Notes under the pieces: model-generated
What the model was told of the DNA's origin: nothing
Databases searched by the model: none
Seen by the model: only the letters and a program-made list of their open reading frames with translations
Assembly (NCBI GenBank): GCA_010093705.1
Contig: MU006091.1
Span: 496,001 to 560,000, forward strand
Direction: 5' to 3'
Source of the DNA: Patellaria atrata CBS 101060
Taxonomy: Eukaryota
DNA: 64,000 nucleotides
Made by a program: the position numbers and the translations under genes
In this document: positions 1 to 64,000 of the stretch, piece by piece
Position numbering within the stretch: position 1 is the stretch's first letter
Layout: every line of letters starts with the position of its first letter

Positions 1-1038
1 GGCGCGTTTTACGTGCTTCTTCTTGATTTCCGCCATGTCGCGAGGGAGTATCATCCGCTCCGGAATCTTGACTTTGTACTCTGGGATCTCCTCCTGACGC
101 TTTCTCTTGCGCATACTGTAGTCTCCAGCTACGAACGTATTATAAAACGAAACACCGTCCGTGATATCCTCCCAGGAAGTAGGATATCGAACAACAGCAC
201 CATTAGTGTAATCAAGAGTCGTGCCGTTTTCGAATGTCAAACTCATAGTTGGGCCAGGATACTTCCTTGGGCTGTTGAAGAAGCCGAATGATTCCGCCGG
301 GCCAAGGTAGAAGAGAGAATTCCATCTCGCGTCCGGGTCATGATACGGCATTCCATCAGCTTCTCTTTTCAAAACCTCCATTACATCCTCTCCGCTTATT
401 TTGGTCACCGGTGACGGTGCAACTCTGCTATTTCTGCTCATCATTAGATCAAAAAGCGCATATATCTTCGGCATTTCTCCATCGAAAGACATTGACACTA
501 GCGCTGCTTCCAACGGTCTTCTCCATCTGAAGGTTCCCGAAAACACCATTCCTTCCCAACCCAAGTGTCCATCGTGCGCACATTGTAAGAGGTCCGCAAT
601 ATCCGCTTCAAAATCATATTCATTATTATATCTTCCAGCGTACACCTTGTCTGTTATATTATTGAGGCCAGTATTAATATCGACAGGTCCTTCCGAATAT
701 TCTGTCGGTGGGTTTGACATATACGTTATCGTTGATTGAAATTGCAGCATTCGAACAATTGCTTCCAGTGTATCTTCTGCATCTAGCTGAACAAACGGAA
801 CGGATTTCAAACAATCATATGCTAGCTCTGCCGATACCAGTTGTGTGCCAGTTAGTAGTACATCGTTTACCTGCGCGCATGGAACAGCCGTGCTGGTAGG
901 TAGTGTAAGAGATATCGTCGCTCCTAGTGTTTCCTCTGGTAGAAGGTCCAATGTCGTTGATGGTGGTCTTTCGAACTGTGCATATGCCCGCGTAGCAATG
1001 ACTGACAGCAGTAGTAATATGGATGTTGTATGAGACAT
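1..1038 (-). CDS. Secreted peptidase S41-family (fungal tail-specific/CPAF-like) protein, 5' part; runs off the window
   Basis: Manual translation from ATG at 1038 stays open to base 1 (346 codons); the ORF track omits it because there is no stop. Signal-peptide-like start MSHTTSILLLLSVIATRAYAQ. Motifs AYDCLKSVPF, LQFQSTITYMSNPP, YNNEYDFEAD, AHDGHL and YHDPDARWN are typical of fungal S41 peptidases. Confidence 0.8.
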   Translation of the reverse strand, partial: MSHTTSILLLLSVIATRAYAQFERPPSTTLDLLPEETLGATISLTLPTSTAVPCAQVNDVLLTGTQLVSAELAYDCLKSVPFVQLDAEDTLEAIVRMLQFQSTITYMSNPPTEYSEGPVDINTGLNNITDKVYAGRYNNEYDFEADIADLLQCAHDGHLGWEGMVFSGTFRWRRPLEAALVSMSFDGEMPKIYALFDLMMSRNSRVAPSPVTKISGEDVMEVLKREADGMPYHDPDARWNSLFYLGPAESFGFFNSPRKYPGPTMSLTFENGTTLDYTNGAVVRYPTSWEDITDGVSFYNTFVAGDYSMRKRKRQEEIPEYKVKIPERMILPRDMAEIKKKHVKRA

Positions 1039-2810
1039 TGTTAGGAGGGGAGGGAGGGGTGAGAGGTGGGGATGGTCCCCGTTGAATAATTCGATCTGGT
1101 CCTAATATTGCGGGCTCCTCACGCGTGTGCGAACGGGATTATTGTTTATATCTTCTTGAAGTTGGGAGCTAATAGTAAACTCAAATGCCGCGTAACTCCG
1201 TGCGCTTTTACGTTACGCTTACTGGTTCAGATTTTGGAAGATTCTATGCATGACAATGCAAAGCAAGCGAGAGATTGAATGGGACGAGTAACGAATGAAA
1301 AGAGATATAAGATATTTAGTATAGACTAAGTAAAAGCGAATAAAAAAGGAAATACCGAAAGCAAGAAAAGGGTAAAACGGTAAGGAGAAGCACAGACGGA
1401 GAGGTATATGAAAGAGAGAATCAAGTTACGCTTCGTCGTTCTTCCATTTGCAGACGCCATCTCAAACGCTTGCTGCTAGAGGTGCCTAGATATGCGGCTG
1501 ATACGGATCTATGACCTGCCAAGTTGCTTGGAACACCTCCTTTCGTCAGGGGTTTTGGTGTTTTACGATGTCGCATAGACTGCATAGAGCTGGATGACAT
1601 TTAACATCGCCAAAAGCGTGCCGAATTCAATCACGGCGTACGTGAGACAACACTCTGCCTTATAAGACCCATAACTCTAAGGATACGTTAGCAGGAAGAT
1701 GCAGTCATCACTGACGGCTACTGTGTTGAGAAACGAAGTTCTTGGGAAAAGTTGAAAGAAGAGAGTTAGTGAAGAGACGAAATCATAAACTGGGAGCCGA
1801 GAAGAGACGAAAATGGCAGAAGATGGCTCGTGCGCACTTTCCCCACATAACATCTCGTGCGTCAGCTTCTCAGCCTTGTACTTATCCGGTAAGCCTGTAG
1901 AACTTAAGGTATTGTACGCGCACCCCACCAGCCCCAACCTCATATTATTAGATGTCGACCACGTTTCTAACAACTTGTCAAATATATTTTCTCAAGATCC
2001 ACAAATCCGGTATGAACATTAGACATAGCTGTACATAAATTTCTTAAAACTCACTAAAAAGACAACTTCGACATTAACTTATATAGAAATCTTGCGCTAC
2101 CTCCCTCCTTACGGGCGGTGCTACCCCACAACCTCCCCCAGCAACCTCAGCACTCCAAATACAATCCGCGAATCCCGTATCATCCATTACCCCCACCACC
2201 GTACACATACATCGTCAACTCCAATACCCCTCCAACACACCTCCCCCTCATCCTCATCCCTCCCAGTGTATCTATTCTCGCTCTCGTACGGCGAGGGTTC
2301 AGAGCATGTATCAGGACTATTAACCCTTCCATCACGATCGAGGTTGAGGCCGAGGTCGAGGGAGATATCAAATGATCCCTCTTCCAACCCTTCCCGCACC
2401 TTCACGGTAGAAGCGGGAGGATTGGTCGATGGACTATCCAACACGTTAGCACTGTACCCTATCATATCTTACGCAGGTGTTAAAACAGAGAATTTGATTG
2501 TTAGGGGTAAGGGCGGGAGCATATCAGATCATACTCCCCGTACGGAGGGAAGAGTTGTAACTCTACGTCATTGCTTTCGTTTTCCTTTCGCCGGATGAAG
2601 CGTGTGACGGTACGGTGGATGAGATTGTAGAATTTTGCCTGGAGGAGTAGGAGGAGGGGGGGGGGAAAGTGGCATTTTCGTATAGTGCATTTCGTTGTAT
2701 TGTACAGTGTTGTTGTTGTATGTATGTATTCGAATTTCCGAGTTTCAGGTGTAGTAGAATCGTGGAATTATTCAGTGTGTCTGTACTGTACCTCTGTTGG
2801 ATATTGAATT

Positions 2811-2953
2811 GGGGGTATATATATCCCCTATAGCCTGGTCAAAATTGGAATTGTGATATTGACCGTTGGTCATTGTACGGGAGATATATATCCATACACA
2901 CTGGTCAAAAGTGCGGTTGTGATATTGACTACCATATCGATCATTTTGTACGG
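2811..2953. repeat. Degenerate ~67-bp tandem duplication
   Basis: Two copies of GGG..TATATATCC...CTGGTCAAAA......TTGTGATATTGAC....TCATT..GTACGG starting at about 2811 and 2879. Confidence 0.6.
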
Positions 2954-3135
2954 TACGGCACCATCACTAACTATCTCATATCGCCTATCAGTCAAGACCG
3001 AAAGTTAGGGATAAGAGCATTACCGACTACCATTAACAGTGCACATGTAACCCACGCATCTATTGACATATAGCAAAGCGGGAATCGTTACGGATCGCAA
3101 AAAGCGAAAAATCCATCTCCCCTATCCATCTCCCC

Positions 3136-4947
3136 CTATTGCACACTCACAACCCTGGCCTTCTTCTCCTTCGCCTCCAGCAATGCCTCCGTCCACAACT
3201 CAACCTCAGCAAGCGCCTTCTCTGGATCCTTCTTCCTCGTGAGCAAGAACCCCTGGATCTCCGCAGGGCTGAACCGTCCCTCGGGTATACATCCCGCAAA
3301 CCTCTCCGCGAGGCGCTCGATCTTCTTCTTCGCAGCGCCATCTTTTACATTCAGAACCGGGTTCACGACGCCATCAGCCTTGCTTGCGAAGCCATTTGCG
3401 AGATTACCATTTGTAAGTGAAGACTTGGTGGTGTTAGCAGCTTTTCCAGCAACCCCATTGGTGACGGGGGCGTCGGGTTCCGTCTTCGTGCCGGCCTTGG
3501 AAATTCTCGTGCGATCGCTGACATACATGCGCACAAAAATCTCCTTCGCCTGCAGTTTCGTCGCGAGGGAGAACTTGACCTGCATATCCACCCTGCCGGG
3601 TCTGATGAGCGCCTCGTCCAGCTTCTCCGGATGGTTCGTCGTCATGACTAGGACTCTGCCCTCGTGGCTCGCGACGCCGTCGATGGCATTGAGCAGTCCC
3701 GAGAGACTGATGCCCTGTTTCGCTTCGTCAGCCTTGCTCTTGCGGCTGACGGTCGTGATGGCCTTTGTGATGGCGGCGCTGATCTGTTCCTTTTCCGTCT
3801 CGTCGGCTTTGGTTTTGGATGGGACCGGCTTTTCGTCGCTGACTTCGTCACGGATGAGACCCGCGGTGTCGATGTCTTCGAGGAGGACGATGCAGCGGCG
3901 TGGGAGGTTGCTGAAGAGGTTGTTGAGGTCTGATTCGGTTAGTGTGGGCTCCAGTAGGGAGATGACATAAATGTCGAGGCCAAAGATGCCGGCGAGGGCG
4001 AAGGATAAGCTCGTTTTACCGGTTCCGGGCTCGCCGTGGAAGAGATAACCGCGTCTGTAGGGGATGCCGCGACTGCTGTACCATCGTGGGCTGGATGGGT
4101 GAAGATATTCGTTGATATCCTTTATCACCAACTCCTTCTGCTCCGGATCCAGGACAACGGTGTCCATAGGTCGAGACGGTCTGGAAGAAACACGAGCCCA
4201 CGCCCCTGAGTACCTCACCCGTTCTTTCGGTGCAGGACGTCGAATAACCGTCATCGAAGCTTCCTTCTCGAGAGACCAAACCCTGATATAATCCAACAGG
4301 TCCTTGATAGGTTTCGTAGACCTTCCGATACACGTAAGCTTGATGACTTGCTCTTCCGAGTTCCGTTGCCAAGGTGAAGGGATATTCGCTGTCTCTTTCC
4401 TCCTCCTGTCAAACATGAACCTACGGCCCTTGTGGTCGAAGTGGTGAACGCCAAAGTAGGGCTCATAGCGCGGAGGAACCTTGGCGAGCCATTTGGCGAA
4501 GTTGAAATTGCCCAGTTCGTCCAAGGCGTCGCCATGGTCAACCTCATCGTTCATTCCGTTGGAACTACCGTGGCGGGAGACGGCCTTGATGGAGCGAGAG
4601 TCTTTGGACATTTGCTGTGCAGCTATCCACTCCAAAACACCGTCGAAGAGCTCATCGCCATCATCTACATAGACTGAAGATGTAAGGTATGTTTGGAAGG
4701 AAGAGTATGCCTGTCCCCAGAGATAAGTGTAAGCTTTGAAAGAGGCAAAAGAAAGTAGGAATAAGGAAACGGCAATGCCGATATCGAAGCCGGAAACATC
4801 CAAGATGAACTTGGAGATGATCCCATATCCTGGAATGAACGCTTCTAGTATTTGAATTGGTAGATTACTCAAAGTAGGATCGGTAGTATTTATGGAGGCG
4901 GAAGTAGAAGTGAGAGGAGCTCCCCTAGGGAGCCTAGGAAAGGCCAT
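3136..4947 (-). CDS. BCS1-like AAA+ ATPase (mitochondrial chaperone BCS1 family)
   Basis: 603-aa intronless ORF. RRGYLFHGEPGTGKTS (Walker A), IVLLEDID (Walker B), ISLSGLLNAIDG and MTTNHPEKLDEALIRPGRVD, with a BCS1 N-terminal region and a TM segment. Probably a paralogue of the core BCS1. Confidence 0.92.
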   Translation of the reverse strand: MAFPRLPRGAPLTSTSASINTTDPTLSNLPIQILEAFIPGYGIISKFILDVSGFDIGIAVSLFLLSFASFKAYTYLWGQAYSSFQTYLTSSVYVDDGDELFDGVLEWIAAQQMSKDSRSIKAVSRHGSSNGMNDEVDHGDALDELGNFNFAKWLAKVPPRYEPYFGVHHFDHKGRRFMFDRRRKETANIPSPWQRNSEEQVIKLTCIGRSTKPIKDLLDYIRVWSLEKEASMTVIRRPAPKERVRYSGAWARVSSRPSRPMDTVVLDPEQKELVIKDINEYLHPSSPRWYSSRGIPYRRGYLFHGEPGTGKTSLSFALAGIFGLDIYVISLLEPTLTESDLNNLFSNLPRRCIVLLEDIDTAGLIRDEVSDEKPVPSKTKADETEKEQISAAITKAITTVSRKSKADEAKQGISLSGLLNAIDGVASHEGRVLVMTTNHPEKLDEALIRPGRVDMQVKFSLATKLQAKEIFVRMYVSDRTRISKAGTKTEPDAPVTNGVAGKAANTTKSSLTNGNLANGFASKADGVVNPVLNVKDGAAKKKIERLAERFAGCIPEGRFSPAEIQGFLLTRKKDPEKALAEVELWTEALLEAKEKKARVVSVQ

Positions 4948-6172
4948 TTCGATGTTGAATGCTCAGTTGAACTAAGTCTGCCTCAAAATACTGGCACTTG
5001 CGGTGCCGTATATGCCTTATATACTATCACAGAGCGCGACAAACGTTCATACTTTTCTCTGGTGAAGATGAGAGCTACAGCTGGTATCTTCCCATAACAG
5101 GGGGGCAAACAACGGATTCAAACGAGAATTCAAAAATAAAAAACCAGGGGCGTTTACTGTTTATCTAGTTGACCGAACGTTAGGCTCCAGTCGGTGTAGC
5201 GCTTTAATGCATCTCGATAGTCTCCTAACTCAATGTTTTATTGGAATCTGGAAGGGAACGGCACAGTAAGGTAAGATATCGAACCTGGAACCGGGGCTTT
5301 ATAGCCCAATCGTCTGGGGAAAGTACGAATGTTGAAGTGTGCCTGCCTGCGGTGACTCAAATGTAACAAGGGATATTGATTCCATTCTTGTATGCACGGG
5401 AATTCATAGGGCTGTTGCCTTAAGTTACAAACGAAGACGTTTCCCTCACTAATAAGGTACCTTACCTAGTTTGTACCTTATTGATATTAGCACTTTTCCG
5501 ACCATCAGGAGGAACCCAGGAGGCTCAAAGAAGATATTCCGCTCTGATTGAGTAGGACCAAGGGGACATCTCGAATGTACCTTAAGTTGTGCGGCACAGT
5601 TCGCCACAAGTTGAGGAAGGTCAGCCTCAAGGGCAGGCTATGTCAATGGAAGAAGCTAAGCTTAGTAAGGTAGGTCGGCGTGGCGATAAAGGGAAAGACG
5701 GGATCGCATCGCGACTACAAAGAAAGGAAGGAAGCACCGGTGAAGTAATAGAAATTTTACGAAATGACATGTGATATCGGATGATCGGAAATCTAAATGA
5801 GTCTGATGACACCTCAGGATTGGTCTTCTCATAAGCTAAACCACTGAGGATGTACTTCATGGATTAGACAAAAGTAACAGAAAGCTCTATTCGATGAAAA
5901 GTTCCCAGTGTTATCACTCTCTTCAAACCTTCTTAAAAGCTAACAAGGTGGTAAGTGAAAGACCCCGCTCATATTTGCCAATAGTCAGGATGAACTCCTA
6001 CGCCCATGGATGCATGCAATCCAGCATTGTGGTCTGCGGCGTGGGGTGTAGTTCAAGGTAGGTACAATGCCTTACTTGCATACGGAATAACTAATCAGAG
6101 AATTTCCAGCCTCACCATCTTCTTCCAAGGACGCTCTCTCTGTCGGATTATTTCCAAGACGCGATGCTAGCG

Positions 6173-6214
6173 ACACACACACACAGAGAGAGACAGACAG
6201 AGAGAGAGAGAGAG
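6173..6214. repeat. Compound (AC)n/(AG)n microsatellite
   Basis: acacacacacacagagagagacagacagagagagagagagag. Confidence 0.9.
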
Positions 6215-6870
6215 TAAGTACGGACGTGTGAATTATGTGCAAAGGGATCAGAACAAATATAAGCGCATGTATATGTTTCAGGCCCCTCCATGGTAGGTAG
6301 ATATGTATGGGGAAGAAACGCGCGATAATGCGATATCAACACCCGGTGCAGCCCTATTGTTACACCATCGCTCTAATTCCAAAAGGTCAGGTATCGTAGT
6401 CACGAGCCAAAGTGCATAGAAATCAGTTCGATCATAGCTCATCATGCATTTACAATTGCACGCCGGATCACCATTGCTCACGTTAACATCGGTTCAATTG
6501 AAATCGAATTGAAGAAATCACATCTCTATCTCAAAAGCCGGAGCTAGGCATCCTAAAAGCGCCTGTCCAGCCTCATATGCGGGCAAAGGTAAGGTATCTC
6601 TTGTGTACATGAACTAAATCGCCATCTCCACTTTCACCGTCTTCACCGGCAGCGCAGCTGCAGGACGTAAGAACTGAAAATCGGCCCACCGCAAAATGCA
6701 TGACCTTCAATTGCCCCTAGAGAAGAAACCCTTTTATCCTGTGTCTTTCGGATATGAGATTGAAGACAATAAACACTAAATTCAAAGTTGCGCCATTGTA
6801 ATGCGGACATTTTCATCGCAAGTTGAGATTGCAGTATGTGAGAATTCTGTGGGGGACGAGGCCGTTTCGT

Positions 6871-8428
6871 CTAGATGTTACGGCCGTGATTGTGGCGATG
6901 ATAATCGATATGACGACGACGATAGCCTGCAGGAGTCTCTGCAGGGACTGTAGTGTAAATAGTGACTTCTTCAATCTCTTCTATGTATACCGCTCCGCCG
7001 CTGGTGTAAGTTGTTGTTGCCACGATGTTGGCATCATCATCGTCCTCGACGTCCGCTACTTGGACTTCCGGGGCAGGGGTAACGTATGCCTCGGTAGCAG
7101 AGACAACGGGGGAATGGACTTCAGAAGAAGAAGCAACTGGAGTAGCTTCAACCTGTGCGGCTTGAATTTGTCCGTTGAAAGCAGTCATTTCGGCACCATA
7201 ATTATCAGTGACAACGTGAGTACCAGCAGCATACGAGAGACTAGGCACTATGCTCTTGGTGTTCTCGGGAGTGGTGTATGTGGGCGCTGGAGCATCGCTT
7301 CCTTGGTGGAGTGGTTGCGCGTAGGCGGGACCATATTGAACCGGGACGTTACCGCAGAGGGCATCGGCTGGACCAGCGCAGTCATCATCTTCGAGTTCGC
7401 TGGGGAGATCCAAGTTACAGGCGACGCAATCATCGTCCGACTGCATGTATGGTTGGAAAACGGGGCAGTCCGAAAGTTCACCACTCAGGCTCGTGCATGT
7501 GTCGACAGCTTCTTGGAGGAGAGATGGCTCCCAACCAGAGATGAAGTCACCATGAAACCCGTAACCTATGAGTTCATGAGTCAATTGACTGCGGAGATAT
7601 GGTTGAGTCAGACTTACCAGTAGGATCACCGTTGCTGATCACAAATTGACCGTCAACGCCGACATAATCTTGCGTGGCATAGATAGTTTCGAAAAAGAGA
7701 GAAGGAACGCGTTTCTCAAAACCCTCTGGGCATGTACCATCCATGACGAAGCTAGGGAAAGCAACGTGAGACTTGTGATCAGGGGTATCGAGATCCTCGC
7801 CGTTCCAGCACGAAGGGAACATAAGCTCGAAACGGACACCATCAGCACAGTTCGCATCAGTATAATCCTTGTCGGGCATGAAGTGACGGTACAATGATGC
7901 CTCGGCGTCTCTACCATAATTCAAGCAGTTAAAACCAAGTGCTTTCTGTCGCAAAGCCCACTGTTCGGCTGCGTCACCTCGCCATTCAGCGATTGGAGGA
8001 TCCGGGACTGGAAGAGAGAAGTTCCTCAAGCGCGTATCTCCGGATAACATCTGGAAGCCTTTGGGAAAAGCCTGGATGTTTTCGCCGTGAAGCAGATAGT
8101 AGACTAGGATGCCACCAACTTGACGAACAGCCTCGAAAGAGCCGTTTGCATGCTGGAAAGTTAAGACCGGGTGCCAGTAGGCCGACTTATCTGCGGTTAC
8201 AGCGCAAGACGAGCATTCTGAATCGAGCAAGTCATCAGTTGTCGTAACGAATCCGATCTTCTTTCCGCCGTGAATTGCGTGTGAGTGATCTGCTGCGGTA
8301 CCGCTGTCGACGAGAGGATCGATTCGAGCAAGACCGGTACGAGATGGGCATCGCATGCGCCAGAAAGCTGTAGCAGGCTCAGAGAGCGAAAGGGCGAGAA
8401 GTGCCGCGTTTGCGAGAGAGTACTTCAT
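6871..8428 (-). CDS. Secreted DUF1996-domain protein with Ser/Thr-rich, His-rich C-terminus
   Basis: Signal peptide, then FWRMRC, RIDPLV, DKSAYWHP, FPSCWNG and HKSHVA. Intron 7566-7617 (GTAAGT...TAG) joins GDPT to GYGFHGDFISGW, the DUF1996 signature. Confidence 0.88.
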
Positions 8429-10545
8429 CCTGCTTGCTTATCGAGTCGAATTCGTGAGAGTTAAATTGACGGTTCGAAGACGTTTCTTGTAAGAAGCGCT
8501 GCCGCTGGCGATAAACAGAGTTTGTTGGTGAAAGTGAGGTGCAGCTCCTGTCGTGCTCGTTGTTACTGTTTCGAGCTGGCGAGTTGTTGTTGGAAAAGTG
8601 AATCGCAGAAGCAGCCGTTAGATTGTCCTCCAGAGGATGATTGTTTGTATGTTGGGTCAAAAGTCTATCCTTGGAATTGTATGTGCAATGAACGTACTGC
8701 AACACTAGGTCGCTGTGGTGAATGAGCGTGAACCTGAAAGAAACAGGAGGGTGAAGGAGTGACAGAAGAATGAACGACTTTCTTTCGAAATTGCGCAAGG
8801 AGTGAGACTGTGGGAGGAAACAAGACGGGGAGGCGTGTAGAAACGAAAAGGGTGGAAAGGAGGGTCTCCTTGGGTTGAAGAGGGGAGGAAGAATGCGCCG
8901 CAGCTTCTAAGTTTGCTTCAGTCCTTGAAAGGCAGCTAACCTTCTCACCAATTGGAAGGTGCGAAGCCACGTTTATCCTTGTAAAGTATTTCAGGAACGC
9001 GTTGTCTTTGAAACGCTAGCTCCGAACTAGAGAAGGCTAGTTCTGCCTATCGTCAAAGCTTTGATTCCACTCAAGTGTCAAGGCCGACCCCCGTCCTTTT
9101 GATCCCCTTGGTCGTCTATCAAAAAGCACCCAAATGTGCCAGACTTGTTGGCTCTTCTCAACACCCCTACTCTCACGCTAGTAATCACGGCAATCTACAG
9201 AAAAAGTCACACACGGGCTGAGACGTCCAGCCAGATTTCTGCATTTCTGCTACACAAACATCGCACACCATCCTTCAGTCTCAACTCACTCTTTATTAAC
9301 CACACGAGGAAGTTCCACGAGGAGAGAAGCGTCTCCGTTGACGCCGGTGGTCATCATCACCTCTTGCCCATCTTTGGACAAGGAGAACATCCAAGAAAGA
9401 GGCAGGCATTCGTTTTGAAATGAGGCTCCACTTACTGTGGACACCAGTAAGTTCAATTCTCCCACACGGGACACAGGAAACCTCAAACCTGTCTACGTCA
9501 GTCACTTGTAAACGAGAGGATCGGGAGATCGTGCGGTCGGTCGAGCATGCCGAAGCCTTGAGGGAAAAAGATGCGGTTGTTGATTCGTGCAAAAGGGGGT
9601 TACTAAGGTAAAAATTGAGCATTTCTTGTAACGTCTCCTACATGGGGTCCCTGGTTGAGAGGATCCCCTGCCGATGAAAGTTCAAGCAGTACAGGCAGTT
9701 ATGACGCTCTTCATATCGTAGTTGCGCGCAGTATTTCTATGAGAAGAAACTTCCAGCAGGTATCACAGCAGGATGCAAATGCATCGAAGTAAAAGAGCGT
9801 AGACAACGCACAATACGATATATCATAAGAAATGAAACCCGACCGTGAGCGCCAACATCCAAGTCAAGGTCCGAAAACCTGTATAATGGTACAACGGCAA
9901 TTACCCCTTTCAATTGGACCGGACATCCTCCCTGCAATTTTGCAAGTCATCCCTTCAACGCATCCCAGCCGCCGCAGATCCAACTTCCATTCGGCGTCTG
10001 CGTGGCTGGAACCGCCCATGCCTATCGATAAAGGCTTCTATCGATAGGAGAAAAGCTTAGCAATACGGGATACACAACCTCGAATTTAACATTCTCGTGG
10101 AAGATCGAAATTTCAAAAGGTATCTGATTCTATTACACAAGTAGCAAATTGTACTACTTTACTCTCGTGTCGTCGCATTATTCGTTTCTGTGGTGAGAGG
10201 TGTGAGAAAGTTGCCAGTGACAAATCCTCAGCTTTTCCCTGTCCCCCCAGGTTAACCCAGCATATATATCTGCTGTTATTCGGCCCTATGTTCATCAAGT
10301 TGGCCTTGAATTCTTCCTTGTACCTCCTGCGCGAACGGATTCAGGTCCTGTAGCCCTACAATAATGTATAAACAGTACCTCAGTTCTAGTACTCGTGGTA
10401 TCTTAATACCACCCCTCGTTCATAGTCCAACGCGCCATTTATCACCTACCTTAGCATTTCCCGTGTACCGGAACCAACACCAACGTCCTCGCATCCAACC
10501 AGCATGACCCAAGTACTGTAATATACAAACCCGAAGATCTAGATT

Positions 10546-12508
10546 CTAGAAACTAGGTCCCGGCTTCTGATGAGCATATCCACCGTCAGCATACCAAGTC
10601 GCTGCTTTGGAGAAGTCTCCCGACCTACTACCCCTCATAAAGGCAAAGCGAAAATACTCCGGTAAACCCTCGTGCTCTCTAATCCACGTGAAAGAATCCA
10701 CTGGCGCATCTTCATACCCCCTGAATCTCTCTACATCATTCACTAGAACACTAATCCCATCCCAACCGTGCGGGAATGGTTTGTCCCACTCGAAAGTGAT
10801 GTTAGGAGCCATGGTGGTGCCGATGTTGTTGTGGATGATCGGGGGTAAAATTGTCGGAAGAGGCGTCCCGAGTCTCGCGTCCCCACGCAATTCAGCAGGT
10901 GTTTGAAGGATGGAATCGAAGCCCCAGCGAGCGATGCCATTGATAAACAGCCCTACAAGCAAACCCTGGAATAGTAAACTCGGTCGATTCTGGATCGCGG
11001 TTCCCGGAAGCAGTAGAAGGGCAAGTATATAATGATGAATCCTAACATTCATCTTCGGTATCGCGACGAGAAGTAACAATGAAATGCACATAATGCCATA
11101 GATGGCAAGGTACTTGGGCAAACGCCCTTCGATGCGGAGGGCCCATGCTTGACCTAAGGCGATGCAAAAGATGCTCAACACGACGATGATGAGAGCGGGG
11201 ATAGCACCGGGCTCTTGCTTGATGTCGTGCGGGGTGAGGCGTTGAATAGGAATTTTGTCAAAGGTATAGTTGTTTAGAGCACCCACCCAGCAGCCACCGA
11301 GCCAGAGAATCGTCTTTTCGATTTGAGCCGTGAGACCGGTCAGTGGGTAGTGGACACAGTAGCGGTAGAAGGCGGCGGCGCAGAACGCTGCGGGAAGGAA
11401 GCGTCCGAGTGCCAGACTGATGAGGGAGTAGTAGTTGGTTAACTCTGGTGGATCGGAGGCCAGTGCGACGTGAAAGAAGATGGCTGTGAACTCGGTCACG
11501 AAGAAGACAGCGGGGAACGTAGTAAATAGCGAGAGTAAGACCGTGAACGTCAATGACACGGCTAGGAGAGGCCATCTTAGATCTTTACATTGAGATGCTG
11601 TTCCCTCCACAAATCCGAATGTATGAGGAAAGTAAGAGTCGAAGCTGATACTGCGAATTCCATTCTTCTTCTTGCTTGGAAAATTTTGTTGTTCCCCCTT
11701 GAATTCAAGGACACCACAACCGCCGTCCTTGTTGCGGACCATTCCAGCATGGATTGCGGAGCCACAAATGAATGAGTCACCGCGATAGATACCGCTAGAC
11801 ATACTGTCTTCCTCATCTGTTGGGCCTCCAATAACGAGAGAGCGATAGTTCACTGATCTACCCCCGACTGCATGAGGATTCACGACCTCTACTCGTTTAC
11901 AGTTTGCAGGACATCGGAAGGTCAATGTATTATTGGCGAAAGGCCTACATTGATTGCCATTTATGCCACAGCCGTTTCCATCTCTCCTATTCTCGCCTGT
12001 CAGTATATCCCGCGAACCGTCTAGGGGTCTAGTCTCACCAGTATCTAGCCGTACACCCAATCCGTACTGGAGATCCATAACCTGGGACATCACTAGCAAA
12101 CGCGGATTTATGCAGGACCAAAGAGAAGGATAGTAGCCAACAAAAGTAAAGTGCTACTAATATGAGAATCTTATGCTTGCGCTTTGGCGCATATCTCTCA
12201 AGGAGTCGTATGGGGGCCTCCTGTATCGCGGGGAAATATGGACGTATCCTGTAAGGCCGTGGTGGTTGCGGTCCTTTCATCCATTTGACCGTTGACTTCC
12301 ACGCTCTTTTCGCTCGAGGCGGAATGTATTTGTTTAATAAGGCGGACGTCCTTGTGGTCGCTTCGTCTTCATCGGCACCGTCGGGACGTATAAGATCTGC
12401 TGTCTCAGCGTCAATGGCAGTCTCGTCGGAGCCGTCGGAGCTTCCGGCTTCGTCTCGATATTCTGGCAATGACCTAAGACTGTGTTGTGATGCAGTTCCA
12501 GCTGGCAT
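10546..12508 (-). CDS. LCCL-domain multi-pass membrane protein
   Basis: Exon 1 (ORF 12508 down) splices via intron 11987-12038 (GTGAGA...CTGAC...TAG) to the 517-aa ORF. YRGDSFICGSAIHAG is the LCCL motif, followed by many TM helices including RIHHYILALLLLPG. Confidence 0.85.
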
Positions 12509-13370
12509 TGCAATGTTCAGTCGTCAAGAGTAATCCGCGCTCTCGTCTAGAACTAATAGCGGGAGAGCCGTTCGGAAGAGTGCGGAGAGAGGGGTCACAA
12601 ATGTAAGAGACGAGAACAATGGAAATGCAAATTTCAATGAGCAGGATATAGAAATACACAAAAATTTACCCTATGAACGGGAAGTAGAAATATATGTAGA
12701 GGGAATAGGGTTGCTTACAAGTGATGGTTGACAGCTTTGACACATGACCGGCGGCGGATTTGATACGTTGCAGATGGTGCTCACTTTCCGGCCAAAGTCA
12801 AGTTGACCATCACTACCAATACAGTAATGCGTAGCGTCTGTACCTGCGTGTGTACCTTTCCCAGGTGCTTGGGTACAGTACCTTATAGTAACATGCGCAG
12901 AAACGTAAACGATAGACTACACATATGAACTTTCATATCCTCGTGGAATTTTCGTCTACTAATAAGACCTTAACATTATAGTATACAAACCCCCACCAGC
13001 TCCGAGGATCCCTTCAACGAAAATCTGCGCAAGCTGCAAGGAATTATTCAAGCACCGGGCTGATTGGTTTCACGGGCTACAGCTACATATGAGCATGGCA
13101 GACAATTGGGTGAACGGCGTTCGCTTTTCCGCGATCCCGTCATGGATTTGTGAGCATTCTCTTATCGCCAGCAACACGCATTCCCATGTACTGTACTACT
13201 ACTAACTTGTTATCTTTCTGAAGGCAGAAGCCCAGCTCTTCCTCCCCTTCCCCACATTCCTAAGCGTTTCTTGATCTCTTTAGGACATTGTGACATTTGT
13301 CTTAAGATACCTCAATGATAAACGTTTTCATATCTCTCAACAAGGAATCGATACATACCCGTTGCCCCTC

Positions 13371-15287
13371 ATGAGCCATCAACAGCCAAGTCCACTTCAT
13401 GATCCAATTGATCTTTCCCACCATCTCTCCCGTAGTGCAAAGAGAAGAGAAGCTTCAAGCATTAAGCAGTTTTACAAATATTTCTTAATTCCGGGAATCG
13501 GTCAACTTGCTGGAGGTAGGTCTCCATGTTGCTGTACGAGTAGCGGTTCGGCTGTAACTGACACGTTATCCCAGGCTTGCCTAATGGAAACTACTTCCCA
13601 TACGATACACTTGAAGCTAAGGTATCTCTTCCAAATCGGTGGAAACCCACTCCACTCAAGCCTGTCGATCCGCCAGAGTCAGACCTCGCTGAGGCTTCCC
13701 TCTCCGATGAACCTCCTTCGTCGCGCATGCTAGTTCCCCATGATTCTGGTAACGCCGATCCTTTGCGGAAGATAGACCTTGCGACAGCTCTCCAGTACGG
13801 TACGGCACAAGGGTACCCGCCTCTATATTCGTTTATTAGGCAATTTACCAAAGAGAACCTACATCCCAACGTTCCCTACAAAGGCGGACCAGAAGTGATC
13901 TTAACCTGTGGCAATACGGATGGATTCGCCAAAACTATTGCTGCGCTGAATGACGAGTGGTCAGAAGGATATGATATTAAAGAAGATCGAGAGGCAATTC
14001 TATGCGAGGAATATGCGTATATGAACGCCATTCAGACAGTTAAGCCAAGAGGGATGAACATTGCACCTGTAGCCGTTGACGACGAAGGAATGAAAGCTTA
14101 CGGACCAGGTGGTTTGCAAGATATCCTAGAGAACTGGGATTCATCGACCGGGAAGATGCCTCATTTGATGTACACTGTAACGTAAGTTGCCTCTTGTCCC
14201 AATGACCGCTTCATAACGTCTAACAAACCCTGGCTCTAGCATTGGGCAGAATCCGACAGGTGGTACTTTGAGTGTACAGCGTCGTAAAGAAATCTATGCA
14301 CTTTGCGTTGAGTATGATATCATAATCGTTGAAGATGACCCCTACTGGTACCTTCAGTTTCCTTCGGGTAACGAGAATAGAAGCCTGCATACACTTGAAG
14401 CGGGGGCTAGATCATCTGGATTTCCTTTCTTGGATTCTCTTATACCCTCGTATCTTTCTGTAGATTACCAAGGCCGGGTAGTGCGTCTAGATACTTTCTC
14501 CAAGACTGTAGCCCCTGGTTGCCGACTAGGTTGGATTACTGCTCAACCGGCCCTCATCGAACGCATTTTACGCATTACCGAAACCTCCACCCAGCAACCT
14601 TCAGGCTTCGTGCAATCCATGATCGCGGAGTTGTTGATGGGCCCTCAAGGGTCCAATGATCCAGGACGTGGAGGTGCCAAAGATGGTAACGGTTGGAAGG
14701 TTGACGGGTGGGTAAGATGGCTTGAAGGTTTGAGAGGAAACTATGAAAGACGAATGAACATAATGGCAGACATTCTGAATGAGGGCAAGTATTTGATTAA
14801 GACCGGTCGGCGTAACTCCTTGACAGCAATGACTCCTTCAGGAAACAGTCAACAGGAGGATGACTGGGCAGTTGTAGAATCGATAAAGATTTACGACTTC
14901 GTCAAACCAGTAGGAGGCATGTTCATTTGGGTCAGATTCGACTTCAGCTCCCATCCTCTCCAGAAGAAAGTGCAGCCAGCTCGATTGGCACGGGCGTTAT
15001 GGGTATTCCTGACAACGAAACCATACATTGTTCTTGTGGCCCCCGGCACGATGTTTGCACCAACTGACGAAATCAGAAATAGAGATGCATGGGAATGCTT
15101 CCGATTAAGCTTCGCAGCCATCGATATGGAAGATTTGAGACCTGTCTCCAAGAGGTTTGTTGGAGCTGCTCAGGCATTTTGGCGGATCAAAAGCAAGGAG
15201 AAGATTGAGGAGCTTCTGGCGGACGAAGATGTCATCCAGTCTAAGTCGCTACCAGAGGATACTGCAATTTTGCACGGATTTTGTTAG
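13371..15287 (+). CDS. ARO8: Aro8-like PLP-dependent aromatic amino acid / 2-aminoadipate aminotransferase (class I/II)
   Basis: Introns 13516-13574 and 14182-14239. Motifs LAGGLPN, ALQYGTAQGYPPL, GQNPTG, IIVEDDPY and DTFSKTVAPGCRLGW (PLP lysine). Family is secure; exact orthology is not. Confidence 0.85.
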
Positions 15288-15566
15288 ATTTGCGATGGCA
15301 TTCCTGCAAACAGGAGTCTATATATATGAGCTATCTTAATGTGAAATATGTACATCTTAGATCTGTTATGGTGAAATTATAAAATTTGTTCATCTGAATA
15401 AGCATATCAAGCGGATGTGTTTTTGTAAGGCTGACGGCGATCACGTGCCCATAGCTTCTCCTGTCGACCGTCCACCTTGGAAATCCGATCGAACCACCGG
15501 CAGAACCAACAACAACCCTTCTCTAACCCCCAATTCTCTACTCCACGCCACCCATTAATAGTCGAT

Positions 15567-16311
15567 ATGTCATCTATAAGCTTGCTGCGCATTGCTGTAC
15601 GTGGACGGCCAGTGAAGAGCTCTTTTTTCAGATCCCAGACACGTCTGCCGACGAAAGTTACGATCGGATGCGCCAATGCCAGGACCTTCAGCAAGACTGC
15701 CGTGAGACCCTCAGGGGATCCCCATGGTGAAGAGACCTTCGAGGAATTTACCGTTAGGTATGATGAATTTATCCTTGGTTGTCCGAGGCTCCAATGGCTG
15801 TGGAAATCGGTGTAAAGTAGCTTGCGCTGCAGAGCTATGAGATGAAATGATAGCTGGAAAACCCAACCATGGGCTAATATATTATCGATTTGCAGATATG
15901 AGAAGGAGTTTGAGGGTGTCAATGACGTTTTCGAGCTTCAGGTATGTCTTAATCTTAATATTTGTGCTTTTACTTATCTCCCCCAAGCAACTACTGACGT
16001 GCAAAATAGCGAAATCTTAATAACGCCTTCGCCTACGATCTCGTCCCATCCCCTTCCGTTATCACAGCTGCTTTGAAAGCTGCACGGAGAGTTAACGACT
16101 TCCCAACGGCCGTCCGAATTTTTGAAGGTGGGTGAGCCCCGGGAAACTGCAGATTACACGCTGCATAATGAATGGATAATGACTTGTATTAGGCATCAAG
16201 GCGAAGGTTGAAAACAAGGGTCAATACGACGAATACCTCAAAGAACTAGAACCAATACGGGAAGAGCTAGGTATCAACTTGAAGGAGGTCTTGTATCCTG
16301 AGAGCTCATAG
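15567..16311 (+). CDS. COX6: Cytochrome c oxidase subunit 6 (Va), mitochondrial
   Basis: Four exons (introns about 15758-15895, 15942-16009 and 16128-16192). Mitochondrial presequence, then EETFEEFTVRYEKEF, ELQRNLNNAFAYDLVPSP and AARRVNDFPTAVRIFEGIKAKVEN. Confidence 0.95.
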
Positions 16312-17143
16312 ATGCATTTACGATACCTTAGTAAGACATATTAGAGGAGGACGGGCAAGGAGAGAGGAGGGGCGAGCGATCGTGTATCATCACTTCAGTT
16401 TTCAGTTACCGCAGAAGGCAAGAGTGTAAAGTTACGAAACCTGAAAAATCTGTGCAGCTGGTTTCTTTACCCGTCGTCCCTGGAAATTTCGAATCATCCT
16501 TTCTGAATCTACTCATGACTACCTCTTCTCCTTGGTCACAAATCTCTCGTCTGATTCATTCAGTCTTGGTCAGGCCCCGGAACTCCGTGTGCATTACGAA
16601 CCATTTAGAGGACAAATCTCTTCAGACGTTACTAGGGATATTCATGGCTCAAAGACCCCATTTAACCACTTGAAACTCTTTCCCATAGCATTCAATACCT
16701 TGCTTGGTGCCACCGCTTAATGCAACGCCTCTTCTATGGTATTATTTGAGAAATTGTCCCCAATGACCACAGCCCCGGTGTTAAGAAGGGCAATCTACAT
16801 CCCATGGCTGGTTACAGGAAAAATAATATGCTACTCCGTTTTATATGACCTATATGCAAGCGAGAGTCTAAGGTAAGGTTGTTGGTCCCTTGACATGTCA
16901 CGCCATAGGAGGCAACATGAATTTCACAGTGCTTCGTCTGAAATCTTAGCTTAGCAATTAGACATCATGAAACGAGATAATCGATAAAGTAGAGACCTTA
17001 CGAACACCAGAATTGCAATTGATCATAACACTACACAGTAAAACCTCATCCTTATATCACGACAATTTCACTGATAAGGAGGACACAGCGCACAGACCCC
17101 GCCATCGCAACATCAAACCTCACCTCATCCCATCTCATCGCAA

Positions 17144-18818
17144 ATGACTATCCCCTCTACCACTACCAGTCAATCTCCCCAATTCAATGTCAGAAAGATC
17201 GCAATAATTGGCGCCGGCCCATCCGGTCTCGCCGCCGCAAAGTAAATCCCATCAACCTACAATTCGGGGATCGCGACTGACGATATAAAAGATACCTTCG
17301 TGCGGAACAGGCACTTGATGAGATAGTCATCATTGAGCAGCGGGATTGCGTGGGCGGCCTCTGGAACTATACGCCCGATTACCGGACAGATTCAACGTTC
17401 AATGTTCCTAATTTGGATCCGAATGTAGATCTCAACTCAAGTAAACGAAATCAGAAAAGGCAGAACCGTGGGACTGGTGGGCCTAATGGAGGTACGCCTT
17501 CGGAGAAAATAGAGAGAGGAGATGGAATTGGAATGCAGAGGCGCGGTAAGAAGACGTTTGTATCCCCAATCTATGAGCGACTAGAGACGAATATCCCGAG
17601 AACGCTTATGGGTTTCTCGGATCATGAGTTTCCGGATGAGAGTCAGTTGTTCCCCGGGCATAAGACGGTGTTGAAGTATCTTGAGGAATATGCTGAGGAT
17701 GTGAGAGATTTGATAAGGTTCAATGTAGAGGTTGTGGATGTGAGGTTGAGAGGAGCAGCGGAGGGTGCAGATGGTTCAAGGGAGAAGTGGGTGGTGAGTA
17801 CTATAAGTACTGCAGGTGGAGGGCAGTGTGAGGATGTTTATGATGCGGTGGTTGTGGCAAGTGGTCACTTCAATGTGCCGTTTATACCTGATATCGTGGG
17901 TATTACGGAATGGGATGAGATGTATCCAGGGGTAATATCTCATTCGAAGTTCTATAGAAAGCCAGAGGAGCTTATAGACAAGGTACGAGCATCCGCACAT
18001 ATAAACTACAGTCAGTCAGCTAATCGCTCCCTTAGAAAGTCATCGTTGTCGGAAATAGTGCCTCTGGTCTTGACATCGGGTCACAAATCGCGACATTCTC
18101 CAAACTCCCCCTAATCTGCTCTCAAAGATCTGAGTCGTATCTTCAGCTCGGTCCGGCAGACTACAGAAAGGACGTACCCCCAATCGCCCAGTTCATCCCT
18201 AAAAGCCGCACTGTCGTCTTCGATGACGGAACGCGTGAGACCGACATCGACGCCATCGTCTTCTGTACTGGATACCTCTATTCTTACCCTTTCCTATCAT
18301 CTCTAAACCCTCCGCTCATAACCCATGGTGCCAGAGTCGAAAATACGTACCAACATCTGTTCTACGCTCCCCATCCCACCCTTTCATTACTTGTACTCAA
18401 CCAGAAGGTCATTCCCTTTCCCGTTGCCGAGGTCCAGTCCGCAGTTCTAGCGCGGGTATACTCAAATCGCCTTCGGTTGCCGTCGTATACCGAAATGCGC
18501 GATTGGGAGTCCCGTACAGTCGCGGAAAAAGGCTCCACGCGCGAGTTTCATCTCCTAAAGTTTCCGGATGACGCGGAGTACATTAATTTGCTGTACGACT
18601 GGGCCGCATCTACGCCAAATGTTACGGGAAAGATGCCGCCGCGATGGGGTCAATGGCAGTACTGGGCCCGGGAACGGTTTCCTGCTATCCGGAAGGCTTT
18701 TGTACAGGAGGGGGAGGGGAGGAAGAATATAAGGACTATAAAGGAATTAGGATTTGACTTTGAGGAGTGGAAGAAGGAAGAAAGGGAGAATGAGGATGGG
18801 TCCAAGAGGTTGTTGTGA
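17144..18818 (+). CDS. FMO1: Flavin-containing monooxygenase (thiol-specific FMO1-like)
   Basis: IAIIGAGPSGLAAAK (FAD site), GGLWNY, SPIYERLETNIP, VVASGHF, HSKFYRKP, VIVVGNSASGLDI (NADP site) and FCTGY. Two introns (about 17242-17291 and 17983-18035). Confidence 0.88.
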
Positions 18819-19600
18819 TGACGTAGCCGGTGTGTTAGCTTCGTTGACGTCGGGAGACATGATACAGGATGGGGACATAGGTCAGTGATGATTGCTGTAC
18901 AGACTGAATGGTGTTAATTTCATTATAGATGTATACCAAATTCTATAGAAAAATCTTTGTATACTTTGTAGCGTGCGAGCAATGAGTGTACAATGTTTGC
19001 AAGTTCCCCTTCGAAAATCCCGCACTATTCATTAGGTCATACATACCCAGATACACAAATTGCAGATAATATATCCTTAACCGCAAAATCAATAGTAACC
19101 AAAAAAATTTCACTTATATTTGTAGTAACTACAGCTGAAACTGTACGAGCTGAGGTGAAAGTAAAGTGGAAGCCCCTATTCATCACCGCCCATAACTCTA
19201 CTGACACAACATAGAAACTGCGAGAAGCTTAACCCTATAACCCTTAACTATTAAACCGAATAGGGAATGATATGGATAACTCAAGGTGCGGAAAACTCCG
19301 TCCACGGGGCTCTTTTGGTCACGCTTTTTTACCCAACAGCCCCCTTCGCATGTGATCACCTTACCTAATTCTATGACAATATGCACCTCCAAACAATAAA
19401 CGCCCGCAGTTACTCTTTCGCCACCCGCCCTCGATAAGCGACTTCGGCCGTTTGTCGCACACAGCTCTGCCATAAAAGCCCGCTGCCCCCTACCTTCCTT
19501 CTTACAACACATTTTTCTCGACGCAGCTCGACAACGCTTCTCAAAAATCTCTCAAAGCACATAAGCAACGTCAAATGCACTCTCGGCTACGCTATCAAAG

Positions 19601-21884
19601 ATGGCATTGATCCTTCCTTTCGTCCTCTCCATCATGGAGAAATTCAACGTAAGGCATCCTCCTCGAGTTCCTCAGTATACCGCTGCTAACAAGGGGCCTC
19701 AGATCCATCCACTACACGTTGCGCAGGTAGTCCTTCTTGCTGTTGCTGCTACGGGTTACGCAGTGGGCTTCGACGACGGATTGGTGCTCGCAAAGAAGAA
19801 GAAGTCAGACCCAACAGCCAGTACGGTGGTCCCTGTGTCAGCAATATCAATCGAACCAACCCCCAACATCTCTACTATCGTACCTGTCCCCAACATCTAT
19901 ATCATACCCATCTCAAGCATTTCTGTCGAATCCACCCCGAACGTCTCTATGGTGCACACTCAAAAGTCCTCCCGCCCTCACTAACAATTTGGTATACGGT
20001 ACTTGTCATCAAAGAAACGCCACCATGTCGACCGTAGGACTCAATTCGTCATCAAATACCTCAAGGAGGTGATTCGAAAAATTGCCACGTCAGGCCAGCT
20101 CGATACCGTCATACAAAACTTCACGGTACAGGTGGCAACCCTTGAAAAAGAGGTGGGCGACAGACAATGGCTCCTCGACCTGGACACCACCCTGGTAGAG
20201 GTACTGCGCAAGAATGTCAAATCTCGCGAGCAAGAACTCGCAAATTCTAACCTTCGAAACTCCCAACTAGAGAAGAAAATATCTAGTTGGGAAGGAGATG
20301 TCACACTCCTCCAAAAACAAGCCGCCCTAGAGGCGCAACTCGCAGACAAGGACGCCGAGCTTATCCAGAAAGAAGCCACCGTACAAGCCCTTTGGGGTGA
20401 CGTACGTCAATTGGAACGCGAGGCCAAGACGTCTGCGGACGGAAAGGTGTGGGAGATGTTCGTGCCGCTCAAGGCCGAACTGGAGAAGAAGTCGAAGGAT
20501 GAAGCCGAAGTCCACAACACAGAACTTCGAAAGCGGGGCCTCATGCTGAACTCTTTGCGAAATACCATCGATCGGGATCAAAAGGGGTACGAGGAGGCTG
20601 CTGCCCACCATGCGGTAAGTTTGAACATCGGATACGTCAACCCTGTCAAGATTGCGGAACGAGAAACCGCAGCGCGAAACTGAACACTCGGAAGAGTAAA
20701 GGGGTTCGTCATCGGGTGCAAGGGGCAACTCGTTGTCCTTGACAAACTCCAAACTAGCCCGCAGCTCAAGAAATTCATGAAGGGCAACAGCTTCCTCCGA
20801 TCCCCTGCCGGTGTGACCATCAAGAAATCCGCGACCGCCACCGAGATGATAGCCGAACAGTCTGGAGCTGCAGTGGAAGCTGCGACGGTGCTACCTAACC
20901 AGCCTGTTCAGCAGGCCGTTCAAGCTGGGGAGACCGGAATTGTCCCCTCTTTAGATCACCCTAGTGGTGTGATGCAGAGTGAGCAGACTTTCCGCGTTGA
21001 AGATCCAGTCTCGTCCGGTCCTGTTGCTCAGGTTGGGGAGTCAGCATCTGCACACGGCGAAGCTGCAGCGACACCTGCTGTATCAAAATCGGGGGCGTCA
21101 TGGTCACACTATGACGGCCCGAGTTTCTCTCAGTTGTGTGCATACGCGAGAGGTATAGACGCATTACAAGTGTCTGTACCTTCCTGGCCACCGGCGGTAG
21201 CTTCGCGATTACCTCCACCATTTCTTTCAACAGTCAAAACCGTCAGCGACGCCGCCACCCTCCCTCCCGCTCCTCCCACCGTCGCTCCTGTCGTCCCCGT
21301 TCCTCAAACCCCCCCCACCTTCACCTTCTCCGTGGTTGACCCCACCACGACGGTACACAACTTCTTTACTCCTCCTCCGACCACCACCACTCCCCCTCAT
21401 CCTCCGCCCCTCCCCCTCTTGCTGGTCCCGTCACAACCGGCTCCTCTTCTGTGGTCGTGTCGGAAAGCAACAAGTTGGCGGACAAGGAAAGGTGAAGGCC
21501 CAGCTCATCGGGCACCCCGGCACGCCGAACAAGCTCCTGGCCAAAGACGCCCACAGACAAGAAGCCCGTAGACTTCTTGAAGTCGTACGGGAAGCTCCTC
21601 CGCTCTTCGAGTAAGAGCTTGCCAATGCGCGTCCGCCCGCTGACAAGATCGGGAAGCTGCATGCCGCGTTGGTGACGATTCTGGATCAGGTGGAAAACGG
21701 TGGCGACAATTGGATCTCGTCCGTAGAGCTCGCCGACGTTAGGAAGCGAACTGCTATGGACTCCAGTCTGAAGGCGTTGCTAGAGGCTCTCAAGGGTCAC
21801 GATGCGGTGTACAACCATATCACTGGCCCGGTGATCCTGGTGGCAGAGAGATTTCTTGGGTATCTGGAGTTGAGCCCGATGTAG
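19601..21884 (+). pseudogene. Orphan coiled-coil / Pro-rich gene, apparently interrupted (pseudogene or cryptically spliced)
   Basis: Canonical intron 19649-19702. ORFs 19601-19984, 20003-20683 and 20777-21571 share one frame separated by single stops. ORFs 21336-21614 and 21669-21884 share another frame separated by one TAA. No family recognised. Confidence 0.5.
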
Positions 21885-22382
21885 GGTGTTTACAAATTGT
21901 TCTGGTGTCTGCAGTTGGATTTGTGGTTCTTTTTTCCTGTTGGTTTCCTTTTAGCAGTATCTGTACGCTGGCAGCGCTGGGCGAATGGGGTATGAGCATT
22001 CGACACGCTATGCGAGGATACTTGCTGCGTTGTATTTGTTTTCGGATTTTGCTTTGGGCGCCTTTTTATCAAAAGTTCTGTCTAGGATACCTTTTCTCGA
22101 GTTTTGCTTTGGGTGAATTTTATCAAAATTGGGTGTTTTAACTGTTTCTAGCTCGGTTTCGTTGGAGTTCAGACGGAAAATTGATACAGGTTGACAGTCA
22201 AGTAGTACTCTCACAATGGTGCTTCAGATCAAATTGGCATGGTTAGATAATTTACTCAAAATTAAACAGGTGGAGAGATTCTCTCATAACAAGTTTCCAT
22301 TTGCGTATATTCTATCCGTGGATTATAGCTCATTAATTTCCGCTACAGCCGCCAAACTCCAGAATCAGACGAGACTTTTGAT

Positions 22383-23199
22383 TTATACATAGCCTACGAG
22401 AGCGAGTATTAGCATACGGTCCTATTGGGGGGGTTTTTACGTATTATGTCGATGAGAGACATACCTTTCCTTGCACCCTGGAAGAAAAACCGAACGATGA
22501 ACACCTGCAATCCCGCCATCGTGACCATCATGACACTCTCGATGATACTAAAGTTGAATATCCTCCTCTCCGTACTCCTAACCGTGCTGAAATTTCTATT
22601 CTCCCTCGTCCTGAAATACTTTTGATTGCGATTGATTGTCGAGAGTTGGGAGGATAGCTTAAGGATCGATTCCTCGAGGGAAGAAGTTTGTTCGGGAGTG
22701 GTGCCTTGTTTAGACGGTAATTGGGCGCGCTGCTCATTCTCGACCTTACAAAAACAGGAAGATTAGAGAATGAGAAGATTGAAGGGACGCACGATGTACT
22801 CACGGCAATCTCGAAATCGACCGTCTTCTCCGCGAAGGTGGACATTTCGTTGTTAAAGCAGAAACGATATTCCCCAACATCGTTTGCGGTGAAGACGAAG
22901 TCTCCTTGACGCTCTTTCTGACCGTCCATCACGACTCGCTCATTTGGCCCGACAACCTCGTAGTCTACGTCGAATGAACCGCCAGATTGGACCTATAGCA
23001 ATTGTTAGCACGTGTAATGTAATACTCATAGCGTCTCAAGACCTACAGCAAAGTAAAATGCTATCTTAGCCCCCTTGTTATCGACCCATGTGAAGAAACA
23101 TGACTTTTCGTTCGCTTGGAGCTTGTATGTGAGGGCAGTGGAGGAAACGGTCGAGACGAAGAGGGCCAGAAGACCTGCAAATAGCGCTAAAAATTGCAT
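22383..23199 (-). CDS. emp24/gp25L/p24 family ER-Golgi cargo receptor (Erp2/Erp3-like)
   Basis: Signal peptide MQFLALFAGLLALFVSTVSS, then KIAFYFAV|QSGGSFDVDY, YRFCFNNEMST and KYFRTRENRNFSTVRSTE, with C-terminus FFQGARKGYV. Three introns. Confidence 0.9.
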
Positions 23200-23449
23200 C
23201 CTGAAAGAAGAGAAACAGAAGAGCGTTGTAGCACGGGCTGAGGGGAATGTTGTCGTGTGTGAGATCAGACGTGGTTCTCCTTTTGGACAATTGGCTTTGC
23301 ACATTGCATAGGGGAGACTGTGGGCTACCGTACCGAATGACCACTCCAAATTCAGTCGGCGAAATCAACCTCCGCACCATCTACCTAACGTAGGCACAAA
23401 ACTAAAATGGGCATGGCATATACAGCATCTTTTGAAATTGATTTTTTGT

Positions 23450-24598
23450 CTATTGATCCTTATCCTCATCTCTACCGGGCCATAATATCTCCCCCCGATA
23501 CAACGCCATGGCATGATTTAAGGCTGTAAAAATCCATACTACAGCTAATAGCACTGTCATCACAGAGCCCACCCATAAGATCCCTTGGCTTTGGAATCGT
23601 TCGCCAATATTGATAGTCGCAATTGTAAAGCCAACGTTTGGAAACACAAAAGCCCATCACGTCAGATGGAATGACATTTTTCTAGCGTCCGCTAGGCAGC
23701 TTATCACTGCAATAGCAAACATCCAGAAAGCGAATGCCCACAGGAAAATTCCCGAGAAGAGAGCCATTACTTGAAGAGTTTCAATTGCCGACGTGTGTTC
23801 AGCAAAGTAACCATATCCTTGAGGCAACGAGGAGGACATTCCCATGAGTGCTAGAGCGGTGAAGGAAGGTGGTCCAACAGCGATGAACATACCTGGCCTG
23901 GTGTTGATATCAGGTAAACCTGCACTCATGAGTCTATTGATATAGATAGGATACATCAAGAGGCTCACAAGCCATCCCAGGCCTTGGTAAGCTAGACCAC
24001 AGACGAGGATCGGTAACCGTCTATCTATTGGTTGGTCACTTGCAATTATGCTCGCGAGTGTACCCGTTAGCATGGCTGGGAAGACGGGAAGGATCCAGGA
24101 TGGAGTCATATGTTGCGGCGTTAAGTGCTCTCCGGTGAATAGGATATAGTACTGGCCAAAAGCGTTGAGGATAGAGCAAGCTGCATAGGTCCAGAAGCAG
24201 ACTCGCACAGTAACGATCAACCATGGCCCAGATGATGGGATACCGTAAGTCTGGATGTTTGCAAGAATAGTTGCAACTGATAGCCAGAAGCAAGGGAAGA
24301 ACAGGCCTTCTCCATGACGTTTAAGGGACTTCTTGAAAGCGGAAGGATCCCTAATAAATCGTTGAACCAATCCAGCCACGATTAGTAGAAACATAGCCAG
24401 GTTTAGAATATATAGAATAGTTCCGACAGTCGTAAGACCTGAAAAACGATGAGGAGTTCTATGTAGCAGCAATGCAAGCCCACCACTACTCATAGTGGTC
24501 GTAAACCATGCCCAGGTAACATGACGAAGTCTCTCCCATAATGGGATCCTCTCGCCGTCCTCTTCTAGAAGAGACCGCTCTTTGTCTTTTCTTAACAT
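23450..24598 (-). CDS. MAE1: C4-dicarboxylate/malic acid transporter (Mae1-like, SLAC1/TDT family) interrupted by one in-frame TGA at 23657-23659
   Basis: Motifs HVTWAWFTTTMSSGG, WILPVFPAML, RPGMFIAVGPPSFT and FHLT*WAFVFPNVGF. The frame stays open past the stop to ILWPGRDEDKDQ*. Confidence 0.85.
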
Positions 24599-25152
24599 TA
24601 GCGGTACCAAAAGTTATAATCCAGTGTCTCCGCAAATGCAAATAATGGTCGTAAGAAATTCTCTCATCAAAGTTGAAGCCGCATAACAAGGCGGAAATAG
24701 TTTTGGAGAAGAAAGAAGAAAACATAAGGTAGATACAGGTGAAATGAGTGACTGTAAGAGAGGAACTGAAGTTAGCAGATACAAATTGAGATTCTGCACT
24801 TTGCTCCAAACCGGACTCTGCCGAAGGTCCACTTGAACCAAGTTGGATCAACTTTCGCTGACTCATTTGCATGAAATATAAGTCTGTACTGACAGTGGAG
24901 ACCAGCAGCTTCTCAGTACCTTAGCTATGATGCTCTTCAATTCTCGAAATTATGATACAGTGTAAAGAGCTTACCTTAGAGATGTAACCCCTGGTCTTAG
25001 TTCCCGGCTCTGGTTGCTGTAGTTCTACTCTCCGGCTCGAACTTCTTTCTCGAAACGTGGTCTAAACAACATCAGTTCCTCGTGAAAGCACTCAGAATGC
25101 GAAGAGAATAATATATCGCCACATAACAACAACATAGTTGGAGCATCTCAAG

Positions 25153-25978
25153 ATGCATTCAGCTTTGGTACGAGGCCAGACTGTCTTTGGCTTTTTTACT
25201 ACCGTCGCATTTTGCGTAGCCGCCTTCGCGGCCATATCAGTCGTATTCTTCCCACAAGCCCCTTCAACGAGTATAAAGCTACGAAACGTCCAAGTGTAAG
25301 GTTCACACTGTTCAAGGGACTTAAATAAACTAACTAGGAATTACAGGGTCAAAGGACGTCCTCATTACTATAGCAGAAAGAAAGAAGAATATGCCCACGT
25401 CAAGTTTGACGCTGACATAGGTATGCATCCAACAGTCGTAACCAACCATTGTAGAATCCTGATGTGCCCTAGATCTGGCCTCACTATTTAACTGGAATAC
25501 CAAGCAAGTATTTATCTACATAACTGCCACATATCCCTCCTCCAGAAACAACGAACCTCCATCGCAAGCGATCGTGTGGGATGCTATCATTCCCGCTGCC
25601 AACGCTCCTTCCCACCACAATCAGTACCACGCGCCAGTGGGACTTCCTCCTCCAAAGAAGTTGAAGGCCAGAAACGCTCCCAAACTGCACACTGGAAAGA
25701 CCGGTGAACTACACCTCAAGAACCAAAAGCCCAAATACCAGATCACAGACCATACCGGGAAGATCGCAGAACGAGGAAACGCAACGCTCGAGCTGCGTTG
25801 GAATGTACAACCATATGTGGGTGTTCTAACATGGACAAATTGGAATGATTTCGGTAGGTGGAAGGGCTTGAAAGGCGGGAGAAGCAAGTCATTTGAATTT
25901 CCAGCACTTAAGGTCACCAGTAAGGAGAAGTTAGATACCATGAAAGGTGGGGAAGGGAATAGGGGAAAACCAGCTTAG
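25153..25978 (+). CDS. SPC3: Signal peptidase complex subunit Spc3 (SPC22/23)
   Basis: Three exons: MHSALVRGQTVFGFFTTVAF, VKGRPHYYSRKKEEYA, DLASLFNWNTKQVFIY, IVWDAII, KPKYQITD and WNVQPYVGVL. Confidence 0.92.
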
Positions 25979-26429
25979 AGAGATATGGATACCCATTGAT
26001 CTACTTATTCAAAAATCTTGACAAAGCGACCGGGATGGCGTTTGAACGGTATGAAAAAAATTGGCTAGAGTTAGTCATGCAATATCTGGACATGGAATCT
26101 CATTCTAGGCTTGATCCCAAATGCTCTGGTTCTACCGTAATTGTCCACTCTGAGTGATACGAGGAGATAACCAGTCCACAGGTTTGTGATCTACATCCAC
26201 GTAAACGCTCGAATCGACAGCTTGTACTCTTGCGACACCTCTCAATAAGGATTAATTTGAATAATATCGAGTAGTTTTCAAAGTTCATCTTTCCGTATTC
26301 ATAGAAGTTTACTTTCGTAACAATCTCAATAGTCTTACATCAGTTGTTATTCAACTAATTATCTTCCAATGTATCCCCCAAGACATATCCTCGTTTTCAA
26401 GTCAAGATTTTAATCCATAAATTCAACCT

Positions 26430-27170
26430 CTATTCGACCCCGAAGATCTCCGCAAAGGGATCCTCACTCTGACCCAAGTAATTCCATTCCATCATGTTCT
26501 TCACCCTGACGAACTCATCATGTCCGTACATCATCTCAAGCCAGCCTAGCATCATATCGCCCCCGGCGCTAACGCCTGAACTCGTCCAAAGCTTCCCATC
26601 CACCACCCACCGCGCCTTGCCGATCCAGTTCACCTGCGGCCGCTGACTCGACACCCACTTGAACGCGGCCTTATTCGTCGTAGCATTCATACCGTCGATT
26701 TTGCCCGTCCGCGAAAGCAGCGCGGTTCCGGTACACACGGTCATCATATACTTTAGTTCTGGGTGGTCCCATCGCTCCGCCAGGAAGTCCACGTGCGGCT
26801 GTGTCACGTTCAAGTTGCGGGTTCCGCTGCCGCCCGGTGTCAAGACTACATCGAAGGGCATGCTCCGCGCTTCCTCGAGGGTGTGCGTGGGTAGGATCCG
26901 CTGCGAGAAGTTGGGGGAGGCGGAAGTCTCGAACATGGAGCCTGGGAGAAAGCTGCGGTCTATGGGCACCGAGTCGAGAGTCGTAGAGAGCAGGGAGAGC
27001 GTCATCGGGTGTGCGATACTCATGAGGTTGAGGGAGTTAAGGGGCGCGAAGATGTCGAGGGCTGTGAGGGCTGGGAAGAGGAGCACGGCGATACGGACGG
27101 GGTCTAAGGGGTGAGCTTTGGGTCAAATGGGGCGTGGATTGGATAAGACGGTACCTGTTACGTTGACCAT
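26430..27170 (-). CDS. DJ-1/PfpI family protein (InhA/isonitrile-hydratase-like subgroup)
   Basis: Short first exon MVNVT with an intron at about 27106-27154, then DPVRIAVLLFPALTALDIFAP, TPGGSG, nucleophile elbow VCTG and RWVVDGKLWTSSGVSAG. Confidence 0.85.
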
Positions 27171-28028
27171 GATTGCGATGTTATTCGAGACAGTGATTAT
27201 ACAGTGCTTGAGATAGTATTTACAGAGTACAGAGAAAACTATGAACAGGTTACACAAACAACGGAAATATCCAACCCACAAACATCGGCTTAACGCCTGC
27301 TTTTATACTCACCATAGCACTATAACCACTTTCTCCCCTAACCGAGTCCAGGAACCCAATAGCCAAGACTCCATCTCTTGGTTTTGCGATCTAGTCAATA
27401 TATATAAATGAAAAAATGAATCGTATCGCTTAAGGCACTCCCAGATCATACTGTTTCCCACACTTGACCCAGCATCCCAGCTCGCGACGGTGACAAGAGA
27501 GCAACTTTGAGCACATATTCCGGCGAGCCCTTGGGACCCCGCCTTCAACAGGCGCTTCTGAGAGATATCGAAATATTGGGTGAGAGGTCATGAGTTTGTG
27601 AAGTCGGTTTTAAGGCGACCAATGTGCTCGCTCACGTGCAGTGCGGGTATGGGGAATATGATGTTGACGGTTACAATTTACAGGAATGATGGTTTAAAGT
27701 TAGCAGAGGAGTTGGGTATCCAGAATCCAGGGACTTGAAGAGACAGGGTTGGTGTCGAGTCGAAATGTGCTCAATGCGTCTGGGGTTGGAGCTTGGCGGG
27801 AATTCTTGCTTCGAACTGCATATTGATGAGAAACCATCTGCTTGTTTGTGGTACGACCTCTTAGGTTCAACTTTATATGAGTTAAATACTGTGGTTGCGC
27901 TCTGCGCGCTTTCGTTTTATTCTATTGACTAAGATATTTTTCTATACAACGAATCTACTGGATATATTCTACCCTAGGCCCTAGGAGAAGGCCTCCCGTC
28001 ATAGCCGTCCAAGAAAATACCAGTTCAT

Positions 28029-29570
<1,542 letters not shown>

Positions 29571-29662
29571 CTTTCCTAGCAGTGTAGAGATGCGAGGAAC
29601 AAGTGGAGGGAGGTTGCTATTGCGGGTCTCTCTGGTACTCTGGTGAGTCTTGACGAGTTAAC

Positions 29663-29670
29663 TGAGTCAT
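29663..29670 (-). promoter_or_regulatory. Gcn4/CpcA (cross-pathway control) element upstream of LYS1
   Basis: Perfect ATGACTCA on the minus strand about 95 bp upstream of the LYS1 ATG. Confidence 0.6.
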
Positions 29671-32600
29671 AGTTATTAGAATTGGGAAAGCAATGATGCG
29701 AGCCGTTCGCAGTTCAGACGGGAGAGCAATGGACGAATTGGAACTTACAATGCAGTTTTAACGGTCAATTGAGCTGGTTATCAGCCAACGTCGAGGTATA
29801 AATGGGCGATGAGAAAGAAGAGATGGGACAATGGTACAGACGTCTGTCGCATCATCGCGTCTCACTAAAAATTATATATTACATACTACGGAGCACGGGT
29901 CCGGTCCGCGGGGGAGAGGGGCAGATCTAATAAGCTCCGAGCCGATGCTAATTCTTCACTATGCCTTTTCTGGTGGTGGACAGGATATGAACAAATGATG
30001 TCGGATTATCTCGCAACTCCTCCTAAGTCGTATTCATAAGTAACTTACATGAACTGTAGTCAATTCAGCTGAGAACTTTCTCCTAATCCTGATGCGCATA
30101 AAAAGTGGTGAATTTCGTAGTTGTGTGGTCGAGAGCAAAATGTAGGTAACAATAAGCGATGGAAGTCACGGCTAAGCTAGCCGATGGAAGTTTTAGCCTC
30201 CGAATTCGACCGTCAACACGACTTTGTTTGTGTTTTCAGTCCACCAGCTCCTTCCATCATCTCGTCAAGAGAAACTGAACTTCACTTCTAATCCGAAAGA
30301 TATCGCACATGGATCTTCAACATTTTTTCTCGAGATCTCAGATAATTGAATTAATTACTTTCTTTACTAACCGTTAAGCAAATGACCAATAAAATTCGTG
30401 CGTTTAAGAACAGGCGTTCAGATATATCAACTAAAGAAACTTTTGTTCTCTTACGAAAGTACACGAATTTCAAACAAGATGATAGCCTGGATAAAATAGA
30501 ATGCATTTTTAGGATTAGATTAAAGAGATTCAGGTATCTAGGTACGCTCTTAAGAATCAGTATCATACCAGATCCACTTCTCATATGGCTTCCCCTTGTT
30601 CAGAACATAGGCGCGGAGGACGAGCAAAGCGCTCCATATCATGTTCCCGTCCGGTTCTTGTCATCATGAATTTCGATCATAGGTTACAAAGCTGGAGTAT
30701 AATATGTCGCGACAACGGCTACTGCCCATGGGATCACCTCAGTCATTATCATGTCATTTAGGGTTCTCGTCAGAATATTTCTACCTTCTGCCCCCGTTGA
30801 TCCTGGGTCAATACCACAAGTTTCCTATTCGTATCTTAAGACCGCTAGACACTTTTCTACCGCTCCTTCCATACGAATGACATGTACGGGTGAACTGAGA
30901 AATGTACTTTTGAGTAAGGATATATAATGGTGGGAAGCCGGGAACACCAAGCCGGCTGTAAGATTTTTATCGTAAAAGAAAATGTCGAGAGAGATCCGAC
31001 TCGTACCGCTACTCAAGAAGATATAAGATACCATTCCATAGGATCGCTTACACGTATCCCGTACTACTGGCGGATCAAAAACAACAGCTGGACCGGCACA
31101 GTCAAACATTATACATAGTACGATTTAGAGAAAAACGATGACCCAGGTGCGATTACCAATGGACTTATCAAAGTACTTTTTTCCTGGCTGCTGAGGGATT
31201 CCGAGAGCGACGAGGTGTCTTCACCAAGAGAAAGGAAACGGATCCAGCATACGCCGCTGGTGGTCACACCACGAGCAAGGATCCTCATCCACAATGAATA
31301 CGCGTGCTCAGAACGAAATGCTGTGTGGTTGCCCTCGCAATGCGAGACGTTCGATGAAAAATAAGAGTAAATACCACATTGGGCTAGACCCAGGTGTCCC
31401 GTGCTACAAGTTGAAAATCGCGGTCAGTCGACGCGCGACGCCTGTGGTTGCACCCGCAACTAGAGCACTTAGACGTTTAACGGGAAATCTAAGCAATGGC
31501 CACATCGGGCTAGCTCTAGAAGTCCAACGAAGTTTTACGAAACAAAGCCCCGAGGAATGGATTCGTAGAGACAAAAACGCAAAATGAGCTCGATAATACT
31601 CATAACCTCAAGGAATCTGGCCAGACTGAATAAAACGCCTTCATATGGGGAAGGCGAAACAACCCAGCGATGCATTTGGTTTCTGTTATACCCCTTTCTT
31701 CAAACTATGAGTTTCTCTTTATTTATGATGTACCCTATTCGGAATCCGGGGTGGGAGACCCTACGGTGAGTATAAGAGATTGGTCTCTGAGTAAGATTCC
31801 ATCTGGGTCGAATTAAAAGTAGGAAGGTCTTCGTTCGTTACAATGTTTGGCTAATCTAGGGGACCTTTCGCTGTAACGGAGCTGATGTGGTGTTTACGCA
31901 TCTTCGAAATGGTCCATTCTGGGTCGAGTTTGTATTCACATCTATCTTGATCTTTTCTTTTGGGTCATATCCCCCTAGTCACCCTTCTATATTGTGATTT
32001 TTCTGTGGACTCGTTCCATGTTCGACTGTTGATCTATCCCTTACAACAGGAAGCACGCCAACTGGAAATCTAAATGGGAAGCGCGACATTTTTCTTTGCC
32101 TTTCCTTTGTTCATATACCGCCAGGAAGAACTTTGATCTGCGTACTTCCCATCGCGAAGAGTTCATGCCAGTTGTTCACAGTATATTTCGATGCTGTCCA
32201 TTGGGAACCGTGTAACTAAGTGGAGTATGACCACGTCTTTAGTCCGACAAATGTCCACCCTGAGCTATGCGGGCGCCATATAGATGATTGAATGGAGTAG
32301 ATAAAGAAGGAAAGGTCCATCTAGAACGATTTCAGAGTGCAGCACACGAGCATTTCTTGATGGGACACGTGCTTGCTAGACATGTCACGGAGCAAGACCA
32401 TGTACAGTACCGGAAAGAGAAGGAATGTGGAGTTATTCCCACAAGTCGTGAACTTGTAGAGTATCGACATGCAAGGAAACATATGGGTGTCTTAATATGT
32501 CTACAAGGGGACAGATACTCCACCAGTAACTTTACCTCGGTGGAAACTGGCAATATCGATGTATTATTGGAGATGGAGCAAATCACGCAAATGAACCAAA

Positions 32601-33735
32601 GGAGAGAGCTGCAGTAAACGGCAGATGTCGTTTGGGAAATTATTGTCCGAGAAAATTCAGCGAGGCAAATGAAAGCGAGACGCGCTCCTGGCCTAAACGA
32701 AAAATTCGAAAAGAACAGTGGCTTCTATCGGACCAAGAAAAAGCGCCTGGAATACATACTTGAGGCCTGGAATAAATGCGCAGGAAAGCTAAGCCTACGC
32801 ACAAACTATTACACACATGAGGTAAATGCTTGTTCTAGTGTGGCTTTTGGAAAACGACAAATACGTCTGACAAGGGATTCTGGAACCTTGTCAACCCCAT
32901 AATGGTCGAGCACCCCACTCTCTATGACAGTAACGTTGACGTCTTTGTAAATCTCTCCCGATATGTGACAAATCTATCTCTAACTATGTTGTTGATCAGA
33001 TATGTCGGAGTCACCATGTGTCTTTGCGGATCGACTGATGGGCAAAATACCCATCCAGCTGAGATTATTTATTGTAAAAGAGCTTGAAAAACAACAGACA
33101 AATAGCACTGGCTTTACTCTCACGAATGAAGCGAGAGCGTGCTCTATTCCATGTCGAGGGCTCGGAGATGGCCGTGAGGACGACATGCCCCCAACTAGGC
33201 GATCATGCTGATGGACCATTGCCACGGAGTTGGACCTTGCTACAGGAAGGTGATTTGGTCGGTCATGCCTGATGATGAAGAGATGAAAGACAAGGGACCT
33301 GGTGTTAGAGTACGCCTTGTGGGTTCAGAAATCGTCCTAACATTAGAACGATTTGAAGCTTTAGAAAACTAGAAGATGGGGGATGCTCAGATCTTTTTTT
33401 TTGGACAACTCTGAACGAATGAGAGAAACATGTGCCCTGTCTGATCTGACCAATGAATGAACGATATTAATGTTTCTTCCTCGAACTGAGGCGGGTAAAT
33501 CTCGCAGAACCATGAGAGTGCTCGTGGGTGTCGACAGGCACCGTGAGTGCGGCTAGAGTCAAAGATGCAGTTGGTATGCGCAATTGGTCAAAAGGGCCAT
33601 TGCGATCCGACTCCACGGATCAAGTGTTGCAACAGAGGGATACAGAGGCATACTGTGGTACAGAGGCGAAGCAGATGCGATGCAGAGTTACAGAAATTCG
33701 TGGGCAGGGCTGGACAAATCCTGAGATAGAGCTAC

Positions 33736-34214
33736 GCACGTGGGAGCTCTGATTGGATCTCGAATGGAGTCGGAGGAGGTTGAACCAAGCAACCTTGGCA
33801 GCGGAAGGCGACTTGGCGGACTTGGCAACCGCGGACCCTTCCATGCCTCTTCGGCCTCTGAAAATGCTCAGCCAGACTCGCTAGAAGAAGGAACGACTTC
33901 GCCCAAGCCGGCCTAGGAAGCAACGACCGCGAACTATGCACTCGTTTTCGGGTCATGCAGGAGCTTTCATATACCTTACAGCTCACTGCATGTGGCACTA
34001 AGACTTTGATATTTGCTCGAATGCCTGTCATTCCCAAGACATCCAAGAAGTTGCCAAGTTAGTTCGGCTCATCCAGGTGTGTAGATTATGCTGGAAGAGC
34101 ATCTGCTCCGACATCTTCTCTTACGCCGTCGTGGGCGTCGGTGGGATGTAGCCCTTCACGGATCATCCTTTTACTGTACTTGAAAGCCTTGAACGTTTAA
34201 TCTGGTTACACGTT
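33736..34214 (+). promoter_or_regulatory. Pho4/NUC-1-type and PacC-type sites in the PHO89 promoter
   Basis: GCACGTGGG at 33736-33744 and CACGTT at 34209. PacC consensus GCCARG appears as CTTGGC at 33794, 33812 and 33821 and as GCCAAG at 34053. Confidence 0.65.
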
Positions 34215-34451
34215 CTACCTACAGGCATGTCTATTGGAAGTTGATATAGCCTTAACCCGGCTCACTCCAACCCTAATACGTGACTGGGGTTTGTTTGATT
34301 TTTCATCGTGGCTAACCTTCGCGATGCTGCATCCTCGATATAAAGATAAACCCACCCCAGAACACCTGCTTCTGATCCTTGTGCTTCACACTTTCTTCAA
34401 GTATCAACTTCCCAAACGCTAGTCAGACTTCTTCTCCCAAAGTTTGACAGC

Positions 34452-36343
34452 ATGGCTGTCCATCAGTTTGACTACATTTTCGCCTTGGGCGTGATTTTCG
34501 CCTTCCTCGATGCGTGGAACATCGGTATGCTATGCTTCGCTAGGTAGCTTGATGTGAACTTCATACTAACGAGCAAAAGGTGCTAACGATGTCGCCAACT
34601 CGTTCGCGACATCGGTTTCTTCCCGTTCTCTTACCATGATGCAAGCTATGGGCATTGCTACTGTCATGGAGTTCACTGGCGCTATGGCTGTTGGAGCTGA
34701 AGTCGCAGACACCATCCGTACTAAAGTCGTTGATCCGGATCTGTTCGCTGAGGCTCCAACTGTTCTCATGTTGGGAATGTTGTGTGCCATTGTCGGATCC
34801 TCAATCTACCTAACCATAGCTACGAGGCTCGGTTTGCCTGTCAGCACAACTCACTCCATCATGGGCGGTGTTATCGGTTCGTCTATCGCCTCAGTTGGAG
34901 CAGCTCAGGTGAACTGGGGTTGGGATGGTGTCTCTCAAGTGTTTGCTGCATGGGCTATTGCTCCAGCCTTGGCCGGTTCCTTCGCTTCCATCATTTTCCT
35001 CGTCACCAAATACGCAGTTATGAAGCGCCAAAATCCCGTCCGCAACGCGTTTTATACCGTTCCATTCTACTTCGCGCTGACATCCGGACTATTGACCAGT
35101 ACGTTCCAATATCTGCTTAGTATTGCAACTTCAGCTAACCACTATCGTAGTGCTTATCGTCTGGAAGGGTGCTTCATCTAAGATCAAACTCTCAGGTGGC
35201 GAGATTGCTGGAACCATCCTCGGTGTTGCTTTCGGAGTTGCGGCCCTTGTCTGCATCTTCTTCCTACCATACCTTTATCGAAAGCTTATCTGCGATGACT
35301 GGGAGCTGAAGTGGTGGCAAATCCCTCAAGGTCCCCTTCTCCTCCGTAGGCCCGCACCATCACCCCAACCAGAGGGCTACAACGACGGTATTCAAAACTA
35401 CTATCGCGGCCACAAGACACTTGCTGAGCTCCAAGCTGAGAGGGAGGCCAAAGCGGCGGCGGCGGCCACGAATCCCACTGATGTTGAAAAGAACGCACAC
35501 TACACCGCGAAGAGCACCGCTTCTTCTGACAATATCACCCCTGACGGAACTACCCACAAGCATGTTGCACTCGTTGATGAGGATCTTGAGCCAAGACGAA
35601 TTCCCCCACCAGGACCTTGGTATTCTCCCAACGTCGCCTTCTGGCATGCCAAGCGCGCCTTTTTGCACGGTGTCGAGAAAGACGTTGTCAGCTCTCAAAA
35701 GACGAAGAGTGTCCTTTCCGGTGATCTTGAACGGACTCATGCCCTTGCCGAACACTACGATAACAAGGCTGAATACATGTACTCGTTCCTCCAGGTCTTG
35801 ACCGCTGCGACCTCATCTTTCGCCCACGGAGCTAACGATATCTCAAACGCTGTTGGTCCTTTTGCTACCATCTACCTCATCTGGAACACCAACAACGTGA
35901 GCTCCAAGGTTCCTGTACCTCACTGGATCCTCGCTTTCGGTGGTGGTGCCCTCGTCATTGGTCTCTGGACTTATGGTTACAATATCATGCGTAATTTGGG
36001 TAACCGCATCACTCTTCACTCGCCATCGCGCGGTTTCTCCATGGAACTCGGTAGCGCTATCACCGTCATCATGGCTACTCGTCTAAGTGAGTTTAACTTT
36101 TTATTCCCTCAACCATGATTTGCGACTAATGAAACTATAGAACTCCCCGTCTCTACCACTCAGTGTATCACTGGTGCCACCGTCGGTGTCGGTCTCTGCA
36201 ACGGCACCTGGAGAACCATCAATTGGCGCATGGTCGGCTGGATCTACGGCGGTTGGATCATCACCCTCCCCGTCACCGGCATCATCGCCGGCTGTCTCAT
36301 GGGCATCATCATCAACGCCCCAACATGGGACAGCCCGTTGTAA
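34452..36343 (+). CDS. PHO89: Na+/phosphate symporter (PiT/PHO4 family, Pho89-like)
   Basis: Four exons. AWNIGANDVANSFATSV, LPVSTTHSIMG, SFAHGANDISNAVGP, HSPSRGFSMELG and LPVSTTQCITGA. Confidence 0.95.
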
Positions 36344-36547
36344 ACTCTTGGCTTCAAAAATGGGGTTTTCTTCGCCTATTCATGTACAACTTTTTCTCTC
36401 TAAGGGCATAGGGCATGGCGGGTTTGGGGTATCTTGACGATTTGAACGCGTCACTGTCCTTTTTTTATTTCTCTCTCTATGTGATGATACAGCCAGCCTA
36501 TATATCAATCGCTAATCTAACGTCTTTGCAAGACGGAATTACCTCTA

Positions 36548-37273
36548 TTATGAGCCTTTTGCGGTGTAGTGAGTCAGGGTGGTGGATACGCGATCGCTAA
36601 GTGCTGGTCGTACCATGCAGAGCGTCGTGTAGGACCCATGACCGGTGACGTCCACGGTCACAGAGTCCCGCTCCTCGAAGCCGAATTTGCGGTACAGCCG
36701 CACGCTGACGGGCGAGGCTTCGATGTACGCAGCCACGTCTTCCGCATCCGCGAGCGAGACGATCTGCTGCAGGAGGAGGGATGCGGCGCCCTTCCCTTGG
36801 TGGGCGGGGGATGTGGCTAGGAGTTCGATGTCTGGATTACGTTAGGACGCTCGAGGCAAGGGGGGGCTTTTTAAGGGGGTAAGAGAAAATAACTCACACC
36901 AATGTCCCCTCCCACCCATCACCCTCCTCCTAACCTCCTCCAGGCGGCCGAAAAACACATCGCAGAGTTCTGCGTCCGAACCCTCGGGCCAGGTTGACTC
37001 TTCGGCCGGTTTCTCGGTCCATGTGCTAGGGGCCCGGTTGCCTTTGATCCAGGAGATCGTTTCGGACCCGTTGGAGGTTAGGGTAACGGCTTTTAGGAAT
37101 ACGGCGGCTGGGTCTGAGAGCTCGGAGGAGAGCATGCGGGACCACCAGGCGTGGATGGGGGCAGTGTGGGGGAAGGCGCGCAGGGCGAAGGCGTTGGTGA
37201 AGGAGGCGAAGTAGATTGTGAGGATTGTAGGGAGGTCGGAGGGTGTGAGGGGGTGGGGTGTTATTTGGGACAT
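36548..37273 (-). CDS. GNAT-family N-acetyltransferase
   Basis: One intron (about 36833-36897). Exon 2 gives WYIELLATSPAHQGKGAASLLL (acetyl-CoA motif A) and YIEASPVSVRLYRKFGF. Confidence 0.88.
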
Positions 37274-38015
37274 TGGGGGTGAGGGGGAGGGGAAGGGGGG
37301 AAGAGGGGGAAAGGTGATGTGGGGTGATGGAATGGCAATGGGGATGGGGTGAACGTTGAAATGGGAAACATGGAGTGCGAGGTGGAGTGCTTATATGTCT
37401 TTGGACTGCTGCACTCGATATACTTTATACTGTGGACACCGAAGCTCGATATGTTTTTGAAATATGAATTTATGCTGCGGTGTCTGATAATGGACCGCGC
37501 TGGTGGTGTTGAAGTTTTAAGGCGGTGTTGGGATGAATAATCCCGGGCCATACCTTATGGAGGAGCACGGCATCCTTGCTAGGCTATGTCACCATGGCAC
37601 GATAGGAAAGGTGCAAAAGTTTACACTAACGACAGATATAAATCTGGGATAACCTCCCATCCCGTCTTGATGTTCTATCTCAATTTACGTTCTTGAATCT
37701 CCACCCTAAGGAATAATGTTAGGATAGTTAGCTAACTTTAGTTCTAATCTTTCATTTGGTAAGTGCTATGTTATATACTGTACTGTTTAGTACAGTTGAA
37801 ACAACCTCTCGCATTGTAGTACTTGTAGATTTAGCTATATGTCCAGAAATAAAGATAAATATTAAAGTTCTTTTTTCACAAAGCCTTGTCAAAAATAAGA
37901 GTGCACTCTGTAGTAATAAAGAATCGTCTCATATTTACCATATCATTCGCAATGGAAGAGGAGATCATTCAAAAAGGATCAAAAACAAAAGGGAAAACCG
38001 AAGTTAAATTTTTTC

Positions 38016-38198
38016 AAAAAACAAAACAATTGGACCCGTAAGGCCTCCTTGAACCCCCCCGGACGGGTTTTTGCTGTCACTGCTCCATTGACCTGAGGCT
38101 TACCGTTAAAGCCGCCCGGACGGAGTTTCGAACCGACGACGTTCGGGGAGGGGGCCCGGAGTTGTGGTTAAACTGCCTGACTGCTCTGCCACAAGTTA
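38016..38198 (-). ncRNA. Putative tRNA-derived RNA polymerase III transcript (structured ncRNA, SINE head or tRNA pseudogene)
   Basis: A-box-like TGGCAGAGCAG (38191-38181), B-box-like GGTTCGAAACTCC (38134-38122), T4/T6 terminator (38026-38016), and long self-complementarity between 38161-38140 and 38065-38045. Confidence 0.5.
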
Positions 38199-39098
38199 GT
38201 TAAGAATACAATTTCTCCCGGTCAAGTATAAAGTACCGGGTGGATGCCAAAAGGGGAACTAATGCCAAGCGCGGTATTGTTGCTCAGGGACGGCTAAATG
38301 GAGTGAATAGGGGGGCATCACGTGCGATACTGGAACGTTTATGGCCCAGGGAGATTTAGCTTGACTCGGTTTCTTTTGTGTTATTGCTATAATCATGCTT
38401 GCTTCTCCGTCATCCCCTTTTCTTCAATCAGGAAAGCAAAATTGCACAGGACAATAGTGGTATATTCAAGCTCATTTCGCGCTAGTACCCTCCAAACAGT
38501 CATATCAACTGGAAGGATATTCTCTTAATGGAAGGTGTAACATGCCTCCCTTATATTCGTATCCGGGCAGTCCTCTCATTCATTCTTCCAGCATTAAACG
38601 GACCTTCACCGCACCTTAGCTAGTAAATTGTAAAAATACCGTTCTTTCTCAACCTCTGACAATAAAACCGCATTTAGAAAAGACGATTTTGACAAGGTGT
38701 GTACGGATCACCTTAACACATTGACCACTTAAAACCGCCGTTCAAAAAAGGAGAACAAATCCGCAGAACAAACCTCCTTCTACCATATAGGCGGAGAGGC
38801 GAAGTAAACCACCGCAGCTCTATCTAGTCTAGACAAGGTAGGGCAGTGGTTTGGCCCGGGAACTGCTCCTGGAACATCAATGTTGCCTGTCTACGTCCCG
38901 TACTGAAGTCACATTAATGACACCTTCGCACGGCGGAAGTGAGGGAAAGCAATATTACATCGAGCGAAGCGACCGCTGTATATTGGCTATTCTCCTACCC
39001 ACAATACAATCTACATCCAATGTTTTCAGTAGAAACGCCTTCCAATGCATCCAAACCCCTACTCCCATCCAATGCTATGCTCCCAATATTCCAATTCA

Positions 39099-40999
39099 TC
39101 AGTCCTCGTCCGAGTCCAGCATCATGCTATCTCCCCCTAATCCCGTCATCCGTCTTTCCTCATCATCTACCTGATCCTTATTAGCGCGCCTAGTCCTTCT
39201 CGCGGTCACGGCATCCCTCTTATTCGCACCGATCTTTCTCTCAAACTCGTCCTCTTCGCTCTGCCCCATGATCGCAACTATTTCGCTAGCCTCTAGCGCC
39301 TTGCTCAGCAATTCCGTGGCTATAGGATCTTGAGGGCTGACTGCAAGAGCCTCGTGCAATGCTACGACCGCACCCCAGCAATCACCCATTTCTAACAAAA
39401 CGAGACCTTTGGCGCAAAACATGCCTGCATCTTTGCCCCCTTGACGGAGAACTTCTTCGAATTGCTCCAGTGCGAGTTCATACTGATACTCGCGCCGGTA
39501 CGCATGTCCTAAATTTGCGCGCGTGGCAATCCAAGCCCGTGGGTCTGAATTTATCTGCTCAGCTAGGGTCAGAGCTAGCTTGAAGATCTTTATGGCCTCA
39601 GAACGATGGTCTTCGTGATAGAATACTACGCCGAGTTCGTTTAGAAGTAACGGATCCGTACTGCAAAGATCGTACGCCGTATTAAGGTATTCGTGCGCCA
39701 AAGGCATATTGTTGAGCTGCAGATTCTGCATTCCTAAAAAGAGTTGTGGGAGATGTGTGCCTTGGAACAGTCTTGCGGCAGTAGAATAAGCGGAGATGGC
39801 TTGATCGTGTTCCCCTTCCGCTGCAAAGGTATGTGCGAAGCCAATCCAAGCGGGGCCGTAGTGCGGATCCATCATCGAAGCTTTCGAAAAGAAGCGCCGA
39901 GCTTCCGCGATTCGGTTAATGGTTAGATAGTAAACGCCCACTGCAAGCCAGGCACAAGGTTCTGAAGGATGACGGTCGGCGAGATCGTGGGAGAGAAGGA
40001 ACAGCGCATTCTTCTCATTGAGTTCGTGCAGACAAGCGAGATGTATTGGAAAGGTATTGAAGTTATATTTATCTTTTGCAAGAATGGAGGTCGTGAGAGC
40101 GAGCGCTTCCTTGAAGCGACATTGGGTGAACAACAATTCTGCTTTTGCCAACAAAATATCTGGATTCTCTGACAAATTGTAGTGAGTTGACAATGTCTCA
40201 GTAGCTGTTGTAAACTCTTCAGGATGAGAGTATTTGGAAAGTCGTGTGGTATACAACATCCTAGTAAACTCGGCCGCCTCCTGGGATGATGAAGAATCGC
40301 CAACGGAGATGATGTCGAAGTTGAGACACTCCAAGAATTTCCATTCTTCCTGAGGAGACATTAAAGAGTTCTTCATGAGCTGATCGAAAGCTTCAAAACA
40401 CTGGACGTCAATGCGTACGGCATCTTTATAGCATTCCTTTGCTCGATCGAATGCGTTTTGTTTCGCGTAACAGACTCCGCGAAGATAGCACATGGCTGCT
40501 TCGAAACGTATGTTGGAGATATTCTCCTTATCGCGCTCCTCACTCCGATCGGCTCTCTCAAGCTTCTTCTCAGCCTTAGTTTGCTTAAACAGTCCATTCC
40601 GAGCACTGCCATCGAGATGTTGTAGTTTCCTTCGCGCACTTCCCGGGGCCGTTATTAGATGGGTGGGATTCTTGTCCCCTAATATATTTAGGGCTTCATC
40701 GAATTTTCCCTCCTTGACGAAGCAATGCGCTGCGAGATATTTACATGACGGGTTGTTGTTGATTAGGTCCTGTCGAGTTAGGAAACTCCGAGCGTGTGTA
40801 TAATTCCCGGTTGAGAAGTGAACCTGGGCCAGCCAGAACGCGTCCTTATCGTTGTCTTATACTATTAGCTGAAATGTATTCTAGAGCAGTGACACTACGT
40901 ACTTGTCAGCGCCAGTAGCTTGTCTCCTATAAAGATGGCCGACTCGTACTGATGTTTATTTAATGCATCCTGCCGCCAATCACGTAGAAACTTCTCCAT
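39099..40999 (-). CDS. CDC16: Anaphase-promoting complex subunit Cdc16/Cut9 (APC6), TPR protein
   Basis: MEKFLRDWRQDALNKHQYESAIFIGDKLLALT, one intron, then DAFWLAQV, ARRFFSKASMMDP, AWIGFAHTFAAEGEHDQAISAYSTAARLFQG and DPLLLNELGVV. Confidence 0.95.
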
Positions 41000-41705
41000 G
41001 CTCGAATTAGAGAGAAAACTTGCATGAATGCGACCGTACTAAAATGTCGCTTTGCAAAATAAAAAGTAAGAAGTGTGACTATGGTGGAAATAAACTCCTG
41101 TGGTAACCTCTTTTCTAACCGCTGAAATGTCCCGCAAAACAACAACAGTACAGGGCAACCGCGGAGCTATGAAAGATATGTTTGGACGGTTTGGACAGTT
41201 TGGATCGTTTGTTGTATTTGGTAGACTTGACAAGGACCGGCCCTACAACTCTTGGTTCGCAGCCTGTTACCCTAAGTTTTGATTGGTTTAATGACTATCA
41301 AGCTCTTTCGGATTAACTAATGACCCTTGATGCTTCTGACTTCGTCAACTGCAACGCCCATTTCTCGTCTGTAAGGTCGCGTCCCATCATTTGCATTAAG
41401 CCTTCACAGGCCTTATATCTTTGCGCGCCCGCAGCTTCACCCAACCCAAAGTGCTCTTGATTTTTCTTCAGGCGGGCGGCGGTTGTCTGGTTCCGACTTT
41501 CATGACTTTATGAAATTACCTCTATACTAATTAAACAACAACTGCGAATTCTTCGATGCTTTTCGCAGCAGCCTTTCACCATAAATCTTCTGACCTGCGA
41601 ACCAGTTCGAACCAGCAACGTCGACCCGACCTGCCTTGCCCGTTATATCTACCCACTATCTCACCGCCGAATTGAAAGGGAGCTTCTATAATTTGCCTAG
41701 GAACT

Positions 41706-44700
41706 ATGTCTTCCGAAAGAAATATGGAAGTCTATGCTGCAAAGCTAGATGACCCCAATCTTGGTGAGTTAGTTAAGATCCCTCAGGGACAAAGCTCAAC
41801 AAGGCTTTATGATGCATTTTTGATGTGCTTGGATGTTTACTTATCCCTGTGCGCAGATATCAGATCTAAGATCACGTTTGCGACGGAACTCCGCGACAGT
41901 ATTGAGCTATGGTGTCAAGGCTCTACATACAATTCATTTTTACAGCGGCTAGTCCCTGTGTTTCTAAAGCTGCTTGATGGGCCACCGGTATTTATGAGCA
42001 ATGCTCCGGAGCAGGTATGGTCTTCGCTTCATAGCTGTGCAAAGCAAAACTCATTCTGATTCAACATGCCATATAGAGATTGCGTAACTGCATTTTCGAG
42101 ATTCTCCACCGATTACCAATGACCCCGGCCGACGCACTAGAACCATATGCGCCACGAATAGTGGATCAATTGATGGAACTGGTGAAAATTGAAAATGACG
42201 ATAATGCGGTGCTCTGTATGAAGACTATAATGGACTTTTGCAGACATCAACCGAAAGCTCTGCAAGAACGCGTACAATCATTTCTGGACCTAATTCAGGA
42301 GCTCTTTCTGACAATGGACCAAGCAGTTAGAGATACCTTCGATAGTCCAGCTTCCGCTGTCGCGCAGGCTATACCTTCTACACCAAACAATTCCCAGTAC
42401 TCACAATCTCCAAGACCGGGTTCACCGGTTGCGTCGGTAACTTCCTCTGATCTAGGGAGTGAACAGTCGCAAGCTAGACCGTTGTTGAAGGGGATGCAGT
42501 CCTTCAAGGTTCTAGCAGAGTGTCCGATCATTGTCGTCTCCCTTTTTCAGTCTTATCGTAATTGCGTCCATAAGAACGTCAAGTTGTTCGTCCCCCTGAT
42601 CAAGAATGTTCTATTGCTTCAGGCCAAACCACAGGAACGAGCTCATGCTGAGGCGAAAGCGCAAGGGAAGGTCTTCACTGGTGTCAGCAAGGAGATCAGA
42701 AATCGAGCTGCCTTTGGTGACTTCATCACGATGCAAGTCAAGACGATGAGCTTTCTTGCGTACCTTCTCAGAGTATATTCGCAACAGTTGACGGACTTTC
42801 TGCCGACCCTACCAGATGTTGTTGTGCGGTTATTGAAAGATATACCAAGGGAAAAATCGGGCGCAAGAAAAGAGCTTCTGGTGGCAATTCGTCATATCAT
42901 CAATTTCAATTTCCGGAAAATATTCCTCAAGAAAATTGATGAGTTGCTGGACGAGCGCACTCTTATTGGGGACGGTCTTACTGTTTACGAAGCCATGCGG
43001 CCGTTGGCTTATAGCATGTTAGCAGACTTGATCCATCATCTGCGAGAATCTTTGTCTCGAGAGCAAATTCGCAAGACCGTCGAGGTTTATACGAAGAACT
43101 TGCATGACAGCTTTCCGGGCACTAGCTTCCAAACAATGAGCGCAAAGCTACTCCTCAACATGGCCGAATGTATTGCAAAACTAGAGCCGAAACAGGATGC
43201 GCGATACTTTCTTATCATGATACTTAATGCGATAGGAGACAAATTCGCTGCTATGAACAGACAATACAAGAATGCTGTCAAGCTTTCCGAGCAGTATACA
43301 CCACTCTCTATAGAAGCTGCTCCGGAAAACTTTCTCGCCGACAAGGATAGACCACCGGATTGGGACGAGATCGATATATTTAGTGCCACCCCCATCAAGA
43401 CTACTAATCCAAGAGAGCGTAGTTCGGACCCAATCGCGGATAATAAGTTCTTGTTTAAGAATTTGCTTCATGGGCTTAAGAATTTGTTCTACAATCTTCG
43501 AGCTTGCAATCCACCCCAGATTAAGCAGGAAATTGAGACTGCTAGTGCGCCGGCAAATTGGCATGAGGTCTCATTTGGATATAATGCGGAAGAGGTGGAA
43601 GTTCTAATCAAACTATTCCGTGAAGGTGCTCGCGTTTTCCGCTATTACGCCACAGATAAACCAGGGAACGACAGTCAAGCATTGAACGCGAGCGAACTAA
43701 TCGCAAATCCCCATATGATGTCGAGTAATAAAGAGGAAAAAGAATTGCTGGAATCGTTCGCCACAGTGTTCCATCACATTGATCCAGCTACTTTTCATGA
43801 AGTCTTCCAATCGGAGATACCGCATCTGTATGATATGATGTTTGACCATGCTGCTTTATTGCATGTACCGCAATTTCTACTGGCGAGCGAAGCAACATCG
43901 CCCAGTTTTGCTGGCATGCTTCTGCAGTTCCTCATGGGAAAACTAGAGGAAGTTGGTACATCTGACACGAAAAAGTCATCTATTCTCTTACGACTATTTA
44001 AACTGTCCTTCATGGCCGTCACTCTCTTTTCGTCGACAAACGAGCAGGTACTTCTACCACATGTTACGAAGATAGTCACACAGTCGATCAAGCTGTCAAC
44101 CACAGCTGAGGAGCCAATGAATTATTTCTTACTCCTAAGATCACTCTTTAGGAGTATCGGTGGAGGTCGTTTCGAGCATCTCTATAAAGAAATTCTCCCT
44201 CTTCTGGAGATGATGCTTGAGGTGCTAAACAATCTTCTCCTAGCTGCGCGCAAACCTACTGATAGGGACTTGTTCGTGGAACTCATCCTCACAGTTCCTG
44301 CACGCCTAAGTAATCTGCTTCCTCATCTGAGTTATCTCATGAGGCCTCTCGTTGTCGCGCTCCGTGCTGGCTCTGAGCTTGTTGGCCAAGGTTTAAGGAC
44401 GCTAGAACTTTGCGTAGACAATCTCACCGCGGACTACTTAGATCCGATAATGGCTCCAGTCATCGACGAACTAATGGCAGCACTATGGGAGCACCTGAAG
44501 CCAAATCCTTACAGTCATTTTCATGCTCATACTACTATGCGCATCTTGGGAAAGCTTGGTGGTCGCAACAGAAAGTTCCTCACTGGACCACCTCAGTTAG
44601 AATACAAGAACTTTGCGGATGACGAGCCCAGCTTTGATCTCCGACTAATTGGATCAACTAAGGACAAACCTTTCCCTTCGACCATCGGGATTGAACATGC

Positions 44701-47700
44701 TATTTTAAAGATAATGGAGGTTCCTAAGAACCCCAAGGAGAAAAAGTCAGACGCATTCCACAAGCAACAAGCGTTCAAACTCGTAGCTGCGCAACTCAAA
44801 TTGCAAATTGGTGCAGATACGTTGCCTGAGGATTTTGCACAACTTGTTCGTCTACAAGCTAATGATCTCTGCGCAAGGAAGTTCGATGTTGGCCAAGATC
44901 TCATGAGCATCTCGGAGCGAGATAAGTCATCCGCAAAGAAAGATTTCCAGCAAGAGACCATGAAAAAGCTTCTGAAGGCATGTTTTATTGCTGTATCCGT
45001 ACCGGAGCTTAGAGAAGAAGCTAATTCTATGATCACTAATTTGTGCCGTCATTTCACCCTGCTAGAAATTGGACGGGCCCTAGCGCAAGCCAAACACGAC
45101 CGGAAGCACTTTGATGTCAAGTCCGGAGAAGGACCTGTTGTTATTGATAGTAGAGTGATCGCTGATGCTATCTCGGAATCTCTCGCGTCCGATATTCCGG
45201 AAGTTAGGGATGTAGCAGAAAGGGCAATTGTCGAAATTCGGGATGCAGCGGTGGTCATCTTCGGTTCTGCCGAGAAAATCGACACGCTCCCATTTTTCCT
45301 CCATATTGCGCGCACCTTCATTCACAATTGCCATCAGGAGGAGTGGTTCACCAAATCTGGGGGGACTTTAGGAATTGAGATTGTATGCACCAAACTGGGA
45401 TTAAGCGATGCGTGGATCAATGAGCTACATCTCCAATTCGTTCGTGCGTTAATGTATGTCATGAAGGATATGCCCCAGGATCTGTCTGCTCGAACTCGAA
45501 ACCAAGCTCAAGCAACCCTTGAGACCCTACTTCAACGCTGCAAATTTATGTCCAAGGATGATCTTAGCAAACCCCAAAGCAAGCTCTACCAGTTATGTGG
45601 ATCTCTCATATATGAACTAGCCCACATGAACAGACATGTCCGGGAGATGGCACAAAAAGCATTTGCTTTAACGGCAGAAGTTGTCGGCGTAGAGGTGCAC
45701 GAGCTTATGATGCCAGTCAAAGATCGATTGCTCAATCCTATCTACAACAAGCCGCTTCGAGCTCTTCCCGTCTCGGTTCAGATTGGATATGTTGATGCGA
45801 TAACATTCTGCCTGAAGATTCCGCACAACATGCTTGAACTCAATGAGCAACTCCAGAGACTACTAATGGAATGTTTAGCGTTAGCAGATGCCGAAGATGA
45901 ACTCCTCGCGAACAAGCCTACAGAGCAGCGAAATGCCGAAGCTATCGTCCAACTTCGAGTCGCGTGCCTTCGGCTCTTGTCTCTTGCGCAAAATCTTCCT
46001 GAATTCAACGCTTCTCCACCCAACCAGAGCCGTCAAAGAATCATCGCGATCTTCTTCAAGTCCCTGTACTCCAAATCACCCGATGTAATTGAAGCAGCGT
46101 ACTCTGGTCTGCAATCCGTACTCACGGCTACCAGCAAACTCCCGAAAGACATCCTACAGGGCGGCCTACGGCCAATTCTAATGAATTTGCAAGATCCACG
46201 AAAGCTCAGCGTAGAAGGATTAGAGGGCCTTGCTCGACTCCTTAAACTTCTGACTAACTACTTCAAGGTTGAAATCGGGTCAAGGTTACTAGATCATATA
46301 AAGACAATTGCAGATCCTACGGCGTTGCAAAAGATTTCGTTCACTCTTATCGAACAGAACCGTCAGATGAAGATTATCGCAGCTATCTTCAACGTGTTCC
46401 ACCTTCTGCCCCCGGCCGCTATTTCTTTCCTTGAACCTCTGGTTAAGAAGATCATGAAGCTTGAGACATCTCTGAGAAGGACACATTTCAGTCCCTTTAG
46501 AGAACCCCTACTCAAGTATTTGAATCACTATCCTAAAGAATCTTGGACTTTCTTCGCTCCTTTACTTAAAAACCACGCTGATGGTCGATTCTTTGCACAG
46601 ATTCTAGCAGATCCAAGCAGTCGTCCACTACGTGATGTTGTTATCCAGGATGTTCCGGGGCTTTTGAAAGCTTTTCAAGTGAATGACGAGAAAGAGAAAT
46701 GGCCTGCTGCTATCAACGGTATCCATGTCGCGTTCGCAATCTCGAACTTCCCCGAACATAATTCGTGGCTGGTTAATAACGATAATCTTCGTAAAGGATT
46801 ATTTGAAGCAGGTAAAGGACTTGAAATCCGGTTTCGACAGAATACGATTGATCCCTCGTTGCGTCTTGCAGCAGAGCAGGCTGGAGAACATGTTATGAGA
46901 GTCTTCACAGTATATCTCGCCCAGGAGCCGAATAATCTGGACTCTTTCTTCGATGTAGTCGAGGCCGTTACCGCTGAAGAGCTGCGAATGTCTTCCGCAT
47001 TTATTCAGTTTATTTACAGCGAGATGATTTCCAACCATTCAGTGGAGTATTGGCGGACGCTTGTGCTAAGATCCATCGAGGTCTACACTGGCCGCAATAC
47101 GTCCCAGAAAGCAAAGACTTTCGCCTTTCATTATATCGTAAATCCTATTTTTGCGATGGATGTGAAACGAAATTGGGACTCTCTCTTTGGACTTACCAAA
47201 GGCACGAAGTTAATGGACAAGAGCATGACTGAAGCGATACACAACCGTCTTTGGCGACCACAATCCTCAAGCGAATCAACAGAAGAAAGCGGTCAACTAG
47301 GTGTAGACCACTCTCGTATGGAGTTGTTGCAACTAACAACGATGTTGATCAAATATCACCACAACCTAATATCAGAAACCAGAAAGGATGTCATCAAATT
47401 TGGTTGGAATTATATCAGGCTTGAGGATGTAATCAACAAACATGCAGCATATGTTCTGATTGCATACTTCATTGCTCAATATGAGACACCTCATAAAATC
47501 GCCGTCCAAGTGTACAGTGCTTTACTTAGAGCGCACCAGAATGAAGGCCGTTCCTTAGTAACTCAAGCGCTTGAACTCCTAGCTCCGGTGCTAAAGAAGA
47601 GAATTGGTGGAGGGGACGCAAAAGTCAACATGTGGGCGCGAATTCCTCGAAAGATTTTGAGCGAAGAGAGCTCTAACCTTCAGCAACTGATGTGCATTTT

Positions 47701-50700
47701 CAATTTCTTCGTCAGGCATACAGATCTCTTCTATGAGGCCAGGGAGCAACTCGCCCAGATAATTATACCGGCACTCCAGAAGATTGCAGCACCACCGAAC
47801 CCTTCTAATGAAAGCAAAAGGATTGCTCTTAACCTGATCAATTTGATCTGGCAATGGGAGGAGAGAGCTGCGAAAGAATCCGTCTCTTCACCAGACCGCT
47901 CTAATAAGTCTCCCTCGAAGCGTAAGGTAGATGGTGCTCCAGTACCTTCATCGAGTAATTTGGGTTCTCGAAACTTTGTCGCTCCCGCTCCTATTCGAAT
48001 GATGTTAATCAAATATATGATCACTTTCATTATTTCCTTACCCGAACGTTATCCGACAACGTCTTCGAAACTCAAAGAGCAGCACTCTACCCACCACATG
48101 CCACCCCAGTCGACAGAAGTCTGTCGAAAATCTGTCCAGCTTCTTCGTAATCTTTTGTCCCCTCCTTACTGGACTGATCTAGATGTTGACCCTATTCTCC
48201 AGAAACAGATAGAGTTAGTTCTCACCTCGGAGCTCAAGGGAGATGACAAACCCGAGGCTTGGACTACAAGAATCATCAATACTCTCCAGGTACTGAAGGT
48301 CATCCTTAATGTGAAATCTGACGATTGGGTTCTGAATAGAATGTCACATCTTCAAAAACTTTGTGAGAAACCTCTTCGCATGGACAATCCAGAAGTTCAA
48401 GACTGCCTTCATGACAATGATTCCGAGATTGGGGATGAAGCACGCCCAACTCTCCAGTATCAGCCTCTCGTAAAGCGGATCTTAGACGTGATGCCTGAGG
48501 TAAATATCGAGGATGAGGACCCGACGGAGACCCCATCCACCGAATTTGTAAACTTCTGTGGAATAGTAGCTACCGAGACTTTGTCTAATGGAAGCCATGT
48601 TCCCGCGGTAAATCTATTGTGGACTTTATGTCAAAGGCGGCCCGATGAGATTGATCAGCACCTTCAACATCTCATGAAGGCGCTACACTCAAAACTCGCG
48701 AAAGAACACCTTTCAGCCAACATCCCAGCGCAAGGTCAAGCAGCTATGGCACCAAACCTGAGACCGGATACTCAAAGCAGCGCCCCTCCTGATCCCTTTG
48801 AATTTCAGATCCAGATCAGTTTAATTCTCAAAGTGATTGATACAATGTCCGCCCGGATGAATTCACTAGGCGACCAACGGCGACCGTTCCTGAGCGTTTT
48901 GGCTTCTCTGGTTGAAAGATCTCAAAGTAATGAAGTATGCCTCAAGATTCTATCCCTAGTCGAGAACTGGATTTTCCATTCAACTGAGGTTTTACCTACT
49001 CTAAAGGAACGCGTTGCTGTTTTGCACAAGATGCTGCTTTTTGAACAGAGACAGGATTCTACACTGTTGACTAAATTCCTCGATCTTGTCATACGTATTT
49101 ATGAGGACCCAAAGATTATGCGCAGCGAGCTTACTGTCCGTCTCGAACATGCCTTTCTTATTGGTACCAGAGCTCAGGATGTTGAAATGCGGAACCGTTT
49201 CATGACTATTTTTGATCGAAGTATCAGTCGTAGCGCGAGTAGTCGTCTGAAATATGTCATAGCTTCGCAGAACTGGGATACCTTGCAAGACAGTTATTGG
49301 CTCAACCAAGTTATTCAGCTACTTTTCGGATCGATAGAGATGAATCCCGCCCTCAAATTACACGAAGAAGACTTCAAAACAATCCCGGCGTCTACTCTAT
49401 TTAATACTTATTCCAAGGATTCGCGTCTTTCCGATCTGGTGATTGACGATCAACTCGACTCGTTCGTTGCAAGCCACCGTCGATTTTGCCTTTCACTTGG
49501 CGACGTTAAGATTCGTGACATTCTGGAGCCTCTCGGCCAACTACAGCATACGAGTAAAGAACTTGCACACAAGATATGGGTTCCACTTTTCGGAATGTTT
49601 TGGCATGCGCTGCCGAAGGAAGATCGTCCCTCATTCCAAAAGGACATAGTGGGCCTACTCACAAAAGACTACCATACAAGACAGATCGATCAGAGACCGA
49701 ATTGTGTCCAGACACTTCTGGAAGGCTGCGTATCTGCCAAACCCCGCTTAGCGTTCCCTCCTCATATCATGAAATATCTTGCTCGAACATATAGCGCTTG
49801 GTATACGGCAACAACATATCTGGAAAACTCTGCGAATGACCCCATTGTAGATACCCCACTAGTTCGTGAGAGCAACCTAGACTCGCTTCTTGAGATTTAT
49901 GCTGGCTTAGAGGAGCAGGATCTGTTCTATGGCACATGGAGGCGGCGATGCGAATACATCGAGACGAATGCAGCCCTTTCATACGAACAGAACGGAATGT
50001 GGGATAAAGCTCAGGAGATGTATGAGATGGCACAGATCAAAGCTCGAACTGGGACTCTACCCTTTTCTCAGGGCGAATATATGCTTTGGGAGGATCATTG
50101 GGTTCAGTGTGCACAGAAACTACAACAATGGGAAATTCTGAGTGACTTCGCTAAGCATGAGAATTTTAACGACCTAACACTGGAATCGACATATCGGGCC
50201 ATCGAATCCTGGAGCAATGCTGAGCAGAGGGAACAATATGATTCAATTATCAAATCCGTTTCGGACGCTCCGACTCCTCGGCGTGTGTTCTTCCAAGCGT
50301 TCATGTCCTTATTGAAACTGCACAACAAACAAGAGACTCCACAGGAGTTCAACCGAATATGTGACGAAGCAATTCAGCTGTCTATTCGGAAATGGCATCA
50401 ACTACCAAAACGGATCACCAATGCGCACATACCCATCTTGCAAAACTTCCAGCAGCTAGTGGAGCTACATGATGCTAGCGTCATCTGCTCCAGTTTAGGT
50501 CAGACTACTTCAGGTAATTTGGATATCAAGTCCCAAGAGCTCAAACTCTTGCTTACTACGTGGCGTGATCGACTACCAAACTTCTGGGACGATATCAACG
50601 CATGGCAAGGCCTAGTCACTTGGCGTCAACACATATTCCAACTAATCAATGGTGTCTATCTCCATCTCATTCCGCAAAACCAAGGTGGTGCGACAAGTAA

Positions 50701-53311
50701 TTCTTTCGCCTACCGAGGTTACCATGAGACTGCTTGGATAATCAACAGATTCGCACATGTTGCTCGTAAACACAACTTGCCAGATGTCTGTATCGCGCAG
50801 CTGAGCCGCATCTATACTCTGCCGAATATCGAAATTCAGGAAGCTTTCCTGAAGTTACGGGAACAAGCAAAATGTCACTACAGGAACCGATCGGAACTTC
50901 AAAGCGGCCTTGATGTCATCAACAATACCAACCTCAACTACTTTGGAGCTCAGCAAAAGGCAGAATTCTATACTCTTAAGGGCATGTTCTTGAACAAGCT
51001 CGGGCAGACGGAAGAAGCCAACGATGCTTTTGGAAGCGCTCTGTATTTCGACATCAAGCTCCCTAAAGCATGGGCCGAATGGGGTTATTACAATGATATG
51101 CTCTTCAAGGAAAATCCCTCACAAATAGACAAAGCAAATTCTGCGATTAGTTGCTACCTCGAAGCTGCAAGTCAGTACAAAAACGGCAAATCTCGAAAAT
51201 TACTAGGAAGGATTCTGTGGCTTTTAAGCCTGGATGACTCTAATCGCACTCTTGCCTCTGCATTTGAAGCTTTCAAGGGCGATACGCCGATATGGTACTG
51301 GATTACATGGATTCCTCAGCTTCTCGGCAGTCTCTCTAGACAGGAAGCTCCTATCGCTCGAGTCATCCTTGGCAAACTTGCAAAAACCTATCCGCAGGCT
51401 TTGTTTTTCCAGCTTCGCACAACTCGAGAAGATATGCACGTCATCCGTAAGCAACAGGAAGCAAAAGAAGCGAAGGAGAAGCGCCAGAAGCAAGTTCAAG
51501 GTACTCCCGATGTCAAACAAAGTTCTCCTGAACGGTCGTCCACTGCTTCAGGTGCTGGTACAAGGCCTGGAACGGCGAACGGAGAGAATCAGGCCAACGG
51601 TGTGCAAACGACGCCGAAACAAGAGGGGAATGGGGCTTCCACTCCCAACGGTGCTACTGGTGCAGCATCTCCTGAAACCCCGAAGAAACCATGGGATTAC
51701 ACGGAAGAGATCATGGCTTCACTCAAGACTGCATTTCCACTACTTGCTTTATCAATGGAAACTATGGTTGACCAGATCCACAAGCATTTCAAGTGTCCTC
51801 CAGATGAGGATGCGTATAGATTGATAGTCGCTTTACTCAATGATGGTATGACATTCGTTGGCCGATCACCTACTAACTACGGGCCCGATGTCCATCTACC
51901 TAGCTCTACCGAAGCAAACATTACCCGCTTTGCTGAGTCTGTTCTTCCTGCGCATATCCGAAAGGCGTTCGAGGCCGATTTTGTTACTAAGAAACCGACT
52001 ATGTACGAGTACATCCAGAAGTTAAGGAAATGGCGCGCTAGATTTGAAGAAAAACTTGACAGGCGGACTCTTATCCACCCTTTCGAAGCGTACAGTCCAC
52101 ACTTGAGCGAATTTAGGTTCCAAAAATTCGATGAGGTTGAAGTACCTGGACAGTACTTGTTACACAGGGATAAGAACCAAGACTTCGTGCGTATTGAGCG
52201 CTTTGCGTCGAAGGTCGACCTTGTTCGTGGCATTGGTTACAGCTATAGAAGAATTAGGATCTTGGGTCATGATGGAAGCGTCCACCCGTTCGCTATACAA
52301 AATCCTGCTACTAGACATTCGCGACGAGAGGAAAGAATTATGCAGCTATTCAGGATATTCAATGGCGTCTTGAGTAAGCGCAAGGAAAGCCGTCGGCGTA
52401 ACCTTCAGTTTAACTTACCTCTCATGGTTCCTCTTTCTCCTGCTGTTCGCATCGTGCAGGATGACGCTTCATACATCTCTCTCCAAGGAGTCTATGAGGA
52501 CTCATGTCGCCGTCATAGTATTAATAAGGATGATCCAGTGTTGTTCACAGTCGAGAAGCTGCGTCAACTTATGCCAGTAAGTCTTCCATATCCTGTTCAA
52601 CGAGCATTCACTAACCATGCCATCCAGCGCAACATGGAACAGGCAAATGCCATCCGCCTGGAGACGTTCATCGCCATTCAAGAGCGCTATGTCAGCCACA
52701 GCCTTGCGCTCGACTATTTCCGGGACATATACCCCACCTTTGCAGACTTCTGGCTTTTCCGCAAGACATTCAGCTATCAGTTTGCAGCATTGACATTCAT
52801 GACATACATCATGCATATGCATACTCGTTATCCGCACAAGCTGTCCATCTCACGGGCAACCGGCAATGTCTGGGGTTCGGAGCTTGTCGCATCGCTGGCA
52901 GGCACTAAACCGACGTTCCACAATCCCGAAGCCGTGCCCTTCCGTCTAACACCCAATCTCCAGACGCTCATGGGCCCTCTGGCAACCGAAGGCATATATG
53001 CCCCTACTATCATGGCCATCGCTCGGTGCCTCACTGAACCAGAAGGCGAGCTTGAGATGCAGCTCTCGATTTTCATCCGCGACGAGATGATGCTGTGGTA
53101 CACACAACAGCACCGTCAGCAAGCGGCAGATGGACAGCTGAGGGAAAATGTCCAGATGAACAGCGATCTGGTGGTCAAGCGGGCGGTCAGCCTGGCACAA
53201 CCTCCGAACGGGAATCTACCGGCGAACCAGACAGTTGTAGATTTAATTGCTTGTGCCGTCAATCCTACGAAACTTTGTCAATTAGATGCGCTTTGGATGC
53301 CGTATTTATAG
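41706..53311 (+). CDS. TRA1: Tra1/TRRAP PIKK pseudokinase, scaffold of SAGA and NuA4
   Basis: About 3800 aa with HEAT, FAT, PI3K-like and FATC regions. [55 protein letters not shown] and the C-terminus LDALWMPYL. Introns 41764-41856, 42015-42076 and 52577-52627. Confidence 0.98.
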
Positions 53312-53963
53312 GCGTATGTGGATGGAATGGGATCGATTGGGAGCTGGGACCGGGGAGTTTGTGGTTTTTATAGGGAGTAATGGGCGTCAATTTATCTTTT
53401 AGGACGGTTTTGTGCGCCATGGATAGGAATCTTGACATTCAAAAAGGCAGAGAGTGAGGGTTTCATTACGCGAGCTATCCGCTACTAAGTGTATACAATA
53501 GCGTTGTTTCCATTTGGAGTTTCAGGCGTCGAGAAGCGTGGCATGGTTTTTTAAGTTCGACAGGCGTAGCGTAGTGAATTTTGGAGTTACAATTCTCTCG
53601 AGACTAGTGCGTGATGTTTTGATGCTTTGTCTAATGATACCTTAATAATAAGGTAATAAATACAAAGCGTGATGAAAGCATGTGACAGTGGAGTGACAAC
53701 CGGGGAGCTAGGCAGGATGACGTCGCTATGCAGCGTGGATAGCTCCGAAGACTCAAAGCAACGGGAGCATTCAATACGGAAGACACGGATGCTGAGTTAC
53801 CCTACCTTAAAGCAAACCAAGGTACCGGCTTTCAACATGGGCTTCGATCAATTATTGGGCACACGCTCTCCTCTTACCCTGCAGAGCCGAACACGACGAT
53901 TTCTCCGCTCTCCGCTCTCCCATCTCTGATGCTCCACCACCAACCCCGCAATAATGTGCTGTG

Positions 53964-53981
53964 TACAGTACAGTACAGTAC
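53964..53981. repeat. (TACAG)n pentanucleotide repeat
   Basis: TACAGTACAGTACAGTAC between TRA1 and GSY1. Confidence 0.7.
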
Positions 53982-55052
53982 CTTATGTTTGCTGTCGTTG
54001 GGAATTTCGCATTGAGTGGCCTACGGTATAGAAGAGGTACTGAGGACCCTGAGTCTGTCATAGTATCATCATAATTGACTGATTCTCCAGAGAAATTTCT
54101 TCATGGAGATTTTGAAGTTTGTGTCGTGAGATGTTGAGGAAGTTCTGTTGGTCACCGGAAAGGGCAGAATTTAGGTGAGAAGGAGGATTGCCTCTTGGCG
54201 GCATGGCGGGGCCAACGTTCTAAGGGCGGCTCATGGAAGGTGCGCTAGGGCCGGCTTAGGAAGGGAGCTCTCCCTCGTGGTTTCTGATAAGGTACGGAGT
54301 TCTGCGCGAAAGGAAGTGACCAAAAAGGGAACAGTCAGTTGGGACTGTTAGATTTTGTGGCAATGAAGCTTGACGGGAGGGAGGGCATATCTTGTCACCC
54401 TTTATAGCTTCCCGAGGACATTTTGAGACCGGATCGATGGCAAGTTGACGTGCAAAGCCGTGGGAAAGAGGGTTTGATCACGAGCAGATTGAGCATGGCG
54501 CGGACTGATGCAACCGCGAACAGGGAAAGCCGATCACCAACGAAAGACTCCACCACCTTAAGAAACTTCATCACCCAACCTCCACCCTTTTCACTCATTC
54601 ACTTTTTTATGTTCACTGGCACCATATTCAATCTTCGAAGACCGCCGAATTACTTCTGCCCGCGAGCGATTACTTAACGCCGGTAATACGAACAATTTCC
54701 AACTTCTTCCTTCTCGAATCTAAGAAGCGGTTGAGCAGTGATCCTAGTAAGGTCCAAGCGAACCACCTCAGAGCTTCATCATTTTGCATTCCACCAGCCA
54801 CCTGCTACGAAACTCGGTACCAATTGCGGGCCCAAACTCCTTGAATATCAGCAAATCTCGCTATTAGGTTCTCTATAGCTGCTCGCACTTTTCAATTGTC
54901 TTCCTCAATTCTCCTTCCAAACCACAGAGGCTGCTAGGGGCTCCTCCAGTTGCACTTTACCTTTTCACTTAATCTTGCGGCATCGATCAACCCTAATCTG
55001 GTATCCGTACCCAACGAGCTGACCAAACCTCATCACATCACATCCTCTCAAC

Positions 55053-57474
55053 ATGGCTGCCACGCGCGATGCTACGAACCACGTCCTTTTCGAAATTGCG
55101 ACTGAGGTCGCCAATCGAGGTATTGTTTCTATAATCCACGACCATGTCAATCACGGTACTCATCTCTCATGAACAGTTGGTGGTATTTACTCCGTCCTGA
55201 AGTCAAAGGCGCAAGTCACGACTGCCGAATATGGATCCGCATACACACTTCTCGGTCCTCTCAATCGCAACTCTGTGAGTAAGACCATAGCTTATGATAC
55301 TGTAAATTACTAATCTGCTCAGGCTGCTACTGAGGTGGAAGAATTGGAACCAAAGGACCCGGCCCTAGCTGAGACCATCAAATCCATGAATGATCGCGGT
55401 ATTCAAACTCTCTATGGTCGATGGCTTATCGACGGTGCTCCTCGAGTCCTCCTCTTCGACACTGGTACTGGTTACAGGTTCCTTGACGAATGGAAAGGCG
55501 ATCTCTGGTCCGTTGCTGGAATACCATCACCTCCTGGCGATCACGAGACAAATGAGGCAATTGTCTTTGGATATATTATTGCTTGGTTCTTGGGAGAGGT
55601 AAGTCTTATGCAGCAGAGGCGGATGCGCCTAGGTTTAGTCTAACGTTGGCTTAGTATGTTTCCCATGAAATAAAGCGCGCAGTCGTCGCTCAATTTCACG
55701 AATGGCTCGCCGGTGTAGCTCTTCCGCTCTGCAAAAAGAGGCGCATTGACTGCACCACTATATTCACCACTCACGCAACTCTACTAGGACGTTATCTCTG
55801 CGCTGGCTCCGTCGACTTCTACAACAACCTACAATACTTCGATGTTGATCAAGAAGCGGGTAAGCGAGGTATCTATCACAGATATTGCATTGAAAGAGCT
55901 GCCACCCATTCCGCGGACGTGTTCACTACGGTCTCTCATATCACTGCTTACGAGAGCGAGCATCTGCTAAAACGTAAACCTGATGGTGTCTTACCAAATG
56001 GTCTCAATGTCAAGAAGTTTTCCGCAACTCACGAGTTCCAAAATCTCCATCAAACTTACAAGGAGAAGATCAACGACTTCGTTCGAGGCCACTTTTATGG
56101 TCATAATGACTTTGATCCCGAGAACACTCTATATTTCTTCACTGCGGGTAGATACGAGTACCGGAATAAAGGTGTCGATATGTTCATCGAGTCTCTCGCT
56201 AGGCTTAATCACAAGATGAAGAGCACGAACTCGAATATGACAGTTGTAGCTTTTATTATCATGCCTGCGCAGACATCGTCTCTTACCGTTGAAGCGCTGA
56301 AGGGGCAGGCTGTTATTAAATCTTTGCACGATACGATCAACTCAATTATGGGTAACGCCAGTAAGAAGATATTCGAGCGCGCTCTCACATGGCATGAGGG
56401 ACAACCTCTACCCGAGGACAAGGACCTTTTCTCTGCCCAAGACAAGATTCTCCTGAGACGAAGACTTTTTGCCATGAAGCGCCACAATCTACCACCTATT
56501 GTGACGCACAACATGATCAACGATGCCGAAGATCCGATTCTCAATCAAATCCGGCGGTGCCAGCTTTTCAACCATCCAACAGATCGAGTGAAGATTGTGT
56601 TCCATCCCGAATTCTTAAATTCAGCCAACCCAGTGTTGTCGATGGATTACGATGACTTTGTCCGTGGCACTCATCTTGGCGTTTTTGCCTCGTACTATGA
56701 GCCGTGGGGTTATACTCCAGCCGAATGTACCGTCATGGGTGTTCCTAGCATTACGACAAATCTTTCCGGCTTCGGCTGCTACATGGAGGAACTGATCGAG
56801 AATGCCAGCGACTATGGTATCTATATCGTGGATAGGCGTATGAAGGGTGTCGATGACTCTGTCAACCAGCTAGCAGACTATATGTTCGACTTCACGAAGA
56901 AGAGCAAACGACAGCGGATCAACCAACGTAACCGGACAGAGAGATTGAGTGATCTTCTTGACTGGAAGAGGATGGGCATGGAATATGTCAAAGCTCGACA
57001 ATTAGCTCTGAGAAGGGGTATGATTCCACATATTGATAGTATATTTTACAAAGTTCCACTAACAATTTGTAGCATATCCAACCTCATTCGACGGAGATGA
57101 AGAGCCAGACTACTTCGGGGCGACTGAGGTTAAGATCTCACGCCCACTTTCTGAGCCGGGGTCACCTAGAGATCGCTCTGGTATGATGACTCCTGGTGAT
57201 TTTGCATCCCTTCAAGAAGGTCGCGAGGGACTGAGCACGGAAGACTACATCGCATGGAAGCTCCCGTAAGATTGAAACTCCTCCCCTATCATTATTAACC
57301 AATATTCTTACATTCTCCTCTAGTGAAGAGGAAGATCCTGAGGAATACCCCTTCCCATTGACCCTAAAATTGAAGAAACAAGGGGAACCATCGCCAGCAT
57401 CAACGCCAGTCGCTCCAATGATTAACGGAAGTAATGGCAATGGCAATGCTTCATCATCCTCAGCAACGTCATAA
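55053..57474 (+). CDS. GSY1: Glycogen synthase
   Basis: Six exons. [62 protein letters not shown] and a C-terminal regulatory [10 protein letters not shown] region. Confidence 0.97.
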
Positions 57475-58904
57475 ACGCTGAAGGATATATATACCAATTT
57501 CGATAGGTGGTGGTAACTAATGATTATCAAGAGTGTCCAAATATTGACGGTCAAGGTCCCTGATCCGCGGTCTTTGCATCGGTGTTCAAACACTCCTACT
57601 CTGTACAATAAACTCTCCCTTGTTTCCTACTTCTTTGCATTGCCAAATGGCCTGTGATATATCGTCATTTGGCGGCCCTTTCTTTTGTCGATTTCTTTCC
57701 TCCTTTGGACTTCCGTACTTCCATTTCTAGGTCATCCTTTTCACCGGATTCGGTTAGCTGCATTTTCCTCGTGTGGCATTGCATCAACTTTCGAGACTTG
57801 TTGTTGGTTTTACAATGCAAATAGTAGATATGCCGAATCATTAATAGCTGAGAGTGCAATACAATGCTGTGAACGGTCTCGAAGTGTAGCAGATAGAAAT
57901 ACGTTATTTCAACGTGTCGGGCTACTTTGTACAATATTTACGTTAGTAACTCCACAGCTGATGCTGCAGGTATTGCTGATGTGTCATTATGCTCGAAACA
58001 CGTTGCGATGCCGAGTAATAGATGAAATGCTTGATTTGGATAATGGGGGTTGTTGAGTGGATGGGAAGACTTTAGGATGGTTTAGCGGAAAGGAGGAAAC
58101 CTGGAAGGGCTAGACGGTCTTGGTGGCTGCTCCGCCACACCTGGCATCTGGCACCTGCCGTGGGATTGCACCTTTTTTGTCGGCGTGGTCGGCTCGGGAC
58201 TTATCATAAATAACCATCAATAACCGTTCCCGTAACGGACTACAAGTACTGATAATCTCCATCTCCTCCTTCGTACAGTCAATGTTAGAGAGCACGTTGT
58301 GCACTTGTTTTGTATCTAATTCACTAATCGTTATTGGTTGTACTGCTGAGGTGTCCAACCCGTTTATACGTCCATTGCGCTATACTAGACATACGGTACG
58401 CGCTTTGAGCAAAGTGTACCCATTCACCAAGTCCGGAGTAACGCGACAAGGGGCACCAAGATCTCTTGTTCCCACCTCACCTGAACCTTTGTCTTGTACA
58501 TAACATCGTTACGGCTGATACTCCCTTGCTCGACGGAAACGGCCTGCGTACACTCCTCTCATTGACCTGTTGCGTGCCGAGTACGATAACGCAACTTTCC
58601 AATTGCGGATTTGACTCTATCTGTCCGTCTGACTATACCGACTTCGCCATGTGGATTCTTTGACATTATCCGATCGCATTGCCCTGCGATAACCTCTTCT
58701 CCTCGCTTCGAACAAGAAATATTCACCACACACAATCTTCAATTCCTCTCCCGTGGCAGACCTCTCAGGAGCGTGCTCTGCGCCCACTTGTTGCTGTCCT
58801 AACCCACCAAACGTTCGCATCTTCTCGTGACAGTTGATTGAGCAATCAATCGGTACTTCGGCATCGGAGGGCTACAATATCATACGTTATAATTAGTTGC
58901 AAAT

Positions 58905-61637
58905 ATGTTTGGCCCATGGATAGAGATGTGGGGTTGGCTGAAAAGCCTCATGCCCAGAAGATTACGCTTCCATCGACCGCGATTCAGTTTCATTATGTTG
59001 CATTGTAAGTTGTCCGAAGCAGATGCTGCCGAATACTATTATATGAAAGAGGACTAACTATTTGTTCCGTCATTAGATGGCTATATTGTCTTCATGGCTC
59101 TACTTACTTCAGTCATTATCTACGGCGACGGAAAAATTCCCTATATTGATGCGCTGTTCTTTGGTAGTGGTGCTGCTACACAAAGTGGACTGAATACGTA
59201 TGTCTTCATGCATCACGGATGACTCGGCAAAACGATTATTGACTCTTTGTAGAATCGATGTCAGCAACCTACAACTTTACCAGCAGGTACAGACAGTCAA
59301 CACCCTATTTTTACAATGCGCTGATTGTCTCTTCAACAGGTTACAATTATGATCGTTGCATGCCTTTGCACCCCTATCTTTATTCATGGTTTCGTTGTTT
59401 TTATACGTCTTTACTGGTTTGAGAAGCGTTTTCAAAATATCGTTCAAGATGCTAGGGCTATGCGACATACCCGGACCCGATCAAGGACCCGGAGTCAAGC
59501 AAAAGCGGATTTAGAGGCTGATGTAGAATCAAATGGAGTCAACGGTCGTGCTATTACAGTTTTACGTGGACCGGATGGAAAGGCGAACGGAAAACATGGA
59601 GATGATGAGAAGGACGGTGTGACGGATGGAGATCTTTCAAACGGGGCTACCATCGCTCCTACAGACGGAAACCAAACTCCAAGCTCCGCGACATTCCATA
59701 GGGATATCACTTTTGCTGATCAGACGAGACCTTCCGCTCACCGGAAAGTGTCTAACTTAGAGCGCGTTCCAGAGCGTCGTACTGCTGAGCAACATATTGC
59801 TTTTGTCGAATCACAGAGGAATCAGAAGGATAAAGGTACCTTGTGGATACCAGGACCGCGAGATTACGAAGCAGGTCACGTTCCGCAGCAGGTAGATGAT
59901 GCCGATGGAGGCCCACTAGATCAGGAGAGTACAGTAGATAGAACTAATTCGCAGATGGATGGTACTTCACCCGGCACGGATACTCAGGACGAACTAAACG
60001 GTGATGATCATCCCTTTAAACGCCACATTACTATCGACGAACCCAGTCGTCCTGGTACGAGAGGCCAGTCCAAGTCGGCTTTCTCCCGTTTCCCCTTCCA
60101 AAGATCAACTGGACGAGCAGACGATGACTTGGGGGCTACAACCGTCCGTGCGCGAGGTCGCAGCAATACACTTGCCAGTTTTCTAGCAGCTCGCACTCAG
60201 GATAAGGATGAAGATCCAATGCCGTATCTCAGCTGGGCGCCTACAATTGGACGAAATTCTGCATTCGTAGATCTGACGGAAGAGCAGCGAGAAGAATTGG
60301 GCGGGATTGAGTATCGAGCACTGAAAACTCTGGCATTTATTCTCATTGCTTACTATGTCGGTTTCCACCTTCTTGCAATGATCTGCTTGCTCCCCTGGAT
60401 TGTACGGTCGAGACAATATTCAGATGTTGTTCGAGCATCCGGTTCCACTCCGGTCTGGTGGGGTTTATTTACTCCAGCGTCGCTTTTCAATGACCTGGGT
60501 TTTACTCTGACCCCAGACTCAATGGTCTCCTTCCAAAAAGCGGTGTTTCCACTCCTACTCGGTAGCTTTCTGATCATTATTGGTAACACTGGCTTTCCTT
60601 GCATGCTACGCTTCGTCATCTGGGTTTGCGAGAGGCTTGTTCCCCGTGATACTGCTGTTTGGGAAGAGCTTCGTTTTCTTCTTGACCATCCCAGACGCTG
60701 TTTCACACTCCTTTTCCCCAGCGCTGCCACGTGGTGGCTCTTCTGGATTCTGGTAATTCTTAACGGCGTCGATCTCATCTTCTTCATCATCCTTGACCTC
60801 AACGATACCACGGTTACGTCTCTCCCTCCCGGCATTCGCGTACTCGACGGTTGGTTCCAAGCCTCCTCAACCCGTACCGCAGGTTTTGCTGTTGTCAATC
60901 TCGCGGACCTCCACCCCGCCATCCAAGTCTCGTACCTGGTTATGATGTACATTTCCGTGTTCCCCATTGCCATTTCCCTCCGCCGTACCAACGTATACGA
61001 AGAGAAATCGCTCGGCATCTACGCCGGAGACAACGAAGACTCGGACGAAGCGACGAATAACGCCACGGCAAAAGAACAGAGCTATGTCGGCACACATTTG
61101 CGTCGTCAACTTTCCTTCGATCTGTGGTACGTCTTCCTCGGTTTTTTCCTCATCGCCATTATCGAGGGTGGACGTCTTGAAAACACAAATGACTACGCCT
61201 TCACGCTGTTCAGTGTTCTCTTTGAAATAATCTCAGCATATGGAACCGTCGGATTAAGCCTGGGTTACCCTGGGTTCAACACTTCTTTTAGCGGACAGTT
61301 CAAGACGCTGTCTAAGCTCATCATCATCGCGATGCAAATCCGTGGCAGGCATAGAGGCTTACCATATGCACTTGACAGAGCGATTTTGCTCCCGAGTGAA
61401 AGTCTCCATAAAAAGGAGGCGGAGGATGCTATTAGGAGGGCGAGGAGGGGTAGCACGGCCAGCCAGATCAGCGGGGGGGACGGTCAGGGAGCTGCGAGTG
61501 CGGCGGTCTTGGCTCGCGAGAGCACACGTGCGAGCGCGAACAGGGATAGAGAGAGAGAAAGTGGAGGACTCATGAGGATCGTCACGGGCGCGTTGAGTGC
61601 AGGGCCTATGTTGAATAATAAGGGGAAGAAAGCGTAG
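58905..61637 (+). CDS. TRK1: TRK-family potassium transporter
   Basis: Three short 5' exons (YIDALFFGSGAATQSGLNT) plus a long exon with RLYWFEKRF, YLSWAPTIGRNS, ELGGIEYRAL, FNDLGFTLTPDSM, STRTAGF and SAYGTVGLSLG. Confidence 0.95.
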
Positions 61638-62948
61638 AGGCTTCAGAGATGGAGTTTGTCGGCTGGCTTTGTTTGCATTGGGCCAGATTTGTCTGTTGCG
61701 CGCTAGGAATCTGGGTTTGGGTTAGATTTTTGTCTGTAGGATGGGAACTCGTGAAGTAAGCATTAGCGGGTTAGGGATTCTGTATTGATGGAGGTTTTTG
61801 TGTGTTTGAAGGTAGTTCGTGGGAATGTCTAGACGGGGAAGGTATAGATAGTGTAGTGAGAGCATAATATGATGAGTTGAAATATATCACCACCTTTATA
61901 TCGCCTATGGCTGCGTTGATTTATGGCGTATGTAATGGACAGTACATCCTCACTTATGAATATGGCCAAGCTATCGTGTATAGTGTGATCGTTCTGCAGT
62001 TCGGGCAGTTATGACAGTTATGGCAGTTGTGGCCGTTTAATCATTCTTCACAGTTTCTTCACAGCTGTTTTACTCATAGAACTACAAAGTTATCATACAC
62101 TTCACCCATACCCTACCTACTCCCCTTCACCCCACTCCACTTCACTCACCCACTGACCTTCTACCCAATCCGGTGAAATCCCCTCCCTCTATATTCACCT
62201 TCCCGTTTCGCTATGGTGCAGTTAGTTGGTGTCGGCTGTTCCTTTGTCGGTTATCCTATCCAATTTCCTTAACAGTCTATGTTCGATTCTCGTCGACACC
62301 AACTTTCCGGCAAGGCGGAACTTATTCTTTTTTCTTTTTTGTTCCCTTGGACTATTTTTTTGGGGGGCTTTTTCAGTTTGTTTGAACTTTTACTTTTATT
62401 CTGGAGGGGAAGGAGGTTTGGGTTATGAATGAGATGTGCGTGTATGGTTCTGTAGAGTGGCTTGCTTTATGGATACTTACTTTTTTTATACGCCACAGTC
62501 CATACGCTTCTGTACAATATCTCACACTATGGCAGGGTAGGTGAAGATAGTTCAAGACGCAAGGAATGCAGAACGAGTTGTTCTACCTCTCTACTTGATT
62601 ACAATTGCATAGTGTGTTCGGCCAAGAGTGGGTAAGTGGATATGTGGTATAGACGGACAATATGTAAAACCCCTTACCACCTTAGGATATCGGAAGATGG
62701 GTTACAGTACAATGAATCAAACAATTGTATCTCATCTCCTCCATCATCCCATGACGAAGAAAAGTACCCAGGCTCTTCGCCACAGTGGTAGAACTACACG
62801 CCAACCCCCCTACAGCCACAGACCGGAAAAGAGAGCAAAGAGCGACAAGAAGAAGATCATCCCCTCGTTGCCACCACAAGCCACAAAAGTGCCAACGTCT
62901 TCATACACCCATCCTCGCCACGCCACCACCCCAAACTCCCAAACACAT

Positions 62949-64000
62949 CTACCCCTCAACAACGCTCCTCCTCAGCCTCTCCCGTCCTTCCCTCCTCTCC
63001 GCCCTAATCTTCCTGCTAACTTCCCTCTTCGCATACCCATGCACTTGATTCAACTCCGCCTCGATCTCCTCCAAATTCGCATAAGCCCCCGTCGCCGCAA
63101 ACCTCGGAAGCACCACGTCCCTGACCTGCTGGAGGTTCGTGGTGCCCGGGTACGGCTGGGCGCGCCACCGCGGCTCCATGGGATCGATGAGCAGGTCCTG
63201 CGTGTCGTACTGGAAGTTCTGGAGCTGCGTCACGTTGAAGGCGGCCATCATGTCGTGGTCTTCGTGGACGAGGTTGTGGCCTGGTCAGAGTTAGGTTGCT
63301 GGGTATTCACCGACATCGATTACGAGGATAGGGAGAGTAGGGGGGCTGAGAAGATGGGGGAACTTACAGTGGAACATGTACACGCCGTGATGGGGTTGGA
63401 ACTGCATGAGCACCGTGACGGCCTCGTTGGGACCGAGGCTCACTACGTCTTTAAGCGCTTTTTGCTCGTACGCGGATACGGCGTTGCGGCCGCCGACGCG
63501 GGATTTGATTTGGAAGTCGACGAGATGGATGTGGATCTATCATAGTAAATAATGGCTCTTACTACATTCTGACCGGAAGTATCGGAAATGTACCGGATGA
63601 CTCCAACCGCCGCTGCCATTTTCAAGCTTCCAGAGCTCAACCTTGCCGCGCTGCGGACGGGCTAGGATGCGGTTCGCAACGTCTGCAAAGCCGACGCCGT
63701 TGATGCGCCATTCAGAGTTTCTATAGTTTAGGCGTTAATACCGAGGCTATGACTGGGGAAAGAGGGGGGCTTACGTGTGCTCAAATAGGAAACTCCGGTC
63801 GACAGCTGTTCTCTGAACAGGAGGTAAATGTAGATTCGCCAGGTTGGTGGGTACAGGCCCGTTGTTCGCAGTAGAACTGACTGCGTTGCCCACTTTGAAG
63901 CGCATCACGCGATCGGTTCCGAAATAGTCCTCGTCTTTGAAGACATCGCGGGCATTGGTCAGGGTGAGGTTCTTCCCAGCAAATGGAGCGAAGTCTACAA
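62949..64000 (-). CDS. Multicopper oxidase (bilirubin-oxidase-like), 3' part; 5' end outside the window
   Basis: Spliced exons give GWSHP|IHIHLVDFQ and YMFHC|HNLVHEDHDMMAAFNVT, the copper ligands with an axial Met typical of bilirubin oxidases. Three introns are visible. Confidence 0.92.

Follow-up and report, generated by a model that had tools for sequence, protein, structure and literature searches.

The tRNA-like unit at positions 38201-38016 (minus strand) of the window, the whole 64,000-nucleotide stretch of Patellaria atrata DNA that was analysed, is a real feature and one somewhat worn member of a dispersed family. A DNA search of its own genome (28.7 Mb, 127 contigs) returns 21 matches to a unit of approximately 175 nt. 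On sequence grounds the best reading, to which we give an even chance, is a family of tRNA-derived Pol III small-RNA genes that multiplies with its own promoter, like the dispersed fungal 5S genes. The upstream signals are shared between copies and the hallmarks of SINEs were not found, which argues for duplicated small-RNA genes rather than ordinary jumping elements. The initial annotation had presented the unit as the best candidate in the window for something undescribed and had offered three options: a tRNA-derived ncRNA, a young SINE or a TFIIIC-bound boundary element. The first of these fits best, but the unit belongs to a 21-copy family and is not a single undescribed gene, as 20 further copies exist.

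Layout and copy number

The motifs of the unit were confirmed from the letters. The A-box-like element TGGCAGAGCAG lies on the minus strand at 38191-38181 and the B-box-like element GGTTCGAAACTCC at 38134-38122, 46 nt further on, as the initial annotation had described. The A box differs by one change from the family consensus, TGGCAGAGCGG. The B box is a subfamily form with a 2-nt insertion, which is identical in six copies. It fits GTTCRANNC and does not fit GGTTCRANNCC. The putative transcription start region is the conserved 5' end AACTAAC (38195-38201, minus strand). The pattern of this 5' end has 14 matches in the genome, all of them family copies, and its reversed control has 3. Upstream of the start, a TATA-like TTTATA (38227-38232, minus strand) lies approximately 30 nt ahead, and a CACGTG, which we take to be of the E-box type, lies 118-123 nt ahead (38319-38324; L001:1830-1835, where L001 is the window copy). 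The TATA-like element had been placed inside an inverted repeat. TTTATA (38232-38227) does lie inside CCCGGT...ACCGGG, but this 6-bp repeat occurs only in the window copy.

The remaining elements are all on the minus strand. The family hairpin P1 (GGTCAG/CTGACT, 38166-38182), which probably derives from the old D-arm and anticodon region, is damaged in the window copy. It is followed by a pyrimidine-rich linker (38141-38165) whose length varies from approximately 0 to 25 nt among copies. The 5' arm of a 15-bp central stem (38108-38122) is seen in MFE folds, and the 3' arm (38056-38070) is placed by the family alignment. Between them is the central loop (38071-38107), which is the best-conserved segment of the family in a hand count and holds CAGGTCAATGGAGCAG at 38095-38080. 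A 3' hairpin (38032-38046; family form AGGCC-TACG-GGCCT) is also placed by the alignment. The terminator-like run spans 38016-38026. It contains the T6 that had been noted, at 38021-38016, and an additional T4 at 38026-38023.

The window copy is intergenic, and the genes on both sides are on the same strand as the unit. The upstream neighbour is a CDC16/APC-type TPR open frame (39099-40856, minus strand) whose protein has its nearest clusters mostly in the Ascomycota. The downstream neighbour is a GNAT acetyltransferase (36548-37390, minus strand) made up of two open frames, of which only the 3' one has a Pfam match. The assembly holds up at this locus, where a contig of sequencing run X1, a run that is possibly from the source sample, covers 37305-41500 with 0 differences. 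The window also contains a PHO4-family phosphate transporter at approximately 34570-36400. Near the CDC16-type gene is a 3744-codon open frame (42077-53311), which looks to us like Tra1/TRRAP.

Identity to the window copy is 73-89% among the other 20 copies (E 1e-42 to 2e-18). Their existence makes the unit more than a chance likeness, and at this level of identity the family is not the "young" SINE that had been suggested. The window copy is at the worn end of the family, with a family-model score of 181 bits versus 229 for the best copy. No copy is nearer than 42 kb to a contig end, and the copies are found on contigs C1-C25. The count of 21 is a lower bound, with the covariance model run on selected loci only. 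Pattern searches with the core, the head and the tail add no copies: their exact matches (17/17, 20/20 and 14/14, respectively) all fall inside the 21 loci. When one mismatch is allowed, the core pattern has 71 matches versus 64 for its reversed control. The family outnumbers the 5S genes found in this genome (21 versus 13).

The family alignment contains 19 copies; L020 was left out for its gap of Ns and L064 was added to the set later. In this alignment, AACTAAC is followed by a spacer of 2-5 nt, the A box, the short hairpin, the variable pyrimidine linker and the B box. The 15-bp stem enclosing a loop of approximately 37 nt, the 3' hairpin, and TTTTG with more T-runs lie 3' of the B box. 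The A box is present in all copies. GTTCRANNC, read by eye, is intact in 16 of 21 copies, and the B box is broken in the other 5. T-runs are found 3' of all 20 copies with a readable 3' end. The copies thus have an A box and a B box at workable spacing and then a T-run, which is the feature set of a type-2 Pol III gene. Compared by eye, the head can be aligned to the Leu/Ser-type tRNA genes of this genome. A type-2 Pol III layout and descent from a class II tRNA gene (Leu/Ser type) are supported at the level of sequence. Subfamily markers (B-box length, the 3' hairpin pair and linker type) are mixed among copies, for example in L014. This mixing suggests gene conversion or recombination between copies.

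Upstream signals and flanks

An exact TTATA begins 29-31 nt ahead of the start in 10 of the 21 copies, and all 10 fall in a 3-nt band of 13 allowed spacings. The other 11 copies have near matches to TTATA at the same place, as judged by eye. Ten of the 21 copies have CACGTG within 125 nt upstream, in 7 cases at 57-75 nt. Among the control loci, 1 of 43 has CACGTG within 150 nt upstream; these loci are 30 of 39 tRNA matches, 12 of 13 5S matches and the SRP gene. Five of the 21 copies, none of which has CACGTG, contain, 76-111 nt upstream, a back-to-back B box that is on the opposite strand and is followed by a T-run (L002:1397-1406, L005:1749-1758, L006:1759-1768, L009:1390-1399 and L010:1778-1787). 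The divergent B-box pattern occurs 6 more times outside the bodies in the 21 loci. The remaining 6 copies have neither an exact CACGTG nor a divergent B box, and several carry one-letter variants of CACGTG.

The five divergent units are themselves Pol III-like. Each consists of a B box with a T-run 15-40 nt later and stands head to head with a family copy, whose TATA it could share. They were considered as a second repeat family and rejected, as searches with 2 of the 5 matched only themselves at the search sensitivity.

The flanks of some copies are also similar. In two pairs of copies, chosen by eye, the upstream flanks align nearly gap-free, with 70/122 and 69/121 identical columns. Four control flank pairs have 51/145, 41/143, 37/170 and 48/130 identical columns. 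The bodies of the same two pairs are identical in 147/176 and 151/171 columns. In L005 and L006, the upstream similarity stops near -90. The 5S genes of this genome also duplicate with their upstream flank: L056, L057 and L058 share approximately 200 nt (1301-1500). L052 and L055 are two 5S genes with an identical 100-nt upstream sequence, and several 5S genes have TGATA-like letters near -30.

The upstream flank of a Pol III gene is not part of its transcript. The TATA element, CACGTG and flank of the family lie outside the transcript and must therefore have been duplicated at the DNA level, later selected, or chosen as an insertion target. Judged from sequence, a shared upstream promoter and flank would be the family's addition to the known kinds of tRNA-headed unit.

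Under the preferred reading, approximately 21 putative small-RNA genes would have arisen from a class II tRNA gene (Leu/Ser type) with loss of the cloverleaf. TFIIIC would bind the A and B boxes and TFIIIB would be placed on the TATA element. Pol III would then make an RNA of approximately 175-185 nt that runs from AAC to the U-run. The tRNA-like head would serve mainly as an internal promoter, as do the RPR1 and SNR52 leaders in yeast, and the stem and its conserved loop would be the working part, most likely bound by a protein. A bHLH factor on CACGTG may tune output. The multiplying unit would be approximately 300 bp long, promoter included, which is below the length on which RIP acts. Birth-and-death turnover, as in dispersed fungal 5S genes, would account for some copies being pseudogenes. 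The initial annotation had used the retention of CpA dinucleotides as an argument against a RIP-mutated repeat. This argument is moot because RIP acts on repeats longer than approximately 400 bp (PMC5555474, in the available text).

A close parallel is with the dispersed 5S families of filamentous ascomycetes, which are reported to evolve by birth and death with 18-83% pseudogenes (work cited in PMC5555474, as summarised there). Both consist of short, single, scattered Pol III units that end in T-runs, include broken as well as intact copies and have a duplicated upstream flank, as seen for the 5S genes of this genome. Unlike the 5S families, the present family has no 5S sequence, has a type-2 rather than a type-1 promoter, is more divergent between copies and has neither a known function nor known cross-species conservation.

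A wider claim is speculative and rather unlikely to hold as a whole. The family may represent an overlooked multicopy class of tRNA-derived Pol III genes in filamentous ascomycetes, which would not be retroposons and would spread with their promoter. These genes would be wired to bHLH factors through CACGTG, unlike ordinary tRNA and 5S genes, and their loop would bind a protein, possibly SRP54, as a condition-regulated decoy.

Comparison with SINEs and other mobile elements

The family has the head-plus-body structure of a SINE2, with a tRNA-related head, an unrelated body and dispersed copies. In none of 20 copies does a direct repeat of at least 8 nt (7-nt seed) adjoin the start and recur after the end; L020 was left out for its N gap, and duplications that are shorter than 7 nt or eroded would escape this search. 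The initial annotation had held that many dispersed copies with target-site duplications would mark an ordinary SINE. Many copies exist, but no duplications lie beside their ends. Flanking repeats are found further out in three copies: at the TATA element in L003 and L017, and as an 11-nt repeat at approximately -47 in L001.

The 3' ends of the family are T-runs and not an A-tail or a simple repeat. An A-run directly follows the T-run only in L010 and, as a short run, in L001. In L010 (1469-1500), T18 is directly followed by approximately 13 As, and this may be a pair of terminators placed back to back or, alternatively, the family's one A-tail. The genome has 78 reverse transcriptase matches, the majority interrupted by TAA/TAG stops, and no match to the tail of the family model was found in the 20 retroelement loci searched. 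The matches of the tail pattern (14/14) are inside family copies. One LINE copy that was read to its end finishes in poly(A).

L080, L081 and L082 are broken copies of one LINE family, which is presumably Tad-like. L081 finishes near 5030 with a short hairpin and poly(A), and L080 is cut before its 3' end. Genome-wide, the stops in reverse transcriptase frames are almost only TAA or TAG, as RIP-type mutation would give, and many of these frames are on small contigs or near contig ends. A link to LINEs through the first 18 bases of the family (two LINE copies, E 6-9) was rejected as chance, as the match is well before the LINE 3' end and apparently within the end of the coding region.

The flanks of the copies are not unrelated to one another, as those of SINEs are, in that TATA spacing, CACGTG and collinear flanks are shared. 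A MITE or other DNA transposon was also considered. No shared terminal inverted repeats were found in 9 of the 21 copies, and the AT-rich ones in L011 and L012 are unrelated to each other. The unit has the construction of a SINE2 and appears to function as a type-2 Pol III gene would. Three SINE features do not hold for it, however, and it is not filed here as a SINE.

Among the alternatives, a low-copy, tRNA-derived SINE with a T-tail is the strongest, and we regard it as possible though doubtful. A LINE enzyme would have copied a U-ended master RNA by reverse transcription into T-rich sites, or the RNA would have been steered to TBP-bound promoters approximately 30 nt past the TATA element, and the copies would be decaying without a function. 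T-tailed SINEs exist in plants, and T-run ends therefore do not exclude this subtype. The classic head-plus-body layout, the 21 dispersed full-length copies and the presence of LINE-type reverse transcriptases in the genome are as this explanation would have them. The bodies are far more alike than the flanks, which later insertion or gene conversion from cDNA would also give. It is opposed by the lack of a target-site duplication, A-tail, simple-repeat tail or LINE-shared 3' end in the copies searched, and by the TATA element, CACGTG and collinear flank outside the transcript, which require targeted insertion as an extra assumption.

Low-copy, tRNA-related, SINE-like families are known in Aspergillus fumigatus, and in the available text of the same source MgSINE, Foxy and nrs1 are other tRNA-related fungal SINEs (PMC5063351). 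AfuSINE2 of A. fumigatus has target-site duplications of 4-14 bp, and one such element has a LINE-like repeat tail (PMC5063351). The present family resembles these fungal SINEs in its tRNA-derived head with A and B boxes, its unrelated body and its short, low-copy, dispersed units. Unlike AfuSINE2, it was found to have neither duplications nor a LINE-like tail, ends in T-runs and shares upstream promoter motifs between copies. This contrast is with the description of AfuSINE2 in the source.

Short fungal repeats with a tRNA head are routinely filed as SINEs. If the preferred reading is true, some of them would form a layer of Pol III genes that has not been catalogued and that is under gene-specific control from upstream. 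The family would also be a tractable case of a tRNA gene giving rise to a new small-RNA family, and of Pol III genes spreading below the size limit of RIP. Should it prove to be a T-tailed SINE, it would still be unusual in having inserted at a set distance from a TATA box. Should it lack both expression and conservation, it would be a minor repeat. A literature search, with limited reach into subscription papers and with supplements outside its scope, found no published account of such a family.

Fold, RNA identity and related Pol III loci

In the 19-copy alignment, 93.8% of cells are paired in the P1 hairpin and 92.1% in the central 15-bp stem, with no double changes in either. The 3' hairpin is 95.5% paired, and both partners of one of its pairs are changed in 6 of the 19 copies. 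The three stems together are 93% paired, and 27 of 500 shuffles reach the observed pairing. Covariation, for which the initial annotation had proposed a search, is not above shuffles among these 19 close paralogues: its score is reached by 36 of 500 shuffles and the count of doubly changed pairs by 495 of 500. The one doubly changed pair probably reflects few events. An alternative fold with an inner hairpin performs worse than the family fold on the shuffle test and was rejected. The folding of the window copy is at the level of shuffles (z -0.03 and +0.11), and the MFE z-scores of four copies range from -1.41 to +0.31.

Two helices of the initial annotation need correction at the level of the family. 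Its long helix uses the pyrimidine linker, which is hypervariable between copies and absent in L013. This helix does not appear in the MFE fold and is confined to the window copy. The stem common to the family is instead CC(T/G)TCCGGGCGGGTTT with AAACCCGTCCGGGGG. The T-arm-like stem is no more than 58% paired over the 19 copies.

The central core departs from the consensus in approximately 34 of 874 cells (~4%) versus approximately 108 of 1368 (~8%) in four other segments, by a hand count that is inflated by changes shared within subfamilies, treats cells that are not independent and leaves out the leader, linker and B-box segment. The 16 intact B boxes of 21 compare with approximately 14 expected under neutral decay at approximately 6% per site, which is our own estimate. 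By the shuffle test and the B-box count, changes in the body look largely neutral, which favours the T-tailed SINE. Outside this genome, the core pattern has 0 matches in metagenomes and a gapped pattern has 0 in viral contigs, in collections that hold few fungi. A looser pattern has 16 matches in metagenomes and 16 in prokaryotes, 0 of 32 of which score with the family model (best E 1.5).

The unit had been described as not a tRNA, and ARAGORN finds 0 genes in the window, in agreement with that description, and 0 in the 20 family loci. No match to RF00005 was found, and a relaxed, intron-aware run of the ARAGORN type gives long spurious predictions, none of which coincides with the unit. The proposed Rfam check gives nothing at gathering score and only chance-level matches at E<=10. 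There is no match to 5S, U6, RNase P/MRP, snoRNA or other Rfam families for the window copy or the family loci searched. Aspergillus has unassigned ncRNAs (PMC2377427, in the text available), and the Rfam searches matched the family to none of these. Matches to raiA (partial, 14.9 bits versus 101), NEAT1 and miRNAs were rejected as chance. Two other readings were also set aside. AACTAAC followed by YAG could be a branch point and 3' splice site, but the AG varies freely at unconstrained A-box positions and TRGY is largely kept. The 3' end could be an Sm site, but TTTTG also trails many tRNA genes of this genome.

An improbable alternative is that the copies act as DNA, as TFIIIC/TFIIIB landing pads that form chromatin boundaries in the manner of ETC sites or ZOD1 in yeast, and that the RNA plays no part. 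The copies are deep inside large contigs, the window copy is intergenic and five copies have a second, back-to-back B box, all of which would suit a boundary. However, the best-conserved part in the hand count is the loop 3' of the B box and not the boxes, and 5 of 21 B boxes are broken. Yeast has both weak loci derived from tRNA genes and TFIIIC-only sites (PMC5356446, in the available text). The family resembles ZOD1, iYGR033c, ETC, RPR1 and SNR52 in that an old tRNA gene serves as a promoter, with boxes 5' of a different RNA body. Unlike these single-copy loci, it has 21 copies with their own conserved body and an upstream CACGTG (PMC5356446, as far as described there).

It is similarly improbable that the RNA is a milRNA precursor, a Pol III tRNA-headed transcript whose central stem is cut by Dicer, as in Neurospora milR-4. 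A 15-bp stem is common to the copies, but this is short by the standard of Dicer duplexes and the loop it encloses has approximately 37 nt, and it is the loop and not the stem arms that is best conserved. The acceptor and T stems, which are what RNase Z reads, have been lost (the T stem at the pairing given above). According to the available portion of PMC3547838, Pol III makes the Neurospora milRNAs, which have TATA-like elements and poly-T ends, and a tRNA precursor is the source of milR-4. The family shares with milR-4 and other Pol III milRNA genes the Pol III layout, TATA-like element, poly-T end, tRNA origin and downstream stem, but milR-4 follows intact tRNA-Ala genes that are cut by RNase Z (PMC3547838), and the family has lost its cloverleaf and has a short stem.

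The least probable alternative, which we consider very unlikely, is a mimic of an SRP domain, in which the loop retains the CAGG/AGCA letters of the internal loop in SRP helix 8 with no GNRA tetraloop and the RNA is a decoy for SRP54. Like SRP RNA (RF01502 Fungi_SRP, RF00169 Bacteria_small_SRP), the family has a Pol III layout and a long stem topped by CAGG...AGCAG letters; unlike SRP RNA, it has no GNRA loop and no Alu domain and scores far under the cut-off. L003 aligns end to end with Bacteria_small_SRP at 14.4 bits (E 2), but the gathering score is 40 and the match is not repeated for L013, for L007 or in 19 whole loci. The likeness to helix 8 that the initial annotation had seen thus stays at chance level in Rfam model searches. 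SRP identity was rejected: the family model gives no match to the SRP gene of this genome, which lies elsewhere (G000:C2:1863209-1863490, L021; Fungi_SRP 121 bits), and Metazoa_SRP finds nothing in the genome. ACTAAC also directly precedes this SRP gene, whose B-box region is similar to the divergent units upstream of L002, L009 and L010.
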